64,000 nt of DNA from the IMG/VR virus record IMGVR_UViG_3300021319_000137, positions 21,677 through 85,676 of that record; one strand, written 5' to 3'. Source of the stretch: a virus (taxonomy: Duplodnaviria > Caudoviricetes). Made by a program: the position numbers and the translations under genes. Numbering within the stretch: position 1 is the first letter of the stretch; every line of letters starts with the position of its first letter. Below, piece after piece: positions 1 through 64,000 of the stretch. The notes under the pieces are model-generated. The model was not told the origin of the DNA and did not search any database. It saw only the letters and a list, made by a program, of their open reading frames with translations.

Positions 1-2
1 GG

Positions 3-740
3 AACGATCTCCCAGATAACAAGTCGCTATTCACGATGCCAAGTGGCAAAGGCATGGCCATCGGTAATATCACTTCCCAGCTGCTGGCGAACTTCTACCT
101 GTCATACTTTGATGAGTTCATGATCGAGGAGTGTTCCTACACTGGCGCAGGTTATGTTCGTTTCGTCGATGACGCGCTGATCATCGCCAACGACAAACGC
201 TTCATCATCGACCTGCGCAAGAAGGCGACGCAGTGGCTGAAGAAGAATCTCAAACTGCAATTGCACAAGGACAAGTTCTACCTGCAGCCCGCCACGCACG
301 GCGTGAAATTCGTCGGCTGTGTCCTCAAGCCAGGCCGAACGTACACGGCGAACCGAACCCTGGGCAACATGACCAGGCGTGTCATGCAGACCAACAGCCT
401 GTGCCGGGACATCATCGAGAACGGCCCGACACTTGAGAACCTGAAACTGCTGAAACGCCACGTCTGCAGCCTCAATTCCTACATGGGCTTTTGTGTCCAT
501 AACTACACCTTCAACCAGCGACGGAAGATGTTCAGCAACGCCACATATTTCTGGAAGTGTTGCAACATACAGCATCGGTTCTCGGTGGTGAAGGTCAAGA
601 AGAAGTACAATTATTTTTTGTTCCTTGTTAAAACAGACCAATTACAACATGAGACAGCAATCAGAAATCTTGCCCCCCTTGGTAAGCGTAAGGCGCGAAC
701 TGGGGCAAAACATCTTCACCGTGGCGTTCAACGTCACTGA
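3..740 (+). CDS. DGR-type reverse transcriptase, C-terminal part (5' end outside window)
   Basis: KSLF...GMAIGNITSQLLANFYL, YVRFVDD and GVKFVG motifs typical of DGR RTs; frame is open from base 3. Confidence 0.92.
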   Translation, partial: NDLPDNKSLFTMPSGKGMAIGNITSQLLANFYLSYFDEFMIEECSYTGAGYVRFVDDALIIANDKRFIIDLRKKATQWLKKNLKLQLHKDKFYLQPATHGVKFVGCVLKPGRTYTANRTLGNMTRRVMQTNSLCRDIIENGPTLENLKLLKRHVCSLNSYMGFCVHNYTFNQRRKMFSNATYFWKCCNIQHRFSVVKVKKKYNYFLFLVKTDQLQHETAIRNLAPLGKRKARTGAKHLHRGVQRH

Positions 741-1473
741 GGTTGAGAACGGTTATGAATTTGAGACGGCAGAGCTGCCGCCTGGTGTGTGGCGTCGTGA
801 CCTGATCATCTCGGCGATTATCCGCTCACGTTATAACACCGATGACATGGAGGCCATCCATAACAACGTGCTGGCCGACCTGACAGATAAGGAGGCCAAG
901 GCCGCGCATACAGCTATGCAGCAGTGGCGCACTAAAGCTAAGCAGTGGTCACGTGAACTGATGACATGGGCAGAGGAGAATGGCCTGGCACAGGCTGAGC
1001 TGATGCCTGACCCAGAACCTCACGCCCCGGATGACACTGTTGAGGGTTATGACGGGGTGGCCACCCTTTCGGCCGCTGTTGAACTGGCCAAGGGCCAGGC
1101 AACAGATCTGGAGGACGAGACGGCTGCCAAGTTACCCGAATTGTTCCCGCTGTGGATTAACCAGCTCGGGCAGCAGCTTCATGCCGGTGAGCGTTATAGC
1201 TTCGTAGGCCGATTGTGGAAAGTGCTCCAGGATCACACGGCGCAGGCCGACTGGATGCCGGACACGACGCCCTCATTATTTGCTGAGGTGGCCGCTGATC
1301 AGGAGCAGGGCACCATCGACAACCCGATTCCCTACAACGGTAATATGGCTCTTGAAGAGGGCAAGTATTACACACAGGGAGGTGTCGTTTACCTGTGCAT
1401 CCGTGACACCATCAATCCGGTGTATAACGATCTGAGCGCCCTTGTGGGCTTGTATGTCCAGATCGTTGAGTAG
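649..1473 (+). CDS. Phage protein with C-terminal CBM5/12-like (chitin-binding type) aromatic repeats
   Basis: ATG at 649 (MRQQSEIL) overlaps the RT 3' end. Motifs GRLWKVLQDHTAQADWMPDTTPSLF and GKYYTQGGVVYLCIRD. Confidence 0.7.
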   Translation: MRQQSEILPPLVSVRRELGQNIFTVAFNVTEVENGYEFETAELPPGVWRRDLIISAIIRSRYNTDDMEAIHNNVLADLTDKEAKAAHTAMQQWRTKAKQWSRELMTWAEENGLAQAELMPDPEPHAPDDTVEGYDGVATLSAAVELAKGQATDLEDETAAKLPELFPLWINQLGQQLHAGERYSFVGRLWKVLQDHTAQADWMPDTTPSLFAEVAADQEQGTIDNPIPYNGNMALEEGKYYTQGGVVYLCIRDTINPVYNDLSALVGLYVQIVE

Positions 1474-1493
1474 TTGGTTGTGGGGCAAATGAA

Positions 1494-1611
1494 AAGCCCC
1501 CAGCCCTGTCAAAAGTCGTCCTACTTACTTAAAAACAGTACCCACACAGGGAGAGGCTGGAGGCTTGTGCCTTCTTCCTCCATGTGTGGGCTGTTTTGTT
1601 GTAAGTAGGAC
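1494..1611. ncRNA. Putative structured RNA or switch with two interleaved inverted repeats
   Basis: 1494-1505 pairs with 1555-1566 (1 mismatch); 1518-1528 pairs with 1601-1611 (11 bp perfect), plus internal aaaacag/ctgtttt and cccacaca/tgtgtggg. Confidence 0.5.
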
Positions 1612-1639
1612 ACCGCAAAGGTACAATTTTTTTCAGAAA

Positions 1640-1882
1640 ATGACACTATTTGAAGCATTATCGATCAATAAAGAGATGATCAATCGTTTGCAGGCTTTTG
1701 GTGCCAAAGCTGACGACTGGCGCTATCTTGACCTGTATCGAGACTACCAGCGGATGCACCAGGAGGGGGATAAGGTGACCTATATCGTCTCTGTCCTGAG
1801 TGAGCGTTACCATGTGAGCGAGCGCAAGATCTACAGCCTGGTCAAACGCTTCGGTACCGACTGCACGGTTGATGCAGTGTGA
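1640..1882 (+). CDS. Small HTH protein (possible Mor/C-like late regulator)
   Basis: 80 aa from ATG 1640; C-terminal HTH-like IVSVLSERYHVSERKIYSLVKRF. Confidence 0.6.
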   Translation: MTLFEALSINKEMINRLQAFGAKADDWRYLDLYRDYQRMHQEGDKVTYIVSVLSERYHVSERKIYSLVKRFGTDCTVDAV

Positions 1883-1932
1883 TTGCTCGATCTTGTGCCG
1901 CATGGGTTGGTTGGATTGCCGACCTTTGCGGT

Positions 1933-2756
1933 ATGGAAACGAAAAAACTGTACATGTCGGCGCCGCTTCCTTTCGTAGGTCAGAAGCGGAACTTTGCCAG
2001 ACCATTCATCAAGGTGCTGGAGCAATATCCTGACGGCACCACCTTTGTTGACCTGTTCGGTGGCAGCGGCTTGCTGTCACATATCGCCAAGCACCAGAAA
2101 CCGCATAGCAAGGTTGTCTATAACGACTATGATAACTACCGCGAGCGCCTGGTGCGCATTCCCGAGACCAATGAGCTGCTTGCCAAGCTGCGCGAGATCA
2201 CTGCTGGCATCCCCAGGAAGTCGCCCATCATGGGCGAGGCACGTGAGCGGGTGCTTGCCACCATCGCCGCCCATGAGGCGCGATATATATCACCTTGTCC
2301 CCATCGATCCTGTTCTCTATGAAGTACCTGTTGAGCCTTGATGCGATTCGGAAAGAGGGGCTTTATAACAAGATCCGCACCACTGACTTCGCCCCTGCAG
2401 GTGACTACCTTGAAGGCTTGACCGTCACCAGTGCCGATTACCGCGAGGTGTTTGCCCAGTACAAAGACGAGCCGAATGTGGTGTTCCTGGTTGACCCGCC
2501 CTACCTGAGCACCGAAGCGGGAACATACAGGATGTATTGGAAGCTGAGTGACTACCTTGATGTGCTGAACGTGCTGAGGGCCCACCGCTTCATCTACTTC
2601 ACCAGCAACAAGTCGAGCATCCTGGAACTGTGCCAATGGCTGGGTAAGAACCGAGACCTGGGCAATCCCTTTGCCGGCTGCCAGATGGTAGAGTTCCGCG
2701 CCCAGATGAACTACAGCGCATCCTATACCGACATGATGATTTATAACGCCGCTTAA
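1933..2756 (+). pseudogene. Dam/D12-class N6-adenine DNA methyltransferase, frameshifted near 2283-2290
   Basis: N-half has APLPFVGQKR and DLFGGSG (motif I), C-half has DPPY (motif IV); the halves are in different frames joined at an (AT)4 tract. Confidence 0.85.
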
Positions 2757-2778
2757 ACGTGTAAGTACGAGCCAGTGG

Positions 2779-2842
2779 CTCGCAATACAAGACAAGAATC
2801 GACACAGTGCTGAGGCTGTGCCGATTCTTTGTACTATGCGAG
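2779..2842. terminator. Imperfect long hairpin between convergent genes
   Basis: ctcgca..aagaatcg.cacag / ctgtg.cgattctt..tgcgag. Confidence 0.4.
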
Positions 2843-2847
2843 TATTG

Positions 2848-3057
2848 TCAGAGGGCTTTGCCCATGGCTATGCCCACAATCGCTATCAATAGACCAAGTT
2901 GGGCTTCCTTGTCATCAATGTCGCTCATGCTGATGTTGACCGGCTTCTCGGTGGCTTTGTCCCATATTTCCTGGTTTAATTCAACGCCAGCGAGAGTTGC
3001 TACTGTTGCCACCTGGTCGCGGCTAAATTCGATGTTAACGGTTAATTTCTTGTCCAT
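2848..3057 (-). CDS. Small hypothetical protein (69 aa)
   Basis: ORF co-directional with MuF, hydrophobic C-terminus. Confidence 0.6.
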   Translation of the reverse strand: MDKKLTVNIEFSRDQVATVATLAGVELNQEIWDKATEKPVNISMSDIDDKEAQLGLLIAIVGIAMGKAL

Positions 3058-3072
3058 GATGATAGTTGTATA

Positions 3073-3258
3073 TTATGGTTTATAGATGCCGAATATGGAC
3101 CCGATAACGAGGGTGAGGAGTAAGACCACGCCGGTCATTACGACTGACAGGAATATCAGAATGCCGGTTTTTGTCCTTATTCTGTCCCGGTGGATCTGCC
3201 TGTTGATCTTCTCGTCGATGCAGTACCGGTTGCGTTTTTTTGCTATTTTTTTGTCCAT
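3073..3258 (-). CDS. Small membrane protein (61 aa, one predicted TM helix)
   Basis: Basic N-terminus then ILIFLSVVMTGVVLLLTLVIGSIFGI. Confidence 0.6.
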   Translation of the reverse strand: MDKKIAKKRNRYCIDEKINRQIHRDRIRTKTGILIFLSVVMTGVVLLLTLVIGSIFGIYKP

Positions 3259-3354
3259 GATAGTTGCTAATTCAAAAAATGGCGTTATATTTGCAAACAG
3301 ATTAGCATTGAGATTGAGCCTTGGATTGTAACTCCAGGTAGTTCTTTCTCTTTG

Positions 3355-4539
3355 CTATTTCTTTTTTATATATTTCTTTATTGTTTCTGGATTGTCGGAG
3401 ATTGAGTGTAGTACATATTCTCCCCAGTCCCATTCCCAGACAATTATGCACTGTTCTTCTCCCTTGACCGTAGTAGAGAAAATATGGCTTTGCACAACTC
3501 TATCCCTACGTTTGTGTGGCGGCAATGTAGCAGGGCCTAGGTACTCACTCTCTTCAAGCACTTCGTTAATTCTTAACAATAATTTGTTTTTCTCTTGATA
3601 GTGTTTGTTTGGTTGATTTGTCCACTCCGAGATAGATGCCCTCGAAATATTAATAGGATGAGGGAAATGTGATGTTGTAATTGAAGTTCCTTGTAGTGGT
3701 TTAGCGAGCTTTCTTGTTTGTTTGGCATCGGCATTAGCCAAAACCCTAACTATACGACAAGCGGCACATAGTTCATTCTCAGGAACGAATGCCAGGTTGA
3801 CCTTACCCTGGGCGATGTCGCAGTCCCGGCAGCGGCTGATGGTGTAGGGATTGTAGTCCGGGAACGTCTTGCCTTCCTTGCCCGAGTTGAAGCGGAAGAT
3901 GCCGCGCGTGTCCTTCTGCAGGGCTTCCTCGCCCCTGGCACGCGCCTCTTCAGGATCTGTCACCGGGTACTTTGACTTGCGGACCTGGGCCACTGTGCAG
4001 CGGCAGTTCCAGCCATTGGGCGGGTAGTAAGTCTCCCAGAACGGGTCAGAGGGTGGCAGCGTCACCCCATCGAGGGCGGCGTGCTCAGGCCTTACCTTTT
4101 CATCATGCTGAGTGCGGTACTGCAGGTTGTAGCGGTCACCGTCGGCCTCGATCTGCTCCCACTTGGCCGCCATGTCTGCCGAAGCCTGGCAGAAGTTGTA
4201 CTCGGCCCGCAGGTAGTTTTTATTGTAGGTGCTATCGATGGCTTGAACGTCATTCAAAAAGCGTTCAAAGGGCTTTCTCTCGCCATTCTCGTCGATGAGT
4301 GAGGGAAAGGCCTCGTTCAACTCATGGAAGGCCTTAAAGCCCGAGAATATGAAGTTGGAACGCTCCAGCCGGTGTCGCATAGCATCAGACATCGATACCT
4401 GCTGCATAGAGTGGTTCAGCGCGTCGGCATGTGTGCCGATGAAGTCAGTGACCTCGGGTTCCTGGATGACCTGGATGTCGAGCATAGCGCCCTCCTGGCG
4501 GTAGAGCGCGTGCATCATTCCCTCGAACGCCTTGCCCAC
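3355..4539 (-). CDS. Phage Mu gpF-like (MuF) minor head protein with C-terminal extension (putative nuclease toxin); frame is open upstream to the portal stop region (~4662)
   Basis: LQYRTQHDEKVRPEHAALDG...YPPNGWNCRC MuF signature; AT-rich C-terminal ~130 aa. Confidence 0.88.
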   Translation of the reverse strand: MGKAFEGMMHALYRQEGAMLDIQVIQEPEVTDFIGTHADALNHSMQQVSMSDAMRHRLERSNFIFSGFKAFHELNEAFPSLIDENGERKPFERFLNDVQAIDSTYNKNYLRAEYNFCQASADMAAKWEQIEADGDRYNLQYRTQHDEKVRPEHAALDGVTLPPSDPFWETYYPPNGWNCRCTVAQVRKSKYPVTDPEEARARGEEALQKDTRGIFRFNSGKEGKTFPDYNPYTISRCRDCDIAQGKVNLAFVPENELCAACRIVRVLANADAKQTRKLAKPLQGTSITTSHFPHPINISRASISEWTNQPNKHYQEKNKLLLRINEVLEESEYLGPATLPPHKRRDRVVQSHIFSTTVKGEEQCIIVWEWDWGEYVLHSISDNPETIKKYIKKK

Positions 4540-4633
4540 CCGGTCACGGATCTGCTGCTCGAGATCTTCACGAGCGAGAGTGACGGCGGTAATGAAGCCC
4601 TCACGGCCCAGTATTTCGGCATAACGCTGGTGC

Positions 4634-4671
4634 AGCCCCGCATAGTCGGCGGGGCTCAGTCGAAAAAAGGG
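4634..4671 (-). promoter_or_regulatory. Putative -1 programmed ribosomal frameshift signal (portal to MuF)
   Basis: Minus strand C_CCU_UUU and U_UUU_UUC heptamers (4671-4662), 5-nt spacer, 8-bp GC hairpin agccccgc/gcggggct (4656-4634); the -1 frame is the MuF frame. Confidence 0.75.
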
Positions 4672-5981
4672 CGCACAGTCGCCTCCTGCTGGCCGTTTTG
4701 CTCTCCAGTGGGTGTTTCCTTACCTTTGCCCTCTTCATCATCCTGGGGCGGTTCTGTGGGCGGATTATTGGCATTGTTGCGGCGCTCACCTACCGGCATA
4801 CCGTATTTATCTTCGAAATAGGACGGGTCCACCTCATAGTTATTGAGCACCATGGTCTCATAGTTCACCTGCTGCTCGGGTGAATAGTCCACCGAATAGT
4901 CCCAGTCGAAGCGCAGCCCATTGAGCGGGAAACCATGACGGATCATGCGCGGGATGAGTTGGTCGTTAACGATGTCGCGGATGCTGTCGCAGTCAGCCTC
5001 GATGATGTTCTCGAAGACCTCCAGGTGAGTTTCGGACTGGCTGAGCGAGCTACCGTCCTCGATGGTCATGGTCTGTCCAATGATAAGCTTTGAGAGTTCA
5101 CTGTTGGCCCTCTCAATGCGCCGGTCATAGACGTTGAAGGCATCGCCGCGTGAAGACTCGACCACCTCAATCTCGGTACCCTGCTGGAAAATGCCCCAGC
5201 CCTCGGTACCCATGTCGGCCATCATCTTTTCCATGCGCTTCATCTCTTTATCGTCTCGAGTCGTAGTCCTGGCGATGCGCATTGGCATCCCGAAGATCTC
5301 GGCAAAAGTGTCCCAAAAGGCCAGCGCATTTTTCTTGGGGATGGTCTGTGTGGCCGCCTTGAGGAACAGTCCCAGGTTATCGGGCCGTCCTACCTCGATG
5401 AGCCAGTCACTGAACGGCGGTTGCCGATAGTCGATACCGGTGCTCCAGTCCTGCCCCAGGTCGGTGATGACGCGCCCGTATTCCGGTATGACGTGTTTGC
5501 GTGGAATCAGTTTGACCCCATTATATGCGAGTTTGCCGTCGCCAGCAGTGATGACATCCCCCAGCTCGATGAGCGAGTGTCCCCAATAGTTCGCATCGAG
5601 TGCGAGCTTGATCAGATCTTTGAACCAGGCAGCGTCAAAGAAGCCCAAAGCACCTTCATCCTCGTCGCCGCTCTCGTTGACCAGCTTAAACGATCGCGCC
5701 ATGACAAAGCCCTCGCGCTGCTGGATACATCCGGAGAGGTGTAGATCAACAGCGACATCGCGGTAGATGTCATAGAGGGGTTGTCGGTTGGGGTAGTCCA
5801 CGTTGATGGCCATCTGCCAAGCGGTGCGCCAGTCGCCGATGTCGCGTCTGGTGAGCGAGTCGGTGGTGCGCTGCAGCTGCATGACCGTTTTCTTGAACCT
5901 GGCCACGTCTTTCTTGGCGAGACGGAATGTGCCGAAAGGCGTCTCGAGCACCTGTTTATCGGTATTCTTTTTCTTGCTCAT
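4656..5981 (-). CDS. Portal protein, Mu gp29/DUF935-like
   Basis: 441 aa; WDTFAEIFGMPMRIARTT, ELSKLIIGQTMT and SQSETHLEV motifs; position between gpF and gp36. Confidence 0.88.
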   Translation of the reverse strand: MSKKKNTDKQVLETPFGTFRLAKKDVARFKKTVMQLQRTTDSLTRRDIGDWRTAWQMAINVDYPNRQPLYDIYRDVAVDLHLSGCIQQREGFVMARSFKLVNESGDEDEGALGFFDAAWFKDLIKLALDANYWGHSLIELGDVITAGDGKLAYNGVKLIPRKHVIPEYGRVITDLGQDWSTGIDYRQPPFSDWLIEVGRPDNLGLFLKAATQTIPKKNALAFWDTFAEIFGMPMRIARTTTRDDKEMKRMEKMMADMGTEGWGIFQQGTEIEVVESSRGDAFNVYDRRIERANSELSKLIIGQTMTIEDGSSLSQSETHLEVFENIIEADCDSIRDIVNDQLIPRMIRHGFPLNGLRFDWDYSVDYSPEQQVNYETMVLNNYEVDPSYFEDKYGMPVGERRNNANNPPTEPPQDDEEGKGKETPTGEQNGQQEATVRPFFD

Positions 5982-5991
5982 GATGTGTCAA

Positions 5992-6411
5992 TTACCAGTT
6001 GTGTCTCAATTTCTTTTGGCAGCCGTAAACCATGGGGAAGCCGACCGGGTTGCCTTCCTCGTCGGTAGAGACAGGAAGGTCAGGCACGTTCTTGCCGGCC
6101 TGCACCCCTTCTAGCCATTTGATGGCGCGGTCGTATCGTTCCTTGCGGATCTCGGTACCCATCTTTTGGGGCAATGAGGCCGCCATGTGGTAAAGTGCGA
6201 TGTCACAGGTGTACATGACAATGAGTTTGTTGCGCTCATTGCCCTCGGCACTGAACAGCGCCTCGGTGTCGTATTTTGGACGGAGGTAAGAGGATATTTC
6301 CTCGATGGCCTCTTCCTCGGCATTCGCCCGGTTGTCGTCGCTGATCTGTGAAATGACCTTCAAGGCCTGCTCACCAATGACAACCCTGTAATCCTCGTCG
6401 TTGATAAACAT
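5992..6411 (-). CDS. Mu gp36/DUF1320-like head-tail adaptor
   Basis: 139 aa; CDIALYHM...RKERYDRAIKWLEGVQAG. Confidence 0.8.
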   Translation of the reverse strand: MFINDEDYRVVIGEQALKVISQISDDNRANAEEEAIEEISSYLRPKYDTEALFSAEGNERNKLIVMYTCDIALYHMAASLPQKMGTEIRKERYDRAIKWLEGVQAGKNVPDLPVSTDEEGNPVGFPMVYGCQKKLRHNW

Positions 6412-6420
6412 AGCGTATCG

Positions 6421-6648
6421 TTATTTGGTGATGTGTAAAGCGATTTTCTCGATGTCCTTGACCTTTGTCCCCTTGCGGAATCGGTGTTGCTGGACGAGCT
6501 GCTTGATTGTCTGCTTGGGAACGACCTTGAGAGTGCCCCCCATCGATAAGACATAGTATCGCAGCCCAGTCTCTTGGGCTAACCTATTGGCCTGCTTGAC
6601 AGCCCTCTTGTAGCGAAAAGCGAAGATGAGTTGCTTGATTGTTTTCAT
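6421..6648 (-). CDS. Small basic phage protein (75 aa)
   Basis: ATG 6648 (MKTIKQLIFAFRY), tightly packed between terminase and gp36. Confidence 0.7.
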   Translation of the reverse strand: MKTIKQLIFAFRYKRAVKQANRLAQETGLRYYVLSMGGTLKVVPKQTIKQLVQQHRFRKGTKVKDIEKIALHITK

Positions 6649-6652
6649 TTTG

Positions 6653-8209
6653 TCACCATTGGTTTTTAGAGGTCGGTCGTCTGCCGAACCTGGGTATATA
6701 ATTTGCTTGTCTCGTATTGCGCTGGAGGAACCAGATGGCGCCCTCGTCAGCGTCAGGCGCATCGTCATGGACATGGCTGCCCCGTTCCAGCGCCAGTGTC
6801 TGTTCAATGCCAACCTGCATGTCCGGGCTATCCTTGAGCGCCTCGTTATAGAACACGAAGCCGCGTTCCCACAACGGGCTGACCGCTTCGATGCGCTGGA
6901 TCTTTTCCGGCTTCTTGCGTGTGTCCGGCATAATGGGCAGTTGGTATCCTCTCAGTTCTCCCTCGGTGGTGAACTCGTCGAGGATGATGTCCTGCATGAA
7001 GTTCGCCTCCATGTAGAATGATGCTGCCACGCCTGCCTCGCTGAGGCGCTCATAGAGGTTGTAGAGCCATCGCACCATACCCGACACTGTGTCCTGGCGG
7101 ACATAGCAGTCTATCAAGTGCAGCTCATTGCCGTGCTTGCCCCAGAGTCTGCAGGCCTTGTAGTCGTTGGCCGTAGTCGATTTGAAAGACGGGTCGGTGT
7201 AGCAGATGAGCTGCTCATACTTGCGCAGCGGCAGCACCTTTTTATATCTTATCCACTCATGCTTGAAGATGGCTCCCTCGTTGATGGGGTTGTGCATCAT
7301 CTCCTTTTGCCAGGCCCGGTAGCCCACGAAGTCGGCATACTCCTGAGCCTCCTGTTTGGTCCATTTCTCTTTCCATACCGGATTGCCCTTATCATCCACC
7401 GCGCAGATCTTAGAGACATGGACCCCACGGGTGGCAGCTATGTTGGCCAGTACCGAGTTCTTGCTGATGAGGTTGCCCACCATGATGAAGCGGCCACGTC
7501 CCACATCCAGGGCACCGAACAGTGCCTCCTTGACCCAATCGGTGAGTTCCCGGACACGCCGCTCATTACGGCAGAGTTCATCGTCATCGAGGTCATCGAT
7601 AACGATGTAGTCGGGTCGTGCTTCACGTTCACGCAGACCACGCGGCGACTGCCCCCTGCCCACAGCCAGGAACTTCACGCCGTTTCTTGTGGTGAACTCA
7701 CCTTCCATCCAGTTGCCGAGCGACATCTGTTCGCCGAAATCGGCGACGATGCGCTTGTTGTACTGGAGCTCTGCCTGGATGTCCCCCAGAAGCCGGTCGG
7801 CACTGTCCTCTGACTTGCCGACCACCACCATGAAGTTGATGAGTCTATCCGGCTGGAACATGAGCCATAGCGGCATGAAGATGTCGAAGTGGGTGGATTT
7901 GGCATGACCACGTGGCCACATGAAGACCGCCTTAAGGTTGGGCGTGCTCTTCACCTTCCTAGCTGCGGCATTGTGGAACGGCGCATTGTGTACTGTGCGT
8001 ATCACCTTGCCGGTGGCCTTGTCACGCAGGTTAAGGAAATGGGGGAAGTAGTATTCACAGAACGCGGCATAGTCCCGCTGCAGCTTCTTGATGCGCTGGT
8101 CCCGCTGTGTCGCGTTCTCTCGCACCAGGGTTGCCGTGTCGGTCATGCTCTGGATCTCGCGGCAGTGCGCCTCCCACAGTTCCCGATATTTAGATGGTAA
8201 TGCAGGCAT
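6653..8209 (-). CDS. Terminase large subunit
   Basis: WPRGHAKST Walker A, YIVIDDLDD Walker B, DPSF and HDDAPDADEG nuclease motifs. Confidence 0.92.
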   Translation of the reverse strand: MPALPSKYRELWEAHCREIQSMTDTATLVRENATQRDQRIKKLQRDYAAFCEYYFPHFLNLRDKATGKVIRTVHNAPFHNAAARKVKSTPNLKAVFMWPRGHAKSTHFDIFMPLWLMFQPDRLINFMVVVGKSEDSADRLLGDIQAELQYNKRIVADFGEQMSLGNWMEGEFTTRNGVKFLAVGRGQSPRGLREREARPDYIVIDDLDDDELCRNERRVRELTDWVKEALFGALDVGRGRFIMVGNLISKNSVLANIAATRGVHVSKICAVDDKGNPVWKEKWTKQEAQEYADFVGYRAWQKEMMHNPINEGAIFKHEWIRYKKVLPLRKYEQLICYTDPSFKSTTANDYKACRLWGKHGNELHLIDCYVRQDTVSGMVRWLYNLYERLSEAGVAASFYMEANFMQDIILDEFTTEGELRGYQLPIMPDTRKKPEKIQRIEAVSPLWERGFVFYNEALKDSPDMQVGIEQTLALERGSHVHDDAPDADEGAIWFLQRNTRQANYIPRFGRRPTSKNQW

Positions 8210-8211
8210 GA

Positions 8212-8685
8212 TTAGAGCTCTGAATTGGGAGACATCTTCTCCATGAGGAACTCATTCTGGTACTTGTTGATCGCCTTGATCAGCGCTGGTGTTATTTCCG
8301 GATCGTTGGACGCCTTGTCCTGGATCCATCGGTTGAACGCCATAAACACCTCGATGGCATCGACCACGTTGGCCTTCTTGTCCAGTTTCTCGATGACAGC
8401 CGAAAGTTTAGCTAGACGGTCGCCCAGTCCGGCTATGAGGTTCGGGTCGTCAGACTCGTTGACCGACGTGATGAGCCGGTCGATGGTAAGCAGCAGCTTG
8501 TTGACCAGTTCCTGGCGTGTGATGTTCTTGGCTGCACGCGCCTCTTTCCACCCGTCGGTGTTCGCCCATTTTGATATGGTCTGGCGGCTGATGGCGAGCC
8601 TTTCTGCAATCTCGGTCAGTTCCATACCGGATAGGTATAGGGAACGTCCAAGTGATTTCTTGTTTTCTAAATCTGCTTTCTTCAT
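8212..8685 (-). CDS. Terminase small subunit-like HTH protein
   Basis: ATG 8685 (MKKADLENKK); HTH LTEIAERLAISRQTISKW; directly upstream of TerL. Confidence 0.75.
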   Translation of the reverse strand: MKKADLENKKSLGRSLYLSGMELTEIAERLAISRQTISKWANTDGWKEARAAKNITRQELVNKLLLTIDRLITSVNESDDPNLIAGLGDRLAKLSAVIEKLDKKANVVDAIEVFMAFNRWIQDKASNDPEITPALIKAINKYQNEFLMEKMSPNSEL

Positions 8686-8883
8686 TTTTTGCAAAAAATA
8701 AAATGTGAATAACGGTGCAAAATTGGCCGAAAAACGTGAGCGTGACAAAGAAGCGTGCAGGGGTTGCATGGAAGTGTGCAGGGGCTTCACACTTATTTGT
8801 TCAGATGGGTTGAAAGGCGCAAATTTGCGGTGCTTTTTAATCATACAGTCGCGATGCAATCGCGACATAGAAACCGCAAAACA
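8686..8883. promoter_or_regulatory. Divergent late promoter region
   Basis: Direct repeat aag(c/t)gtgcagggg at 8751 and 8772 (21-bp period), cAAATTTG -7-like box at 8820-8827, perfect 8-bp IR at 8848-8866. Confidence 0.5.
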
Positions 8884-9828
8884 ATGTCGAAAAACAAGAG
8901 AGTAAGAATTACCAACGAGCGCTTGAACAGTTACGGCACGAGGGTGCTGACCTCAGGCATGGACTTGTCGCAATATGAGCGCAATCCCGTGCTGCTTTAC
9001 ATGCACCAGCGTGGCGAGGTGATCGGCTATGTGAAGGACCTGAAGGTTGAGGGCGACGAGGTGACCGGCGAGCTGATGTTTGACGAGGCCTCCGAACTGA
9101 GCCAGCGTTGCAAGAAGCAGTGGGAGTTCGGTAGCCTGAAGATGGTGAGTGTGGGTCTCGACGTGCTCGAGCTGAGCGAGGACAAGAAATACCTCGTCGA
9201 GGGTCAGACGTGCCCGACCGTCACCAGGAGCAAATTGTTTGAGGTAAGCCTTGTCGACATCGGCGCCAACGATGATGCCATCGTGCTGATGAAGGATGGT
9301 CAACGATTAGAGATGGGCAAGGACGGCGAGAGCCCCCTGCCGAAGTTAAACCAACATAAAAATCAAGAAGAAGACATGGACAAGAAAGAGATTGCCCTGC
9401 TGCTGGGTTTACCGGCAGACGCAAGTGATGATGCCATCAAGGCCAAGATCAATGAGCTGAAGACTGCCGCCGATGAACGTGCGGAGCTCTCCAGGGAGAA
9501 TGACGCGCTGAAGCTGTCACGCATCGAAGCTGCTGTTGACGGTGCCATTGCAGAGAAGAAGATCACCGCTGACAAGAAAGATCATTTCATGGAGCTCGGC
9601 AAGAAGGTGGGCCTGGAGAGCCTGGAGGCTACCTTCGGCGCTATGACGCCTCAGGTGAAGCTGAGCCAGGTAATCGGTCATCAGGGCGGTGCCCCTGCAG
9701 ACAGCACCTGGAAAAAGCTGAGCGATGTCCCCGAGGACAAGATCCTGGAGCTGCGCAAGACCAACCCCGATGAGTACAAGCGCCTGTACAAGGCCGAGTA
9801 CGGCATTGAGTGTGAAATCGCCGATTAA
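8884..9828 (+). CDS. Prohead protease/scaffold (Mu gpI-like)
   Basis: ERLNSYGTRVLTSG, NPVLLYMH, LFEVSLVDIGAN; helical scaffold C-terminus; ATG 8884. Confidence 0.85.
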   Translation: MSKNKRVRITNERLNSYGTRVLTSGMDLSQYERNPVLLYMHQRGEVIGYVKDLKVEGDEVTGELMFDEASELSQRCKKQWEFGSLKMVSVGLDVLELSEDKKYLVEGQTCPTVTRSKLFEVSLVDIGANDDAIVLMKDGQRLEMGKDGESPLPKLNQHKNQEEDMDKKEIALLLGLPADASDDAIKAKINELKTAADERAELSRENDALKLSRIEAAVDGAIAEKKITADKKDHFMELGKKVGLESLEATFGAMTPQVKLSQVIGHQGGAPADSTWKKLSDVPEDKILELRKTNPDEYKRLYKAEYGIECEIAD

Positions 9829-9853
9829 GTTGAACCATTAAAATATTGAAGAC

Positions 9854-10924
9854 ATGAAACTGAAGATGTTGTTTCTTGGCCTTGTCTCGCTTGTGTTTAA
9901 CAGCGTGATGGGCGCAACTGTGGGCCATACGGTAGGTATCGATCCGATGGCCGGCGCCATTGGCGCCAATGTGATTGCCGCAGTTGGCGGTGCGTTTAAT
10001 ATGGTGCCTGCGGGCGTAGTCCGCGAAGGTGTCCTGGTTGAGGTGTGGACCGGAGAGCTGATCAAGTACCTGCGTCGTGGTCTTGAGGCCACCTTCCTTG
10101 ACGGCATTCCCGATGCGTCGTCGCTTGCCAATAACGACGTGATCCATCTGGTTGATGTGGGTGTTGACCCTGATGTGCTGGTGAACAACACGACGTACCC
10201 CATCCCGCTGCAGAACCTTGATGATACTGACAAGACCATCAGCCTTGACAAGTTCCAGAGCAAGGTGACGCCCATCACCGACGATGAGCTGTATGCCCTG
10301 AGCTATGACAAGATGGCGCGCGTGAAGGAGAGCCACGGTAATGCGATCAATGACTCGAAGTTTGCCAAGGCCGCACATGCCCTGTGTGCAAACAGCAACA
10401 CCGCGACGACCCCTGTTCTTGTTACCACCGGCGAGCGTGATGCTACGACAGGCCGCTTAAAGCTCACTGTCCAGGATGTCATCAACATGAAACGCGCGAT
10501 GGACAAACTGAAGGTTCCTAGCCAGAACCGCCGCCTGGTGCTGTGCAGCGACCACGTGAACGACCTGCTGGAGACGAGCCAGACCTTTAAGGAACAGTAC
10601 AACATCAACCGCAATGACGGCACAGTAGGCCGCCTGTTCGGCTTTGACATTTACGAGTTCGCCAACAACCCGCTGTACACAACTGCGGGCAATAAGAAGG
10701 CCGTGGGTGCTACCGCCAGTGCCGGTGAGTTCCAGTGCTCGTTCGCCTTCTATACACCCCGTGTGTTCAAGTGCACCGGCTCGACAAAGATGTACTACAG
10801 CGAGGCCTCGACAGACCCCGAGTACCAGCGCAACAAGATTAACTTCCGCCATTACTTCATCTGTATGCCGAAGAAGGCCGATGCCGGTGTTGTGATGCGT
10901 AGCGGCTACCAGGCTAGTGCCTAA
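9854..10924 (+). CDS. Major capsid protein
   Basis: 356 aa directly after protease; EVWTGELIK, VPSQNRRLVL, LFGFDIYE. Confidence 0.8.
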   Translation: MKLKMLFLGLVSLVFNSVMGATVGHTVGIDPMAGAIGANVIAAVGGAFNMVPAGVVREGVLVEVWTGELIKYLRRGLEATFLDGIPDASSLANNDVIHLVDVGVDPDVLVNNTTYPIPLQNLDDTDKTISLDKFQSKVTPITDDELYALSYDKMARVKESHGNAINDSKFAKAAHALCANSNTATTPVLVTTGERDATTGRLKLTVQDVINMKRAMDKLKVPSQNRRLVLCSDHVNDLLETSQTFKEQYNINRNDGTVGRLFGFDIYEFANNPLYTTAGNKKAVGATASAGEFQCSFAFYTPRVFKCTGSTKMYYSEASTDPEYQRNKINFRHYFICMPKKADAGVVMRSGYQASA

Positions 10925-11409
10925 TGCGTAAAGAGCTGAAATACCTTGTGCTTCATTGCACCGCCACTCCCGAAGGGCGTGAGGTCAGTTCCAGTGAGAT
11001 TCGTCACTGGCATACTGACCCCAAGCCCAGGGGGCGGGGGTGGAAGCAGGTGGGCTATACCGACATGATCCATCTGGATGGACGTGTAGAACGCTTGGTG
11101 AACAACAACGAGGACGCTTGGGTGGATCCATGGGAGGTGACCAACGGCGCGAAGGGCTATAATGCCGTGAGCCGCCATGTGGTGTATGTGGGCGGCTTGA
11201 AGAACATCCCCGGTGTTCCAAACGACAGACTCCCTGCCAAAGACACCCGGACGGCAGCGCAGCGCGAAGCCTTGAAACGCTATGTGCTGGACTTCCACCG
11301 TCGCCACCCGAAGGTGAAGATCGTGGGCCACAACCAGCTTGCCGCCAAGGATTGCCCGAGCTTTGACGTACCGAAATGGCTCAAGGAAATCGGCATCAAT
11401 CAGAAATAA
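10924..11409 (+). CDS. N-acetylmuramoyl-L-alanine amidase (T7 lysozyme-like endolysin)
   Basis: VLHCTAT, GYNAVSRHVVYVGG, VGHNQLAAKDCPSF zinc-binding motifs. Confidence 0.92.
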   Translation: MRKELKYLVLHCTATPEGREVSSSEIRHWHTDPKPRGRGWKQVGYTDMIHLDGRVERLVNNNEDAWVDPWEVTNGAKGYNAVSRHVVYVGGLKNIPGVPNDRLPAKDTRTAAQREALKRYVLDFHRRHPKVKIVGHNQLAAKDCPSFDVPKWLKEIGINQK

Positions 11410-11421
11410 CGATCAAGAGAT

Positions 11422-11883
11422 ATGGACTGGAATGACGTGTTGAATATGGCATTGAGCGGCGGCCTGGTGGGGTTGCTGACGTTCCTACTGACCTGGCGCA
11501 GCCAGGCCCGCAAGGCGCGTGCCGAAGCCGACACCGTGAACATCACCAACACCGAGCAGGCCACCCGTATCCTGGTTGAGAACATTGTTGAACCGCTTAA
11601 ACAGGAACTGAATGCGACGAGAAGAGACCTCAGCGCGACGAAGCGCGAGATGGCCCGATTGCGTAAAGCGATCGATGATGCCAACAGTTGCAAGTATAGT
11701 GCTTCTTGTCCTGTGCTGCGCCGGATGCGCGAGCAGCCGAAAGACGAGCCTCGCAAGCCAGACGGGCGAGGTGGCCCAGGCCCGCGTTACCCGCCTGGCG
11801 GACAGCGTCGAGCGCGTGACCATCAAGCGCCTGGAGCCGGTGAGCGTCCCGGAGAGCCGGGTGAAGCTGATGATAGCTGCTGA
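11422..11883 (+). CDS. Membrane-anchored lysis protein (holin or i-spanin-like)
   Basis: N-terminal TM (ALSGGLVGLLTFLLTW) then coiled coil; overlaps the downstream lipoprotein. Confidence 0.6.
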   Translation: MDWNDVLNMALSGGLVGLLTFLLTWRSQARKARAEADTVNITNTEQATRILVENIVEPLKQELNATRRDLSATKREMARLRKAIDDANSCKYSASCPVLRRMREQPKDEPRKPDGRGGPGPRYPPGGQRRARDHQAPGAGERPGEPGEADDSC

Positions 11884-12241
11884 CAGCCTGCTATCGACCC
11901 CTCTGGGCGCAAGCTGGACAGGCCGCAGTGGACAGGCTAACGTGAAAGTGCAGCGCCAGGCTGGCACCGCAGGCAAGCCGGAGGTGATAGTCGTGGAGGC
12001 CACGTGTGACAGCCTGCAGCTGCAGTGCGAACGCTATGAAGAGACAATTGCGAAACAGCGCCGTGCCATTGACGCGTTGTCCGAAGCCGGTTACCGGCTG
12101 TACCGCGAGCAGCTCGAGGAGGTGAAAGAGAAGCCTCCCAACGGGATTAGAACGGCGTTGAAATGGCTTTTCATCGGTATTATAATTGGCCTGTTAATGG
12201 GCCGGATCAAGACAATTTCAAGATTTATCAAACAAGTGTAA
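11675..12241 (+). CDS. Lipoprotein, o-spanin-like
   Basis: Signal peptide with lipobox (IVLLVLCCAG-C); start embedded in the upstream gene; C-terminal hydrophobic segment. Confidence 0.65.
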   Translation: MMPTVASIVLLVLCCAGCASSRKTSLASQTGEVAQARVTRLADSVERVTIKRLEPVSVPESRVKLMIAADSLLSTPLGASWTGRSGQANVKVQRQAGTAGKPEVIVVEATCDSLQLQCERYEETIAKQRRAIDALSEAGYRLYREQLEEVKEKPPNGIRTALKWLFIGIIIGLLMGRIKTISRFIKQV

Positions 12242-12259
12242 CATTAAAATCAAAGTATT

Positions 12260-12802
12260 ATGCCTAACATTTCATGGGGTAAACCCGAAATCTACTTTGG
12301 TGCTCAAGGCAAGACCGTCGGAGCAAACACCTTTGACTTTGAAAAGATTTCCACTCCTGCAGAGGATAGTACCCAACTGACCGGTCAACAGGGCGAGAAG
12401 GTTGAGGCTAAAATCGAGGGTGGTGCAGCCGAGGATACGCAATACAAGGATCCCACACTTGAGCTGGTGATGAAAGTGCGTATGGCTAAAGAGGATAGCG
12501 GCTCTCTGCGACGATTGCCTAGTGTGTTGTACAAGTCAGGAAGCACCTCGGAGTACACCCAAGACAAGGTGGCCGTGTGCCTGATTCCGAAGAATAATGC
12601 TACCCCAGGCTTTTTCTGTGCATCTTGTTCGGTGAGCATTATAGAGACGTACACGGCAGCAGACGGCGCTTTCTGGGAGATTACGTTGTCTATCAACGTA
12701 CCCACGTCCGGTAGTGCTATCCAATGGGGGCAGTACTATGCTACCGAAGGCACGTCCACCAATGCCGGAAAGTTCAAGATTACATCTGGCGTGGCAGCGT
12801 AA
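12260..12802 (+). CDS. Major tail (tube) protein
   Basis: 180 aa; ISWGKPEIYFG, TPAEDSTQLT; upstream of chaperone and tape measure. Confidence 0.7.
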   Translation: MPNISWGKPEIYFGAQGKTVGANTFDFEKISTPAEDSTQLTGQQGEKVEAKIEGGAAEDTQYKDPTLELVMKVRMAKEDSGSLRRLPSVLYKSGSTSEYTQDKVAVCLIPKNNATPGFFCASCSVSIIETYTAADGAFWEITLSINVPTSGSAIQWGQYYATEGTSTNAGKFKITSGVAA

Positions 12803-12828
12803 AGCGACACGTTGTGTAACTATTATTC

Positions 12829-12870
12829 GCGGCAGCGGGTATGCTAATGCTGCTCGCTGCCGCTTGATTT
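12829..12870 (+). terminator. Intrinsic terminator-like hairpin after the tail tube gene
   Basis: gcggcagcgggt / gctcgctgccgc followed by ttgattt. Confidence 0.55.
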
Positions 12871-12875
12871 AAGCA

Positions 12876-13556
12876 ATGGACACAAGAGGTATTGACATAT
12901 TGTTGGAACGTCGCAACGAGATTGAGGTGGCTGGTCGTCGATTCACGCTGTACCCACCGTCGCTGGGCGTTACGATGATGGTGAAGGGCGGTCTTGACGT
13001 GCTGGGTCTTGATCTGGTGGGCGATCCAGTTGTTTCAGTGATCGCAGCTGCAGAGCGTGACCGGCTGCAGTGCTGCCGCCTGGTCGCGTTGTGGTCGTGT
13101 GCTGATCGTGACGAGGCGATGGATGCCGGATTGATTGAGGAACGTGCTGCATACCTGGATGGTCATGTAGAAACGGATGAGCTTTCCACACTGCTTATAG
13201 AGTTGCTGTCGAGCACTCATGTGGACGATTTCCTGCAGTCCAGCGGTATTGTCAAGGAAGTGGAGCGGCTGCGCAAGGTGAGTGCATACAAGAAGAATGA
13301 GACGCCGACTTTTGGGGGCAAGACAATCTTCGGCCAGCTGATAGACGCCGCCTTGCAGCGGTATGGCTGGACCTACGAGTATCTGGTGTGGGGCATATCG
13401 TATGCGGCACTGACAGTGCTGATGGCTGACAAGGTGACGCAGGTGATCCTGAGCGAAGAGGAACGCAAGCGTGTGCCGTTGCATCTGCTTGATGGGGATG
13501 TCATCAGTGGTGATGATCCAAGGAACGCACAACGTATAGTTGAAATGTTTAGTTAA
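12876..13556 (+). CDS. Tail assembly chaperone-like protein
   Basis: Located between tail tube and tape measure; FGGKTIFGQLID...YGWTYEYLVWGI. Confidence 0.65.
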   Translation: MDTRGIDILLERRNEIEVAGRRFTLYPPSLGVTMMVKGGLDVLGLDLVGDPVVSVIAAAERDRLQCCRLVALWSCADRDEAMDAGLIEERAAYLDGHVETDELSTLLIELLSSTHVDDFLQSSGIVKEVERLRKVSAYKKNETPTFGGKTIFGQLIDAALQRYGWTYEYLVWGISYAALTVLMADKVTQVILSEEERKRVPLHLLDGDVISGDDPRNAQRIVEMFS

Positions 13557-13558
13557 TC

Positions 13559-16500
13559 ATGTCGGAGGTAAAGTTTGTCATCAGTCTGGATTCCCGGGCT
13601 TTCAAGTCTGGCAGTGAAGAGGTGAAGGCTCAGGTGAGGCGCATCACCGATGAGGTCAAGGTCGAGGGCGGCAAGATGCAGCGCGAGTTTGACAGTATCG
13701 GCAAGTCGATGGGCAGTTCCATGGGCAAGTACCTTGCTGCCTTTGGCGGTGCTGCTGTGTTCAAGCAGCTGATTGGAGATATGGTGCGCGTGCGAGGTGA
13801 GTTCCAGAAGGCGGACACCGCTATCCGGACGATGCTGGGCAGCAAGGAGAAGGCTGATGAGTTGATGTCCCAGGTGCGCGACTATGCCAAAATTTCCCCG
13901 CTTGAGTTCGGTGACATCACAAAGGCGACGCAGACGATGCTGAGCTTTGACGTTGAGGCTGCGAAAGTGCCAGGTTATATCAAGGCCATCGGAGACATAT
14001 CGATGGGCGAGAGCGGCAAGTTCCAGCAGCTGTCGTTGGCTTTCTCACAAATGAGTGCCACCGGCAAACTCATGGGTCAGGATCTGCTGCAGATGATCAA
14101 TGCCGGATTTAACCCATTGGCCGTGATAGCTGAGAAGACAGGCAAATCCATTGCGCAGCTCAAAGACGAGATGAGCAAGGGCAAGATCTCCGCTCAGCAG
14201 GTTCAACAGGCTTTCATTGATGCCACCAGTGCTGGCGGCAAGTTCTTTAACATGAGTGAGAATGCCGCAAAGACTATTGAAGGCCAGATGTCGATGCTCA
14301 GTGATGCTGTGGATGCGGCATTCAACGAGGTCGGCACAAAGAGTGAAGGCATTATCACCGGTGCAATCAGCGGTGTAACCAAACTGGTCGAGAACTACGA
14401 GGCTGTTGCAAAGGCCATCGGTCTCCTCATTGCCAATTATGGTGTATATAAGACTGCCGTGATTACGGTCACTGCGGTAGAGCAGGCGCACGGTATAGCA
14501 GCTGCAGCAGCTGCAGCAAAGACAACCATTCTCAAGGTTGCCCAAGACGCCCTTAACAAGTCTATGCTTGCCAATCCCTACGTTGCAGCAGCGGTCGCTT
14601 TGTCTGCTCTTGTCTCTGCCATTGTCGCAGCTGCTACTGCCACGGATGCCTTTGATGAGGCGCAGAAAAGCCTGGAGGAAGCAGCTGCTGGTGTTGACGC
14701 CAGCACGGCAAGTGAAATGTCAAAACTTGATGCCCTCTATAAGAAGCTGCTCGAAGCGGAAGAGGGCAGCGAGGCGTATAAGAAAATCAAGCAGCAGATC
14801 ATTGACCAATACAGCCAGTATTATGCCGGCCTTGAAGCTGAATGGGCCAAAGTCGGTAATCTGGCTCTGATGTATGACAAACTGACTGATGCCATCAGAA
14901 GGTCAATCGCTGCTCGTCAACTAAAGTCATTTGTCGATAAGCAGATGGATGCTAACGACAAAGTGGTACAGGAAAAACTCGATGATGCCTACAAGAAACT
15001 CATTGACAAGTATGGCAAAGCGAGAGGAACAGAGCTGTATAAGAAATTCTTCAAGTTCGCCACTCAAGGTGACGGCAAGGACATGGATGCCCAGGATTGG
15101 AAGGATCTTGAGAAGGCAACCATGTGGACTACCCGATGGGGCAAGAATGCCACTGACGGTATTGTGGACTTCCGTGTGAGCGTCAAAGAACTGGCCTATG
15201 ACATCCAGAAATCCAATAGGGCCACACTGGAGAGCATTGAATTATACAAGGAGATGTATGGCATCACTGAGGAAATCAAAGAAGAGACCACTACACCTAC
15301 CAAAGAACCGACCTATACCGATCCCAAGGAATTAGCCAGGCAAAAACGTGCTGCTGAGAAAGCCGCCCGAGATAGGGCGCGTATAGCCAAGGAGCAAGCC
15401 GATGAATATGACAAGATCACCGAGATTCACCTGCATCAGATGACCGAGCAGGGGCGCAAGTCGGCAGATCTAGAACTGGAGGTGCGTGAGGCTGAGATCC
15501 GTGCCATGCGCCAGGGTACCAAAAAGACCCTTGCTGAAATTGAGCTTGCCCGGGATAAAGAAGTTACATCGGTAACGCGATGGTATGAGGATCTGCGCCA
15601 GAAGCGTATTGATGAAGCCAAGAAGCTCTGGGATGCCCAGAAGAAAAACGAGGGCAAGAAGTTCTACGAAAGTGAAGAATACAAGAAGGCGTCCAGCAAT
15701 GAAGCATACACTGATGAAGAGAACAATGCCTTCAAGAAACGTATGGCCGCCGCCAATCAGGTATATGCCAACTCACTGAAAGAGATTCAGGATAATGAGA
15801 CCGCTGCCCTCACTTCGTTTCTGCGTGAGTACGGGAATTATCAGCAGCAGCGCTTGGCCATTGCCCAGGAATATGCCAAGAAGATCGAGAAGGCAGAGAC
15901 CGAGGGCGAACGTTTGACGTTACGCGCTGAGGAGCGTGAAGCCTATAGATCGCTTGATTTTGATCAGTTCAAAAAGTCAATCAACTGGGAGGCGGTGTTC
16001 AGTGATCTCGACGGTGTGTCGCTGGAGCACCTCAATACCTTAAAGGAACAGCTGCAGGGAACACTAAAAGATGGCACGCTATCCGCAATAGACTATAAGA
16101 CAGTCGTTGAGCAGATCGGCAAGATCGAGGAGGCTATTGTCGCCAAGCAGAACGAGTGGAAAAATGTGTTCGGCCTAACAATCCCCGAACTGGAAAAAAG
16201 GAAACGCTTGGAGCAAGAAGCTGTTGATGCCCAACAGCGTGCCGTTGATCTCCAAAGGTTGCAGGCGGAAGCGCAGAAGCGCTTGAACAGCGCGAAAACG
16301 ACCATCCAGGCTGCGTTGAACTTCAAGATCGATGCCGAAGACATCAAGGTGGAGAATGCGCAGGAGATCCTTAACAAGTTCACCCCCGACACGGAAATCT
16401 ACAAAACCCTTACACGTCTGTTTGGCAACCTTGCCGATGCTGAGCATGACCTTTCAGCGACCACCGAGGAATACAACACCGCTCAGGCTGATGCTGTCAT

Positions 16501-17911
16501 CAAGACCGAGAAGGCCCAGAAGACGTTGACCAGTGCTATTTCAGCCATCAATGAGATAGCACAGAAGGTAAATGCGAATATCCAGTCCACTGTTGACCTT
16601 ATTGAGACCCTTGGTTTGGGTGATTCAGCATTTGGTAAGGGCTTTGGTGATTTCGCTGATGCTGCCCAGTCGATGAGCGATGCTTTTAGTGCGCTGCAGA
16701 ACGGTAACATCATGGGTGCCATGAACGGTGTGTTGAGCAGCGTCGGCTCATTGGGTCAGGCCTTGGGCAAATGGGGCATTGCCGGGATGGGTGACAGTGA
16801 CAAGACTCTTGCTGAGGACATGGAGCGGTTGACAGAGAGCAACGAGGCGTTGAAGCGTAGCGTTGATGACTTGACCGACGAGATGAGCGAGAGTGCTGTA
16901 GCCGATGCCGGCGAGATCTACAAGCAGCTGCAGTCGAACCTGGAGCAGTCTCAGCGTAATACCCAGGAGATGCTGCGTCGCATGGGTGGGGCCTACAATA
17001 ACGGCTTCCTGGGCATCGGCGGCAAGGGTTCCTCGAACAGCAAAATCAACGAGGGTGTGAACTCCAGCGAGTGGCAGCGGGTGTCTCAGATCGTTGGCAA
17101 GAGCGTGACGAGTGCGAGCCAGTTCTGGTCACTGACAAGCGAGCAGATGCACAAGGTGGCGAAGGATGCCCCCGAGGTGTATGCCCATATCAAGCAGCTG
17201 GCGGCTGAGGGCTACCAAGATGCGGCGCAGTACATGGATGACTACATCGAATACTGGCGCGAGCTTGAGGAGGCTGCCGAGGCTTATGCCGAGAAGATCA
17301 CGGGTGTGTCTCTGGACAGCGTTGTGGGCGATTTCCAGCGTATGCTTGCTGACATGGACAGCAGTGCCGCAGACTTTGCCGACGACTTCGAGAAATACCT
17401 GCAGAACGCGATTATCGGCGCCCTGGTGTCGGACACGTATGAGCCGCTGATCAAGCAGTGGTATGAGTCGTTCAGGAAGGCTGCCGAGACCGACGGCATA
17501 GACCAGGCCGAGCGTGACGCGCTGCAGCGTGACTGGGACCGGATTGTGGGAGACGCCCTGCGCGACCGTGAACAGCTGCGCGAGCAATTCGGCTGGGGCA
17601 GCACCGGTGAGGGTAGCGGCGCATACAAAGCCGTGGCCTCGTTCACTCAGGAGCAGGGTGACGAGCTGAACGGGAGGTTGACCGCCATCCAGATTGGTCT
17701 GGAGCGCGAGAACCAGTCGCTGTCTGCTGCCGTGAGTGCCCTACAGGGGCTGTCGGTGGTAACCAATGCCCAGGGTACGACGTTGAACGAGATGCGCAAC
17801 CTGCTGCTGATCGGTAATGGCCACCTGGAGGACATTGCTCGATACACGAAAATCGCTTCACAGTATGGCGATGCGATAGAGACGATAGCCAACAAGATAA
17901 AGGAACTATAA
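13559..17911 (+). CDS. Tape measure protein
   Basis: 1450 aa, Ala-rich coiled coil; tape-measure domain (SPLEFGDITKA, KLMGQDLLQMINAGFNPL). Confidence 0.92.
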   Translation: MSEVKFVISLDSRAFKSGSEEVKAQVRRITDEVKVEGGKMQREFDSIGKSMGSSMGKYLAAFGGAAVFKQLIGDMVRVRGEFQKADTAIRTMLGSKEKADELMSQVRDYAKISPLEFGDITKATQTMLSFDVEAAKVPGYIKAIGDISMGESGKFQQLSLAFSQMSATGKLMGQDLLQMINAGFNPLAVIAEKTGKSIAQLKDEMSKGKISAQQVQQAFIDATSAGGKFFNMSENAAKTIEGQMSMLSDAVDAAFNEVGTKSEGIITGAISGVTKLVENYEAVAKAIGLLIANYGVYKTAVITVTAVEQAHGIAAAAAAAKTTILKVAQDALNKSMLANPYVAAAVALSALVSAIVAAATATDAFDEAQKSLEEAAAGVDASTASEMSKLDALYKKLLEAEEGSEAYKKIKQQIIDQYSQYYAGLEAEWAKVGNLALMYDKLTDAIRRSIAARQLKSFVDKQMDANDKVVQEKLDDAYKKLIDKYGKARGTELYKKFFKFATQGDGKDMDAQDWKDLEKATMWTTRWGKNATDGIVDFRVSVKELAYDIQKSNRATLESIELYKEMYGITEEIKEETTTPTKEPTYTDPKELARQKRAAEKAARDRARIAKEQADEYDKITEIHLHQMTEQGRKSADLELEVREAEIRAMRQGTKKTLAEIELARDKEVTSVTRWYEDLRQKRIDEAKKLWDAQKKNEGKKFYESEEYKKASSNEAYTDEENNAFKKRMAAANQVYANSLKEIQDNETAALTSFLREYGNYQQQRLAIAQEYAKKIEKAETEGERLTLRAEEREAYRSLDFDQFKKSINWEAVFSDLDGVSLEHLNTLKEQLQGTLKDGTLSAIDYKTVVEQIGKIEEAIVAKQNEWKNVFGLTIPELEKRKRLEQEAVDAQQRAVDLQRLQAEAQKRLNSAKTTIQAALNFKIDAEDIKVENAQEILNKFTPDTEIYKTLTRLFGNLADAEHDLSATTEEYNTAQADAVIKTEKAQKTLTSAISAINEIAQKVNANIQSTVDLIETLGLGDSAFGKGFGDFADAAQSMSDAFSALQNGNIMGAMNGVLSSVGSLGQALGKWGIAGMGDSDKTLAEDMERLTESNEALKRSVDDLTDEMSESAVADAGEIYKQLQSNLEQSQRNTQEMLRRMGGAYNNGFLGIGGKGSSNSKINEGVNSSEWQRVSQIVGKSVTSASQFWSLTSEQMHKVAKDAPEVYAHIKQLAAEGYQDAAQYMDDYIEYWRELEEAAEAYAEKITGVSLDSVVGDFQRMLADMDSSAADFADDFEKYLQNAIIGALVSDTYEPLIKQWYESFRKAAETDGIDQAERDALQRDWDRIVGDALRDREQLREQFGWGSTGEGSGAYKAVASFTQEQGDELNGRLTAIQIGLERENQSLSAAVSALQGLSVVTNAQGTTLNEMRNLLLIGNGHLEDIARYTKIASQYGDAIETIANKIKEL

Positions 17912-17915
17912 CGAT

Positions 17916-18410
17916 ATGCCTCACGGACAACTCAACATATTCAACTGGGCGGGTGTCAACGATGATGCCTTCGACCTTTATGGCGTGTCATTGAGTGACG
18001 GCGCAATAGCGACGCTGCTTGCACCAGCCGCCGCCAAGGAGCGCGTCAGCAACGAGAGCCGCCTTGAGAGCGGCAAGCGGATAGACATCCAGGCTCCCAC
18101 ACAATTCCAGGCCCGAGAGCTAACGCTTGAGATGCACCTGATAGCCGCCACCTACGAGCAGTTCCTGACACGCTATAGGGCATTCATGGATGCGATAACA
18201 GCCACAGGCCAGGGCATACTGCTTTCCTACACCGTCTATGGTCAGCAGATCAGGTTCAAGCTGCAGTACCTGTCGTGTACTCAGTTTGCGGCCTACAACG
18301 GCCAGTTGGCAAAGTTCGCCTTGCGTTTTGTCGAGCGCACGCCCGGCAACGGTGTCGTTTCGCTCACGCTGAATGGAACTAACGATAATGAAGAAGAGGA
18401 GAACGGGTAA
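17916..18410 (+). CDS. Distal tail (Dit)-like protein
   Basis: 164 aa immediately after the TMP; beta-rich. Confidence 0.6.
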   Translation: MPHGQLNIFNWAGVNDDAFDLYGVSLSDGAIATLLAPAAAKERVSNESRLESGKRIDIQAPTQFQARELTLEMHLIAATYEQFLTRYRAFMDAITATGQGILLSYTVYGQQIRFKLQYLSCTQFAAYNGQLAKFALRFVERTPGNGVVSLTLNGTNDNEEEENG

Positions 18411-20986
18411 TGGCAAGCGGTTACATAACAGGACACCAGCATCGCTCGAAAGCGACCATTGACATCAAGCGAAAGGTGAGCGGAGGCACAGAGACGATAG
18501 CCACTGTGCTGATCACCCCTCGCTCGCTGCGCCGCTTCAAGCTGATGCAGGAGGACTTCATTCTGCTGGAGTTCTCGCTTGTTGATGCGGTAAACTTCGC
18601 TATCGGCGACTATATCAATGACCCTATCTTCGGCTACTTCTACATCACACAGGAGCAGATGCCGCGATACAACAAGGCGACGGGCGGCTATGACTACTCA
18701 TTGCGTTTTGACTCGCACATCTTCATCTTCGCCAACTATATCAACACGCTGGTTGTCGTGAAGGACACCAGCGTTGAGGCCATTGTGGAGACGGCCCAAA
18801 GCGAAAGTTACTACTCGTCGCCTGTGCAGAACGGTCAGGTGGTGATAGCCACGGCTGCGAGCGTTGACCACATGTTTGAACGCATGGAGGCCTCGTGGTC
18901 GCTTACCGACCGTCTGCTGGTGCATGCCGAGCAGGTGCTGTTCAACATCAAGGCCATCTACTACGACCTGGACTATATCGTGGCCATTCACCCGTCGGCG
19001 ACCAAGGCTGCGGAGGTCAAGTTCCTCTCCTATGAGGGCGTGACCATCATCGAGGCACTGAACATGATGGCCACAGAGTGGCAGTGCGAATGGTGGGTGA
19101 CGAATGAGACGGTCACCGATGGCAGCTCGTCGCATATCCGCTACACCATCCACTTCGGCAAATGCGAGATCAGCAACTCGGCGTTTGTGTTCACACTTGG
19201 CGACAATGTGGAGAGTATGGACATCGCCCGTGATCAGCAAACCTATGCCAACCGCATCTATGCCTTCGGCGGGACGCAGAACGTGCCAGAGGGTTACGAC
19301 CGCAAGCTGGAGTTCACGGTCACGGAGGAGAGCGACACCACGAGTAACGCGGGCTGGTGGGTGATCGACTCGGAAAAGCCGCTCACGCTTGACATGATTC
19401 CCGACAGCGTTAACGGCGAGAGTACCATCATTGAAAATGAGATTGCAACATGGTCGAAGCAGATGGTTTTAGGCGGCGAAAACGTCAACCTTAATTCGGC
19501 GACAGCCAACCCTGACCAATACCGTATCACGGGCTCGGTAAGCCCATCTTTCACTATCGCAAGCAGCGAGCGCAACAAGATCACATCGGTGGTGTTCACC
19601 GTCTATATGGACGGCCAGCAGGTTGTTTATCCAGCCACGACGGTCACTGTCCCCGAAGAAGGCATTGACCTGGGCTCGCAGAATGTAGTCTATCGTGCCA
19701 CCATCAACATCAATACGCTCAAGACGCTTGCCGAGCGCGGTGCTATGACTGTGACGGTCAAGGCGACAATCAATGCTTCGCAGGTTTACAGTGGCGGCAC
19801 GTTTGATGTTGAGAGCTGGTCGCTGGTCGCCACAGGAACGAGCGACACTATTGCTAAGAAATTCAGACTCGTGTATGACGGGCATGAATACTATGCCACA
19901 CTTAACCGCTCACACCACAACAAATACTCGCTTGAGGCCAAGCGCATCAGCGAGATTTACAGGTTCATCAGCGGCTCAACAAAGATGTATGCACGGCAAG
20001 AAGGGTTCGGCGAAGGGGAGAAGTTCTCGCTTGTGGAGAGCACCATCAACGTCAATGACCTGCCGTCATCCTACTATACACCCGTGTATGATACGGGAGT
20101 GCTGAGCAAGGTGGGCGAGCGCAGGATCCACCTGCCCGAAACCGGAGGCAGCAATAACGGCAAGCGGTATGTTGAGGCGGCAGGCATCAATCACTTCACC
20201 AAGGCGGTGGAGGTTGCTGTAGTGTTTGACGACATATTCCCTCGCATGGCCCTCATGGTTGCCTCGGTGACCACTGAGCAGAAGGTGCAGGACATCGTCC
20301 ATGAAGATGACAGTGTCGAGCGTCAGAACTGGACGCAGTATAAGATCACGGCCACCAAGGCCGACGGCTCTGCGTTCCATTTCGACACCCGGTACATTAT
20401 GGACGGGAACAGGCTGCAGGCGGTGTTCACCGCTCCGGGAAGTGTACAAAGTGACGGCTTCAAGCTGGCGGGTATGACCTTTGAGGTGGGTTTCAACAAC
20501 TACACGCAGGTGTACACCATTGTCCGCAACGAGGACTATGGTGTGTCAATACCGAATGAATACCTGTACCCATCTGTGGGTGACACATTCTTCCTAACGG
20601 GCTGGAACCCGAAGGCGATTACGGAACTTACCATCGTGGCCGATGCCGAGACCGAACTGCTGAATACTGCCAAGGCATACCGTGACGCCATCCAGCAGGG
20701 CCAGTTCACGTTCACCTGCCACATGATGAGCGACATTTTCTGGAAGTATGCCTACGGAGGCCGCAATGCAGAGGGTAACACTCCCAAGACCTATGGTCTG
20801 CTTGACCTGGGGGCAAAGGTGACCATCAGCAATGCCGCCTTGCCCAATGGCAGCAAGACGAGCCGCATCATCGGCTATGAGTATAAACTTGACATCCCGT
20901 ACGACACGCCGACGTATGTCATCGGCGAGACGGATGCTTATTCCAGGTTGAAACTGATAGAGAAAAAACTGACGAAACTAACATAA
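18410..20986 (+). CDS. Baseplate hub / tail spike-like structural protein
   Basis: 858 aa; YANRIYAFGGTQN, VVFDDIFPR, IIGYEYKLD; position after Dit. Confidence 0.65.
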   Translation: MASGYITGHQHRSKATIDIKRKVSGGTETIATVLITPRSLRRFKLMQEDFILLEFSLVDAVNFAIGDYINDPIFGYFYITQEQMPRYNKATGGYDYSLRFDSHIFIFANYINTLVVVKDTSVEAIVETAQSESYYSSPVQNGQVVIATAASVDHMFERMEASWSLTDRLLVHAEQVLFNIKAIYYDLDYIVAIHPSATKAAEVKFLSYEGVTIIEALNMMATEWQCEWWVTNETVTDGSSSHIRYTIHFGKCEISNSAFVFTLGDNVESMDIARDQQTYANRIYAFGGTQNVPEGYDRKLEFTVTEESDTTSNAGWWVIDSEKPLTLDMIPDSVNGESTIIENEIATWSKQMVLGGENVNLNSATANPDQYRITGSVSPSFTIASSERNKITSVVFTVYMDGQQVVYPATTVTVPEEGIDLGSQNVVYRATININTLKTLAERGAMTVTVKATINASQVYSGGTFDVESWSLVATGTSDTIAKKFRLVYDGHEYYATLNRSHHNKYSLEAKRISEIYRFISGSTKMYARQEGFGEGEKFSLVESTINVNDLPSSYYTPVYDTGVLSKVGERRIHLPETGGSNNGKRYVEAAGINHFTKAVEVAVVFDDIFPRMALMVASVTTEQKVQDIVHEDDSVERQNWTQYKITATKADGSAFHFDTRYIMDGNRLQAVFTAPGSVQSDGFKLAGMTFEVGFNNYTQVYTIVRNEDYGVSIPNEYLYPSVGDTFFLTGWNPKAITELTIVADAETELLNTAKAYRDAIQQGQFTFTCHMMSDIFWKYAYGGRNAEGNTPKTYGLLDLGAKVTISNAALPNGSKTSRIIGYEYKLDIPYDTPTYVIGETDAYSRLKLIEKKLTKLT

Positions 20987-20994
20987 CTACCGAA

Positions 20995-21528
20995 ATGGAA
21001 GAAATCAGAATCAGGCCAGTGCAAGGCAACTGGATGCAGCTCGGGATCCCGCTGACGCTGCAAACGGTAACGATGGTTAATGGTGAGCCGAAGGTAACGG
21101 TGTCAGAATTTATTCCGAATCCTTCTTATCCCGTTGAAATCGTGTTGAAACGCGGTTCGAAGGAGCGTCGATATGAGGCTCGGATGGACGGGAACATTGC
21201 CGTGTTTGAGGATGACGGGACATTGGAATCCGGCATCTATAGCATGACGATACTGTGCCGCGACGGTGCCGGAAAGAAGAAGCGTTTCAAGCAGCGTGAT
21301 GCCGTGAAGATTGTTGACCTGACGGCTGAAGCCGGCATTGAGCCAAGCATTGAGTATAACACGGAGGTTCATATACTTGACGCTGCGGTGTTCATTGCAG
21401 TTAACGGAGGCGGGAATGGAGGTTCCGGTGACGGCAAGTACCATGTTCTTTTGACGCAGGCGCAGTATGACGCACTGGACACCTATGACGATAACGCCAT
21501 CTACATGATATACGAGCCAGAGTCATGA
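20995..21528 (+). CDS. Phage tail-region protein (BppU-like/Ig-like N-terminus possible)
   Basis: 177 aa; C-terminal LTQAQYDALDTYDDNAIYMI motif typical of tail fibre genes. Confidence 0.6.
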   Translation: MEEIRIRPVQGNWMQLGIPLTLQTVTMVNGEPKVTVSEFIPNPSYPVEIVLKRGSKERRYEARMDGNIAVFEDDGTLESGIYSMTILCRDGAGKKKRFKQRDAVKIVDLTAEAGIEPSIEYNTEVHILDAAVFIAVNGGGNGGSGDGKYHVLLTQAQYDALDTYDDNAIYMIYEPES

Positions 21529-21698
21529 TTACCTTTAGAGGATACGTGATCATCGCCATCAATGTGGGTCGCATGGCCCTGGTGAGGATGTACAATGGGG
21601 CACATCTGGTGTGGCAACGCCTACGCTCGTGCTTCGGCACAGGCGTGTGGCGGAATGACCTTCCGTGGCTCAACGACGACAAGTGGAAAAACAATTAA
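21525..21698 (+). CDS. Small tail-region protein (57 aa, not in the ORF track)
   Basis: ATGA coupling to the upstream stop; MITFRGYVIIAINVG...LVWQRLRSCFGTGVWRNDLPWLNDDKWKNN. Confidence 0.65.
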   Translation: MITFRGYVIIAINVGRMALVRMYNGAHLVWQRLRSCFGTGVWRNDLPWLNDDKWKNN

Positions 21699-21710
21699 AA
21701 ATATAAAGAT

Positions 21711-24700
21711 ATGTCAGAGATTATCAATATCAACGAGGACTGGCAACTTCACAGTGGCGCTGAAGTACAGGTCTATATCAAGAAACTGTTGGGCGATCTG
21801 GACCGAGGCCTTGCCGGCAAGATCGGATGCCTTCGCACCTATGAGGACGAAGACGAGGAACTTCACCTGGTGGGCTTCGCTACCCTCGAAGACTACGATA
21901 CATGGTTTAACGACCACGAGGCGATTACTCCCATCACGGACATCATCATCCCCAAGGGCAGCGGTGCCGAGACGGCCTACACGCTGGTCCTCGAGGGCAA
22001 CACCCCTGTTGCCGTGCAGATGACCAACGACTTCACCGTGCGTCTCAAGGCGGTATATCTTTACAACAGCGGCGGTGTGGCACAGGAAGTCCCCGACTGG
22101 GTGACGCTCACCGTCCAGCGAATGGACAACAATCAGCGCTGGGTGACCTGCGGACGCTTCACTGTGGAGTCCAACCGCTACAACTACATCTCGATGAAAG
22201 GCATCCTGCCTTCCGGCAATGTCCATGTCCGCATCACGGCCGCCGCTGAGAAGGCTTCAACGGCCATCCCGTTCACCTTCCAGGTCAACATCGTGAACAT
22301 GACCTTGACGCCCGCAACGGCATTCCAGGTCCCCTTCGATCAGGACGCGCTGCTTACCCTGCAGTATTATATCACCGGCAACATCTCGAAGACGCTGTTG
22401 CTGAAGTTCGACGGCGGCGGTACAGGCAAAGAGCTGGTCATCGACGGCATCACGCACAGCGATGCCGACACGCCCTACTCCTGCGAGGTGCAGGGCTTGA
22501 CGGATGTCCTTACACCTGGTCTCCACACTGTGGAGGCCCAGCTGAAGTACAATGATGACCTGGCCACGGATTGGGTCATGAGCGAGTACCTGGTACTCGG
22601 TGTCGATGCCCCTGTGGTGTCCGTCAACAATATCTCAGACGGACTATCGAACTGGACCGACGTCCACTTCTTCGACTGGTCCGTCCTTACGCCTGACGGA
22701 AATCCCATGAACGTCATTATGCGGCTGGTGGATGCCAACGACAACACCACCGAATATGCGCGCTGGTCGTTCAACGGCGCCCCCAGGAACAAATATCCCT
22801 TCACGACGCAGCTGGCCATCGACGGGGTGAGTGACACCTGGATCGATGCAGTCATGCTGATCGAGGACAGCGAGGGCAACGAGCTCCACGATCCCGTGGC
22901 CTTCGGCCTGGAGAATGAGGCCAGCTTCGCGCCCAACGCGGGAGCGTCCTTCGTCCTCTCGCCCGCTGTGCGCTCCAACGCTGAGGAGAATCCCGCCACC
23001 ATCATCAACACGGTGAACGGTGATATCCTGGCACAGGCTGAGGACTTCGTGAACTTCGACTTTTCCACCGACGGCTGGAAGGAAACGAGCTATGAAGGCT
23101 CGACGGTGAGGGTGCTGCGCATCCCTGCAGGGCGCCAGCTGACCATCCACCACAATCCCATGGCAGACTTCACCGGCGCCGACAATACGGGCCGCAGTTT
23201 CGTCTGGGAGATGGACTTCGTGGTAGATAACATCGTGGACGATGAGGAACCGCTGATCGAGCTGGGCAGTCTCCGCAACTCCGGCGTATGGTGGGGCTTC
23301 CGTCTGATGCCCTCTCGCGCCATGCTGCTGACCTCGAACAAATACACCGAGCCCGACCAGGATCTGGCCTGGGCGGAGGGCAAGCGTTTCCACCTGGCCA
23401 TCACCGCCCAGTACGGAGGTGAGGCGTCACCGAACATCCTGCGCATGTACCTCAACGGGCGTCTCGAGAGGGAGTTTGCCTATGACACGGATGACCGCTT
23501 CACTCCCGAGAATGCGGTAATGGTCATCGGCAACACCTCCAGCGATATCGATATCTACGGTATGCGCTGCTACCGCTCAGCACTCAGCTCGTCGGCCGTC
23601 ATGCAGGACTACAAGGCATCGATGTCCACCACGGCCGAGAAGATCGCCTTTGAGGCAGCCAACGATATCCTGGATGACCGTGGCCGCATCGACTGGGACA
23701 AGTGCCTGGGTAAGTACAACATCATCGGCCACAGGGGACCGCTGCTGCACAAGGGCATGGAAAACAACACCCAGCACGGCATCAGCATCGAGATCCACAT
23801 GCCGGACGATGAGGAACACAGCGGCACCCTGACTGAGCTCGACAACAAGGGGCAGGGTACCACGGCCATGACGTATTACTGGTGGAACCAGCAATACAAG
23901 ACCACCGACAACACCCAGCTGCTCGATGATGAGGGCAATCCCAAGGGCGAGACGGGTGACGGTTACGCCATCCAAGCCAACGAATATCTTGCTACGAAAC
24001 TGGTGGGCAAGGTCAACTTCGCCTCCTCGATGCAGTCCCATAAGCTGGGACTCACCAAGGCCTTCACCGAAGTCTTCAAGCAGATGATGCGTGACGGCAA
24101 CATGAGCTCTCCTGGACAGTTCGCCACGTTCCCCAATGCACGCCTGGCCGTGCTCGAGAAACCCTTCCTGTTCTTCGTGTGGGATGAGGCCAACAGCCGC
24201 TATGAGTTCCGCAACCTGATGACCTTCGGCGCCGGCAAGGGCGACAAACCCACCTTCGGCTTCAACAAAAACTCCACCGGCCACATGCTGATGGTGGAGG
24301 GTGCCGACAACGACGTACCCCTGGCACGCTTCAATATGCCGTGGGATGACACGAACATCACCTATGACATTGACAAGGAGGCATGGATGTACAACGGGGC
24401 AAAGAACATCAACTTCGGCTTCGGAAAGACTTCCAGCGACGTTCCCAGCGACACGGATGCCCTGACTGCAGTAAAGAACTTCTTCAACTTCGTGTACCTG
24501 CACAGCACCAAGATCGAGTTCTTCAACGGCTCGCTTGACGCCCTGCAGCGCACGTCAGGCTCTCGCCTGTCTCCTCAGAGATGGCTCACAGGATCCTATG
24601 ACCTGTATCGCTATGACGAGAAGACCAGCCGATGGGTGCCCGCCGGTATCGACAATGCCCAGCTCAACCTGCTGGACCAGTACGAGGACTTCACGGGCGA

Positions 24701-27449
24701 CGCCTTCAACACGTCACAATCCAACCAGGCTAAGAACGAGGCCTTCAAGGCTGCACGCCTGGCACACTTCAAGGCTCATGCTGCAGAGTACTTCCATGTG
24801 GATGACGCGCTGTACCACTACTGCTTCATCAAGCTGATTGCCGGTACCGACAACCGCTGTAAGAACACCTACTACTACACCGACCCTGTGACACTGAAGA
24901 TCCGTTGGATGCAGGACGATGTGGACACGGTGCTGAAGACCAACAACGTCGGCCAGAACCGCAAGCCGTACTGGGTGGAGGAACACACCAAGGACGGAAG
25001 CGGCGAGAACTACTGGCAGGCTGAGGAAAGCACGTTCTACTGCCTGCTCGAGGAGGCATGGGACCGTGACACGCCCGAAACGGGACAGCCCAACATCCAG
25101 CAGACCATGCGCAATATGCTGGCCGCCATGTCCACCCTGGGAGGCGGCAGCGTGATGGGCTTCTTCGAGACCTACCTGCTGTCCGTTCCTGACTACTTCC
25201 CGGCTGTCGCCTACAACGAGCAGGCACGCGCCGTCTATGAGTACAGCTACCGCCTGCAGCTGACGGGTGAGTACAGCAACGACACCAACGCGCTGTCGCA
25301 GTCCTGCGGCTCCCAGCGCTGGTCGGAATACCAGTGGCTCGTTGACCGCATCATGTTCATCAGCTCGTGGTGCCAGTACGGCGAGTTCGCCAGCGCGACC
25401 TCTGCCGGCGGTCTGTCCTGGCGTGGCGCGACAGGTACGCACTACATCACCGTCAAGCCCGCCAAATGGATGTACCCGCGTATCGCCGTCGGCTCGTCGA
25501 ACGTGGGCGGCACGGCGCTTCGTGCGCCTGGTGAGGCCCACGCGTTCAACGCTGTGTCCTCTCAGGGCGATACCGCACTGGCGATCCGTGGCAACGACTA
25601 CCTGTTTGACCTGGGAGATATGGACCAGTACCAAACGGTGACTGAGTTCGGCTTCACGGGTAAACGCCTCCAGCAGATTACCGTGAACCCGCTGGGCACG
25701 AACAACCCTGTGCGCTGGAGCGCTCCGGCTGTCCGTGTGAACTCGACGAACATCAAACGCTACATCCACCGCAACACGCCGCTGGCCAGCGGAACGCTCG
25801 ACCTGTCGGCCTGCGTCCGCCTGGAGGAGATCAACGTGGAGGGCACGAGCTTCACGGCCGTCAAGCTGCCCTCGACGGGCTCGCTCACCGACTTGACGCT
25901 ACCGGCTACGCTGGAAGCGTTGACGCTGGTAGGATGCCGCAACCTCGAGACCCTGGCCATCGGAGGCTATGGCGCGATGACTGAGATCACCATCAAGGGC
26001 ACGCCACTGGCCGACTCCCTGTATATCGTCCAGCAGGCGATTGGCCACCTCAACAAAGTGGACATCGATAATATGGACTGGCGCATCTCCGGCGCCTCAG
26101 GACTGGCGCTGCTCAATGCGCTGGCCGCCCTCGGCTCCAACTGTAAGCTGTCAGGCACCATCACACTGACGGCCGTCACGCCCAGCTTCGAGGACAAGGC
26201 GGCATGGCTGCAGGCCTGGGGCGATGTTGACCATGGCACGAACGGGCTAACCATCGTCTATTCGCAGACCACGATCGAGAACGTGCGTATCATCACGGGC
26301 AAGTACCTCGAGTCTCTGGGTGACCACCAGATGCGCCTGAACTCAGCCGGCAACAACTTCACGGCCGTGCAGTGGTCAATAACCAGGAACAACTTCGCCA
26401 CCATCGATCCCAATACAGGCGTCGTCACGGTGACGGCCATGGACACTGAGGCTGCAGGGCCTTATGCCGACGTGACGGTGAGGGTGACGCGCCTGGACGG
26501 CGTTGTGCTGGAGGACACCAAGCGCTTCTACTTCTGCGAGCACGTCTGCCGCGAGGGCGATTACGTATATGCAGACGGCACCTTCAGCGATGAACTGCTG
26601 TCCTATAAGACGGTTATCGCCTTGTGCTTCTACATCAACCCGAACAATCCGGCTGACCGCCTGGCTGTCTCGCGCGGCAACGTCATCACCGACCAATGGG
26701 GATTGTACAACAATGCGTCTTATGGCGTTCCAAACGTCACGGTGGATGGATATTCGAGCATCTACGATACGCCGGTCATCAACATCCAGTCCAACGGTAA
26801 CGGCGATATCGATAACCTGGCATCCATGGCATCGTTCGCCACCTACCTAACCACGACGGCCGTCGGTGACGTGGGCCTGGTTGAACTGACCGAAGACATC
26901 GGCCCGTTCCGTGTAGGTGACTTTATTCACCGTGGCCAGTACAAGACGCTGCAGCTGATCCGTCACCGCAACCGCATCCTGAACGGCGTGACGAGCGACG
27001 TGGGCTCGCACGTGCCCACTGTGCCCGTGGCCAATGCGAACCAGACGGAGCGCGAGGTATTGACCAACCTCATTGCGGACATCGTGGCCAAAAAAGGCAA
27101 CAATTACCGACAGTTCTACTACCCAGCAGCCAGCTACTGCTACGCCTACCAGCCCACCTATGCGCTCCAGCCGGGTGAAGTGCTGGCCGACAAGTTCAAG
27201 GCGCACAACTGGTGGCTGCCGACGCTCGGCGAGCTGGGCATGGTCTATTGGCAACAGGTGAAAGGCGGCATCTTCGCGGCCGCGCAAGCCAACAGCCGTT
27301 ACTCCAATCTGACGAACGATTGGCACTGGACATCAACGGAATACGACGCTTCTGGCGCGTGGTATCTCCATGGCGGGAATGGCCAGGTCTACGGCAACTA
27401 CGGCAATAAGAACGGTTCCAGGGCCGTGAGGGCGGTGGTCGCGTTTTAA
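21711..27449 (+). CDS. Giant tail adhesin / receptor-binding protein, DGR target (LamG-like, CotH-kinase-like, LRR-like, Ig-like, C-terminal CLec-fold VR)
   Basis: 1912 aa; last phage gene; ends WWLPTLGEL...WHWTSTEY...AW...VRAVVAF. Confidence 0.85.
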   Translation: MSEIININEDWQLHSGAEVQVYIKKLLGDLDRGLAGKIGCLRTYEDEDEELHLVGFATLEDYDTWFNDHEAITPITDIIIPKGSGAETAYTLVLEGNTPVAVQMTNDFTVRLKAVYLYNSGGVAQEVPDWVTLTVQRMDNNQRWVTCGRFTVESNRYNYISMKGILPSGNVHVRITAAAEKASTAIPFTFQVNIVNMTLTPATAFQVPFDQDALLTLQYYITGNISKTLLLKFDGGGTGKELVIDGITHSDADTPYSCEVQGLTDVLTPGLHTVEAQLKYNDDLATDWVMSEYLVLGVDAPVVSVNNISDGLSNWTDVHFFDWSVLTPDGNPMNVIMRLVDANDNTTEYARWSFNGAPRNKYPFTTQLAIDGVSDTWIDAVMLIEDSEGNELHDPVAFGLENEASFAPNAGASFVLSPAVRSNAEENPATIINTVNGDILAQAEDFVNFDFSTDGWKETSYEGSTVRVLRIPAGRQLTIHHNPMADFTGADNTGRSFVWEMDFVVDNIVDDEEPLIELGSLRNSGVWWGFRLMPSRAMLLTSNKYTEPDQDLAWAEGKRFHLAITAQYGGEASPNILRMYLNGRLEREFAYDTDDRFTPENAVMVIGNTSSDIDIYGMRCYRSALSSSAVMQDYKASMSTTAEKIAFEAANDILDDRGRIDWDKCLGKYNIIGHRGPLLHKGMENNTQHGISIEIHMPDDEEHSGTLTELDNKGQGTTAMTYYWWNQQYKTTDNTQLLDDEGNPKGETGDGYAIQANEYLATKLVGKVNFASSMQSHKLGLTKAFTEVFKQMMRDGNMSSPGQFATFPNARLAVLEKPFLFFVWDEANSRYEFRNLMTFGAGKGDKPTFGFNKNSTGHMLMVEGADNDVPLARFNMPWDDTNITYDIDKEAWMYNGAKNINFGFGKTSSDVPSDTDALTAVKNFFNFVYLHSTKIEFFNGSLDALQRTSGSRLSPQRWLTGSYDLYRYDEKTSRWVPAGIDNAQLNLLDQYEDFTGDAFNTSQSNQAKNEAFKAARLAHFKAHAAEYFHVDDALYHYCFIKLIAGTDNRCKNTYYYTDPVTLKIRWMQDDVDTVLKTNNVGQNRKPYWVEEHTKDGSGENYWQAEESTFYCLLEEAWDRDTPETGQPNIQQTMRNMLAAMSTLGGGSVMGFFETYLLSVPDYFPAVAYNEQARAVYEYSYRLQLTGEYSNDTNALSQSCGSQRWSEYQWLVDRIMFISSWCQYGEFASATSAGGLSWRGATGTHYITVKPAKWMYPRIAVGSSNVGGTALRAPGEAHAFNAVSSQGDTALAIRGNDYLFDLGDMDQYQTVTEFGFTGKRLQQITVNPLGTNNPVRWSAPAVRVNSTNIKRYIHRNTPLASGTLDLSACVRLEEINVEGTSFTAVKLPSTGSLTDLTLPATLEALTLVGCRNLETLAIGGYGAMTEITIKGTPLADSLYIVQQAIGHLNKVDIDNMDWRISGASGLALLNALAALGSNCKLSGTITLTAVTPSFEDKAAWLQAWGDVDHGTNGLTIVYSQTTIENVRIITGKYLESLGDHQMRLNSAGNNFTAVQWSITRNNFATIDPNTGVVTVTAMDTEAAGPYADVTVRVTRLDGVVLEDTKRFYFCEHVCREGDYVYADGTFSDELLSYKTVIALCFYINPNNPADRLAVSRGNVITDQWGLYNNASYGVPNVTVDGYSSIYDTPVINIQSNGNGDIDNLASMASFATYLTTTAVGDVGLVELTEDIGPFRVGDFIHRGQYKTLQLIRHRNRILNGVTSDVGSHVPTVPVANANQTEREVLTNLIADIVAKKGNNYRQFYYPAASYCYAYQPTYALQPGEVLADKFKAHNWWLPTLGELGMVYWQQVKGGIFAAAQANSRYSNLTNDWHWTSTEYDASGAWYLHGGNGQVYGNYGNKNGSRAVRAVVAF
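27306..27449 (+). other. DGR variable region (VR)
   Basis: CLec WTSTE...AW...RAV scaffold with many NNC/NNT codons (gat, cac, tac, gac, tat, cat, aac, aat, ggc) at positions expected to derive from AAC/AAT in a TR. Confidence 0.8.
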
Positions 27450-27455
27450 GATTTT

Positions 27456-27481
27456 GGCTGGTGGCTTCGAGGCCACCAGCC
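27456..27481 (+). promoter_or_regulatory. GC-rich hairpin 6 bp after the VR stop (DGR target-recognition cruciform and/or terminator)
   Basis: Perfect 10-bp stem ggctggtggc/gccaccagcc with loop ttcgag. Confidence 0.7.
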
Positions 27482-27516
27482 TGTCGCGAATGTTGCGCGA
27501 GCGAAGCGAGCGCCGA

Positions 27517-27556
27517 AAAAATGCGAGTGTGATTTGATAGTCACACCCGCATTTTT
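27517..27556. terminator. Second inverted repeat, bidirectional terminator-like
   Basis: aaaaatgcgagtgtga / tcacacccgcattttt (16 bp, 1 mismatch). Confidence 0.6.
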
Positions 27557-27595
27557 AATGGCGTTATAATATCATTCAAATATTGTGATTGGAGA

Positions 27596-27680
27596 CCATT
27601 TCGTTTTTGGGATTATCCCCAACCGACGACCGTTTCGTTTTAGAGTTGGCGCACGATTCGTTTTGTGGATTATAGAATCA
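27596..27680. repeat. Three direct repeats (putative transposase-binding sites) and terminal CA of the prophage right end
   Basis: ccatttcgtttttgggattat (27596), ccgtttcgttttagagttggc (27630), cgattcgttttgtggattat (27654), then ...agaatCA. Confidence 0.7.
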
Positions 27681-27827
27681 CGCTTCCTTCCGACGGGTTA
27701 TGACAAGGAAAAACTGAGGTATGAAGTGAATCGATCTTATGGGAAAAACGCTGAAATGTTCGGGATGAAGAGAGGTGAATACAAACCTTACAGCGGATAT
27801 AAAAAGTCAAAATCAAAATCCAACTAA
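27681..27827 (+). pseudogene. 3' remnant of a gene probably interrupted by prophage insertion
   Basis: Open frame ...FLPTGYDKEKLRYEVNRSYGKNAEMFGMKRGEYKPYSGYKKSKSKSN* begins at the inferred phage end and is followed by a terminator-like hairpin (27835-27873). Confidence 0.45.
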
Positions 27828-28005
27828 ACGAAAAAGGCCAACTCTATCAAATTAATGATGGGGTTGGTCTGTTTTTCTTTTCGATTTGTTATTCTTTCTA
27901 GGCTATTTTAGCGCTTTTGCCTTGAGAAAACACTAAAGTAATTAATTCAGAATAGACTTATCAGGAATATTATCATAGTTAGAAATAATTTCACTAGTCT
28001 AGTAA

Positions 28006-29805
28006 TTAAAGATTTAGAACCATCTGAACCCCTCGCGATGATATATGGAAATCCAATCCATTTAGCTTTCTTCTAATCTGATTCTCTGTTATTGTTGAAG
28101 GAATAGCAATTGTTAGTAATTGTTTTGCCCTTGAGCAAGCAACATAGATCAATCGATGCTTTTCTTTTATTTCAGCCAAGCCATTTGAATTGTCTGGAAG
28201 ATCATTAAATGAGATCACTTGTGCTCCTGATCTGTCATGCAAATATAGTAATACAGCATCGACAGAGGCCCCTTTGGCGGAGTGAATTGTTTGTGCAGTT
28301 ACTACGTTTTCTTCTACTTGTCCAAAATAAGTATCCACTGACTGATTGCGAAGTCTATTCATATTATAACCTTTCATTCGCTGTTTAAATTTAAAGTCTA
28401 AATCTTCAGTAATATTAAGACCATTTCTCAATAATAATCTCATGCTTTCATCCCATCTATTAAATGATAACGATAATGGTGGCATTGACTTCAAAAGTTT
28501 CAACAACATTATATTAAATTCTATTGTATTGCCTCTTTCTTTTAGGTAATTCTTCATTTCTGAAAAATGGCCATCACCATAAATCAAATACGCACAAATC
28601 CAGCCCATTTTCTCCAAAGCCTCTTTTATTTTATTTTGAACAAATAGTAATTCGGCGTCGATGATTCTATACGGAATCTCACTTTTCCATGGTTTGATAC
28701 TTGTTCTAAATGCTGCAAGTTTCGTCAAATCGGTCTTTCCTCTCACTAGAACCAATCTACTTTTCAGATTATAGCCCTCGCATATTTCACAAAACCGATC
28801 AAAAGCCATTCTTTCTTGTCCATTATCATACCTAATAATTTCAATCTGTATGTTAGCATCATCAACACCGTATGAAACAATATTAGGATAACCAATTGGC
28901 TTTAACCTACTATAAAAATCAATGATTCTCTGAACAGACCTCCTGTTTTCCATTAAAATTAAGTGATTCCACTCTTCTTTTTCATTATATTGTTGGAAGA
29001 TTTCAGGTCTTGCATTTCTCCATTCATAAACCGATTGATTGACATCGCCAACCAATTCTAGATTACTTAAGCCAGCATCTTTTAACAGCTCAAGAATCTC
29101 AAATTGATGATATGATGTGTCTTGAGCTTCATCCAATATAACATAGGGGAATCGATTTGCTAACGACTGTGCAACGACGAAATGTTTCTTCAATATATTC
29201 GATGCTACTAGCATTGCGTCGCTACTTTTCAGAGCACCATGAGTAAGCCTATAGTGTAATATTGCATTACAATAATTGAAAAGGCGTATGTCATTATCTT
29301 TACTTACTATTGTGTTTTCAATCTTAAATATATTGTGTCCAATATACTCAACCTTTTCGGGTTTATAACTATGAGCTAAATCATTGTATTCACGAAGAGC
29401 GTATGGAAGATATTCTCCTCCGTTATACTTATGAAAAAACAAATTATGAAGTATCTCATCCTCGTTTATAATTATAGGTTTAGATAACCCTTCAATCAGA
29501 TACCAATATCTCAATACGACATACTGGGTAATAAAACTATCGATGGTTCTAACTTCATTCGGGTAGTCGATAGAACGACCATGCATCTCTTTATACTTAG
29601 ATGAAATCTCTTCACAAGCTTTATTTGTAAAAGACATGCAGAGAACACCTGTACCATTAGAATTATTTATTCGACACTCTTCTATCAAAGTTTTGAGTTT
29701 ATATACAATACTTGTTGTTTTACCACTTCCAGGGCATGCTGTTAGTATGGTAAACCCACGAGCATTCAAGTACTCTCTTCTCTGATCTGTTATTTCGTAT
29801 TCCAT
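28006..29805 (-). CDS. gajB: UvrD-family helicase, Gabija GajB-like
   Basis: ACPGSGKTT, VILDEAQD, VGDVNQSVY, TIHSAKG, YVACSRA; directly downstream of the OLD nuclease; very low GC. Confidence 0.75.
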   Translation of the reverse strand: MEYEITDQRREYLNARGFTILTACPGSGKTTSIVYKLKTLIEECRINNSNGTGVLCMSFTNKACEEISSKYKEMHGRSIDYPNEVRTIDSFITQYVVLRYWYLIEGLSKPIIINEDEILHNLFFHKYNGGEYLPYALREYNDLAHSYKPEKVEYIGHNIFKIENTIVSKDNDIRLFNYCNAILHYRLTHGALKSSDAMLVASNILKKHFVVAQSLANRFPYVILDEAQDTSYHQFEILELLKDAGLSNLELVGDVNQSVYEWRNARPEIFQQYNEKEEWNHLILMENRRSVQRIIDFYSRLKPIGYPNIVSYGVDDANIQIEIIRYDNGQERMAFDRFCEICEGYNLKSRLVLVRGKTDLTKLAAFRTSIKPWKSEIPYRIIDAELLFVQNKIKEALEKMGWICAYLIYGDGHFSEMKNYLKERGNTIEFNIMLLKLLKSMPPLSLSFNRWDESMRLLLRNGLNITEDLDFKFKQRMKGYNMNRLRNQSVDTYFGQVEENVVTAQTIHSAKGASVDAVLLYLHDRSGAQVISFNDLPDNSNGLAEIKEKHRLIYVACSRAKQLLTIAIPSTITENQIRRKLNGLDFHISSRGVQMVLNL

Positions 29806-29807
29806 TC

Positions 29808-31718
29808 TTATTCGGTGAGGAAATTAATAGCATCTTTAATATAGTCCGGTACCTTGAAATTGCATTCACCCAGATCTATCTTGTCTTCCAAGTAATTTGC
29901 AAAATCTTGTGCAAACGCAGATTTCCCAGGCATACACTTCCATAATAAAAGAGCTGCAAGATATCTTTGCTCTTCATTCAAATAATCCCCCTCTATTGTA
30001 TTAAGATATAAATCGACAAAGCTAATCTTATTTGAATCAACACTTTGCAAATACTTATAGAAATCATTATTTCTAGTTTCTTCTTTTGTTTCAAGAACAT
30101 TAGCGAAAGCCAACTGAAACTCAAGAGTCTTTTTACCGGTTGACACCATTATTCCTGTTTGATTATTCCTCATCGACATCATATTATTAGCCCTATTACA
30201 TGGGCTATCAGATTCAATATTAGTTTTCAACTCATATAATTTCTGATAATCATTAACAACAAGATTCTCAAGCTTATATTCTGCTTTCTTGGAATCAGGA
30301 AATTCATCTGCATCAGTAATAAATGCTGCTTTCATTGGTAATCGTTTTGTGGGATCTGATGAATTGAATAACATGAGGAACTGACCAAATGCAGTGCCGC
30401 CCGTATCTACTAATTCAATCTCATAATCACCCAAAGGCCTCTCCATAATTTTTGATAAAGTATGTAAGAGCAATGCTTCAGAAACGCCTTCAACAAATAG
30501 CACTCCACTAGAGAATAGAAGTTGACTGCGAGTGACATCCAAATATCGAATAATCATGTCTCTATAATATTTGCAACGAGACTCATCTACGTACTTATCA
30601 TTATTTGTATCATACTTTATTCTTTCGATTGCTCTATTATTGAAACAATTAGCAATACTGTATTGTTTATCCTTAAGAAGTATAATGTTTTCTAAAGGAA
30701 TACGAGATGTTAAAGTTGGAGAGTGAGTCGTTATAAAAGTTTGGGAATTGCTTTCTTCATTTGCTCTCTTCAGGAAGTCATATAAGTTAATTTGCAGCTG
30801 GGGATGTAGATGGGCTTCGGGCTCTTCTATAAACAATGCAAACAAAGTGTTTTTCTCACTCTCATGAAAATCTTTTATATCACTCAATACCGTTGCAATA
30901 TAAATTAAGTTATTATAGCCAAGACTATTCTTCCATAATCTATAACCATCAATTTTCTTGTTATTACTAATAGGTATAAAAGGTTTTATTGTATTTACTA
31001 TGTAGTCTATTTTACTTGGTGTTATTGACAAATCTATTGATTGTGGTGCCTTCTTTAATATGGTGCTGAGATTATCATTAATATTTCCCTTAGTAGCTCT
31101 TACTTCATCTTGCGCTAATAGTCGGTTATTGGCTTCAACGAAAATATCTGAGATTGAATCTTCATTATTGCTATTTTCGACTCTACGTTTTATTACCTTG
31201 CCAAGTAAATTATTACGAGAATCCATCAAATCATGGGTACTATCACGTAATGCACTTAGATAGTATGAACGAAAGAGTTGGAATGAATCATAGTCAGCTT
31301 TCTGCTCTGCCTCCTTCTTTCCAGTAAAATAAGTTCTTGATATACGACCATCAGCAGAGAGATTATATTCAATTGTGACCTCTGCACAAACCTCATCGCC
31401 ATTAATGACTAGATAGTTGCAAAAAGCACCTAATTGTGTTTCAGATAAGTCTTCGAAAGAGTAACGTATTTCTATATGATTCTCTGATACCTCTATCTCG
31501 TGTCCATCGTCGTATGATACAGTTCTATAAAAATCCTCACGAGAAATAATCTGATCACTATATTGGTCACCCCAACCATAAAACAGTCTTATGGCGTCGA
31601 TCAGTGTAGTTTTTAAAGAACCATTGGGTCCAATTATAACATTAATATTCTTGTCGAAATTAACGATAAGCTCTTTTATTCCACGAAAGTTCTTTATGTA
31701 GATTCTGCTCAAAAACAT
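29808..31718 (-). CDS. gajA: OLD-family ABC-ATPase/TOPRIM nuclease, Gabija GajA-like
   Basis: IKNFRGI, GPNGSLKTT, IEEPEAHLHP, ITTHSP, FVEGVSE, ITDAD. Confidence 0.78.
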   Translation of the reverse strand: MFLSRIYIKNFRGIKELIVNFDKNINVIIGPNGSLKTTLIDAIRLFYGWGDQYSDQIISREDFYRTVSYDDGHEIEVSENHIEIRYSFEDLSETQLGAFCNYLVINGDEVCAEVTIEYNLSADGRISRTYFTGKKEAEQKADYDSFQLFRSYYLSALRDSTHDLMDSRNNLLGKVIKRRVENSNNEDSISDIFVEANNRLLAQDEVRATKGNINDNLSTILKKAPQSIDLSITPSKIDYIVNTIKPFIPISNNKKIDGYRLWKNSLGYNNLIYIATVLSDIKDFHESEKNTLFALFIEEPEAHLHPQLQINLYDFLKRANEESNSQTFITTHSPTLTSRIPLENIILLKDKQYSIANCFNNRAIERIKYDTNNDKYVDESRCKYYRDMIIRYLDVTRSQLLFSSGVLFVEGVSEALLLHTLSKIMERPLGDYEIELVDTGGTAFGQFLMLFNSSDPTKRLPMKAAFITDADEFPDSKKAEYKLENLVVNDYQKLYELKTNIESDSPCNRANNMMSMRNNQTGIMVSTGKKTLEFQLAFANVLETKEETRNNDFYKYLQSVDSNKISFVDLYLNTIEGDYLNEEQRYLAALLLWKCMPGKSAFAQDFANYLEDKIDLGECNFKVPDYIKDAINFLTE

Positions 31719-31990
31719 ATAATCCCGGACTTTAATTTATTGATAAACAGGTCTTATTATTCTAGTTCATTGTAAATAACAACGATTTAATAAACCGCTT
31801 TCACGATCACATGCAAATATACTACTTTTCTCTGAATTACCCCAATATATAAAAACTTGACTTTCAACAAACGGGAGGAATGGTATTGTTGTTCCTTTTG
31901 TTAGAGGTGTCCTTTTTTTTGCTGTTTTTATATACCTATGCAAATTTTCTAATAAAAAATGGACAGGTAGAGGATAGATAAGGAGATATA

Positions 31991-32131
31991 GAAGGAAAAG
32001 AACAGTGCGTCCACAAGACGCACTCCATCCGAAACAAGAGAGAGGCGGACGGGGCTAGAGGCGAGGCGGCAGCAGGTGGGTCTCTCTTTGCTTGCGGATT
32101 GGGTGAGCGTTAGCGAGCCGTTCCTTTCTTC
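31991..32131. other. Nested imperfect inverted repeats in a GC-rich non-coding block
   Basis: gtgcgtc/gacgcac hairpin (32005-32023); atccgaaacaagagagag pairs with ctctctttgcttgcggat; outer gaaggaaaagaac/gttcctttcttc. Confidence 0.4.
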
Positions 32132-32411
32132 TATTCAACAAGTGCGTAAGCATTTTTCCTGGTTAAATGGACACTGGCCGGAGCCCAAGTGAAGGCCAAG
32201 TGGACGTCAAGGAAAAATCGTTCGAAGAGGTTCCAATGAAGTTTTGAGGGCGACCGAGAAACTGAATGGGTTCTCGAGAAATGTGATATCAGAATGAATA
32301 TAAGATAGTTAGTCAGATTATTAACCTCAAATCACCCAGTTAAAAACAAATTATAAACGGTCGCAAGTGTACATAAAAACATACATTAGCGACCACTTTC
32401 ATTTTCTAAGT

Positions 32412-32446
32412 GAGCTATAACCCGATTTTTTTTGGACTTATAGCTC
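32412..32446. repeat. Palindromic element copy 1 (12-bp arms, 11-nt T-tract spacer) abutting the ATPase stop codon
   Basis: gagctataaccc gattttttttg gacttatagctc. Confidence 0.85.
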
Positions 32447-33879
32447 TATATCTTCTCGGCGAAAAGATGCTTGAGTGTTACTACTTGATCTGCCATATAA
32501 GCATTTGCATTGCGCTTGATTCCGTATGGCGAGACCATAGTTTGGTGTAATGCATGACGAGTACCTGTAACACTGCGGAATGTGGCTTTTCTGTCTCGGA
32601 GTTCTTTTGCGTATTTGCTGGTGATCTCATATTCTCCATCAGCATATTTCATCTCGCAAAGGTTGATGGTCTTGTCTCTTCTCACAATCAGCAGGTCAAT
32701 CTGGGCTCCACTCGTGTATTCATCGCCTGCATAACGCCATGAGCACACTTCGGTCTGGACTCCGGCAATTCCCAATGCTTGCTTGATTTGAGGAATATGC
32801 AGCAGACACACCTGTTCAAATGCGATGCCGGTCCAAGTACGACGTGACGGATGGTCTATCGTGTTTGACCAATGGTGCTCATCCATTCCGTTATACTTCT
32901 CGACAAAACGTTTGTGGAAGAGTATCGAGAGATCGGTCAACTGGTACAGACTGTCGCGTTCCCGTTTCCCAAAGCCATTGTATTTGCGAATGAAGTCACA
33001 ACTGATCAGGTTCTTCAATGCTTTAGTCAAGATTCCATTCTCGCTAACCTTGGCTGCTTTGGCAATATCTTGACGGCTGATGCCCATGTTTTTTTTACTG
33101 ATGGCATCAATGACACGTTTATAAAAGTCAGAATCCTTGAAAAGCGAACGGAACAGGAAATCATATTCATCCTTGAGAGGTGCGCCCTCATGGAAAAACA
33201 GATTGTCAATGTTTGCGTCAAGACTCAGATCTTTCTTCAGCATAGTCAGGTACAACGGCACGCCACCAAACACCATATATGCATCCAGCACCAAGCCAGG
33301 ATCCCAGTCCACACCATTATTCTTGAGCAGGAGTGATGCTTCATGCAGGTTGAATGGAGCCAGATGAATACGTTCGGTAGTGCGGTTATACAAACCACCT
33401 TTTCCACTGATGAACTTATCGGTCATCCAAGTGGTGGCGCTTCCACAGACGATGAGTTTGAGCCTCTCCTCGGTTGAGCCCCAGCTGTTCCAGAACCACT
33501 CAAATGCTTTGAGGAACTGGCTTGCCCGGGTATCAAACCAGGGCAATTCATCGAGAAAAACGATAAGACGTTGCTTTTTGAGACTGGACAGATAATCACG
33601 CAGCTGCATGAAAGCCTGCATCCATGTTTGAGCCTTCGGGATGGGCTTCTTGCTGTTTTGATTCAAGGCATCATTGAACGCTGTCAACTGATCCGCTTTC
33701 CTGCCCTCAAAGATGCCGGTTGCATAGAAATCAAACTTGTTCTTGAAAAACTCCTTCACGAGAAAGGTTTTGCCAATACGTCTGCGTCCATAGATAGCAA
33801 CCAATTCAGCCTTGCCCGAAGCGACAATAGCCTCCAGCTGGTTGATTTCTCTTTCTCGTCCAATGATTGTCTGAGCCAT
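32446..33879 (-). CDS. AAA+ ATPase (ATPase_2 / wHTH / DUF234-like PD-(D/E)XK C-terminus), paralog 1
   Basis: YGRRRIGKT, VFLDELPW, IVCGS, QIDLLI...LCEMKY; ATG 33879. Confidence 0.85.
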   Translation of the reverse strand: MAQTIIGREREINQLEAIVASGKAELVAIYGRRRIGKTFLVKEFFKNKFDFYATGIFEGRKADQLTAFNDALNQNSKKPIPKAQTWMQAFMQLRDYLSSLKKQRLIVFLDELPWFDTRASQFLKAFEWFWNSWGSTEERLKLIVCGSATTWMTDKFISGKGGLYNRTTERIHLAPFNLHEASLLLKNNGVDWDPGLVLDAYMVFGGVPLYLTMLKKDLSLDANIDNLFFHEGAPLKDEYDFLFRSLFKDSDFYKRVIDAISKKNMGISRQDIAKAAKVSENGILTKALKNLISCDFIRKYNGFGKRERDSLYQLTDLSILFHKRFVEKYNGMDEHHWSNTIDHPSRRTWTGIAFEQVCLLHIPQIKQALGIAGVQTEVCSWRYAGDEYTSGAQIDLLIVRRDKTINLCEMKYADGEYEITSKYAKELRDRKATFRSVTGTRHALHQTMVSPYGIKRNANAYMADQVVTLKHLFAEKI

Positions 33880-33955
33880 GATGTTTTCAGTTATTGATGA
33901 TGACACAAAAGTACTGACATTAAACAAAATGACCAAATTTTTCGAGTGAGAAAGT

Positions 33956-33991
33956 GAGCTATAACTCGATTTTTTTTTGGACTTATAGCTC
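33956..33991. repeat. Palindromic element copy 2 (12-bp arms, 12-nt spacer) upstream of the ATPase promoter
   Basis: gagctataactc gatttttttttg gacttatagctc; minus-strand -7 box TACTTTTG at 33913-33906. Confidence 0.85.
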
Positions 33992-34109
33992 ACCAACTAC
34001 ATTTTCTCCCCCTTCTCATTCTCACATTAAACCCTTATATGTAAGAGAATTAGACAACATTTTTATTAACAATTAAACTGACATTTACAAACAAAACAGA
34101 GAGAAGACA

Positions 34110-34253
34110 ATGAACAATTTACCAAAACTCGTCATGGCCTTGTTTGGTATATCTGCTGTATTGGATATCGCAGAAAAGATCCACAATTGGGGCCGTGACA
34201 AGAAGAATGAGAAAGAAGAGAAGAAAGAACAAGATGAACCGTCACGGGTGTAG
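34110..34253 (+). CDS. Possible 47-aa amphipathic peptide
   Basis: MNNLPKLVMALFGISAVLDIAEKIHNWGRDKKNEKEEKKEQDEPSRV; A-rich leader typical of Bacteroidetes translation starts. Confidence 0.4.
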   Translation: MNNLPKLVMALFGISAVLDIAEKIHNWGRDKKNEKEEKKEQDEPSRV

Positions 34254-34413
34254 CTGCAAAGAAATCAAAAGCAGGAAACGCTATTGACGGAATTGTGATC
34301 GTATGCGAAACTATTGCGACGATTCTCAAGAATTCAAAGAAATTGGTGAAGATCCTGGAAAAGCTCCGGGGTCCACCATGATGTTATTAACCATTTAACT
34401 AACAACAGAACAA

Positions 34414-35448
34414 ATGGAACAAACAACAATCATTCCGCCATCAACTTACCTCCCAATGGTAGTCGAAGCGGAGCAAACAACAAACATCGGGGAGACCATT
34501 ATCGACGCTGAAATCATTACCGAAGAAGCAACGGCCACCCCTTTCATTGAGGCTAACTCCATTCCCATCACTTTGGAGAGCCTTCAGAACGACTGTGTGA
34601 TACCTAATTTCGCCAAGGATAACGAGGCGGTAATTTCACACTCACAGTTTATCGGGGCAACCTATCAAGCGCTCAGAGACTTTTACCGGTCAGAGCAGAT
34701 CGACGAGCCCCAAATCAGAGTAAGTCATATCATCAGAGGCCGAATTCCCGAAGCCATCAACAAGAAGAGCTCGGAACTACTACCTCACGAAATGACCCAA
34801 TACTATGAACGAATGGCCTTTTGCATCAACGTTCCCACCATCTATCAGGACGTTAACGGCAATAGGCTGCAACTGTCCATCGTGGGAGTCAAATCCTACG
34901 GACGTGACAACTTGAACGGAAAACTCACGGCACAGAAATTTTCTATCGCCGTTGGATTCCAGAATACCGTCTGCTGCAACCAATGTATTTGGACAGACGG
35001 CTACAAAGATGACATTCGGGCATTATCGCCGGGGGAAATCTACCAACATACCCTCAGGCTGCTCGATACCTACGACATGGCTAAACATATCTACCTGCTT
35101 CAATCGCTGGGAGACCTTTATCTGTCAGAGACTCAATTTGCCCTTATCTTGGGTAAAATGCGTCTGTATAACTACCTACCCCAAAGGATTCAGAGGGGAA
35201 TACCTGAAATGCTGATTACCGATTCAATGGTTAACAGTGTAGCCCGCCAATATTACCGCGATCCCAACTTCAAGGTCAGCGGGGGCGAACTCAGTATGTG
35301 GAATTTCTACAACCTCTTGACCGGGGCCTGCAAAGGAAGTTATATCGACACATTCCTTTCAAGACAAGCCAATGCACTTACAACGAGTCTCGGCATAGCT
35401 GAAGGGCTGCGAGACGAAGATTCCGGGTATAGCTGGTTCATCAGTTAA
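34414..35448 (+). CDS. DUF3871-family protein of Bacteroidales mobile elements
   Basis: FIEANS...LQNDCVIPNFAKDNEAVISHSQFI...YYERMAFCI...VCCNQC...WNFYNLLTGACKGSYID. Confidence 0.75.
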   Translation: MEQTTIIPPSTYLPMVVEAEQTTNIGETIIDAEIITEEATATPFIEANSIPITLESLQNDCVIPNFAKDNEAVISHSQFIGATYQALRDFYRSEQIDEPQIRVSHIIRGRIPEAINKKSSELLPHEMTQYYERMAFCINVPTIYQDVNGNRLQLSIVGVKSYGRDNLNGKLTAQKFSIAVGFQNTVCCNQCIWTDGYKDDIRALSPGEIYQHTLRLLDTYDMAKHIYLLQSLGDLYLSETQFALILGKMRLYNYLPQRIQRGIPEMLITDSMVNSVARQYYRDPNFKVSGGELSMWNFYNLLTGACKGSYIDTFLSRQANALTTSLGIAEGLRDEDSGYSWFIS

Positions 35449-35474
35449 TCAGCCGTATTAGCCTTGATTCCGAG

Positions 35475-35509
35475 GAGGATTCACAATTACACGTGAGTCC
35501 TCTTTTTTT
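35475..35509 (+). terminator. Intrinsic terminator
   Basis: gaggattcac/gtgagtcctc followed by T7. Confidence 0.7.
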
Positions 35510-35550
35510 CATTTAACAACTTACCAAACAACAATTTAAAGACTAGAAAA

Positions 35551-37143
35551 ATGAACAAGATTCAAAGTTTTAAGAACGCTCAGGAATTCCAAGAGCTTTT
35601 CGGGATTCAGGAGCATAATAACGGCGTTAAGAGCCGTAGAAACAAGATCCTGCTTGCCCTTTTGAAAAGTAAATCAGTTTGGGCTTATTGCAGAGAACAT
35701 GAAGATTGGTCGCTTCTGGCTATCAAGAGTATGCCGGAAATGAAGACCACATTAACGAAGATGATTGCAGATGCCGGGGTTCATCAGGGCCTCGATTATA
35801 CTGTAGTGTTGAACGGAACCACCTATCACAGCAACACCTACGAAACAGACTCATATCGTGGTGTGCCTGAGGATGGTTCAATCGCATTTGTCCGTTATAT
35901 CAACCACGACAACAACGATGGAATTTTCAAGATGAAGGCTGGACGTTTTTTCGGCAAACTCATCGACGAAACCAACATTGGCCAAGCACTTCCACAACAG
36001 GTTAAGACTTGGCTGTGTGAGGAGTTTTCACAAGACTGGCAGGTATATATCGCCGGTACACTTCCCAACTATACCTTGCTTGTAGATCATGACTTCGCTG
36101 AGATCTATTCCGGTGAGGCTTGTTCTCCAGGAATGAATTCGTGTATGATTGACAGAGGTTTTCACAATTTCTATCGGGACAGTGTGAAGGCTAAGGCTGC
36201 TCGTCTTGTGGGAGATGACGGGATGATTCTTGCCCGCTGTATCATCTTCACTGAGGTACATGATGAGGACGATAAGGTATGGCGTTTAGCAGAGAGACAA
36301 TATGCTAAAGACCAGAGCGACATCCTTAAGAGAGCACTTGTAGATGCCCTCATTAAAGCTGGAGAAATCGATGGCTATAAAATCGTAGGGGCCGATTGTG
36401 GAAATTCAAGAGGCTTTGTCGATGTAGAAGGAAATTCACTTTCACACAAGAAGTTCTATATCGAATGTAACTTGGATTGGGGCGATAGACTCAGTTACCA
36501 GGATTCTTTCAAGTACTACAATCTCAACTCAAATATCGCTTACAACTATACCGATGTGGATTACTCGTATAATCTCGATACCACAAATGGGCAATTGGAA
36601 AATGATGATGAGGATTTGTACTATGCAGAGTATCAAGACAGGGACGCGTATGAAATCTGTGATGTTTACTATCACGGATCTGAGATAACCTGTGACTCCG
36701 ACTGCATGGAGGACTTTGAATACTTCCAGGACAACTACTATCACAGCGAGGACGATCTTACCAACTGTCCTGAATGTGGCGCTAGAATGCTTGAACCTGA
36801 GTATTATCGTGATGAGCTCTTTTATTCAGAGTTGACTGAGGAATACTACTGCTGTCAAGGTTGCAAGGAGAAGGCTGAACTCCAGTATAAGAAGGACAAC
36901 TGGCATTACTGCGACTTTGATCAGAAATTCTATGAGCAAGATGATATTCTCACGACCTATAATGCCTGGAATGAAGATCTGGGTTTGTATGAGACCAAGA
37001 CCGTGAATATTGACATGGTGGAGGTCTATGTGAACTGTGAAATCCTGTTCCGTATAGGCAATGAACTTTACGATGAGATTAATGAGCAACAGTCTCTGCC
37101 CCTTGACGTACCAGTCGAGGAGGAGGCACTTATTGAAGCTTAG
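35551..37143 (+). CDS. Phage-like hypothetical protein (NSCM motif; acidic, Tyr/Cys-rich C-terminus)
   Basis: 530 aa; GMNSCM, LARCIIF, LSYQDSF; CPECG and CCQGC motifs. Confidence 0.75.
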   Translation: MNKIQSFKNAQEFQELFGIQEHNNGVKSRRNKILLALLKSKSVWAYCREHEDWSLLAIKSMPEMKTTLTKMIADAGVHQGLDYTVVLNGTTYHSNTYETDSYRGVPEDGSIAFVRYINHDNNDGIFKMKAGRFFGKLIDETNIGQALPQQVKTWLCEEFSQDWQVYIAGTLPNYTLLVDHDFAEIYSGEACSPGMNSCMIDRGFHNFYRDSVKAKAARLVGDDGMILARCIIFTEVHDEDDKVWRLAERQYAKDQSDILKRALVDALIKAGEIDGYKIVGADCGNSRGFVDVEGNSLSHKKFYIECNLDWGDRLSYQDSFKYYNLNSNIAYNYTDVDYSYNLDTTNGQLENDDEDLYYAEYQDRDAYEICDVYYHGSEITCDSDCMEDFEYFQDNYYHSEDDLTNCPECGARMLEPEYYRDELFYSELTEEYYCCQGCKEKAELQYKKDNWHYCDFDQKFYEQDDILTTYNAWNEDLGLYETKTVNIDMVEVYVNCEILFRIGNELYDEINEQQSLPLDVPVEEEALIEA

Positions 37144-37148
37144 ACATT

Positions 37149-38117
37149 ATGAAACTGCTTAAGAAACTTTATTCCATTCACAGCAAGAGTGGAAAGGAAC
37201 AGAAGATGATCAAATTTCTGCTTTGGTGGATTAGAAACAATATACCAGAAGCGAAAGTTGATATTGATAAAGAAATTGGAAACATCTACGTGACCAAAGG
37301 CGTTTCCGATACCTATCCCTGCATCGTGAGCCATATTGATCAGGTGCAGACGATTCATTCACGTGATTTTCAGGCTATCGAGACCAAGGACATCATTTTC
37401 GGCTATAGTCCCAAGAATAAAAGACTTGAAGGACTTGGAGCCGACGATAAAAATGGTGTATGGATCTGCCTGAAATGTCTGATGAAATACGAGAATCTTA
37501 AAGTGGCATTTTTCGTTGGTGAGGAAGTCGGATGTGTCGGCAGTAGTAAGGCTGACATGGATTTCTTCAAAGACGTTAGATTTGTGATTCAGTGTGACCG
37601 TAGAGGAAGTAATGACCTTATCGCTTCCATCTGCTCCACTGAAATAGCTTCAAAAGATTTTATTGAAGCGACCGGACATGAGCAATTCGGTTATCATCTT
37701 GAGGAAGGGATGATGACTGATGTGCTTACCCTTAAAGAGAACTGTCTTCAAGTTTCTGCCGTGAATATGAGTTGTGGCTATTATGACCCCCACAGCGATC
37801 ATGAATTTACGGTGAAACGAGACCTTCTGAACTGCTTGTCATTCATCGAGCATATCATCGAGAACTGCACTGGAACATACCAACACCAGTGCGATTATTC
37901 GATGGGGTTCTACGACGACTACCTGTATGAGTATTATGATGAACTGTATGAGTTGCTGCAAACTTATCCTGACCTGACTTTTGGAGAGATAGAAGCGGCA
38001 TATCAGCAACATAATCCCAGGTTAGACCACAAGGAACTGAAATCAACCTTCGATATGGTAAAAGCTGATTTGGATTTTTGGGGTAAAGAGGAAGAATATT
38101 ACAAACAATGCTATTAA
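37149..38117 (+). CDS. Zn-dependent peptidase (M20/M28/M42 clan)
   Basis: SHIDQV, LGADDKNG, GEEVGCVGS, DRRG, GYYDPHSDHE. Confidence 0.85.
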   Translation: MKLLKKLYSIHSKSGKEQKMIKFLLWWIRNNIPEAKVDIDKEIGNIYVTKGVSDTYPCIVSHIDQVQTIHSRDFQAIETKDIIFGYSPKNKRLEGLGADDKNGVWICLKCLMKYENLKVAFFVGEEVGCVGSSKADMDFFKDVRFVIQCDRRGSNDLIASICSTEIASKDFIEATGHEQFGYHLEEGMMTDVLTLKENCLQVSAVNMSCGYYDPHSDHEFTVKRDLLNCLSFIEHIIENCTGTYQHQCDYSMGFYDDYLYEYYDELYELLQTYPDLTFGEIEAAYQQHNPRLDHKELKSTFDMVKADLDFWGKEEEYYKQCY

Positions 38118-38179
38118 CCGAACGAAGGCTCTCACAAAACTCAACATGTGGGGGCCTTCTTCATAAAACACAAATAACA

Positions 38180-47969: not shown

Positions 47970-48803
47970 ATGTACGATTTAGAAAATATTGAATCAGGTG
48001 GCCAGTCGCTCGAACAAGGGGTGAGTGGTCGCCTGACCGATACTCAGGAAGATTACCTACGTGAACTTATGCCCGACGAACAATCTTGGGAGGGTATGAG
48101 TGATGCTCAACGTGATGAAGCGGTCAGCGACATTCTGCAACGATATGGCGAGTTAAACCTGCCTGCCGATTTCAACCTTCATGAAAGTATAGGTAAGGTG
48201 TTTGACCAGCGTATCGTTGAGCAATATGAACGATTAGAGGCGCCACAAGACTACGTGCAGATTGAAGCCGTTGGTGAGACATTGGCGAATTGTGAGGAAC
48301 TGAGGTGGGAAAACTGGCAGAACCTCGAACTATCCGAGAAAGTCGAGGTGCTTAATGACATTGAGTCACGAATTGCCGCAATCGAGCATAGGCCTCCATG
48401 CCCAGTGAGGACGGGGAACGACATGGGTCAACTAGAGGTGACTTCATACGGAGTATTTGGGCATCTAGGCGGATACAGGACTGGCAGCAAGGACATCACA
48501 CTTAATCCCGAACTTCTGACAAGTGATAATCCTATGGTCTATCGAGAAATGCTTGACACGTTGGTACACGAAGGGCGTCATGCTTACCAGGACTACAATG
48601 TCAACGTGTGTGAAGTGCATCCTCGACACAGCGAGGTGGCGAGTTGGAGTGAGACCATGGCTGGAGGCAAGTGGGGCTACTGGGGCGACTGCAGTAATGA
48701 ACTGGGACAGCGCCTTTACGAGCAACAGGCTATCGAGATAGATGCCCGCAACTTTGCTCATGATGTATTAAATAACTGGTGGGATCGAATTCTTGAAGCA
48801 TAA
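47970..48803 (+). CDS. HExxH zincin-like metallopeptidase with acidic N-terminus
   Basis: DTLVHEGRHAYQ and a downstream YEQQAIEIDAR third-ligand Glu motif. Confidence 0.8.
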   Translation: MYDLENIESGGQSLEQGVSGRLTDTQEDYLRELMPDEQSWEGMSDAQRDEAVSDILQRYGELNLPADFNLHESIGKVFDQRIVEQYERLEAPQDYVQIEAVGETLANCEELRWENWQNLELSEKVEVLNDIESRIAAIEHRPPCPVRTGNDMGQLEVTSYGVFGHLGGYRTGSKDITLNPELLTSDNPMVYREMLDTLVHEGRHAYQDYNVNVCEVHPRHSEVASWSETMAGGKWGYWGDCSNELGQRLYEQQAIEIDARNFAHDVLNNWWDRILEA

Positions 48804-49087
48804 TGGAGAATCAAATAAAATATATACTCATTGATCGTGGATATAATGAGCGTAATGCCAAGTTGGTCGCCCATGAATTAACTCTTCTGTCGGCACCACT
48901 ACAACCGTTATTATCGCAATGGTTGGAGAATGAACAGCATATGGAGGATTATAAGGCTGAGGGCTACACTATTACTGGCCTGATGCAAAAGCGAGGCATG
49001 ACCTATCCTGCTGCATTGCTCACTATAGACTGGCTGCTCAAAGAGCCAGAGGAAGCAAAACTAAGTCTATCACGAGGCATTAAGTAG
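48803..49087 (+). CDS. Small helical protein (94 aa)
   Basis: Start overlaps the peptidase stop (TAATG). Confidence 0.7.
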   Translation: MENQIKYILIDRGYNERNAKLVAHELTLLSAPLQPLLSQWLENEQHMEDYKAEGYTITGLMQKRGMTYPAALLTIDWLLKEPEEAKLSLSRGIK

Positions 49088-49092
49088 CGACT

Positions 49093-49335
49093 ATGGCACA
49101 GTTTACGTTAACTGCTCGTAATAATATCGATCGTCCTGGCTGTCACATCTCGCGTGGTACCACGTTTGATATCAACATCAACATAATGGGAATCACCCCG
49201 AATAACCTGTTCAATAACCCACGCTGCGCTGATCAACTGGCGCGACAGTTTAAAATCAACGGAATTGATCTGCCCATGACAGACCGTGGTGTGTATAATA
49301 AAGGGGCGTGGGATATCCAGATGACCAGCCGATGA
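49093..49335 (+). CDS. Small protein (80 aa)
   Basis: Tight operon packing. Confidence 0.65.
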   Translation: MAQFTLTARNNIDRPGCHISRGTTFDININIMGITPNNLFNNPRCADQLARQFKINGIDLPMTDRGVYNKGAWDIQMTSR

Positions 49336-49362
49336 ATAAACAAACATTAATACGTTAGTAAT

Positions 49363-49578
49363 ATGGTACGAGGAACAACTTTATTCAAGTGCACAGAGTG
49401 TGGAAACCAGTTCAAGGCTCCTGACATCGAATGGATGGGGACAACAATGAGTGTGCCGCAACCGTGTCCCAAGTGTCACAGCATTAGGACTCGCCCGTCA
49501 AGGCTTAGCTCAATCACCTCCTGTGATGCCGTCTACGAAAAGATCTGGCAGGAAATCGACGAAAACAGCGAGGGCTGA
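49363..49578 (+). CDS. Zinc-ribbon protein (71 aa)
   Basis: CTECG...CPKC. Confidence 0.7.
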   Translation: MVRGTTLFKCTECGNQFKAPDIEWMGTTMSVPQPCPKCHSIRTRPSRLSSITSCDAVYEKIWQEIDENSEG

Positions 49579-49821
49579 AGAAACTAACCATCTATAGTGA
49601 TACGGTGCATAAATCAGGGCACTGTTCATATTCAAGCCGTAAGCCATCGGTAAACCCCGTATTGTGAGATTCTTTGAAAGTATCCGAAAAGTTTCTGAGA
49701 AGTCGGATGATTCTCTAAGACTTTGAAAAACAAGTCTGAGACTGTCGGAGGATTTTCAAAGTATGTCAGAGGACACCTCTTTGCTTGAGGTTGTGCCGAA
49801 GTAGTGCCAGCAGGTCGCTAC

Positions 49822-51273
49822 TCAGACGAAGAAGTCGTCAAGAATGATTTGCTGGTTGACATCCTTTGAATGCTCATTTCGGATGACACCATTTGTCGTG
49901 ACCATTACCAACTGGATGGAGTGGGTCTTGGTGTGCTGTTTGCTGTTCAAGAAAGCATAGATCTTGTTGCCCAGTTCTTTCTCGTACTGCTTGTCGATCG
50001 TGAATTCATGCTCACTGAACTTCATCTCACACAGATAGTCAGTGCGTTCACCCTTCCACTCCAGCACGAGGTCGATCTGACATAGTTCACCACTGGGGGC
50101 AGCCCCTTTCCAGCAATAGTTTCGGTTGATGGTCGCTATGCGAAGTTTCTCTTTCATCTGCTGCAGGTGTTCAATGCACAGCATCTCAAAGGTGTTCCCT
50201 GCCCAGGTGTAGAACGTGGGGGTGCGCTGGACAGTCCGCCAGTTTCCGGCATCGGTGCCCTTACCTTGGATGAAGTGCAGATAGAAAATCGAGAAGAAGT
50301 CCTTCAACTGATAGACAGTCTCAACACGTTCTTTGCCGTAGCGTGGGTATTCACGGGTAATGCCCGACTCATGAAGGTTGTCAAGTATCTTGCTGAATGT
50401 CCCGCCGAGCTCAATCCCAACAGCACTGGCCAGCTCTCGTCGTGTCATGCCATAGAACCTTGAGCCGAGGGCTTTTACAATATCCAGGTATCGCTCAGAC
50501 GTTGCGTAAAGTCCCGTATAGACATCACGGAACTCCTGGTGGATTCTCTTCTCGTCCTTGAAGAAGAAATCATCAATATTCTCCGACAGGTTTTTCTCGT
50601 TATCTATTCGGTCAAGATAATATGGAATACCACCAAAGGCCATATAGGCTACAGCCATCTCGTAACGCGACAGGTGGAAACCACGATTCTTGAAATAAGC
50701 TTCACATTCACGCAGCGTAAAAGGAAGCAGGCGTATGGTTCCCGTGAGCCGGCCATAAAGTCCACCATAGTCCCGAATCACATTATCAAGCATCCAACTG
50801 GTGGCTGATCCGCATACTACCAAGACCACATTGCGTTGACGGTCTGCCCAGGAATTCCAGAAATAGCCCAGTTCAGCAATCATCTCAGAGGACTGGGGAC
50901 CAGCAAGCCACGGCAACTCGTCAAGGAAGATGACGCGACGCTTAGTGCGAATGCCTTCGAGTTGAATCTTTAACAACCTGAACGCCTCCCGCCAGTTGGT
51001 AGGCCGTGGCGTGTCCTCAGCCATCCCAATGTCCAACAAGCTCTCATAGAAATGATCCAGCTGCGTTTGCTTGTATGTCTTTTCATCGTTGGCTTTAATG
51101 AATGATCCAATGGCACGGAACGTGATCTTGTCCTTATAGACCTCCTCCACAAGGTATGACTTGCCCACGCGCCGACGGCCATATATTGCCACGAACTCCG
51201 ATTTCGAGGTACTCAACAAACGTTCAAGCTGCTTGATTTCCTCTTCTCGACCTATGATATTCTGATATGCCAT
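49822..51273 (-). CDS. AAA+ ATPase (ATPase_2 / wHTH / DUF234-like), paralog 2
   Basis: YGRRRVGKS, IFLDELPW, VVCGS, QIDLVL...LCEMKF; ATG 51273. Confidence 0.85.
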   Translation of the reverse strand: MAYQNIIGREEEIKQLERLLSTSKSEFVAIYGRRRVGKSYLVEEVYKDKITFRAIGSFIKANDEKTYKQTQLDHFYESLLDIGMAEDTPRPTNWREAFRLLKIQLEGIRTKRRVIFLDELPWLAGPQSSEMIAELGYFWNSWADRQRNVVLVVCGSATSWMLDNVIRDYGGLYGRLTGTIRLLPFTLRECEAYFKNRGFHLSRYEMAVAYMAFGGIPYYLDRIDNEKNLSENIDDFFFKDEKRIHQEFRDVYTGLYATSERYLDIVKALGSRFYGMTRRELASAVGIELGGTFSKILDNLHESGITREYPRYGKERVETVYQLKDFFSIFYLHFIQGKGTDAGNWRTVQRTPTFYTWAGNTFEMLCIEHLQQMKEKLRIATINRNYCWKGAAPSGELCQIDLVLEWKGERTDYLCEMKFSEHEFTIDKQYEKELGNKIYAFLNSKQHTKTHSIQLVMVTTNGVIRNEHSKDVNQQIILDDFFV

Positions 51274-51331
51274 AACACCGTTGTTTTTGCTGTGCAAAGA
51301 TACAAAAACACCATAGAAATCCAAGAAAAAA

Positions 51332-51367
51332 TCAGCCATTTTCGAGATTTTTTTTGAAAACGGCTGA
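51332..51367. repeat. Palindrome (12-bp arms, 12-nt T-tract spacer) upstream of the ATPase 2 promoter
   Basis: tcagccattttc gagatttttttt gaaaacggctga; minus-strand -7 box TATCTTTG at 51302-51295. Confidence 0.8.
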
Positions 51368-51800
51368 CTTTTTTAAGTGCTTATGATTCGTATTTCCTTG
51401 ATTTACAGATAAATTTCTCCGCCTGAAATCCCCCAGCTGCCTTATAAATAACAAAGGAGAATTACGCCCCATTTTGGACTGCCGGCTTAATAGAAGAGAC
51501 TTGCCGGCGGATATGTAAGGGGCGACAACAATATTATGATGGAAAAGGACCGGCTAGCGAAGAGTCAGTCGGAGAACCACCATCCCGGACGCTATTATCT
51601 TCTTTTGGATAGACACCGGCCTTAAGCTGCCACCGTCGATTCAAATCAAGAGAGTCCGATCGAAGTGTGATATCAATGCTGGAGAAGTGTTGATGTCGCT
51701 CTTCTTTTTTTTCGGTTCTGTAAAGGGCAAAATGAAAGGGAACAACCATTACAGCCATTCCCAATCTAATTACACTATGAACTACACTATGACTATTTCT

Positions 51801-52145
51801 TCACTCCTTTGCTTTATACATCTGTCTGAACATTTCGGTTAACCGCTTATGCAAATCATTGCGATGCTCAAGCCAGGAGTCATCAAAGCTGTAGCCCTTG
51901 TCCAATAAATAACCTTCAAAGAATAAAGCCAGATACTCACCCATCATATTCATCAGAATACTGAAAGCATTTAATTCTTTTCCACAATCAAAAACAAGTA
52001 CTCCGGCTGCATTCTTGGTAGCATGATCCTTGAAAATGCTCTCAAGTACGTCTCTTGCAAGGTCATTGTCGCAAAAGATTTTCTGAGCGGACATCAGCTC
52101 GTCTTTGGTCCATTCTCTTTTTTCAATAAATAATGATTGTGCCAT
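51801..52145 (-). CDS. Hypothetical protein, paralog of 52256-52576
   Basis: Shared WTKDxL, ATKNxAGxL and KGYxF motifs. Confidence 0.75.
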   Translation of the reverse strand: MAQSLFIEKREWTKDELMSAQKIFCDNDLARDVLESIFKDHATKNAAGVLVFDCGKELNAFSILMNMMGEYLALFFEGYLLDKGYSFDDSWLEHRNDLHKRLTEMFRQMYKAKE

Positions 52146-52186
52146 AATCTTTTCTTCGTTTTTAATTGTATTGTTGTTCTTTAAAG

Positions 52187-52235
52187 AATAGGCCCGCCCT
52201 TTCGATGACGGGCCTGGTACTTAATTATAGTTTGT
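52187..52235. repeat. Hairpin repeat copy 1
   Basis: aggcccg/cgggcct stem, ccgcc...gatgacgg, tail tacttaattatagtttgt. Confidence 0.7.
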
Positions 52236-52255
52236 CTATCTCGGTTGTTTAGTCT

Positions 52256-52576
52256 TCAAATATATAAACCACCCAACAAACGAGTTAAGAACTCATGGAA
52301 CTCTTCAAAATCCCCTTTCCTGAATTTAAAGTCATAACCTTTTTCAGACAAAAAGGCATTTAAAAGGTGTTCCAAATGCATTGCCTGAAGGTTAATCAAC
52401 AGCCAAGTACCGTTAACCTCCCCTCTAAAGTCAATCGCCAATTCACCAGCAGAATTCTTAGTGGCCATCTTCTCAAATTCGTATTCAACAGCATTTCTTT
52501 CGAATTCGTTGCCAGCAATTTTCAGTAAGTCATCTTTTGTCCAAATTTTCTTTATTACTCTTTTAAATTTTCCCAT
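52256..52576 (-). CDS. Hypothetical protein, paralog of 51801-52145
   Basis: Shared WTKDxL, ATKNxAGxL and KGYxF motifs. Confidence 0.75.
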   Translation of the reverse strand: MGKFKRVIKKIWTKDDLLKIAGNEFERNAVEYEFEKMATKNSAGELAIDFRGEVNGTWLLINLQAMHLEHLLNAFLSEKGYDFKFRKGDFEEFHEFLTRLLGGLYI

Positions 52577-52618
52577 TTGTTGTAAATTAAAGTGTTGTTA
52601 GTTAGTATATCTTTTATT

Positions 52619-52674
52619 AAAAGGCCCGCCCCGCTCTGTTACGATGACGGACCTAGTGCTTAGTTACAGTTTGT
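52619..52674. repeat. Hairpin repeat copy 2
   Basis: aggcccg/cggacct stem, gatgacgg, tail tgcttagttacagtttgt. Confidence 0.7.
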
Positions 52675-52731
52675 TTTACGACACCTTGAAGGGTTGTCCC
52701 CTTCTCAGTATTTTAAAGTATATCCCTTGGA

Positions 52732-53469
52732 TTATGGTCCCAGGGAATCCTTGATATCCATTAGCGTCTGAGCCACAAACAAAGAACTATCAGCACTAGG
52801 AAGGGGAACTACTCCCCTCCCATTTGCTGTGACAAGACTAAAATCTGTGTTTGGATTAAACCCCTGCAATATTGCCTTTATATGAGTTTCGTATTTTTTC
52901 ATTAGTTTCTTCGATATCGCAGAAATCTTAGACATGGGAATGCTCTTTCCATAGACACAATTCCTACTGTCCGGTGAGAGGACTACAACGCAATCATCAA
53001 ATTTGAGAACAATAATCCAATACATCAGATCATTATCACTATCGTAATCGGGTTTGATAAAATATTCCGCATAAAATGCTCCATTAGTAACAATACCCTT
53101 CAAAGCTTGAATCAATTCAGGTAGCACTTTACTATCTGTGAAAAAACCGCCACATTCATAGACAAAATCGTTACCGGATTGACAACCACTTAGGATGCAG
53201 AACAAATTATTGGATTGGCGTATTATAATATCAGCATTGTAGTTGTTCCCATTTTTCATGATGGGTGAACCTTCAGATACTATTACTTCAGACACTATGC
53301 CAGAATTTATTTGGCTTAAAGCGTCAATCAGTTCGTCTAGCTTATCGTTTAATACTCGAATACCAAAATAGTAATCAGAACTGATAGACATATCGAAGAT
53401 ACTGATGAAGTCATCATGGTATAAGATACCATAATGTCTTTCTTCATTTTTAAAACAATACATATTCAT
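52732..53469 (-). CDS. Hypothetical protein (245 aa, low GC)
   Basis: Long ORF in the leftward operon. Confidence 0.7.
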   Translation of the reverse strand: MNMYCFKNEERHYGILYHDDFISIFDMSISSDYYFGIRVLNDKLDELIDALSQINSGIVSEVIVSEGSPIMKNGNNYNADIIIRQSNNLFCILSGCQSGNDFVYECGGFFTDSKVLPELIQALKGIVTNGAFYAEYFIKPDYDSDNDLMYWIIVLKFDDCVVVLSPDSRNCVYGKSIPMSKISAISKKLMKKYETHIKAILQGFNPNTDFSLVTANGRGVVPLPSADSSLFVAQTLMDIKDSLGP

Positions 53470-53478
53470 AAGCTTGTT

Positions 53479-53889
53479 TCATTTGATATTTAAATAGTTA
53501 ACATCAAGAATAGTAAAAGTGCCGTTAGCCGATGCCGATGCGAATAACTCTAAGCCACAACTCTTGGTTAATGCGTCCGAGAGTTCCACCAGTTGATTGA
53601 GCTCTAAGGTGCATGGTGCGTTCTGAAGCAGCTCAAGAATCACGGTGCCAGCGGGGAGTCTCTTACCGGCGACTTCGCTATTGATTAATTCGTAACGCAC
53701 ATAGATATCGTCATCGAAGTCAATCAAAGCAACATTCAGGTATTCGTCTCTAAATCTGGCGAGCGCAGCCTTCCCACGTGGAGAAAAGCCATCGGGTTTC
53801 AAGTGCGTCGTGATGAGTTGCGGCACTACCTGCTCTTCGGTGAAGTAGGGTTTCACTACATTCACGATACGTTCAATTGTAGGTTTCAT
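53479..53889 (-). CDS. Hypothetical protein (136 aa)
   Basis: ATG 53889 (MKPTIERIV). Confidence 0.65.
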   Translation of the reverse strand: MKPTIERIVNVVKPYFTEEQVVPQLITTHLKPDGFSPRGKAALARFRDEYLNVALIDFDDDIYVRYELINSEVAGKRLPAGTVILELLQNAPCTLELNQLVELSDALTKSCGLELFASASANGTFTILDVNYLNIK

Positions 53890-53907
53890 TTTCGTGTTAT
53901 AATAAAA

Positions 53908-53950
53908 TAGCCCCGCCACCTGCCGTGTCAAATGACGGGGCCAATTACTG
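53908..53950. repeat. Hairpin repeat copy 3 (diverged)
   Basis: gccccg/cggggc stem, ccgcc...atgacgg. Confidence 0.6.
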
Positions 53951-53954
53951 CGGA

Positions 53955-55439
53955 TTATTTCAGCTTGGAGAGTTGCTTCTTAGCAGCCTTCTTTTGAGCA
54001 ATGGCACTCTTGATCTGCTCATCAAGGTCCTTGATGCTCTTGTTGAGGGTAGCCTTGTCGCTCTCGCGCTGTTTCATGTCCTTCATTACAGCGAACATTG
54101 AACCACCTTTTGGCTGGATAGTGGTTGCAGCGCCAGTGCTGAGAATTTGGTTAATCTCATCGTCAATCACCTTGATCTGCTCGTCGGTAATCGATGAGGC
54201 AGGAGTGTTCTTGATGAACGACTTGAAGCTCCTCTGGAAATCAAGAATGAAGGTTTCCACCTGATCCTTGTTCTTCGGGTCAAATCCCTTCTGCGCTTCG
54301 TTGTACATGAAGAGTTTCAGGTACTTGACATACAACTCGTCGACGCCGATTTTTTTATTGAAATCGGCCTTCGGGGCGAAGATTGCATCCAGCATCTCCA
54401 GCGTGGTCAGCTTGCACTTTGCGGCTTTCGGATTCAGAAGACGTAATGCCTTCAGCATCTCCATACCGATATTTGCAGTGTCTAAGTCACACTCGGGAAG
54501 AGTACCATTGAGAATGGGCGACTTCCTGATAGCCTCACGGACCTGTGTGAGCGCATAGTTGAGGAATTTGGACGTAGCATACGGCTGAATCTTGCGAGCT
54601 TCCATCTCGGCCTTCATCAGCTTGTCCTCTACACCTGTCGTTTCTGACAGACTCTTGCGGAAGTCACCAAGGTCCCAATTGCGGTCGAAGGCGTTCATGT
54701 GGCGAACGGCGTCGGGAACGTTCTCGGGACAGGGAATGATCATAACATCAACGCCGTACTTATAGCCACTGCCAGCCACAGCAGCTGCACGATGTTGACC
54801 ATCGAGAATCAGGAACATATTGTCGATCTCAGGATTGTCCAGAGTGACGATATCGCCAGCCTCGTCCAAAACGGTAAGACCCTGTTCGATGGCCTTTCTT
54901 ACTAGGCATACGATTATCGACTGCTCGAAGCGATCAACATTGTCCTTCTCCAGCGACTTGATGAGTTCTTCAACGTGCTTCTCGATTACATCACGGTTCA
55001 AAGCACAGATGCAGAACTTACCACCCTTGTCGACAAGCTCCTTCATGTCAACGACCGGATAAGCGATAAAGTTAAGCTTCATCAACTTCATATAGGCAGT
55101 GATTGCATTAATCTCATCCTTGAAGTCCTGTTGACGCTGCATTCTGTTAGCCTCGGTCGTTTTTTCATCATCGGGACCTGAGCCCGATGCCTCCTGGGCC
55201 TGCGAGTCCTGCCCAGCGGACATATTCTCACCATCACGGGGTGCGGTGCCGCTCACCGTGGTAGTGGCCAAACTCTGCTCGTCCTCAGCGGCGGCAGTGG
55301 GCTCGACATCACTAGGTCCGGTATCGTCCTTTCCCGTGTTGATGGCCGAACCCTGCTCGGCTTGGTTAGGAACCAGGATCTTGTTCGGATCCTCTTCGCC
55401 CGGATTAGGGGCGGAAAACTGTTTCTTTGCCATAGGCAT
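53955..55439 (-). CDS. ParB/DGQHR-like domain protein with acidic disordered N-terminus and coiled-coil C-terminus
   Basis: LNRDV..KHVEEL, LILDGQHRAAA, NWDLGDF. Confidence 0.65.
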   Translation of the reverse strand: MPMAKKQFSAPNPGEEDPNKILVPNQAEQGSAINTGKDDTGPSDVEPTAAAEDEQSLATTTVSGTAPRDGENMSAGQDSQAQEASGSGPDDEKTTEANRMQRQQDFKDEINAITAYMKLMKLNFIAYPVVDMKELVDKGGKFCICALNRDVIEKHVEELIKSLEKDNVDRFEQSIIVCLVRKAIEQGLTVLDEAGDIVTLDNPEIDNMFLILDGQHRAAAVAGSGYKYGVDVMIIPCPENVPDAVRHMNAFDRNWDLGDFRKSLSETTGVEDKLMKAEMEARKIQPYATSKFLNYALTQVREAIRKSPILNGTLPECDLDTANIGMEMLKALRLLNPKAAKCKLTTLEMLDAIFAPKADFNKKIGVDELYVKYLKLFMYNEAQKGFDPKNKDQVETFILDFQRSFKSFIKNTPASSITDEQIKVIDDEINQILSTGAATTIQPKGGSMFAVMKDMKQRESDKATLNKSIKDLDEQIKSAIAQKKAAKKQLSKLK

Positions 55440-55495
55440 TCTCAGTTTTAATGTAAATAAACGTTAATTATAAATATGTTTGTTATTGCACAGTA

Positions 55496-55780
55496 TTAAT
55501 TACTGATGGTGTTGCGAGCCACCAAGGCCTCGAGATCTTTCTTACGGTAGAGGCGTTTGCGGCCGATTCGAGTTACCGGCAGGACACGCTTGACGGTCCA
55601 CGTGTAGAGAGTGCGGCGCGAGATGCACAGCATTTCTGCTGCAACGTCCGCAGTCACCAGTTCGTCCTTTTTGTCGGACACCTTGCTCTTACCGTCTAAG
55701 ACAAGAGCCTTAATCTCCTGAAGCTCGATTTTGATCGAGTCGAGATCCTCACTGCTCATTATCAATATTTTTTCAGCCAT
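55496..55780 (-). CDS. Excisionase-like HTH_17 protein
   Basis: VTADVAAEMLCISRRTLYTWT...IGRKRLYRKKDL. Confidence 0.8.
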   Translation of the reverse strand: MAEKILIMSSEDLDSIKIELQEIKALVLDGKSKVSDKKDELVTADVAAEMLCISRRTLYTWTVKRVLPVTRIGRKRLYRKKDLEALVARNTISN

Positions 55781-56155
55781 ATCTAATATTTATTTATAAT
55801 GTATTGTTGCATTTGTGTTGAAAATCGGTCTATTTACCAATTGTTCGCACTGCAAAATTACTGCCATTCTCCAAGCTGGCCAAGCAATGCCAACTATTTT
55901 ACTAATTGATTTTCAATATTTTATAAAATTTCTCCAAATCTGCAAGCTAGATGCCAGGCCACTGCAAGTTTGAACGAGAATTTGCAAGTTGGGTGCATGT
56001 TGTATGCAATTTTATATACACTAAAGTTTGACTGTTTTTGTAGTTATTGATTCGCTTCCTACAAAAATGCTACTTGTGCCTGTCGGAAGAACCTAAAAGA
56101 TTGCAGGCCGGGCGCCCCTATGATTTAATTTTTCCACCGTATGATGTGATGAGGT

Positions 56156-56193
56156 AAAAAAAACGGGCTGCACCTGATGGGTACAGTCCGCTA
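56156..56193 (-). terminator. Intrinsic terminator downstream of the integrase
   Basis: Minus strand cggactgtaccc/ggtgcagcccg followed by a T-tract. Confidence 0.6.
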
Positions 56194-56213
56194 TGCTATT
56201 TATTTAATAGAGG

Positions 56214-57608
56214 CTACTTCTTTGTGAGCATCCTGGTCAGCGCTTCTCGTTGCTCAGGAGTTAGACTATCAATAAGGCTCTCCAACTGTGATTCACTGCT
56301 GGTATCAAATATCTTCTCCATAGCTGCGTCTTCGACGCTCGTATCGAACTGGCCCATATACCCCTCGGTTGTTTTAAGTGACGAGTGGGCCAGCAACCCT
56401 TGGACCACCCCAGAGTTTGTCCCCTTATCCTTAGCTAGTTTAGCAAAGGAGTGTCGGCTCACGTGGAACGACATGTGCTTTTCAATGCCGGCCTTTTCAG
56501 CCAATTCCTTGAGGTGCTTGTTCAGCACGGCTGTTTTTGCCGAGATATCGTTGAAAAGAGCGGTCTTTAGCTCGACTGACATTGTGTCCTTTTCATCCTG
56601 TGTAACGGCCTTTGCATAGCCTTTGGCGTTGTCGAGCAGAGGAAAGATATAATCATCACGCTGCTTGTCTTCTGTGTTGTAGTTGCCCAAGATGGCTTTG
56701 GCTTGAGGAATAAGGATTAGATCTCTCATTTTATGGTTCTTGCCCATCTGGTAAGTTAATCGGCCGCCCTCGACGTTCCGCCAGCGCAACTGCAATAGGT
56801 CTCCGACTCTAATACCAGCACAATAGAAGCTGAAGAGGAAACAGTTCCGAGTATGCCATTGCATCGAGCCCTCTTCCAGGTCCAACTTGATAACACGGTC
56901 TATCTCATCGACCTCCAATTTATCCTTCGTAGTCGGGAGCCAATGGAACTCATAGTTCAGGAACGGATCTTTATCAGCACTCAGGAGCCCCAGCCTCACA
57001 GCTTTTCTCGTTAAGGTTCTGAATCGCTTCATGTTGTTAAGGACAGTGTTCTTGTTAAGAACCTTGTCCTTCTCTCTCTGGTTAGGTAGCCGCTGCAAGA
57101 ATTTCTCAAACTTATCAAGAAATGGGACAGTCAAATCAACAAACAAGATGTCAGGCATCCGCCGGGTTTTTCTGAACAACTCAAGTTTATGGGTCAAATC
57201 TCGAAACTGTTTCCAATAACGGATCTGGCCGTTACTGTGGAGATCCTCACAATGCTCTTTCGCGAATTCCAAGAAAGATGCAGCTACAGGCGCCTCTTCG
57301 ACCTTGGCTTTGATGAGATAGGGCGTGACCACTTCCTGTTCTTCAAGAATGTCACTATAAGCAGCTTTGGCTTCAGCTAACTCTTTTGCTAGTGTCACGT
57401 TTTTCTTAGCATACTCAGGGTCGCTCTGTCGAACCCAATTCTCGTTCCTTGCATTCTTATTGAACCAGTTTTTATTGGAAATCGTCACAGATGTTTTTAC
57501 ATACTTGTGCTTTCGGTCGAGTGTGATTCTAATATAAATCACATATTGGCCGGTGCGAGAACCACGGTTATCCAAGTGAAATCCGAATGAAATCCGTTTT
57601 GCTGCCAT
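56214..57608 (-). CDS. Tyrosine site-specific integrase (Bacteroidetes arm-binding + SAM-like + catalytic domains)
   Basis: CAGIRVGD (R), HVSRHSFA (HxxR), AHSSLKTTEGY (H, Y). Confidence 0.93.
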   Translation of the reverse strand: MAAKRISFGFHLDNRGSRTGQYVIYIRITLDRKHKYVKTSVTISNKNWFNKNARNENWVRQSDPEYAKKNVTLAKELAEAKAAYSDILEEQEVVTPYLIKAKVEEAPVAASFLEFAKEHCEDLHSNGQIRYWKQFRDLTHKLELFRKTRRMPDILFVDLTVPFLDKFEKFLQRLPNQREKDKVLNKNTVLNNMKRFRTLTRKAVRLGLLSADKDPFLNYEFHWLPTTKDKLEVDEIDRVIKLDLEEGSMQWHTRNCFLFSFYCAGIRVGDLLQLRWRNVEGGRLTYQMGKNHKMRDLILIPQAKAILGNYNTEDKQRDDYIFPLLDNAKGYAKAVTQDEKDTMSVELKTALFNDISAKTAVLNKHLKELAEKAGIEKHMSFHVSRHSFAKLAKDKGTNSGVVQGLLAHSSLKTTEGYMGQFDTSVEDAAMEKIFDTSSESQLESLIDSLTPEQREALTRMLTKK

Positions 57609-57678
57609 ATTCTTTACTTTTAAGTATTTTGAAAGATAACGTAACTTACAGACTGCAAAGGTACTAAATATCTCAATT

Positions 57679-57702
57679 TTACTAAAACATTTACTAAAAC
57701 AT
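57679..57702. repeat. Tandem 12-bp repeat, putative integrase arm-type sites
   Basis: ttactaaaacat x2 between the integrase start and the att core. Confidence 0.55.
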
Positions 57703-57814
57703 TTTACTGTAAATGCTGCTTTTTAAGGTTTTTTATGGCATTGGGGATTTTCATTAATTACCTCTATTTCAATCATTTGTAATCCTTAATGGGCAATAGT
57801 GGGCAACCTATCGT

Positions 57815-57832
57815 AGTCCGGCTCTGGGTACT
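57815..57832 (+). other. Putative att core: copy of a tRNA-Leu 3' end (not a full tRNA)
   Basis: AGT-CCGGC-TCTGGGT-A-C matches T-loop end, T-stem, acceptor strand and discriminator. Followed by a 9-bp IR (57836-57868) and ggtgttaa repeats (57881, 57892). Confidence 0.65.
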
Positions 57833-58043
57833 TAGAACACCTTGCAAGTCGTTGATTTACAAGGTGTTTTCTTTTTCTGAGGTGTTAAAAAGGTGTTAAT
57901 TTTGAACGTATAACAGAAAGTTGGTCAAAGAAACGAAAAGAGGGAAGATGAAAAGTTAAAGAAACGTAGTACATCACCCATTTCTTTCCTTTTCTCACTG
58001 AATTTGACTATCTTTGCACCGTAAATAGCAGTTAAGTTATAGT

Positions 58044-58967
58044 ATGAACGAACAGGAACAGGCAATAGCCAAGATTCAACAAACGTTGGATTATTGCATC
58101 CAGCAAACGCTGCGTTCGCTGGAAGATACCATTGAACGCAAAGCAGAAGTTCTTCCAGTTAATGAATTGACAGAAGTTGAGCGGAGCGAGTACACCCATG
58201 CCCTGGATGAACTCGCTGTCATCTATTCCAAGTTCCCTGCTGTTCGTAGTATCAAGAACTACATGCACCTTCCCAACTATCTTTGGGAAAGTACATTCAT
58301 TGAGTCCTTGACTATGGAAGAGAAACGTAAATGGTTTCACAACCATAGCCTTGCCACATACGATGATTTTTGCAAAGACAACACCATTTTTGATGAGTCA
58401 TTCCCCTACTTCTCTGTTGTCTATCAGGTTGTAGTCAATGAAAAGTACACTCAGTTTCTCAAAAAGAGGAATGACCAAAGGAACCTTAGTTCTTTCATCG
58501 TGATGGAGAAAGGTGAAAACTCTGTTTCCTCTAACCCCGAATCGATAACTGAACCTGCCACCGAAAATGTTCAAGTTGAGAAATACACTTTTGAACACTC
58601 GTTAAACGACCAACAAATTAACTCCTTGGTAGATTGTGTCAATGAGGTGCGGATGTTCAAAGGTGGCGAAGTGACCTTTGAACAACTGAAATCCATCTTT
58701 GATTGTCAGCCCATAGCTCCGCTCAGGTCAAGCAATAATCGTCTGTTAGCATTTTTCTTCGACCAACTTTCCAACCACTCATATATTACTGAAAAATGGC
58801 AATCGGCTATCTACAAGAACAACCTTTTCCTTTCGTCGCAGAAAGATTCCTTTGTAAACCAAACGGATATATCCACGGCTGTCAATCATTGCCGGGACAT
58901 TCTAATGAAAGGGAAGTTTGCTAAAATAAATCAGTATATCAACAATCTGAAAGGACTTTCAGAATAG
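58044..58967 (+). CDS. Hypothetical protein typical upstream of xis in Bacteroidales mobilizable elements
   Basis: 307 aa; C-terminal PLRSSNNRLLAFFFDQL...WQSAI. Confidence 0.7.
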   Translation: MNEQEQAIAKIQQTLDYCIQQTLRSLEDTIERKAEVLPVNELTEVERSEYTHALDELAVIYSKFPAVRSIKNYMHLPNYLWESTFIESLTMEEKRKWFHNHSLATYDDFCKDNTIFDESFPYFSVVYQVVVNEKYTQFLKKRNDQRNLSSFIVMEKGENSVSSNPESITEPATENVQVEKYTFEHSLNDQQINSLVDCVNEVRMFKGGEVTFEQLKSIFDCQPIAPLRSSNNRLLAFFFDQLSNHSYITEKWQSAIYKNNLFLSSQKDSFVNQTDISTAVNHCRDILMKGKFAKINQYINNLKGLSE

Positions 58968-59121
58968 GAAAAGACATCTAAGAAGCACAAAAACATTGAC
59001 AATGGGTTGACACATCAAACATTGTCAAACAATCTTCAAACTTATTAGCGATACCTTTGCCCCCGAATTCAAATTTCGGAGGGCGCGCACTCCTATTGTC
59101 TCATTTAATAATTATAGAAAT

Positions 59122-59406
59122 ATGGACGCTAATAAGTCAATTGAGCAACGCATCGAGGAACTGGAGTCCCTCGTCTATGCATCCAAGAACGTACTGAGCT
59201 TCGATGAAGCCAGCAAGTTCCTATCCTTGTCGAAGAGTTATCTCTACAAGTTAACCTCGGCGGGTCTCATTCCACACTACAAGCCTCAGGGCAAGATGAT
59301 CTATTTCGAGAAGAACATCCTCGAAGAATGGTTACGCCAGAACCCGGTCAAGACTCAAGCACAGATTGCCAGTGAAGCACAGAAGTATTTACTTAATCGA
59401 AAGTAG
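59122..59406 (+). CDS. Excisionase-like HTH_17 protein
   Basis: LSFDEASKFLSLSKSYLYKLTSAGLIPHYKPQGKMIYF. Confidence 0.88.
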   Translation: MDANKSIEQRIEELESLVYASKNVLSFDEASKFLSLSKSYLYKLTSAGLIPHYKPQGKMIYFEKNILEEWLRQNPVKTQAQIASEAQKYLLNRK

Positions 59407-59409
59407 GCA

Positions 59410-60516
59410 ATGGAAACACGTAACTATAATCCCAACGAGTCGATGACTAAGGACGAGTTCCGTGTCATATGGCAGTCCATCCACTTGAAAGTAACCGATG
59501 AGTATACCGTTCCACCTGAAACACTTCGGGTGAACGGTTCCACCATCGGTACACTTGGTAACTTCAGTGCATCTACAGGTAAGGCTAAAAGCAAGAAGAC
59601 CTTCAATGTATCGGCCATTGTAGCTGCAGCCCTGACCAATCGTGAGGTACTGTGCTACTCGGCATCATTCCCTGAAGACAAGCGCAAGATACTATACATT
59701 GACACAGAGCAAAGTAAGTTCCATTGCCAGAAGGTGATGAAACGTATTCTGCGATTGGCCGAATTGCCGACAAATGCTGATTGTCCTAATCTTCTTTTCG
59801 TTGCCATGCGAGAATTATCTCCCGAGAAACGAAGGACGGTCATTGACTACATGCTTTCCAACATAGAGGGCATCGGTTTGGTCGTTATTGATGGAATACG
59901 TGACCTGATGTATGACATCAACAATCCGACGGAATCCACGGAAATCATCAATTTGCTGATGCGATGGTCGAGCAGCTACAATCTGCACATTCATACAGTC
60001 CTCCATCTAAATAAAGGTGATGACAATACCCGTGGCCATATCGGAACCGAGTTAAACAACAAGGCAGAGACTGTCTTGCAGGTGACAAAGTGCCAGACGG
60101 ATGCCAACATCAGTGAGGTAAAAGCCATGCATATCCGTGACAAGGACTTTGAGCCGTTTGCTTTCCGTATCAATGAGGACTCTTTGCCGGAATTGATTGT
60201 TGGCTATGAATGTCAACAGAAAGCGGAGCGCATTGCGCTTACGGAACTGCCGGACGAGAAACACAAAGAAGCTCTTTGCATTGCTTTCGAGAAGGGCGCT
60301 ATCCAAGGTTACAACAATCTGATTGTCTCCTTGAAGCACGGTTATGCTTCCATAGGCTTTGAACGTGGGCGCAATACCCTGGTCACACTCAACAAGTGGC
60401 TGATGTCCCGTGATATTATTGTCAAACAAGACAAGACGTACAGTTTAGCATGGGGCATATATAGTGAGAATCAACATAAACCTAACCATCATAACCTCTT
60501 TGATTATGACCATTGA
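59410..60516 (+). CDS. AAA_25 / RecA-DnaB-like helicase ATPase
   Basis: GKAKSKKT, YIDTEQ, VVIDGIRD, VLHLNKG, RGHIGTEL. Confidence 0.82.
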   Translation: METRNYNPNESMTKDEFRVIWQSIHLKVTDEYTVPPETLRVNGSTIGTLGNFSASTGKAKSKKTFNVSAIVAAALTNREVLCYSASFPEDKRKILYIDTEQSKFHCQKVMKRILRLAELPTNADCPNLLFVAMRELSPEKRRTVIDYMLSNIEGIGLVVIDGIRDLMYDINNPTESTEIINLLMRWSSSYNLHIHTVLHLNKGDDNTRGHIGTELNNKAETVLQVTKCQTDANISEVKAMHIRDKDFEPFAFRINEDSLPELIVGYECQQKAERIALTELPDEKHKEALCIAFEKGAIQGYNNLIVSLKHGYASIGFERGRNTLVTLNKWLMSRDIIVKQDKTYSLAWGIYSENQHKPNHHNLFDYDH

Positions 60517-61390
60517 ACAAGCTAAGCAAATACGACTGGAAGATTTCTTGCAGTCACTCGGACACACTCCTGCTCGACAAAGGGGTAATAAGTTGTGGTA
60601 TCATTCGCCGTTGCACAGCGAAAGCACCCCATCGTTCAAAGTCAATACCAACCGAAACCAATGGTATGACTTCGGAATTGGTCGTGGTGGCAGCATTATC
60701 GACTTTGCCATATTGTACTATCGCACCACTGATATTTCTCAGGTTCTCAAACTGATTGAGCGTGAGTCTCCCACCACGGCTGTGATTCCAATTTCTTCCT
60801 GCCATCAACAGTCTTCGGAACCAAGTTTCAAGGATGTAGAAACAAAACCTCTGACACATTTCGCTTTGGAGGACTATATTAGGAAACGCAAGGTTGACAT
60901 CGACATCTGTCGCCAGCATTGCAACGAGACCCATTATTCTCTTGGTGACAAGCGATATTTTGCCATTGGGTTCCCTAACAAATCTGGCGGAAGCGAACTG
61001 CGCAATCCTTTCTTCAAAGGTTGTATACCTCCAAAGGATATCTCAGTCATCCGGCGCGAGCAGCACCGTAGCGAGTGCAGTGTCTTTGAGGGCTTCATGG
61101 ATTATCTGTCATTCCTAACCATGAAAAAGCGTGGGTATGCATATGGCCGTTTAAGCGAGGATCAGGATTTTATCATCTTGAACTCCGTCACAAATCTGCC
61201 AAAAGCCATCCCCCTTCTTGAAGGTTATGATCACATCTATTCGTTCCTCGACAACGACCACGCTGGACGTGAAACCCATGCGAAACTCGTAGAAGCGTAT
61301 GGCGATAATGTGATAAGCATGTCAGAGCATTTTGACGACTTCAAAGATGTCAATGACCTTTTATGTTGGATTGAGAATAAACATGAATGA
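60506..61390 (+). CDS. Primase-like protein (CHC2-type N-terminus + TOPRIM)
   Basis: SPLHSESTPSFKV..WYDFG, VFEGFMDYLS, FLDNDHAG, FKDVND; ATG 60506. Confidence 0.85.
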   Translation: MTIEQAKQIRLEDFLQSLGHTPARQRGNKLWYHSPLHSESTPSFKVNTNRNQWYDFGIGRGGSIIDFAILYYRTTDISQVLKLIERESPTTAVIPISSCHQQSSEPSFKDVETKPLTHFALEDYIRKRKVDIDICRQHCNETHYSLGDKRYFAIGFPNKSGGSELRNPFFKGCIPPKDISVIRREQHRSECSVFEGFMDYLSFLTMKKRGYAYGRLSEDQDFIILNSVTNLPKAIPLLEGYDHIYSFLDNDHAGRETHAKLVEAYGDNVISMSEHFDDFKDVNDLLCWIENKHE

Positions 61391-61396
61391 ACTTGT

Positions 61397-61474
61397 GAGT
61401 GCTATGCAAGAAGTGCCAATGTCGAACAAACGGCTTCGCTGCTAGTTCGCTTATTGGCTTTCTTGCAGACGCTC
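61397..61474. promoter_or_regulatory. oriT-like inverted repeat
   Basis: tgcaagaagtgccaat / attggctttcttgca between primase and mobC. Confidence 0.55.
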
Positions 61475-61522
61475 GCAGGCTCGCATCAGATTAACAATTA
61501 TCCATCAAAAACAGAATCAATA

Positions 61523-61900
61523 ATGAAACAGAACTCACATAAAAAGACCGTTGAAAAGACTTGCCTGGAATGTCGCTTAGCATTCCGGTTGTCAGCAAAA
61601 GAGAAACAAGAAATAGAGGCAAAGGCTAAGCTATGTGCGATGTCGCCAAGTAGGTATATTCGCAGATGTGTAGTGGGGCACAGTCCCAAACTCCATCTTA
61701 CGGAACAAGAGGCTAAAGCCTTCATCAGCTTGGCGAATGCCCGTGGCGACATTCTACACATCAAGAATGCCCTTAGTGGCAAAAGCCAGGAAGAACTGTT
61801 ACGCTACTTTCGTGACGCAAACTTCATGAACTATTGGATTCTTGCGACCGATAAACTCATCCGTCGCTGGTATGAAATCGAACGTCAATTATCAGAATAG
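61523..61900 (+). CDS. MobC-like relaxase accessory (RHH) protein
   Basis: FRLSAKEKQEIEAKAKLCAMSPSRYIR; ATG 61523. Confidence 0.75.
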   Translation: MKQNSHKKTVEKTCLECRLAFRLSAKEKQEIEAKAKLCAMSPSRYIRRCVVGHSPKLHLTEQEAKAFISLANARGDILHIKNALSGKSQEELLRYFRDANFMNYWILATDKLIRRWYEIERQLSE

Positions 61901-61903
61901 CCT

Positions 61904-63127
61904 ATGATAGCCAAAGCAAGATCCATTTCGCATGGAAGTATTTCCATCGACTACATTACTCGAATGGGAATGGCTGAGATTGTCAAACTCAACCATCTTC
62001 CCAAGGACGTTGAGGTGGAAGCCTGGTGGGCACACATGCAGGCTCACCAGATAAAGTTTCAGTATAAGCGTTCGAAGCATCGCCCGATGAAGAACTTCAT
62101 GATACGCATTGAGATTTCTCCCGCAAGGGAAGAAACCGAAGGCTTCACTCTTGCCGATTGGGAAAAACTGGCAGAGGACTTTATTAAGGCTTTCGATGCC
62201 ATTGACCTTTCAAAAATGACTGGCCGCACTTCCGCTGCTGGTACTAACATCGCCAACTCCCAATATGTTGTTTCTCTACACCGCGATAGTAAATCGGGCA
62301 TTGTCCACATGCATCTTGACTGTAATCGCATAGACATGGAAGGTAACGTGAACGACGATCACGACATCGGTATCAGGGCCACGATGGCAGCCAATGAAGT
62401 GACACGCCAACGTGGATGGGTACAAGCAGAGCAGCGTTCCGATGAAAACAAAGAGAGTATCACGCTTGACTGTATTAATGCACTTAAAGCCATGTCCAGA
62501 TTCTCATGGGATGTCTATGTTCAGGAACTCGCCGCCAAAGGTTACGACCTGAAACTACGTTATGACTCCAATGGGGTTGTAAGAGGTTATACCGTCCGCA
62601 TGGGCAACTCCATTTACAAGTCGTCTGAGTTGGGAAAGGGTCGCAACTTGATGCCCTCAAAGATTGAATCGACATGGCGTAAGCTGCATCCTTTGACTTC
62701 TAATGAGAACCGACTTCATTCAGGACAATCCTACAGTCCAAGGCACAGTGTTATTCCTCAGCCAAAGGTGTTGCCAAAAGTCGAGCAACCTATCTATTGC
62801 CTCCGCAAAGTAGATGTGGATGGTCACACCTATTCCATTGAAATCCCCGACAAGGCCCTTGATGCTATGAAGGATCAAGTTGCCAGTTTCAAGGTTAATG
62901 ATGAAATGTCCAACCACATTATCGATGTGGCTCTTTTGCTCTTCGCCAACTACATTGATGCAGCCACATCTATGTCCGAAAGTTGCGGTGGGGGTGGGAC
63001 TTCTCCATCCTCTGGTTGGGGAAAGGATGACGATGATGATTGGGAATGGGCAAAGCGTTGTGCTCAGATGGCCCATTCCATGGTAACAACGCCAAAGCCC
63101 AAAATACGTCGGAGCCGAGGAAGATAA
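61904..63127 (+). CDS. Relaxase/mobilization nuclease (MOB-P-like)
   Basis: DY in the N-terminus, IEISPA, LHRDSKSGIVHMHLDCNRID 3H motif. Confidence 0.88.
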   Translation: MIAKARSISHGSISIDYITRMGMAEIVKLNHLPKDVEVEAWWAHMQAHQIKFQYKRSKHRPMKNFMIRIEISPAREETEGFTLADWEKLAEDFIKAFDAIDLSKMTGRTSAAGTNIANSQYVVSLHRDSKSGIVHMHLDCNRIDMEGNVNDDHDIGIRATMAANEVTRQRGWVQAEQRSDENKESITLDCINALKAMSRFSWDVYVQELAAKGYDLKLRYDSNGVVRGYTVRMGNSIYKSSELGKGRNLMPSKIESTWRKLHPLTSNENRLHSGQSYSPRHSVIPQPKVLPKVEQPIYCLRKVDVDGHTYSIEIPDKALDAMKDQVASFKVNDEMSNHIIDVALLLFANYIDAATSMSESCGGGGTSPSSGWGKDDDDDWEWAKRCAQMAHSMVTTPKPKIRRSRGR

Positions 63128-63139
63128 AACAGAAAGCCT

Positions 63140-63724
63140 ATGAAGAAATACAACATCAACCAAGAGATTCCTGTGCCACCACCAATGCCTAAGGACACTG
63201 CGAACCCAGTCGAACACATGTTGAGCTCTATAGACCATCAGCATGAGTTCTCTCAGGAAGAGAAACGGCTGGAGGCCAAGATAGAATCATTGCGCCAAGC
63301 CGTTTCTGATTTGGATAGTCACATCACCTCTGCCAAGGAGATGTGTGACCGCATGATCGAACTTGGCAAAGTTATCGAGACTGGTTGCTCGAAACTCTGT
63401 GAGATAGCAGACTACATCACTGATTTGAAGCAGCAGATAGAAAACATGGTCATACCTGCCAAGATTACTCCAGACTCCTTTGAGGAAGTCAAAAAACGCG
63501 TTGACGATTTGATCCAGCAAGCTAATCAACTGTTGGAACGCCATCGACTTCAGCAACGCCAAGAGTGGAATGCACAAAACGACCACCTCAAATCTGTAGT
63601 CCGTGAAAACAAGGGAGTTTGGCTCTCCAACAAAGTATTTTGGTGGGCCATAGGCATCTTTGAAGTAACCGTGTGCCTTGCCATCTACTTCGGTGGTAAC
63701 GCTCTGCTATCCACCATTCGGTGA
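63140..63724 (+). CDS. Coiled-coil protein with C-terminal TM (MobB-like accessory)
   Basis: 194 aa; GVWLSNKVFWWAIGIFEVTVCLAIYFG. Confidence 0.65.
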   Translation: MKKYNINQEIPVPPPMPKDTANPVEHMLSSIDHQHEFSQEEKRLEAKIESLRQAVSDLDSHITSAKEMCDRMIELGKVIETGCSKLCEIADYITDLKQQIENMVIPAKITPDSFEEVKKRVDDLIQQANQLLERHRLQQRQEWNAQNDHLKSVVRENKGVWLSNKVFWWAIGIFEVTVCLAIYFGGNALLSTIR

Positions 63725-63737
63725 CAAACTAACAATG

Positions 63738-63774
63738 AAAAGCCCAGCTGACCATGTAAATCAGTTGGGCTTTT
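63738..63774. terminator. Bidirectional intrinsic terminator
   Basis: aaaagcccagctga / tcagttgggctttt between convergent genes. Confidence 0.75.
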
Positions 63775-63799
63775 TATAATTTTGCTTGAACACCAAGGC

Positions 63800-64000
63800 T
63801 TAAACTATTACTTCCCAGAAACCGCCTTTGTCTGGGCCTACTCGACGAACGATACCTTGCTCTTGTAGCTTCTTGATGTTTCTTGCAATGTTTCTCCTGT
63901 CAACACCTATGATTTCAGCCATTTTAGAGGTTGAAATATAAGGATCCTCCTTTATCAAGTCTATAATTTTCTGTGACGTTTTCTGTGACGTTTTCTGTGA
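63800..64000 (-). CDS. C-terminal wHTH of a Fic/AlbA/RecG-C-type protein (5' part outside window)
   Basis: SQKTSQKTSQKIIDLIKEDPYISTSKMAEIIGVDRRNIARNIKKLQEQGIVRRVGPDKGGFWEVIV*. Confidence 0.75.
   Translation of the reverse strand, partial: SQKTSQKTSQKIIDLIKEDPYISTSKMAEIIGVDRRNIARNIKKLQEQGIVRRVGPDKGGFWEVIV

Follow-up and report, generated by a model that had tools for sequence, protein, structure and literature searches.

The 64,000-nucleotide stretch of phage DNA analysed here (the window) is a Mu-like prophage of gut or rumen Bacteroidales, in which a recoded fusion of the portal protein to the MuF protein is very probably made by programmed −1 ribosomal frameshifting. The anatomy of a frameshift site is present at the end of the portal gene and is conserved among relatives, its hairpin covaries, selection acts on a start-less −1 frame from the slip site onwards, and single-ORF portal–MuF fusions occur naturally. 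Frameshifts have been published in tail chaperones, capsid proteins and tail proteins. Our literature search found no report of a frameshift from portal to MuF and, as far as that search goes, this canonical −1 frameshift cassette lies at a gene junction for which none was previously described.

The portal–MuF junction in the window

The portal gene, identified in the ORF list, lies on the minus strand (5981–4656, with its TGA stop at 4658–4656) and encodes a Mu-type protein of 441 amino acids, the frame of which we call the zero frame. This protein matches Pfam Portal_Mu (PF06074) over the whole profile (positions 1–336 of 336; E = 8.6e-77; 259 bits against a cutoff of 23.9, thus passing the gathering score) and is assigned to PHROG 113 (portal). 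The 3′ end of the gene reads CGC CCT TTT TTC GAC TGA, exactly as in the original prediction, which had named two overlapping slippery heptamers here. Both are present: U_UUU_UUC (T_TTT_TTC in the DNA; 4668–4662), which consists of a T and the portal codons TTT TTC, and C_CCU_UUU (C_CCT_TTT; 4671–4665). The second is not conserved in relatives; we regard U_UUU_UUC as the conserved site because the CCC of C_CCT_TTT is found in only 42 of 111 distinct junctions. We propose that the shift takes place on U_UUU_UUC at 4668–4662, where tRNA-Phe would occupy both ribosomal sites, P and A.

Five nucleotides (GACUG) separate this heptamer from a putative stimulatory hairpin at 4656–4634 (minus strand; 5′ arm AGCCCCGC at 4656–4649, loop CGACUAU at 4648–4642, 3′ arm GCGGGGCU at 4641–4634), the first base of which is also the last base of the portal stop. 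The perfect 8-bp GC helix and its 7-nt loop had been predicted at this spacing and were recovered as such: RNAfold gives the 23-nt hairpin −15.5 kcal/mol, and the MFE fold of the 91-nt context contains the 8-bp hairpin. The combined pattern T6C-N6-GCCCC-N11-GGGGC occurs once in the 64-kb window and in none of 100 shuffles. We found no Rfam family match at the junction, and a terminator and promoter scan returned neither there. We rejected a terminator or attenuator reading of the hairpin, given that scan and that no U-tract follows the hairpin on either strand.

The MuF ORF is directly downstream of the portal gene and overlaps its end, in the −1 frame relative to the portal (4662–3355, minus strand; 435 codons plus the stop). 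The open stretch of the −1 frame runs from 4719 to 3355, and its translation across the junction is ...CAPFFRLSPADYAGLHQRY... and ...PFFRLSPADYAGLHQRY.... As predicted, this frame has no ATG, GTG or TTG before position 4539. Its N-terminal segment (RLSPADYAGLHQRY..., 4662–4519) contains no ATG and a single NTG, the non-conserved GTG at 4539; the first ATG follows at 4518. The tryptic peptide(s) LSPADYAGLHQR of the window's MuF frame would come from coding sequence ahead of any start codon. Pfam places Phage_Mu_F (PF04233) at about 4254–3991 (E = 1e-16; 62 bits against a cutoff of 29.6) and LPD3 (PF18798) in the C-terminal part at about 3717–3451 (E = 5.3e-14), and the frame is assigned to PHROG 220, 324 and 35074.

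A shift at the heptamer would join portal residues 1–440 to the 435 residues of MuF, giving a predicted product of 875 amino acids (5981–3358; junction ...ATVRPFF/RLSPADY...) beside the 441-aa portal. The original prediction had given the same pair of products, and the comparative data described below support it. Both halves of the predicted fusion align with the 852-aa single-ORF portal–MuF protein of a Porphyromonas gingivalis phage (E = 7e-38 and 4e-20).

Upstream in the operon are genes for a DNA-binding, TerS-like protein (8868–8212), the large terminase (8209–6653) and a gp36-type head–tail adaptor (6411–5992), all on the minus strand (PHROG 4151, 38 and 195); a match to Pfam Phage_Mu_Gp36 supports the adaptor assignment. 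The gene order in the window matches that of Hankyphage-type and P. gingivalis Mu-like phages. As an internal positive control, we looked for a frameshift of the lambda-type G/GT tail chaperone and saw none at 12248–13556. A GC-rich inverted repeat (cggcagcgg ... ccgctgccg; 12820–12870, plus strand) lies between the tail-region ORFs 12248–12802 and 12873–13556.

The original prediction also labelled MuF a toxin. The C-terminal domain in the window is LPD3 (PF18798), which is not a recognised toxin by the criterion of Jamet et al. 2017, whereas toxin-type domains do occur in relatives, in which the C-termini include weak CdiA_C-like matches, a PBECR2 nuclease, a Gln_amidase papain-fold toxin and an ADP-ribosyltransferase (ART). 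The domain that follows MuF is polymorphic among the close relatives L001–L160, L162, L163 and P0013, and these polymorphic C-termini resemble the published MuF polymorphic toxins.

Conservation of the cassette among relatives

Relatives were gathered through the portal protein alone, and the sample is therefore not conditioned on the signal. It consists of 80 IMG/VR loci (portal identity, 67–100%) and 80 further loci from GTDB species genomes, with Bacteroidales hosts that include Prevotellaceae, Muribaculaceae, Bacteroidaceae, Parabacteroides, Paraprevotella clara YIT 11840, Segatella copri HDD05, Mediterranea, Odoribacter and Lentimicrobiaceae. A complete junction was available for 153 loci, which yielded 118 distinct 260-nt junctions. 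T_TTT_TTC, one codon, the stop and an intact hairpin occur together in 107 of these; four have the heptamer with an altered hairpin, and seven have a second architecture in which the heptamer keeps its codon phase and lies some 45 nt farther upstream. The heptamer occupies the window's position in 111 of the 118 junctions, with TGA as the portal stop in 83 and TAA in 28, and T_TTT_TTC has the same X_XXY_YYZ phase relative to the zero frame in all 118. The 30 nt that precede the T-run cannot be aligned between clades. The exact cassette pattern is found in at least 105 IMG/VR contigs. Alignment of relatives had been named at the outset as the way to check the prediction: the relatives keep the heptamer, their hairpins covary and the −1 register holds. 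These comparative data strongly support a programmed −1 frameshift.

Conservation at the protein level begins at the heptamer. From FF onwards, the motif F F R L S P x D Y x G L H x R Y is kept with little or no change in its named residues across the 107 junctions, and outside the stem these residues are encoded by varying synonymous codons (Leu by CTG, CTA, TTA or TTG; Arg by CGC, CGT, CGA, AGA, CGG or AGG; Tyr, His and Asp by two each). Such synonymous variation with the residue fixed is a signature of purifying selection on the protein. The eight codons before FF show no residue conservation in the −1 frame and contain stops, 12 at position −5 and 9 at position −3 among the same junctions, and in relatives a stop in the −1 frame can lie as little as 16 nt ahead of the portal stop. 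The per-codon table thus describes a start-less −1 ORF with protein-level selection from the shift site, a pattern indicating that translation in the −1 frame begins precisely at the slip site.

No start codon is conserved in the MuF frame, the first NTG of which is scattered from −1 to +164 nt among relatives. We considered two candidate starts that the original prediction had offered as its own alternative and upheld neither. The CTG that overlaps the portal stop serves only as a Leu codon (CTG in 82, CTA in 19, TTA in 9 and TTG in 1 of 111 junctions, so that 29 have no CTG), and GTG 4539 is not conserved among the junctions. Gene callers tend to start MuF at a conserved Met-Met about 47 codons into the frame, and PHROG 23416 and 19194 align from residue 35–53. 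We do not take Met-Met to be the natural N terminus because, in an AlphaFold model built from 50 sequences, it is inside a long, confident helix (residues 21–54) that runs through it; if translation started internally at Met-Met, the result could be a free MuF with a shortened N terminus. Confidence in the MuF model is only moderate over its first 30 residues (pLDDT, 52–65), and a Foldseek search of the modelled N-terminal 331 residues against the PDB gave no matches at E ≤ 0.001. More than 12 loci have an in-frame insertion of about 190 amino acids after the first ~40 residues of MuF, resulting in −1 ORFs of 615–698 codons; the insertion, seen for example in L002 (4440–5020), L029, L057, L059, L063 and L081, has no Pfam matches.

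The median energy of the hairpin is −14.7 kcal/mol. Across 38 distinct sequences, 99.3% of cells in the 8-pair helix are paired and pairs 7 and 8 covary (GC/UA/AU and CG/AU/GC/UG); the observed covariation score was reached in 0 of 500 shuffles, and sliding the 3′ arm by 1–3 columns reduced pairing to 30–55%. The hairpin combines a 5-nt spacer, within the 5–9 nt range of stimulatory structures, with two covarying pairs. Seven stem variants occur among the 107 junctions, with the inner pairs TC/GA (34), AG/CT (23), GA/TC (20), AC/GT (18), GC/GC (8), GT/GC (3) and AA/TT (1). These changes alter the encoded residues (A/S/D/T/N/E at one position and A/L/E/S/V at the other), and the stem-arm codons Ser AGC, Pro CCC and Gly GGG appear without a synonymous alternative in 107 of 107 junctions.

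We rejected a protein-level cause for the GCCCC/GGGGC arms, which occur in three coding phases (giving S-P...G-L, A-P...D-G-A and A-P...G-G) and the inner pairs of which covary at the cost of residue changes. Because the arms encode different residues in different phases, it is the RNA element that is conserved, and on this comparative evidence the hairpin is an RNA-level constraint. In L151 (4290–4360), the heptamer and the arms GCCCCAC/GTGGGGC are both kept, the arms enclosing a loop of about 27 nt that codes for seven inserted residues; the stem is preserved across this insertion.

Other junction architectures and rival explanations

Two other arrangements carry the same cassette. Class B includes L025, L098, L141–L159, Bacteroides phage BKO1-TP4 and Hankyphage p00, with a portal identity of only 30% for BKO1-TP4 and Hankyphage p00. 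In this class, T_TTT_TTC is in the portal frame about 45 nt before the portal stop and is followed, after a 6-nt spacer, by a GCCCCG/CGGGGC hairpin; the −1 frame (FFRxSPxxRRGSFR...) continues into MuF. The annotated MuF ATG of Hankyphage, which overlaps the portal stop, is CTG in most other class B members.

Class C consists of three P. gingivalis phages (L162:3751–3790, L164 and L165) and five metagenomic relatives (L167–L171), with portal identities of 51–57%. The same heptamer, a 6-nt spacer and a GC hairpin are located here inside a single portal–MuF ORF of 852–955 amino acids. MuF is reached in the zero frame, and a stop ends the −1 frame after 14–31 codons, such that a shift would make the short portal, an inverted arrangement as in dnaX tau/gamma. 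All three architectures are thus predicted to produce a portal of ~440 amino acids and a portal–MuF protein of ~850–950 amino acids from one mRNA, and differ in which of the two requires the shift.

Natural fusions and natural separations both exist. We found 29 single-ORF portal–MuF proteins of 788–977 amino acids, and PHROG 35074 covers both the portal and the MuF halves. Together with the portal–MuF gene fusions published for Microbacterium phages (PMC7302621), these proteins bear out the earlier statement that gene-level fusions occur in some phages. Conversely, Flavobacterium phage lotta8-2 has separate genes and an ATG-initiated MuF. The hairpin has been lost from L036 (4255–4350), L039 and L148, which have a 26-aa insertion after the slip site and an ATG directly ahead of the motif (M-RLGRDEYSGLH). 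It follows that the motif is the true N-terminal part of MuF. This lineage without the stimulator has gained its own MuF start, in what looks like a switch to independent initiation. MuF can therefore work as a separate protein, as lotta8-2, these three loci and the Hankyphage ATG indicate.

Two further junctions differ in their slippery sequence. A distant single-ORF portal–MuF gene (L174:1805–1850) has another cassette in the same linker, comprising G_GGA_AAG and, 5 nt later, a perfect hairpin of 12 bp (−22.7 kcal/mol), and its −1 frame closes after 3 codons. A Logan contig (L172:1709–1745) has T7 in place of T6, which brings FF-RLSP into frame, so that portal and MuF are fused constitutively at the predicted junction; the T7 could be a real variant or a homopolymer error.

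An RNA polymerase that added one U on the T6 run would generate U7 mRNAs encoding the same fusion, with no shift of the ribosome. Such transcriptional slippage accords with the fact that a one-base insertion in the T-run gives exactly the MuF frame, with the in-frame FFRLSP junction of the T7 contig L172 and with the 7-T run that some class A junctions have through a C-to-T change. However, T6 is short for productive polymerase slippage, known cases of which involve runs of about 8–9 or more. In three junction architectures, moreover, the T-run is always in X_XXY_YYZ phase and always followed by C, and the covarying hairpin at a fixed 5–6 nt downstream, which ribosomal frameshifting needs, would be superfluous for a polymerase; we consider slippage of this kind quite improbable. 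The junction might also be an artefact or a product of decay, either a homopolymer sequencing error, to which such runs are prone, or a pseudogenised portal–MuF fusion gene, for which the in-frame fusions in relatives could be a precedent. Yet independent assemblies, among them complete isolate genomes (for example, Segatella copri HDD05 and Paraprevotella clara YIT 11840), share the same T6 and frame relation in 107 distinct junctions, and no fewer than 105 IMG/VR contigs have the exact pattern. With this many independent assemblies the explanation is effectively refuted, and we assign it almost no probability.

A third possibility is that MuF is made only as a separate protein, by reinitiation or from a non-canonical start near the portal stop or at Met-Met, and that the role of the U-run and hairpin is to couple translation or stabilise the mRNA, with no fusion being made. 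ATG-initiated MuF genes do exist in relatives, gene callers start homologues at internal ATGs (PHROG 23416 and 19194), and starts in Bacteroidales are hard to judge because these bacteria do not rely on Shine–Dalgarno sites. Against this, all three frames of the window lack an ATG, GTG or TTG within ~15 nt of the stop, and the Leu codon over the stop switches between CTG, CTA, TTA and TTG. Protein-level conservation starts exactly at the FF codons and extends over 45 codons ahead of Met-Met, and insertions keep the frame from RLSP onward. The cassette is also kept where the zero frame itself enters MuF and reinitiation is unneeded. Exclusive production of a separate MuF is, in our judgement, improbable, and programmed −1 frameshifting remains our preferred reading.

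Proposed mechanism and relation to known systems

A ribosome translating the portal mRNA would arrive at U_UUU_UUC with tRNA-Phe on UUU in the P site and on UUC in the A site, while the 8-bp GC hairpin, 5 nt downstream, would be at the mRNA entrance and resist unwinding. In a fraction of passages, both tRNA-Phe would re-pair one base back, on UUU UUU. Unshifted ribosomes would read GAC and then the UGA stop, releasing the 441-aa portal, whereas shifted ribosomes would read CGA CUG AGC CCC as the first of 435 further codons and make the 875-aa portal–MuF protein (...RPFF-RLSPADY...). The portal C terminus is generally taken to face the capsid interior, so the fusion would put MuF and its variable C-terminal domain inside the head; in the window, MuF and LPD3 would be attached there to some of the twelve portal subunits. 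That the ribosome itself shifts is our inference, and the same applies to how efficiently it does so, to the stoichiometry and to what becomes of the fusion, which may be retained, cleaved or ejected. Besides the capacity of MuF to work as a separate protein, it counts against the mechanism that U_UUU_UUC differs from the classic high-efficiency bacterial heptamer X_XXA_AAG and that, to our knowledge, nothing is known about frameshifting in Bacteroidales.

The original prediction went further, proposing that the frameshift loads an injected effector at a substoichiometric level. This is plausible by analogy, because one to two copies of gp7 are present per SPP1 capsid (PMC5576092). The fusion ratio need not be low, given that the zero frame makes the fusion in class C, and a cargo attached covalently would have to be cleaved off before it could be injected or ejected. 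Mass spectrometry of Hankyphage capsids recovered 3 peptides of MuF and 20 of the portal (PMC12135933 S6 Table); because small proteins were also present in the 85–250 kDa fraction, these fractions of the gel do not tell a fusion apart from free MuF, and the table, while compatible with the fusion, does not discriminate.

A broader and more tentative possibility, which we put forward with less confidence than the frameshift itself, is that the portal–MuF junction in Mu-like phages of Bacteroidota acts as a recoding device that sets a ratio, and that these phages have retained it through three or more rearrangements. The shift would lead to the fusion with the stop one codon past the site in the first and 14 codons later in the second; in the third, the zero frame would lead to the fusion and the shift to the short portal. 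A free portal and a portal–MuF protein with a swappable effector might then both be needed in one ring.

If frameshifting occurs as proposed, current annotation is wrong at this junction in prophages of Prevotellaceae, Muribaculaceae, Bacteroidaceae, Parabacteroides and Odoribacter and in the ubiquitous Hankyphage: MuF genes are called from arbitrary internal starts, and a ~100-kDa portal–MuF product is absent from protein sets. The junction would join tail chaperones and capsid extensions among the conserved targets of programmed frameshifting in phages, as a new member of that set, and would offer a concrete mechanism by which a defined share of portal subunits acquires MuF and a polymorphic, often nuclease- or toxin-like domain. 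Should the ratio-setting reading also be correct, it would represent a previously unrecognised way to load or position internal or ejected cargo at the DNA exit channel in very abundant gut phages, Hankyphage included. Recruitment of the MuF family to the portal vertex and its exit with the DNA become testable, as cultured lysogens and an inducible Hankyphage system exist.

The cassette recalls E. coli dnaX tau/gamma, in which −1 frameshifting involves A_AAA_AAG and a hairpin 6 nt downstream. A heptamer and a GC-rich hairpin at 5–6 nt are common to both. Class C (the P. gingivalis phages and L167–L171) would share the dnaX logic as well, with the long form in the zero frame and a truncated form from the −1 shift, whereas in the window the logic is reversed, with the shift giving the long form, and the cassette has no upstream Shine–Dalgarno-like stimulator.

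Gene-level fusions have the same domains in the same order in one polypeptide, as in Microbacterium phages of clusters EA3/EA5/EA8 and EB (PMC7302621), P. gingivalis phage011a (BK068092) and our 29 proteins, and their C-terminal nuclease or toxin domain is often variable (PBECR2, CdiA_C-like or ART). In the window the fusion needs recoding; in a gene fused in one frame, by contrast, every subunit is fused unless a frameshift truncates some. SPP1 gp7, of the MuF family, and the MuF polymorphic toxins (Jamet et al. 2017, PMC5576092) are likewise encoded directly after the portal and have polymorphic C-termini. They differ in that gp7 is bound non-covalently to the portal gp6 and has its own start (PMC5576092), and in that the LPD3 domain of the window is not on the toxin list.

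Extension of some subunits of a head protein at the C terminus by −1 slippage has precedents in T7 10A/10B and in phiEco32 and SU10, in which the major head protein is fused to an Ig-like domain at GGGAAAG and, for SU10, both forms were detected by mass spectrometry (PMC4281155). The added domain in those phages is an outside decoration on the capsid protein, whereas here it would be an internal head protein on the portal. The lambda-type tail chaperone G/GT, as presented from Levin et al. 1993 and Xu, Hendrix and Duda 2004 in PMC7302621 and PMC7911831, is similar in its −1 shift at an X_XXY_YYZ sequence near the end of an upstream structural gene, its start-less downstream ORF, its short and C-terminally extended products at a fixed ratio and the conserved position of the arrangement across very divergent phages. 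The cassette described here differs from G/GT in that it joins the portal and MuF pair of the head module, has a strong covarying hairpin at fixed spacing and would add, as the extension, a whole ~435-aa protein with its own enzymatic or effector domain.
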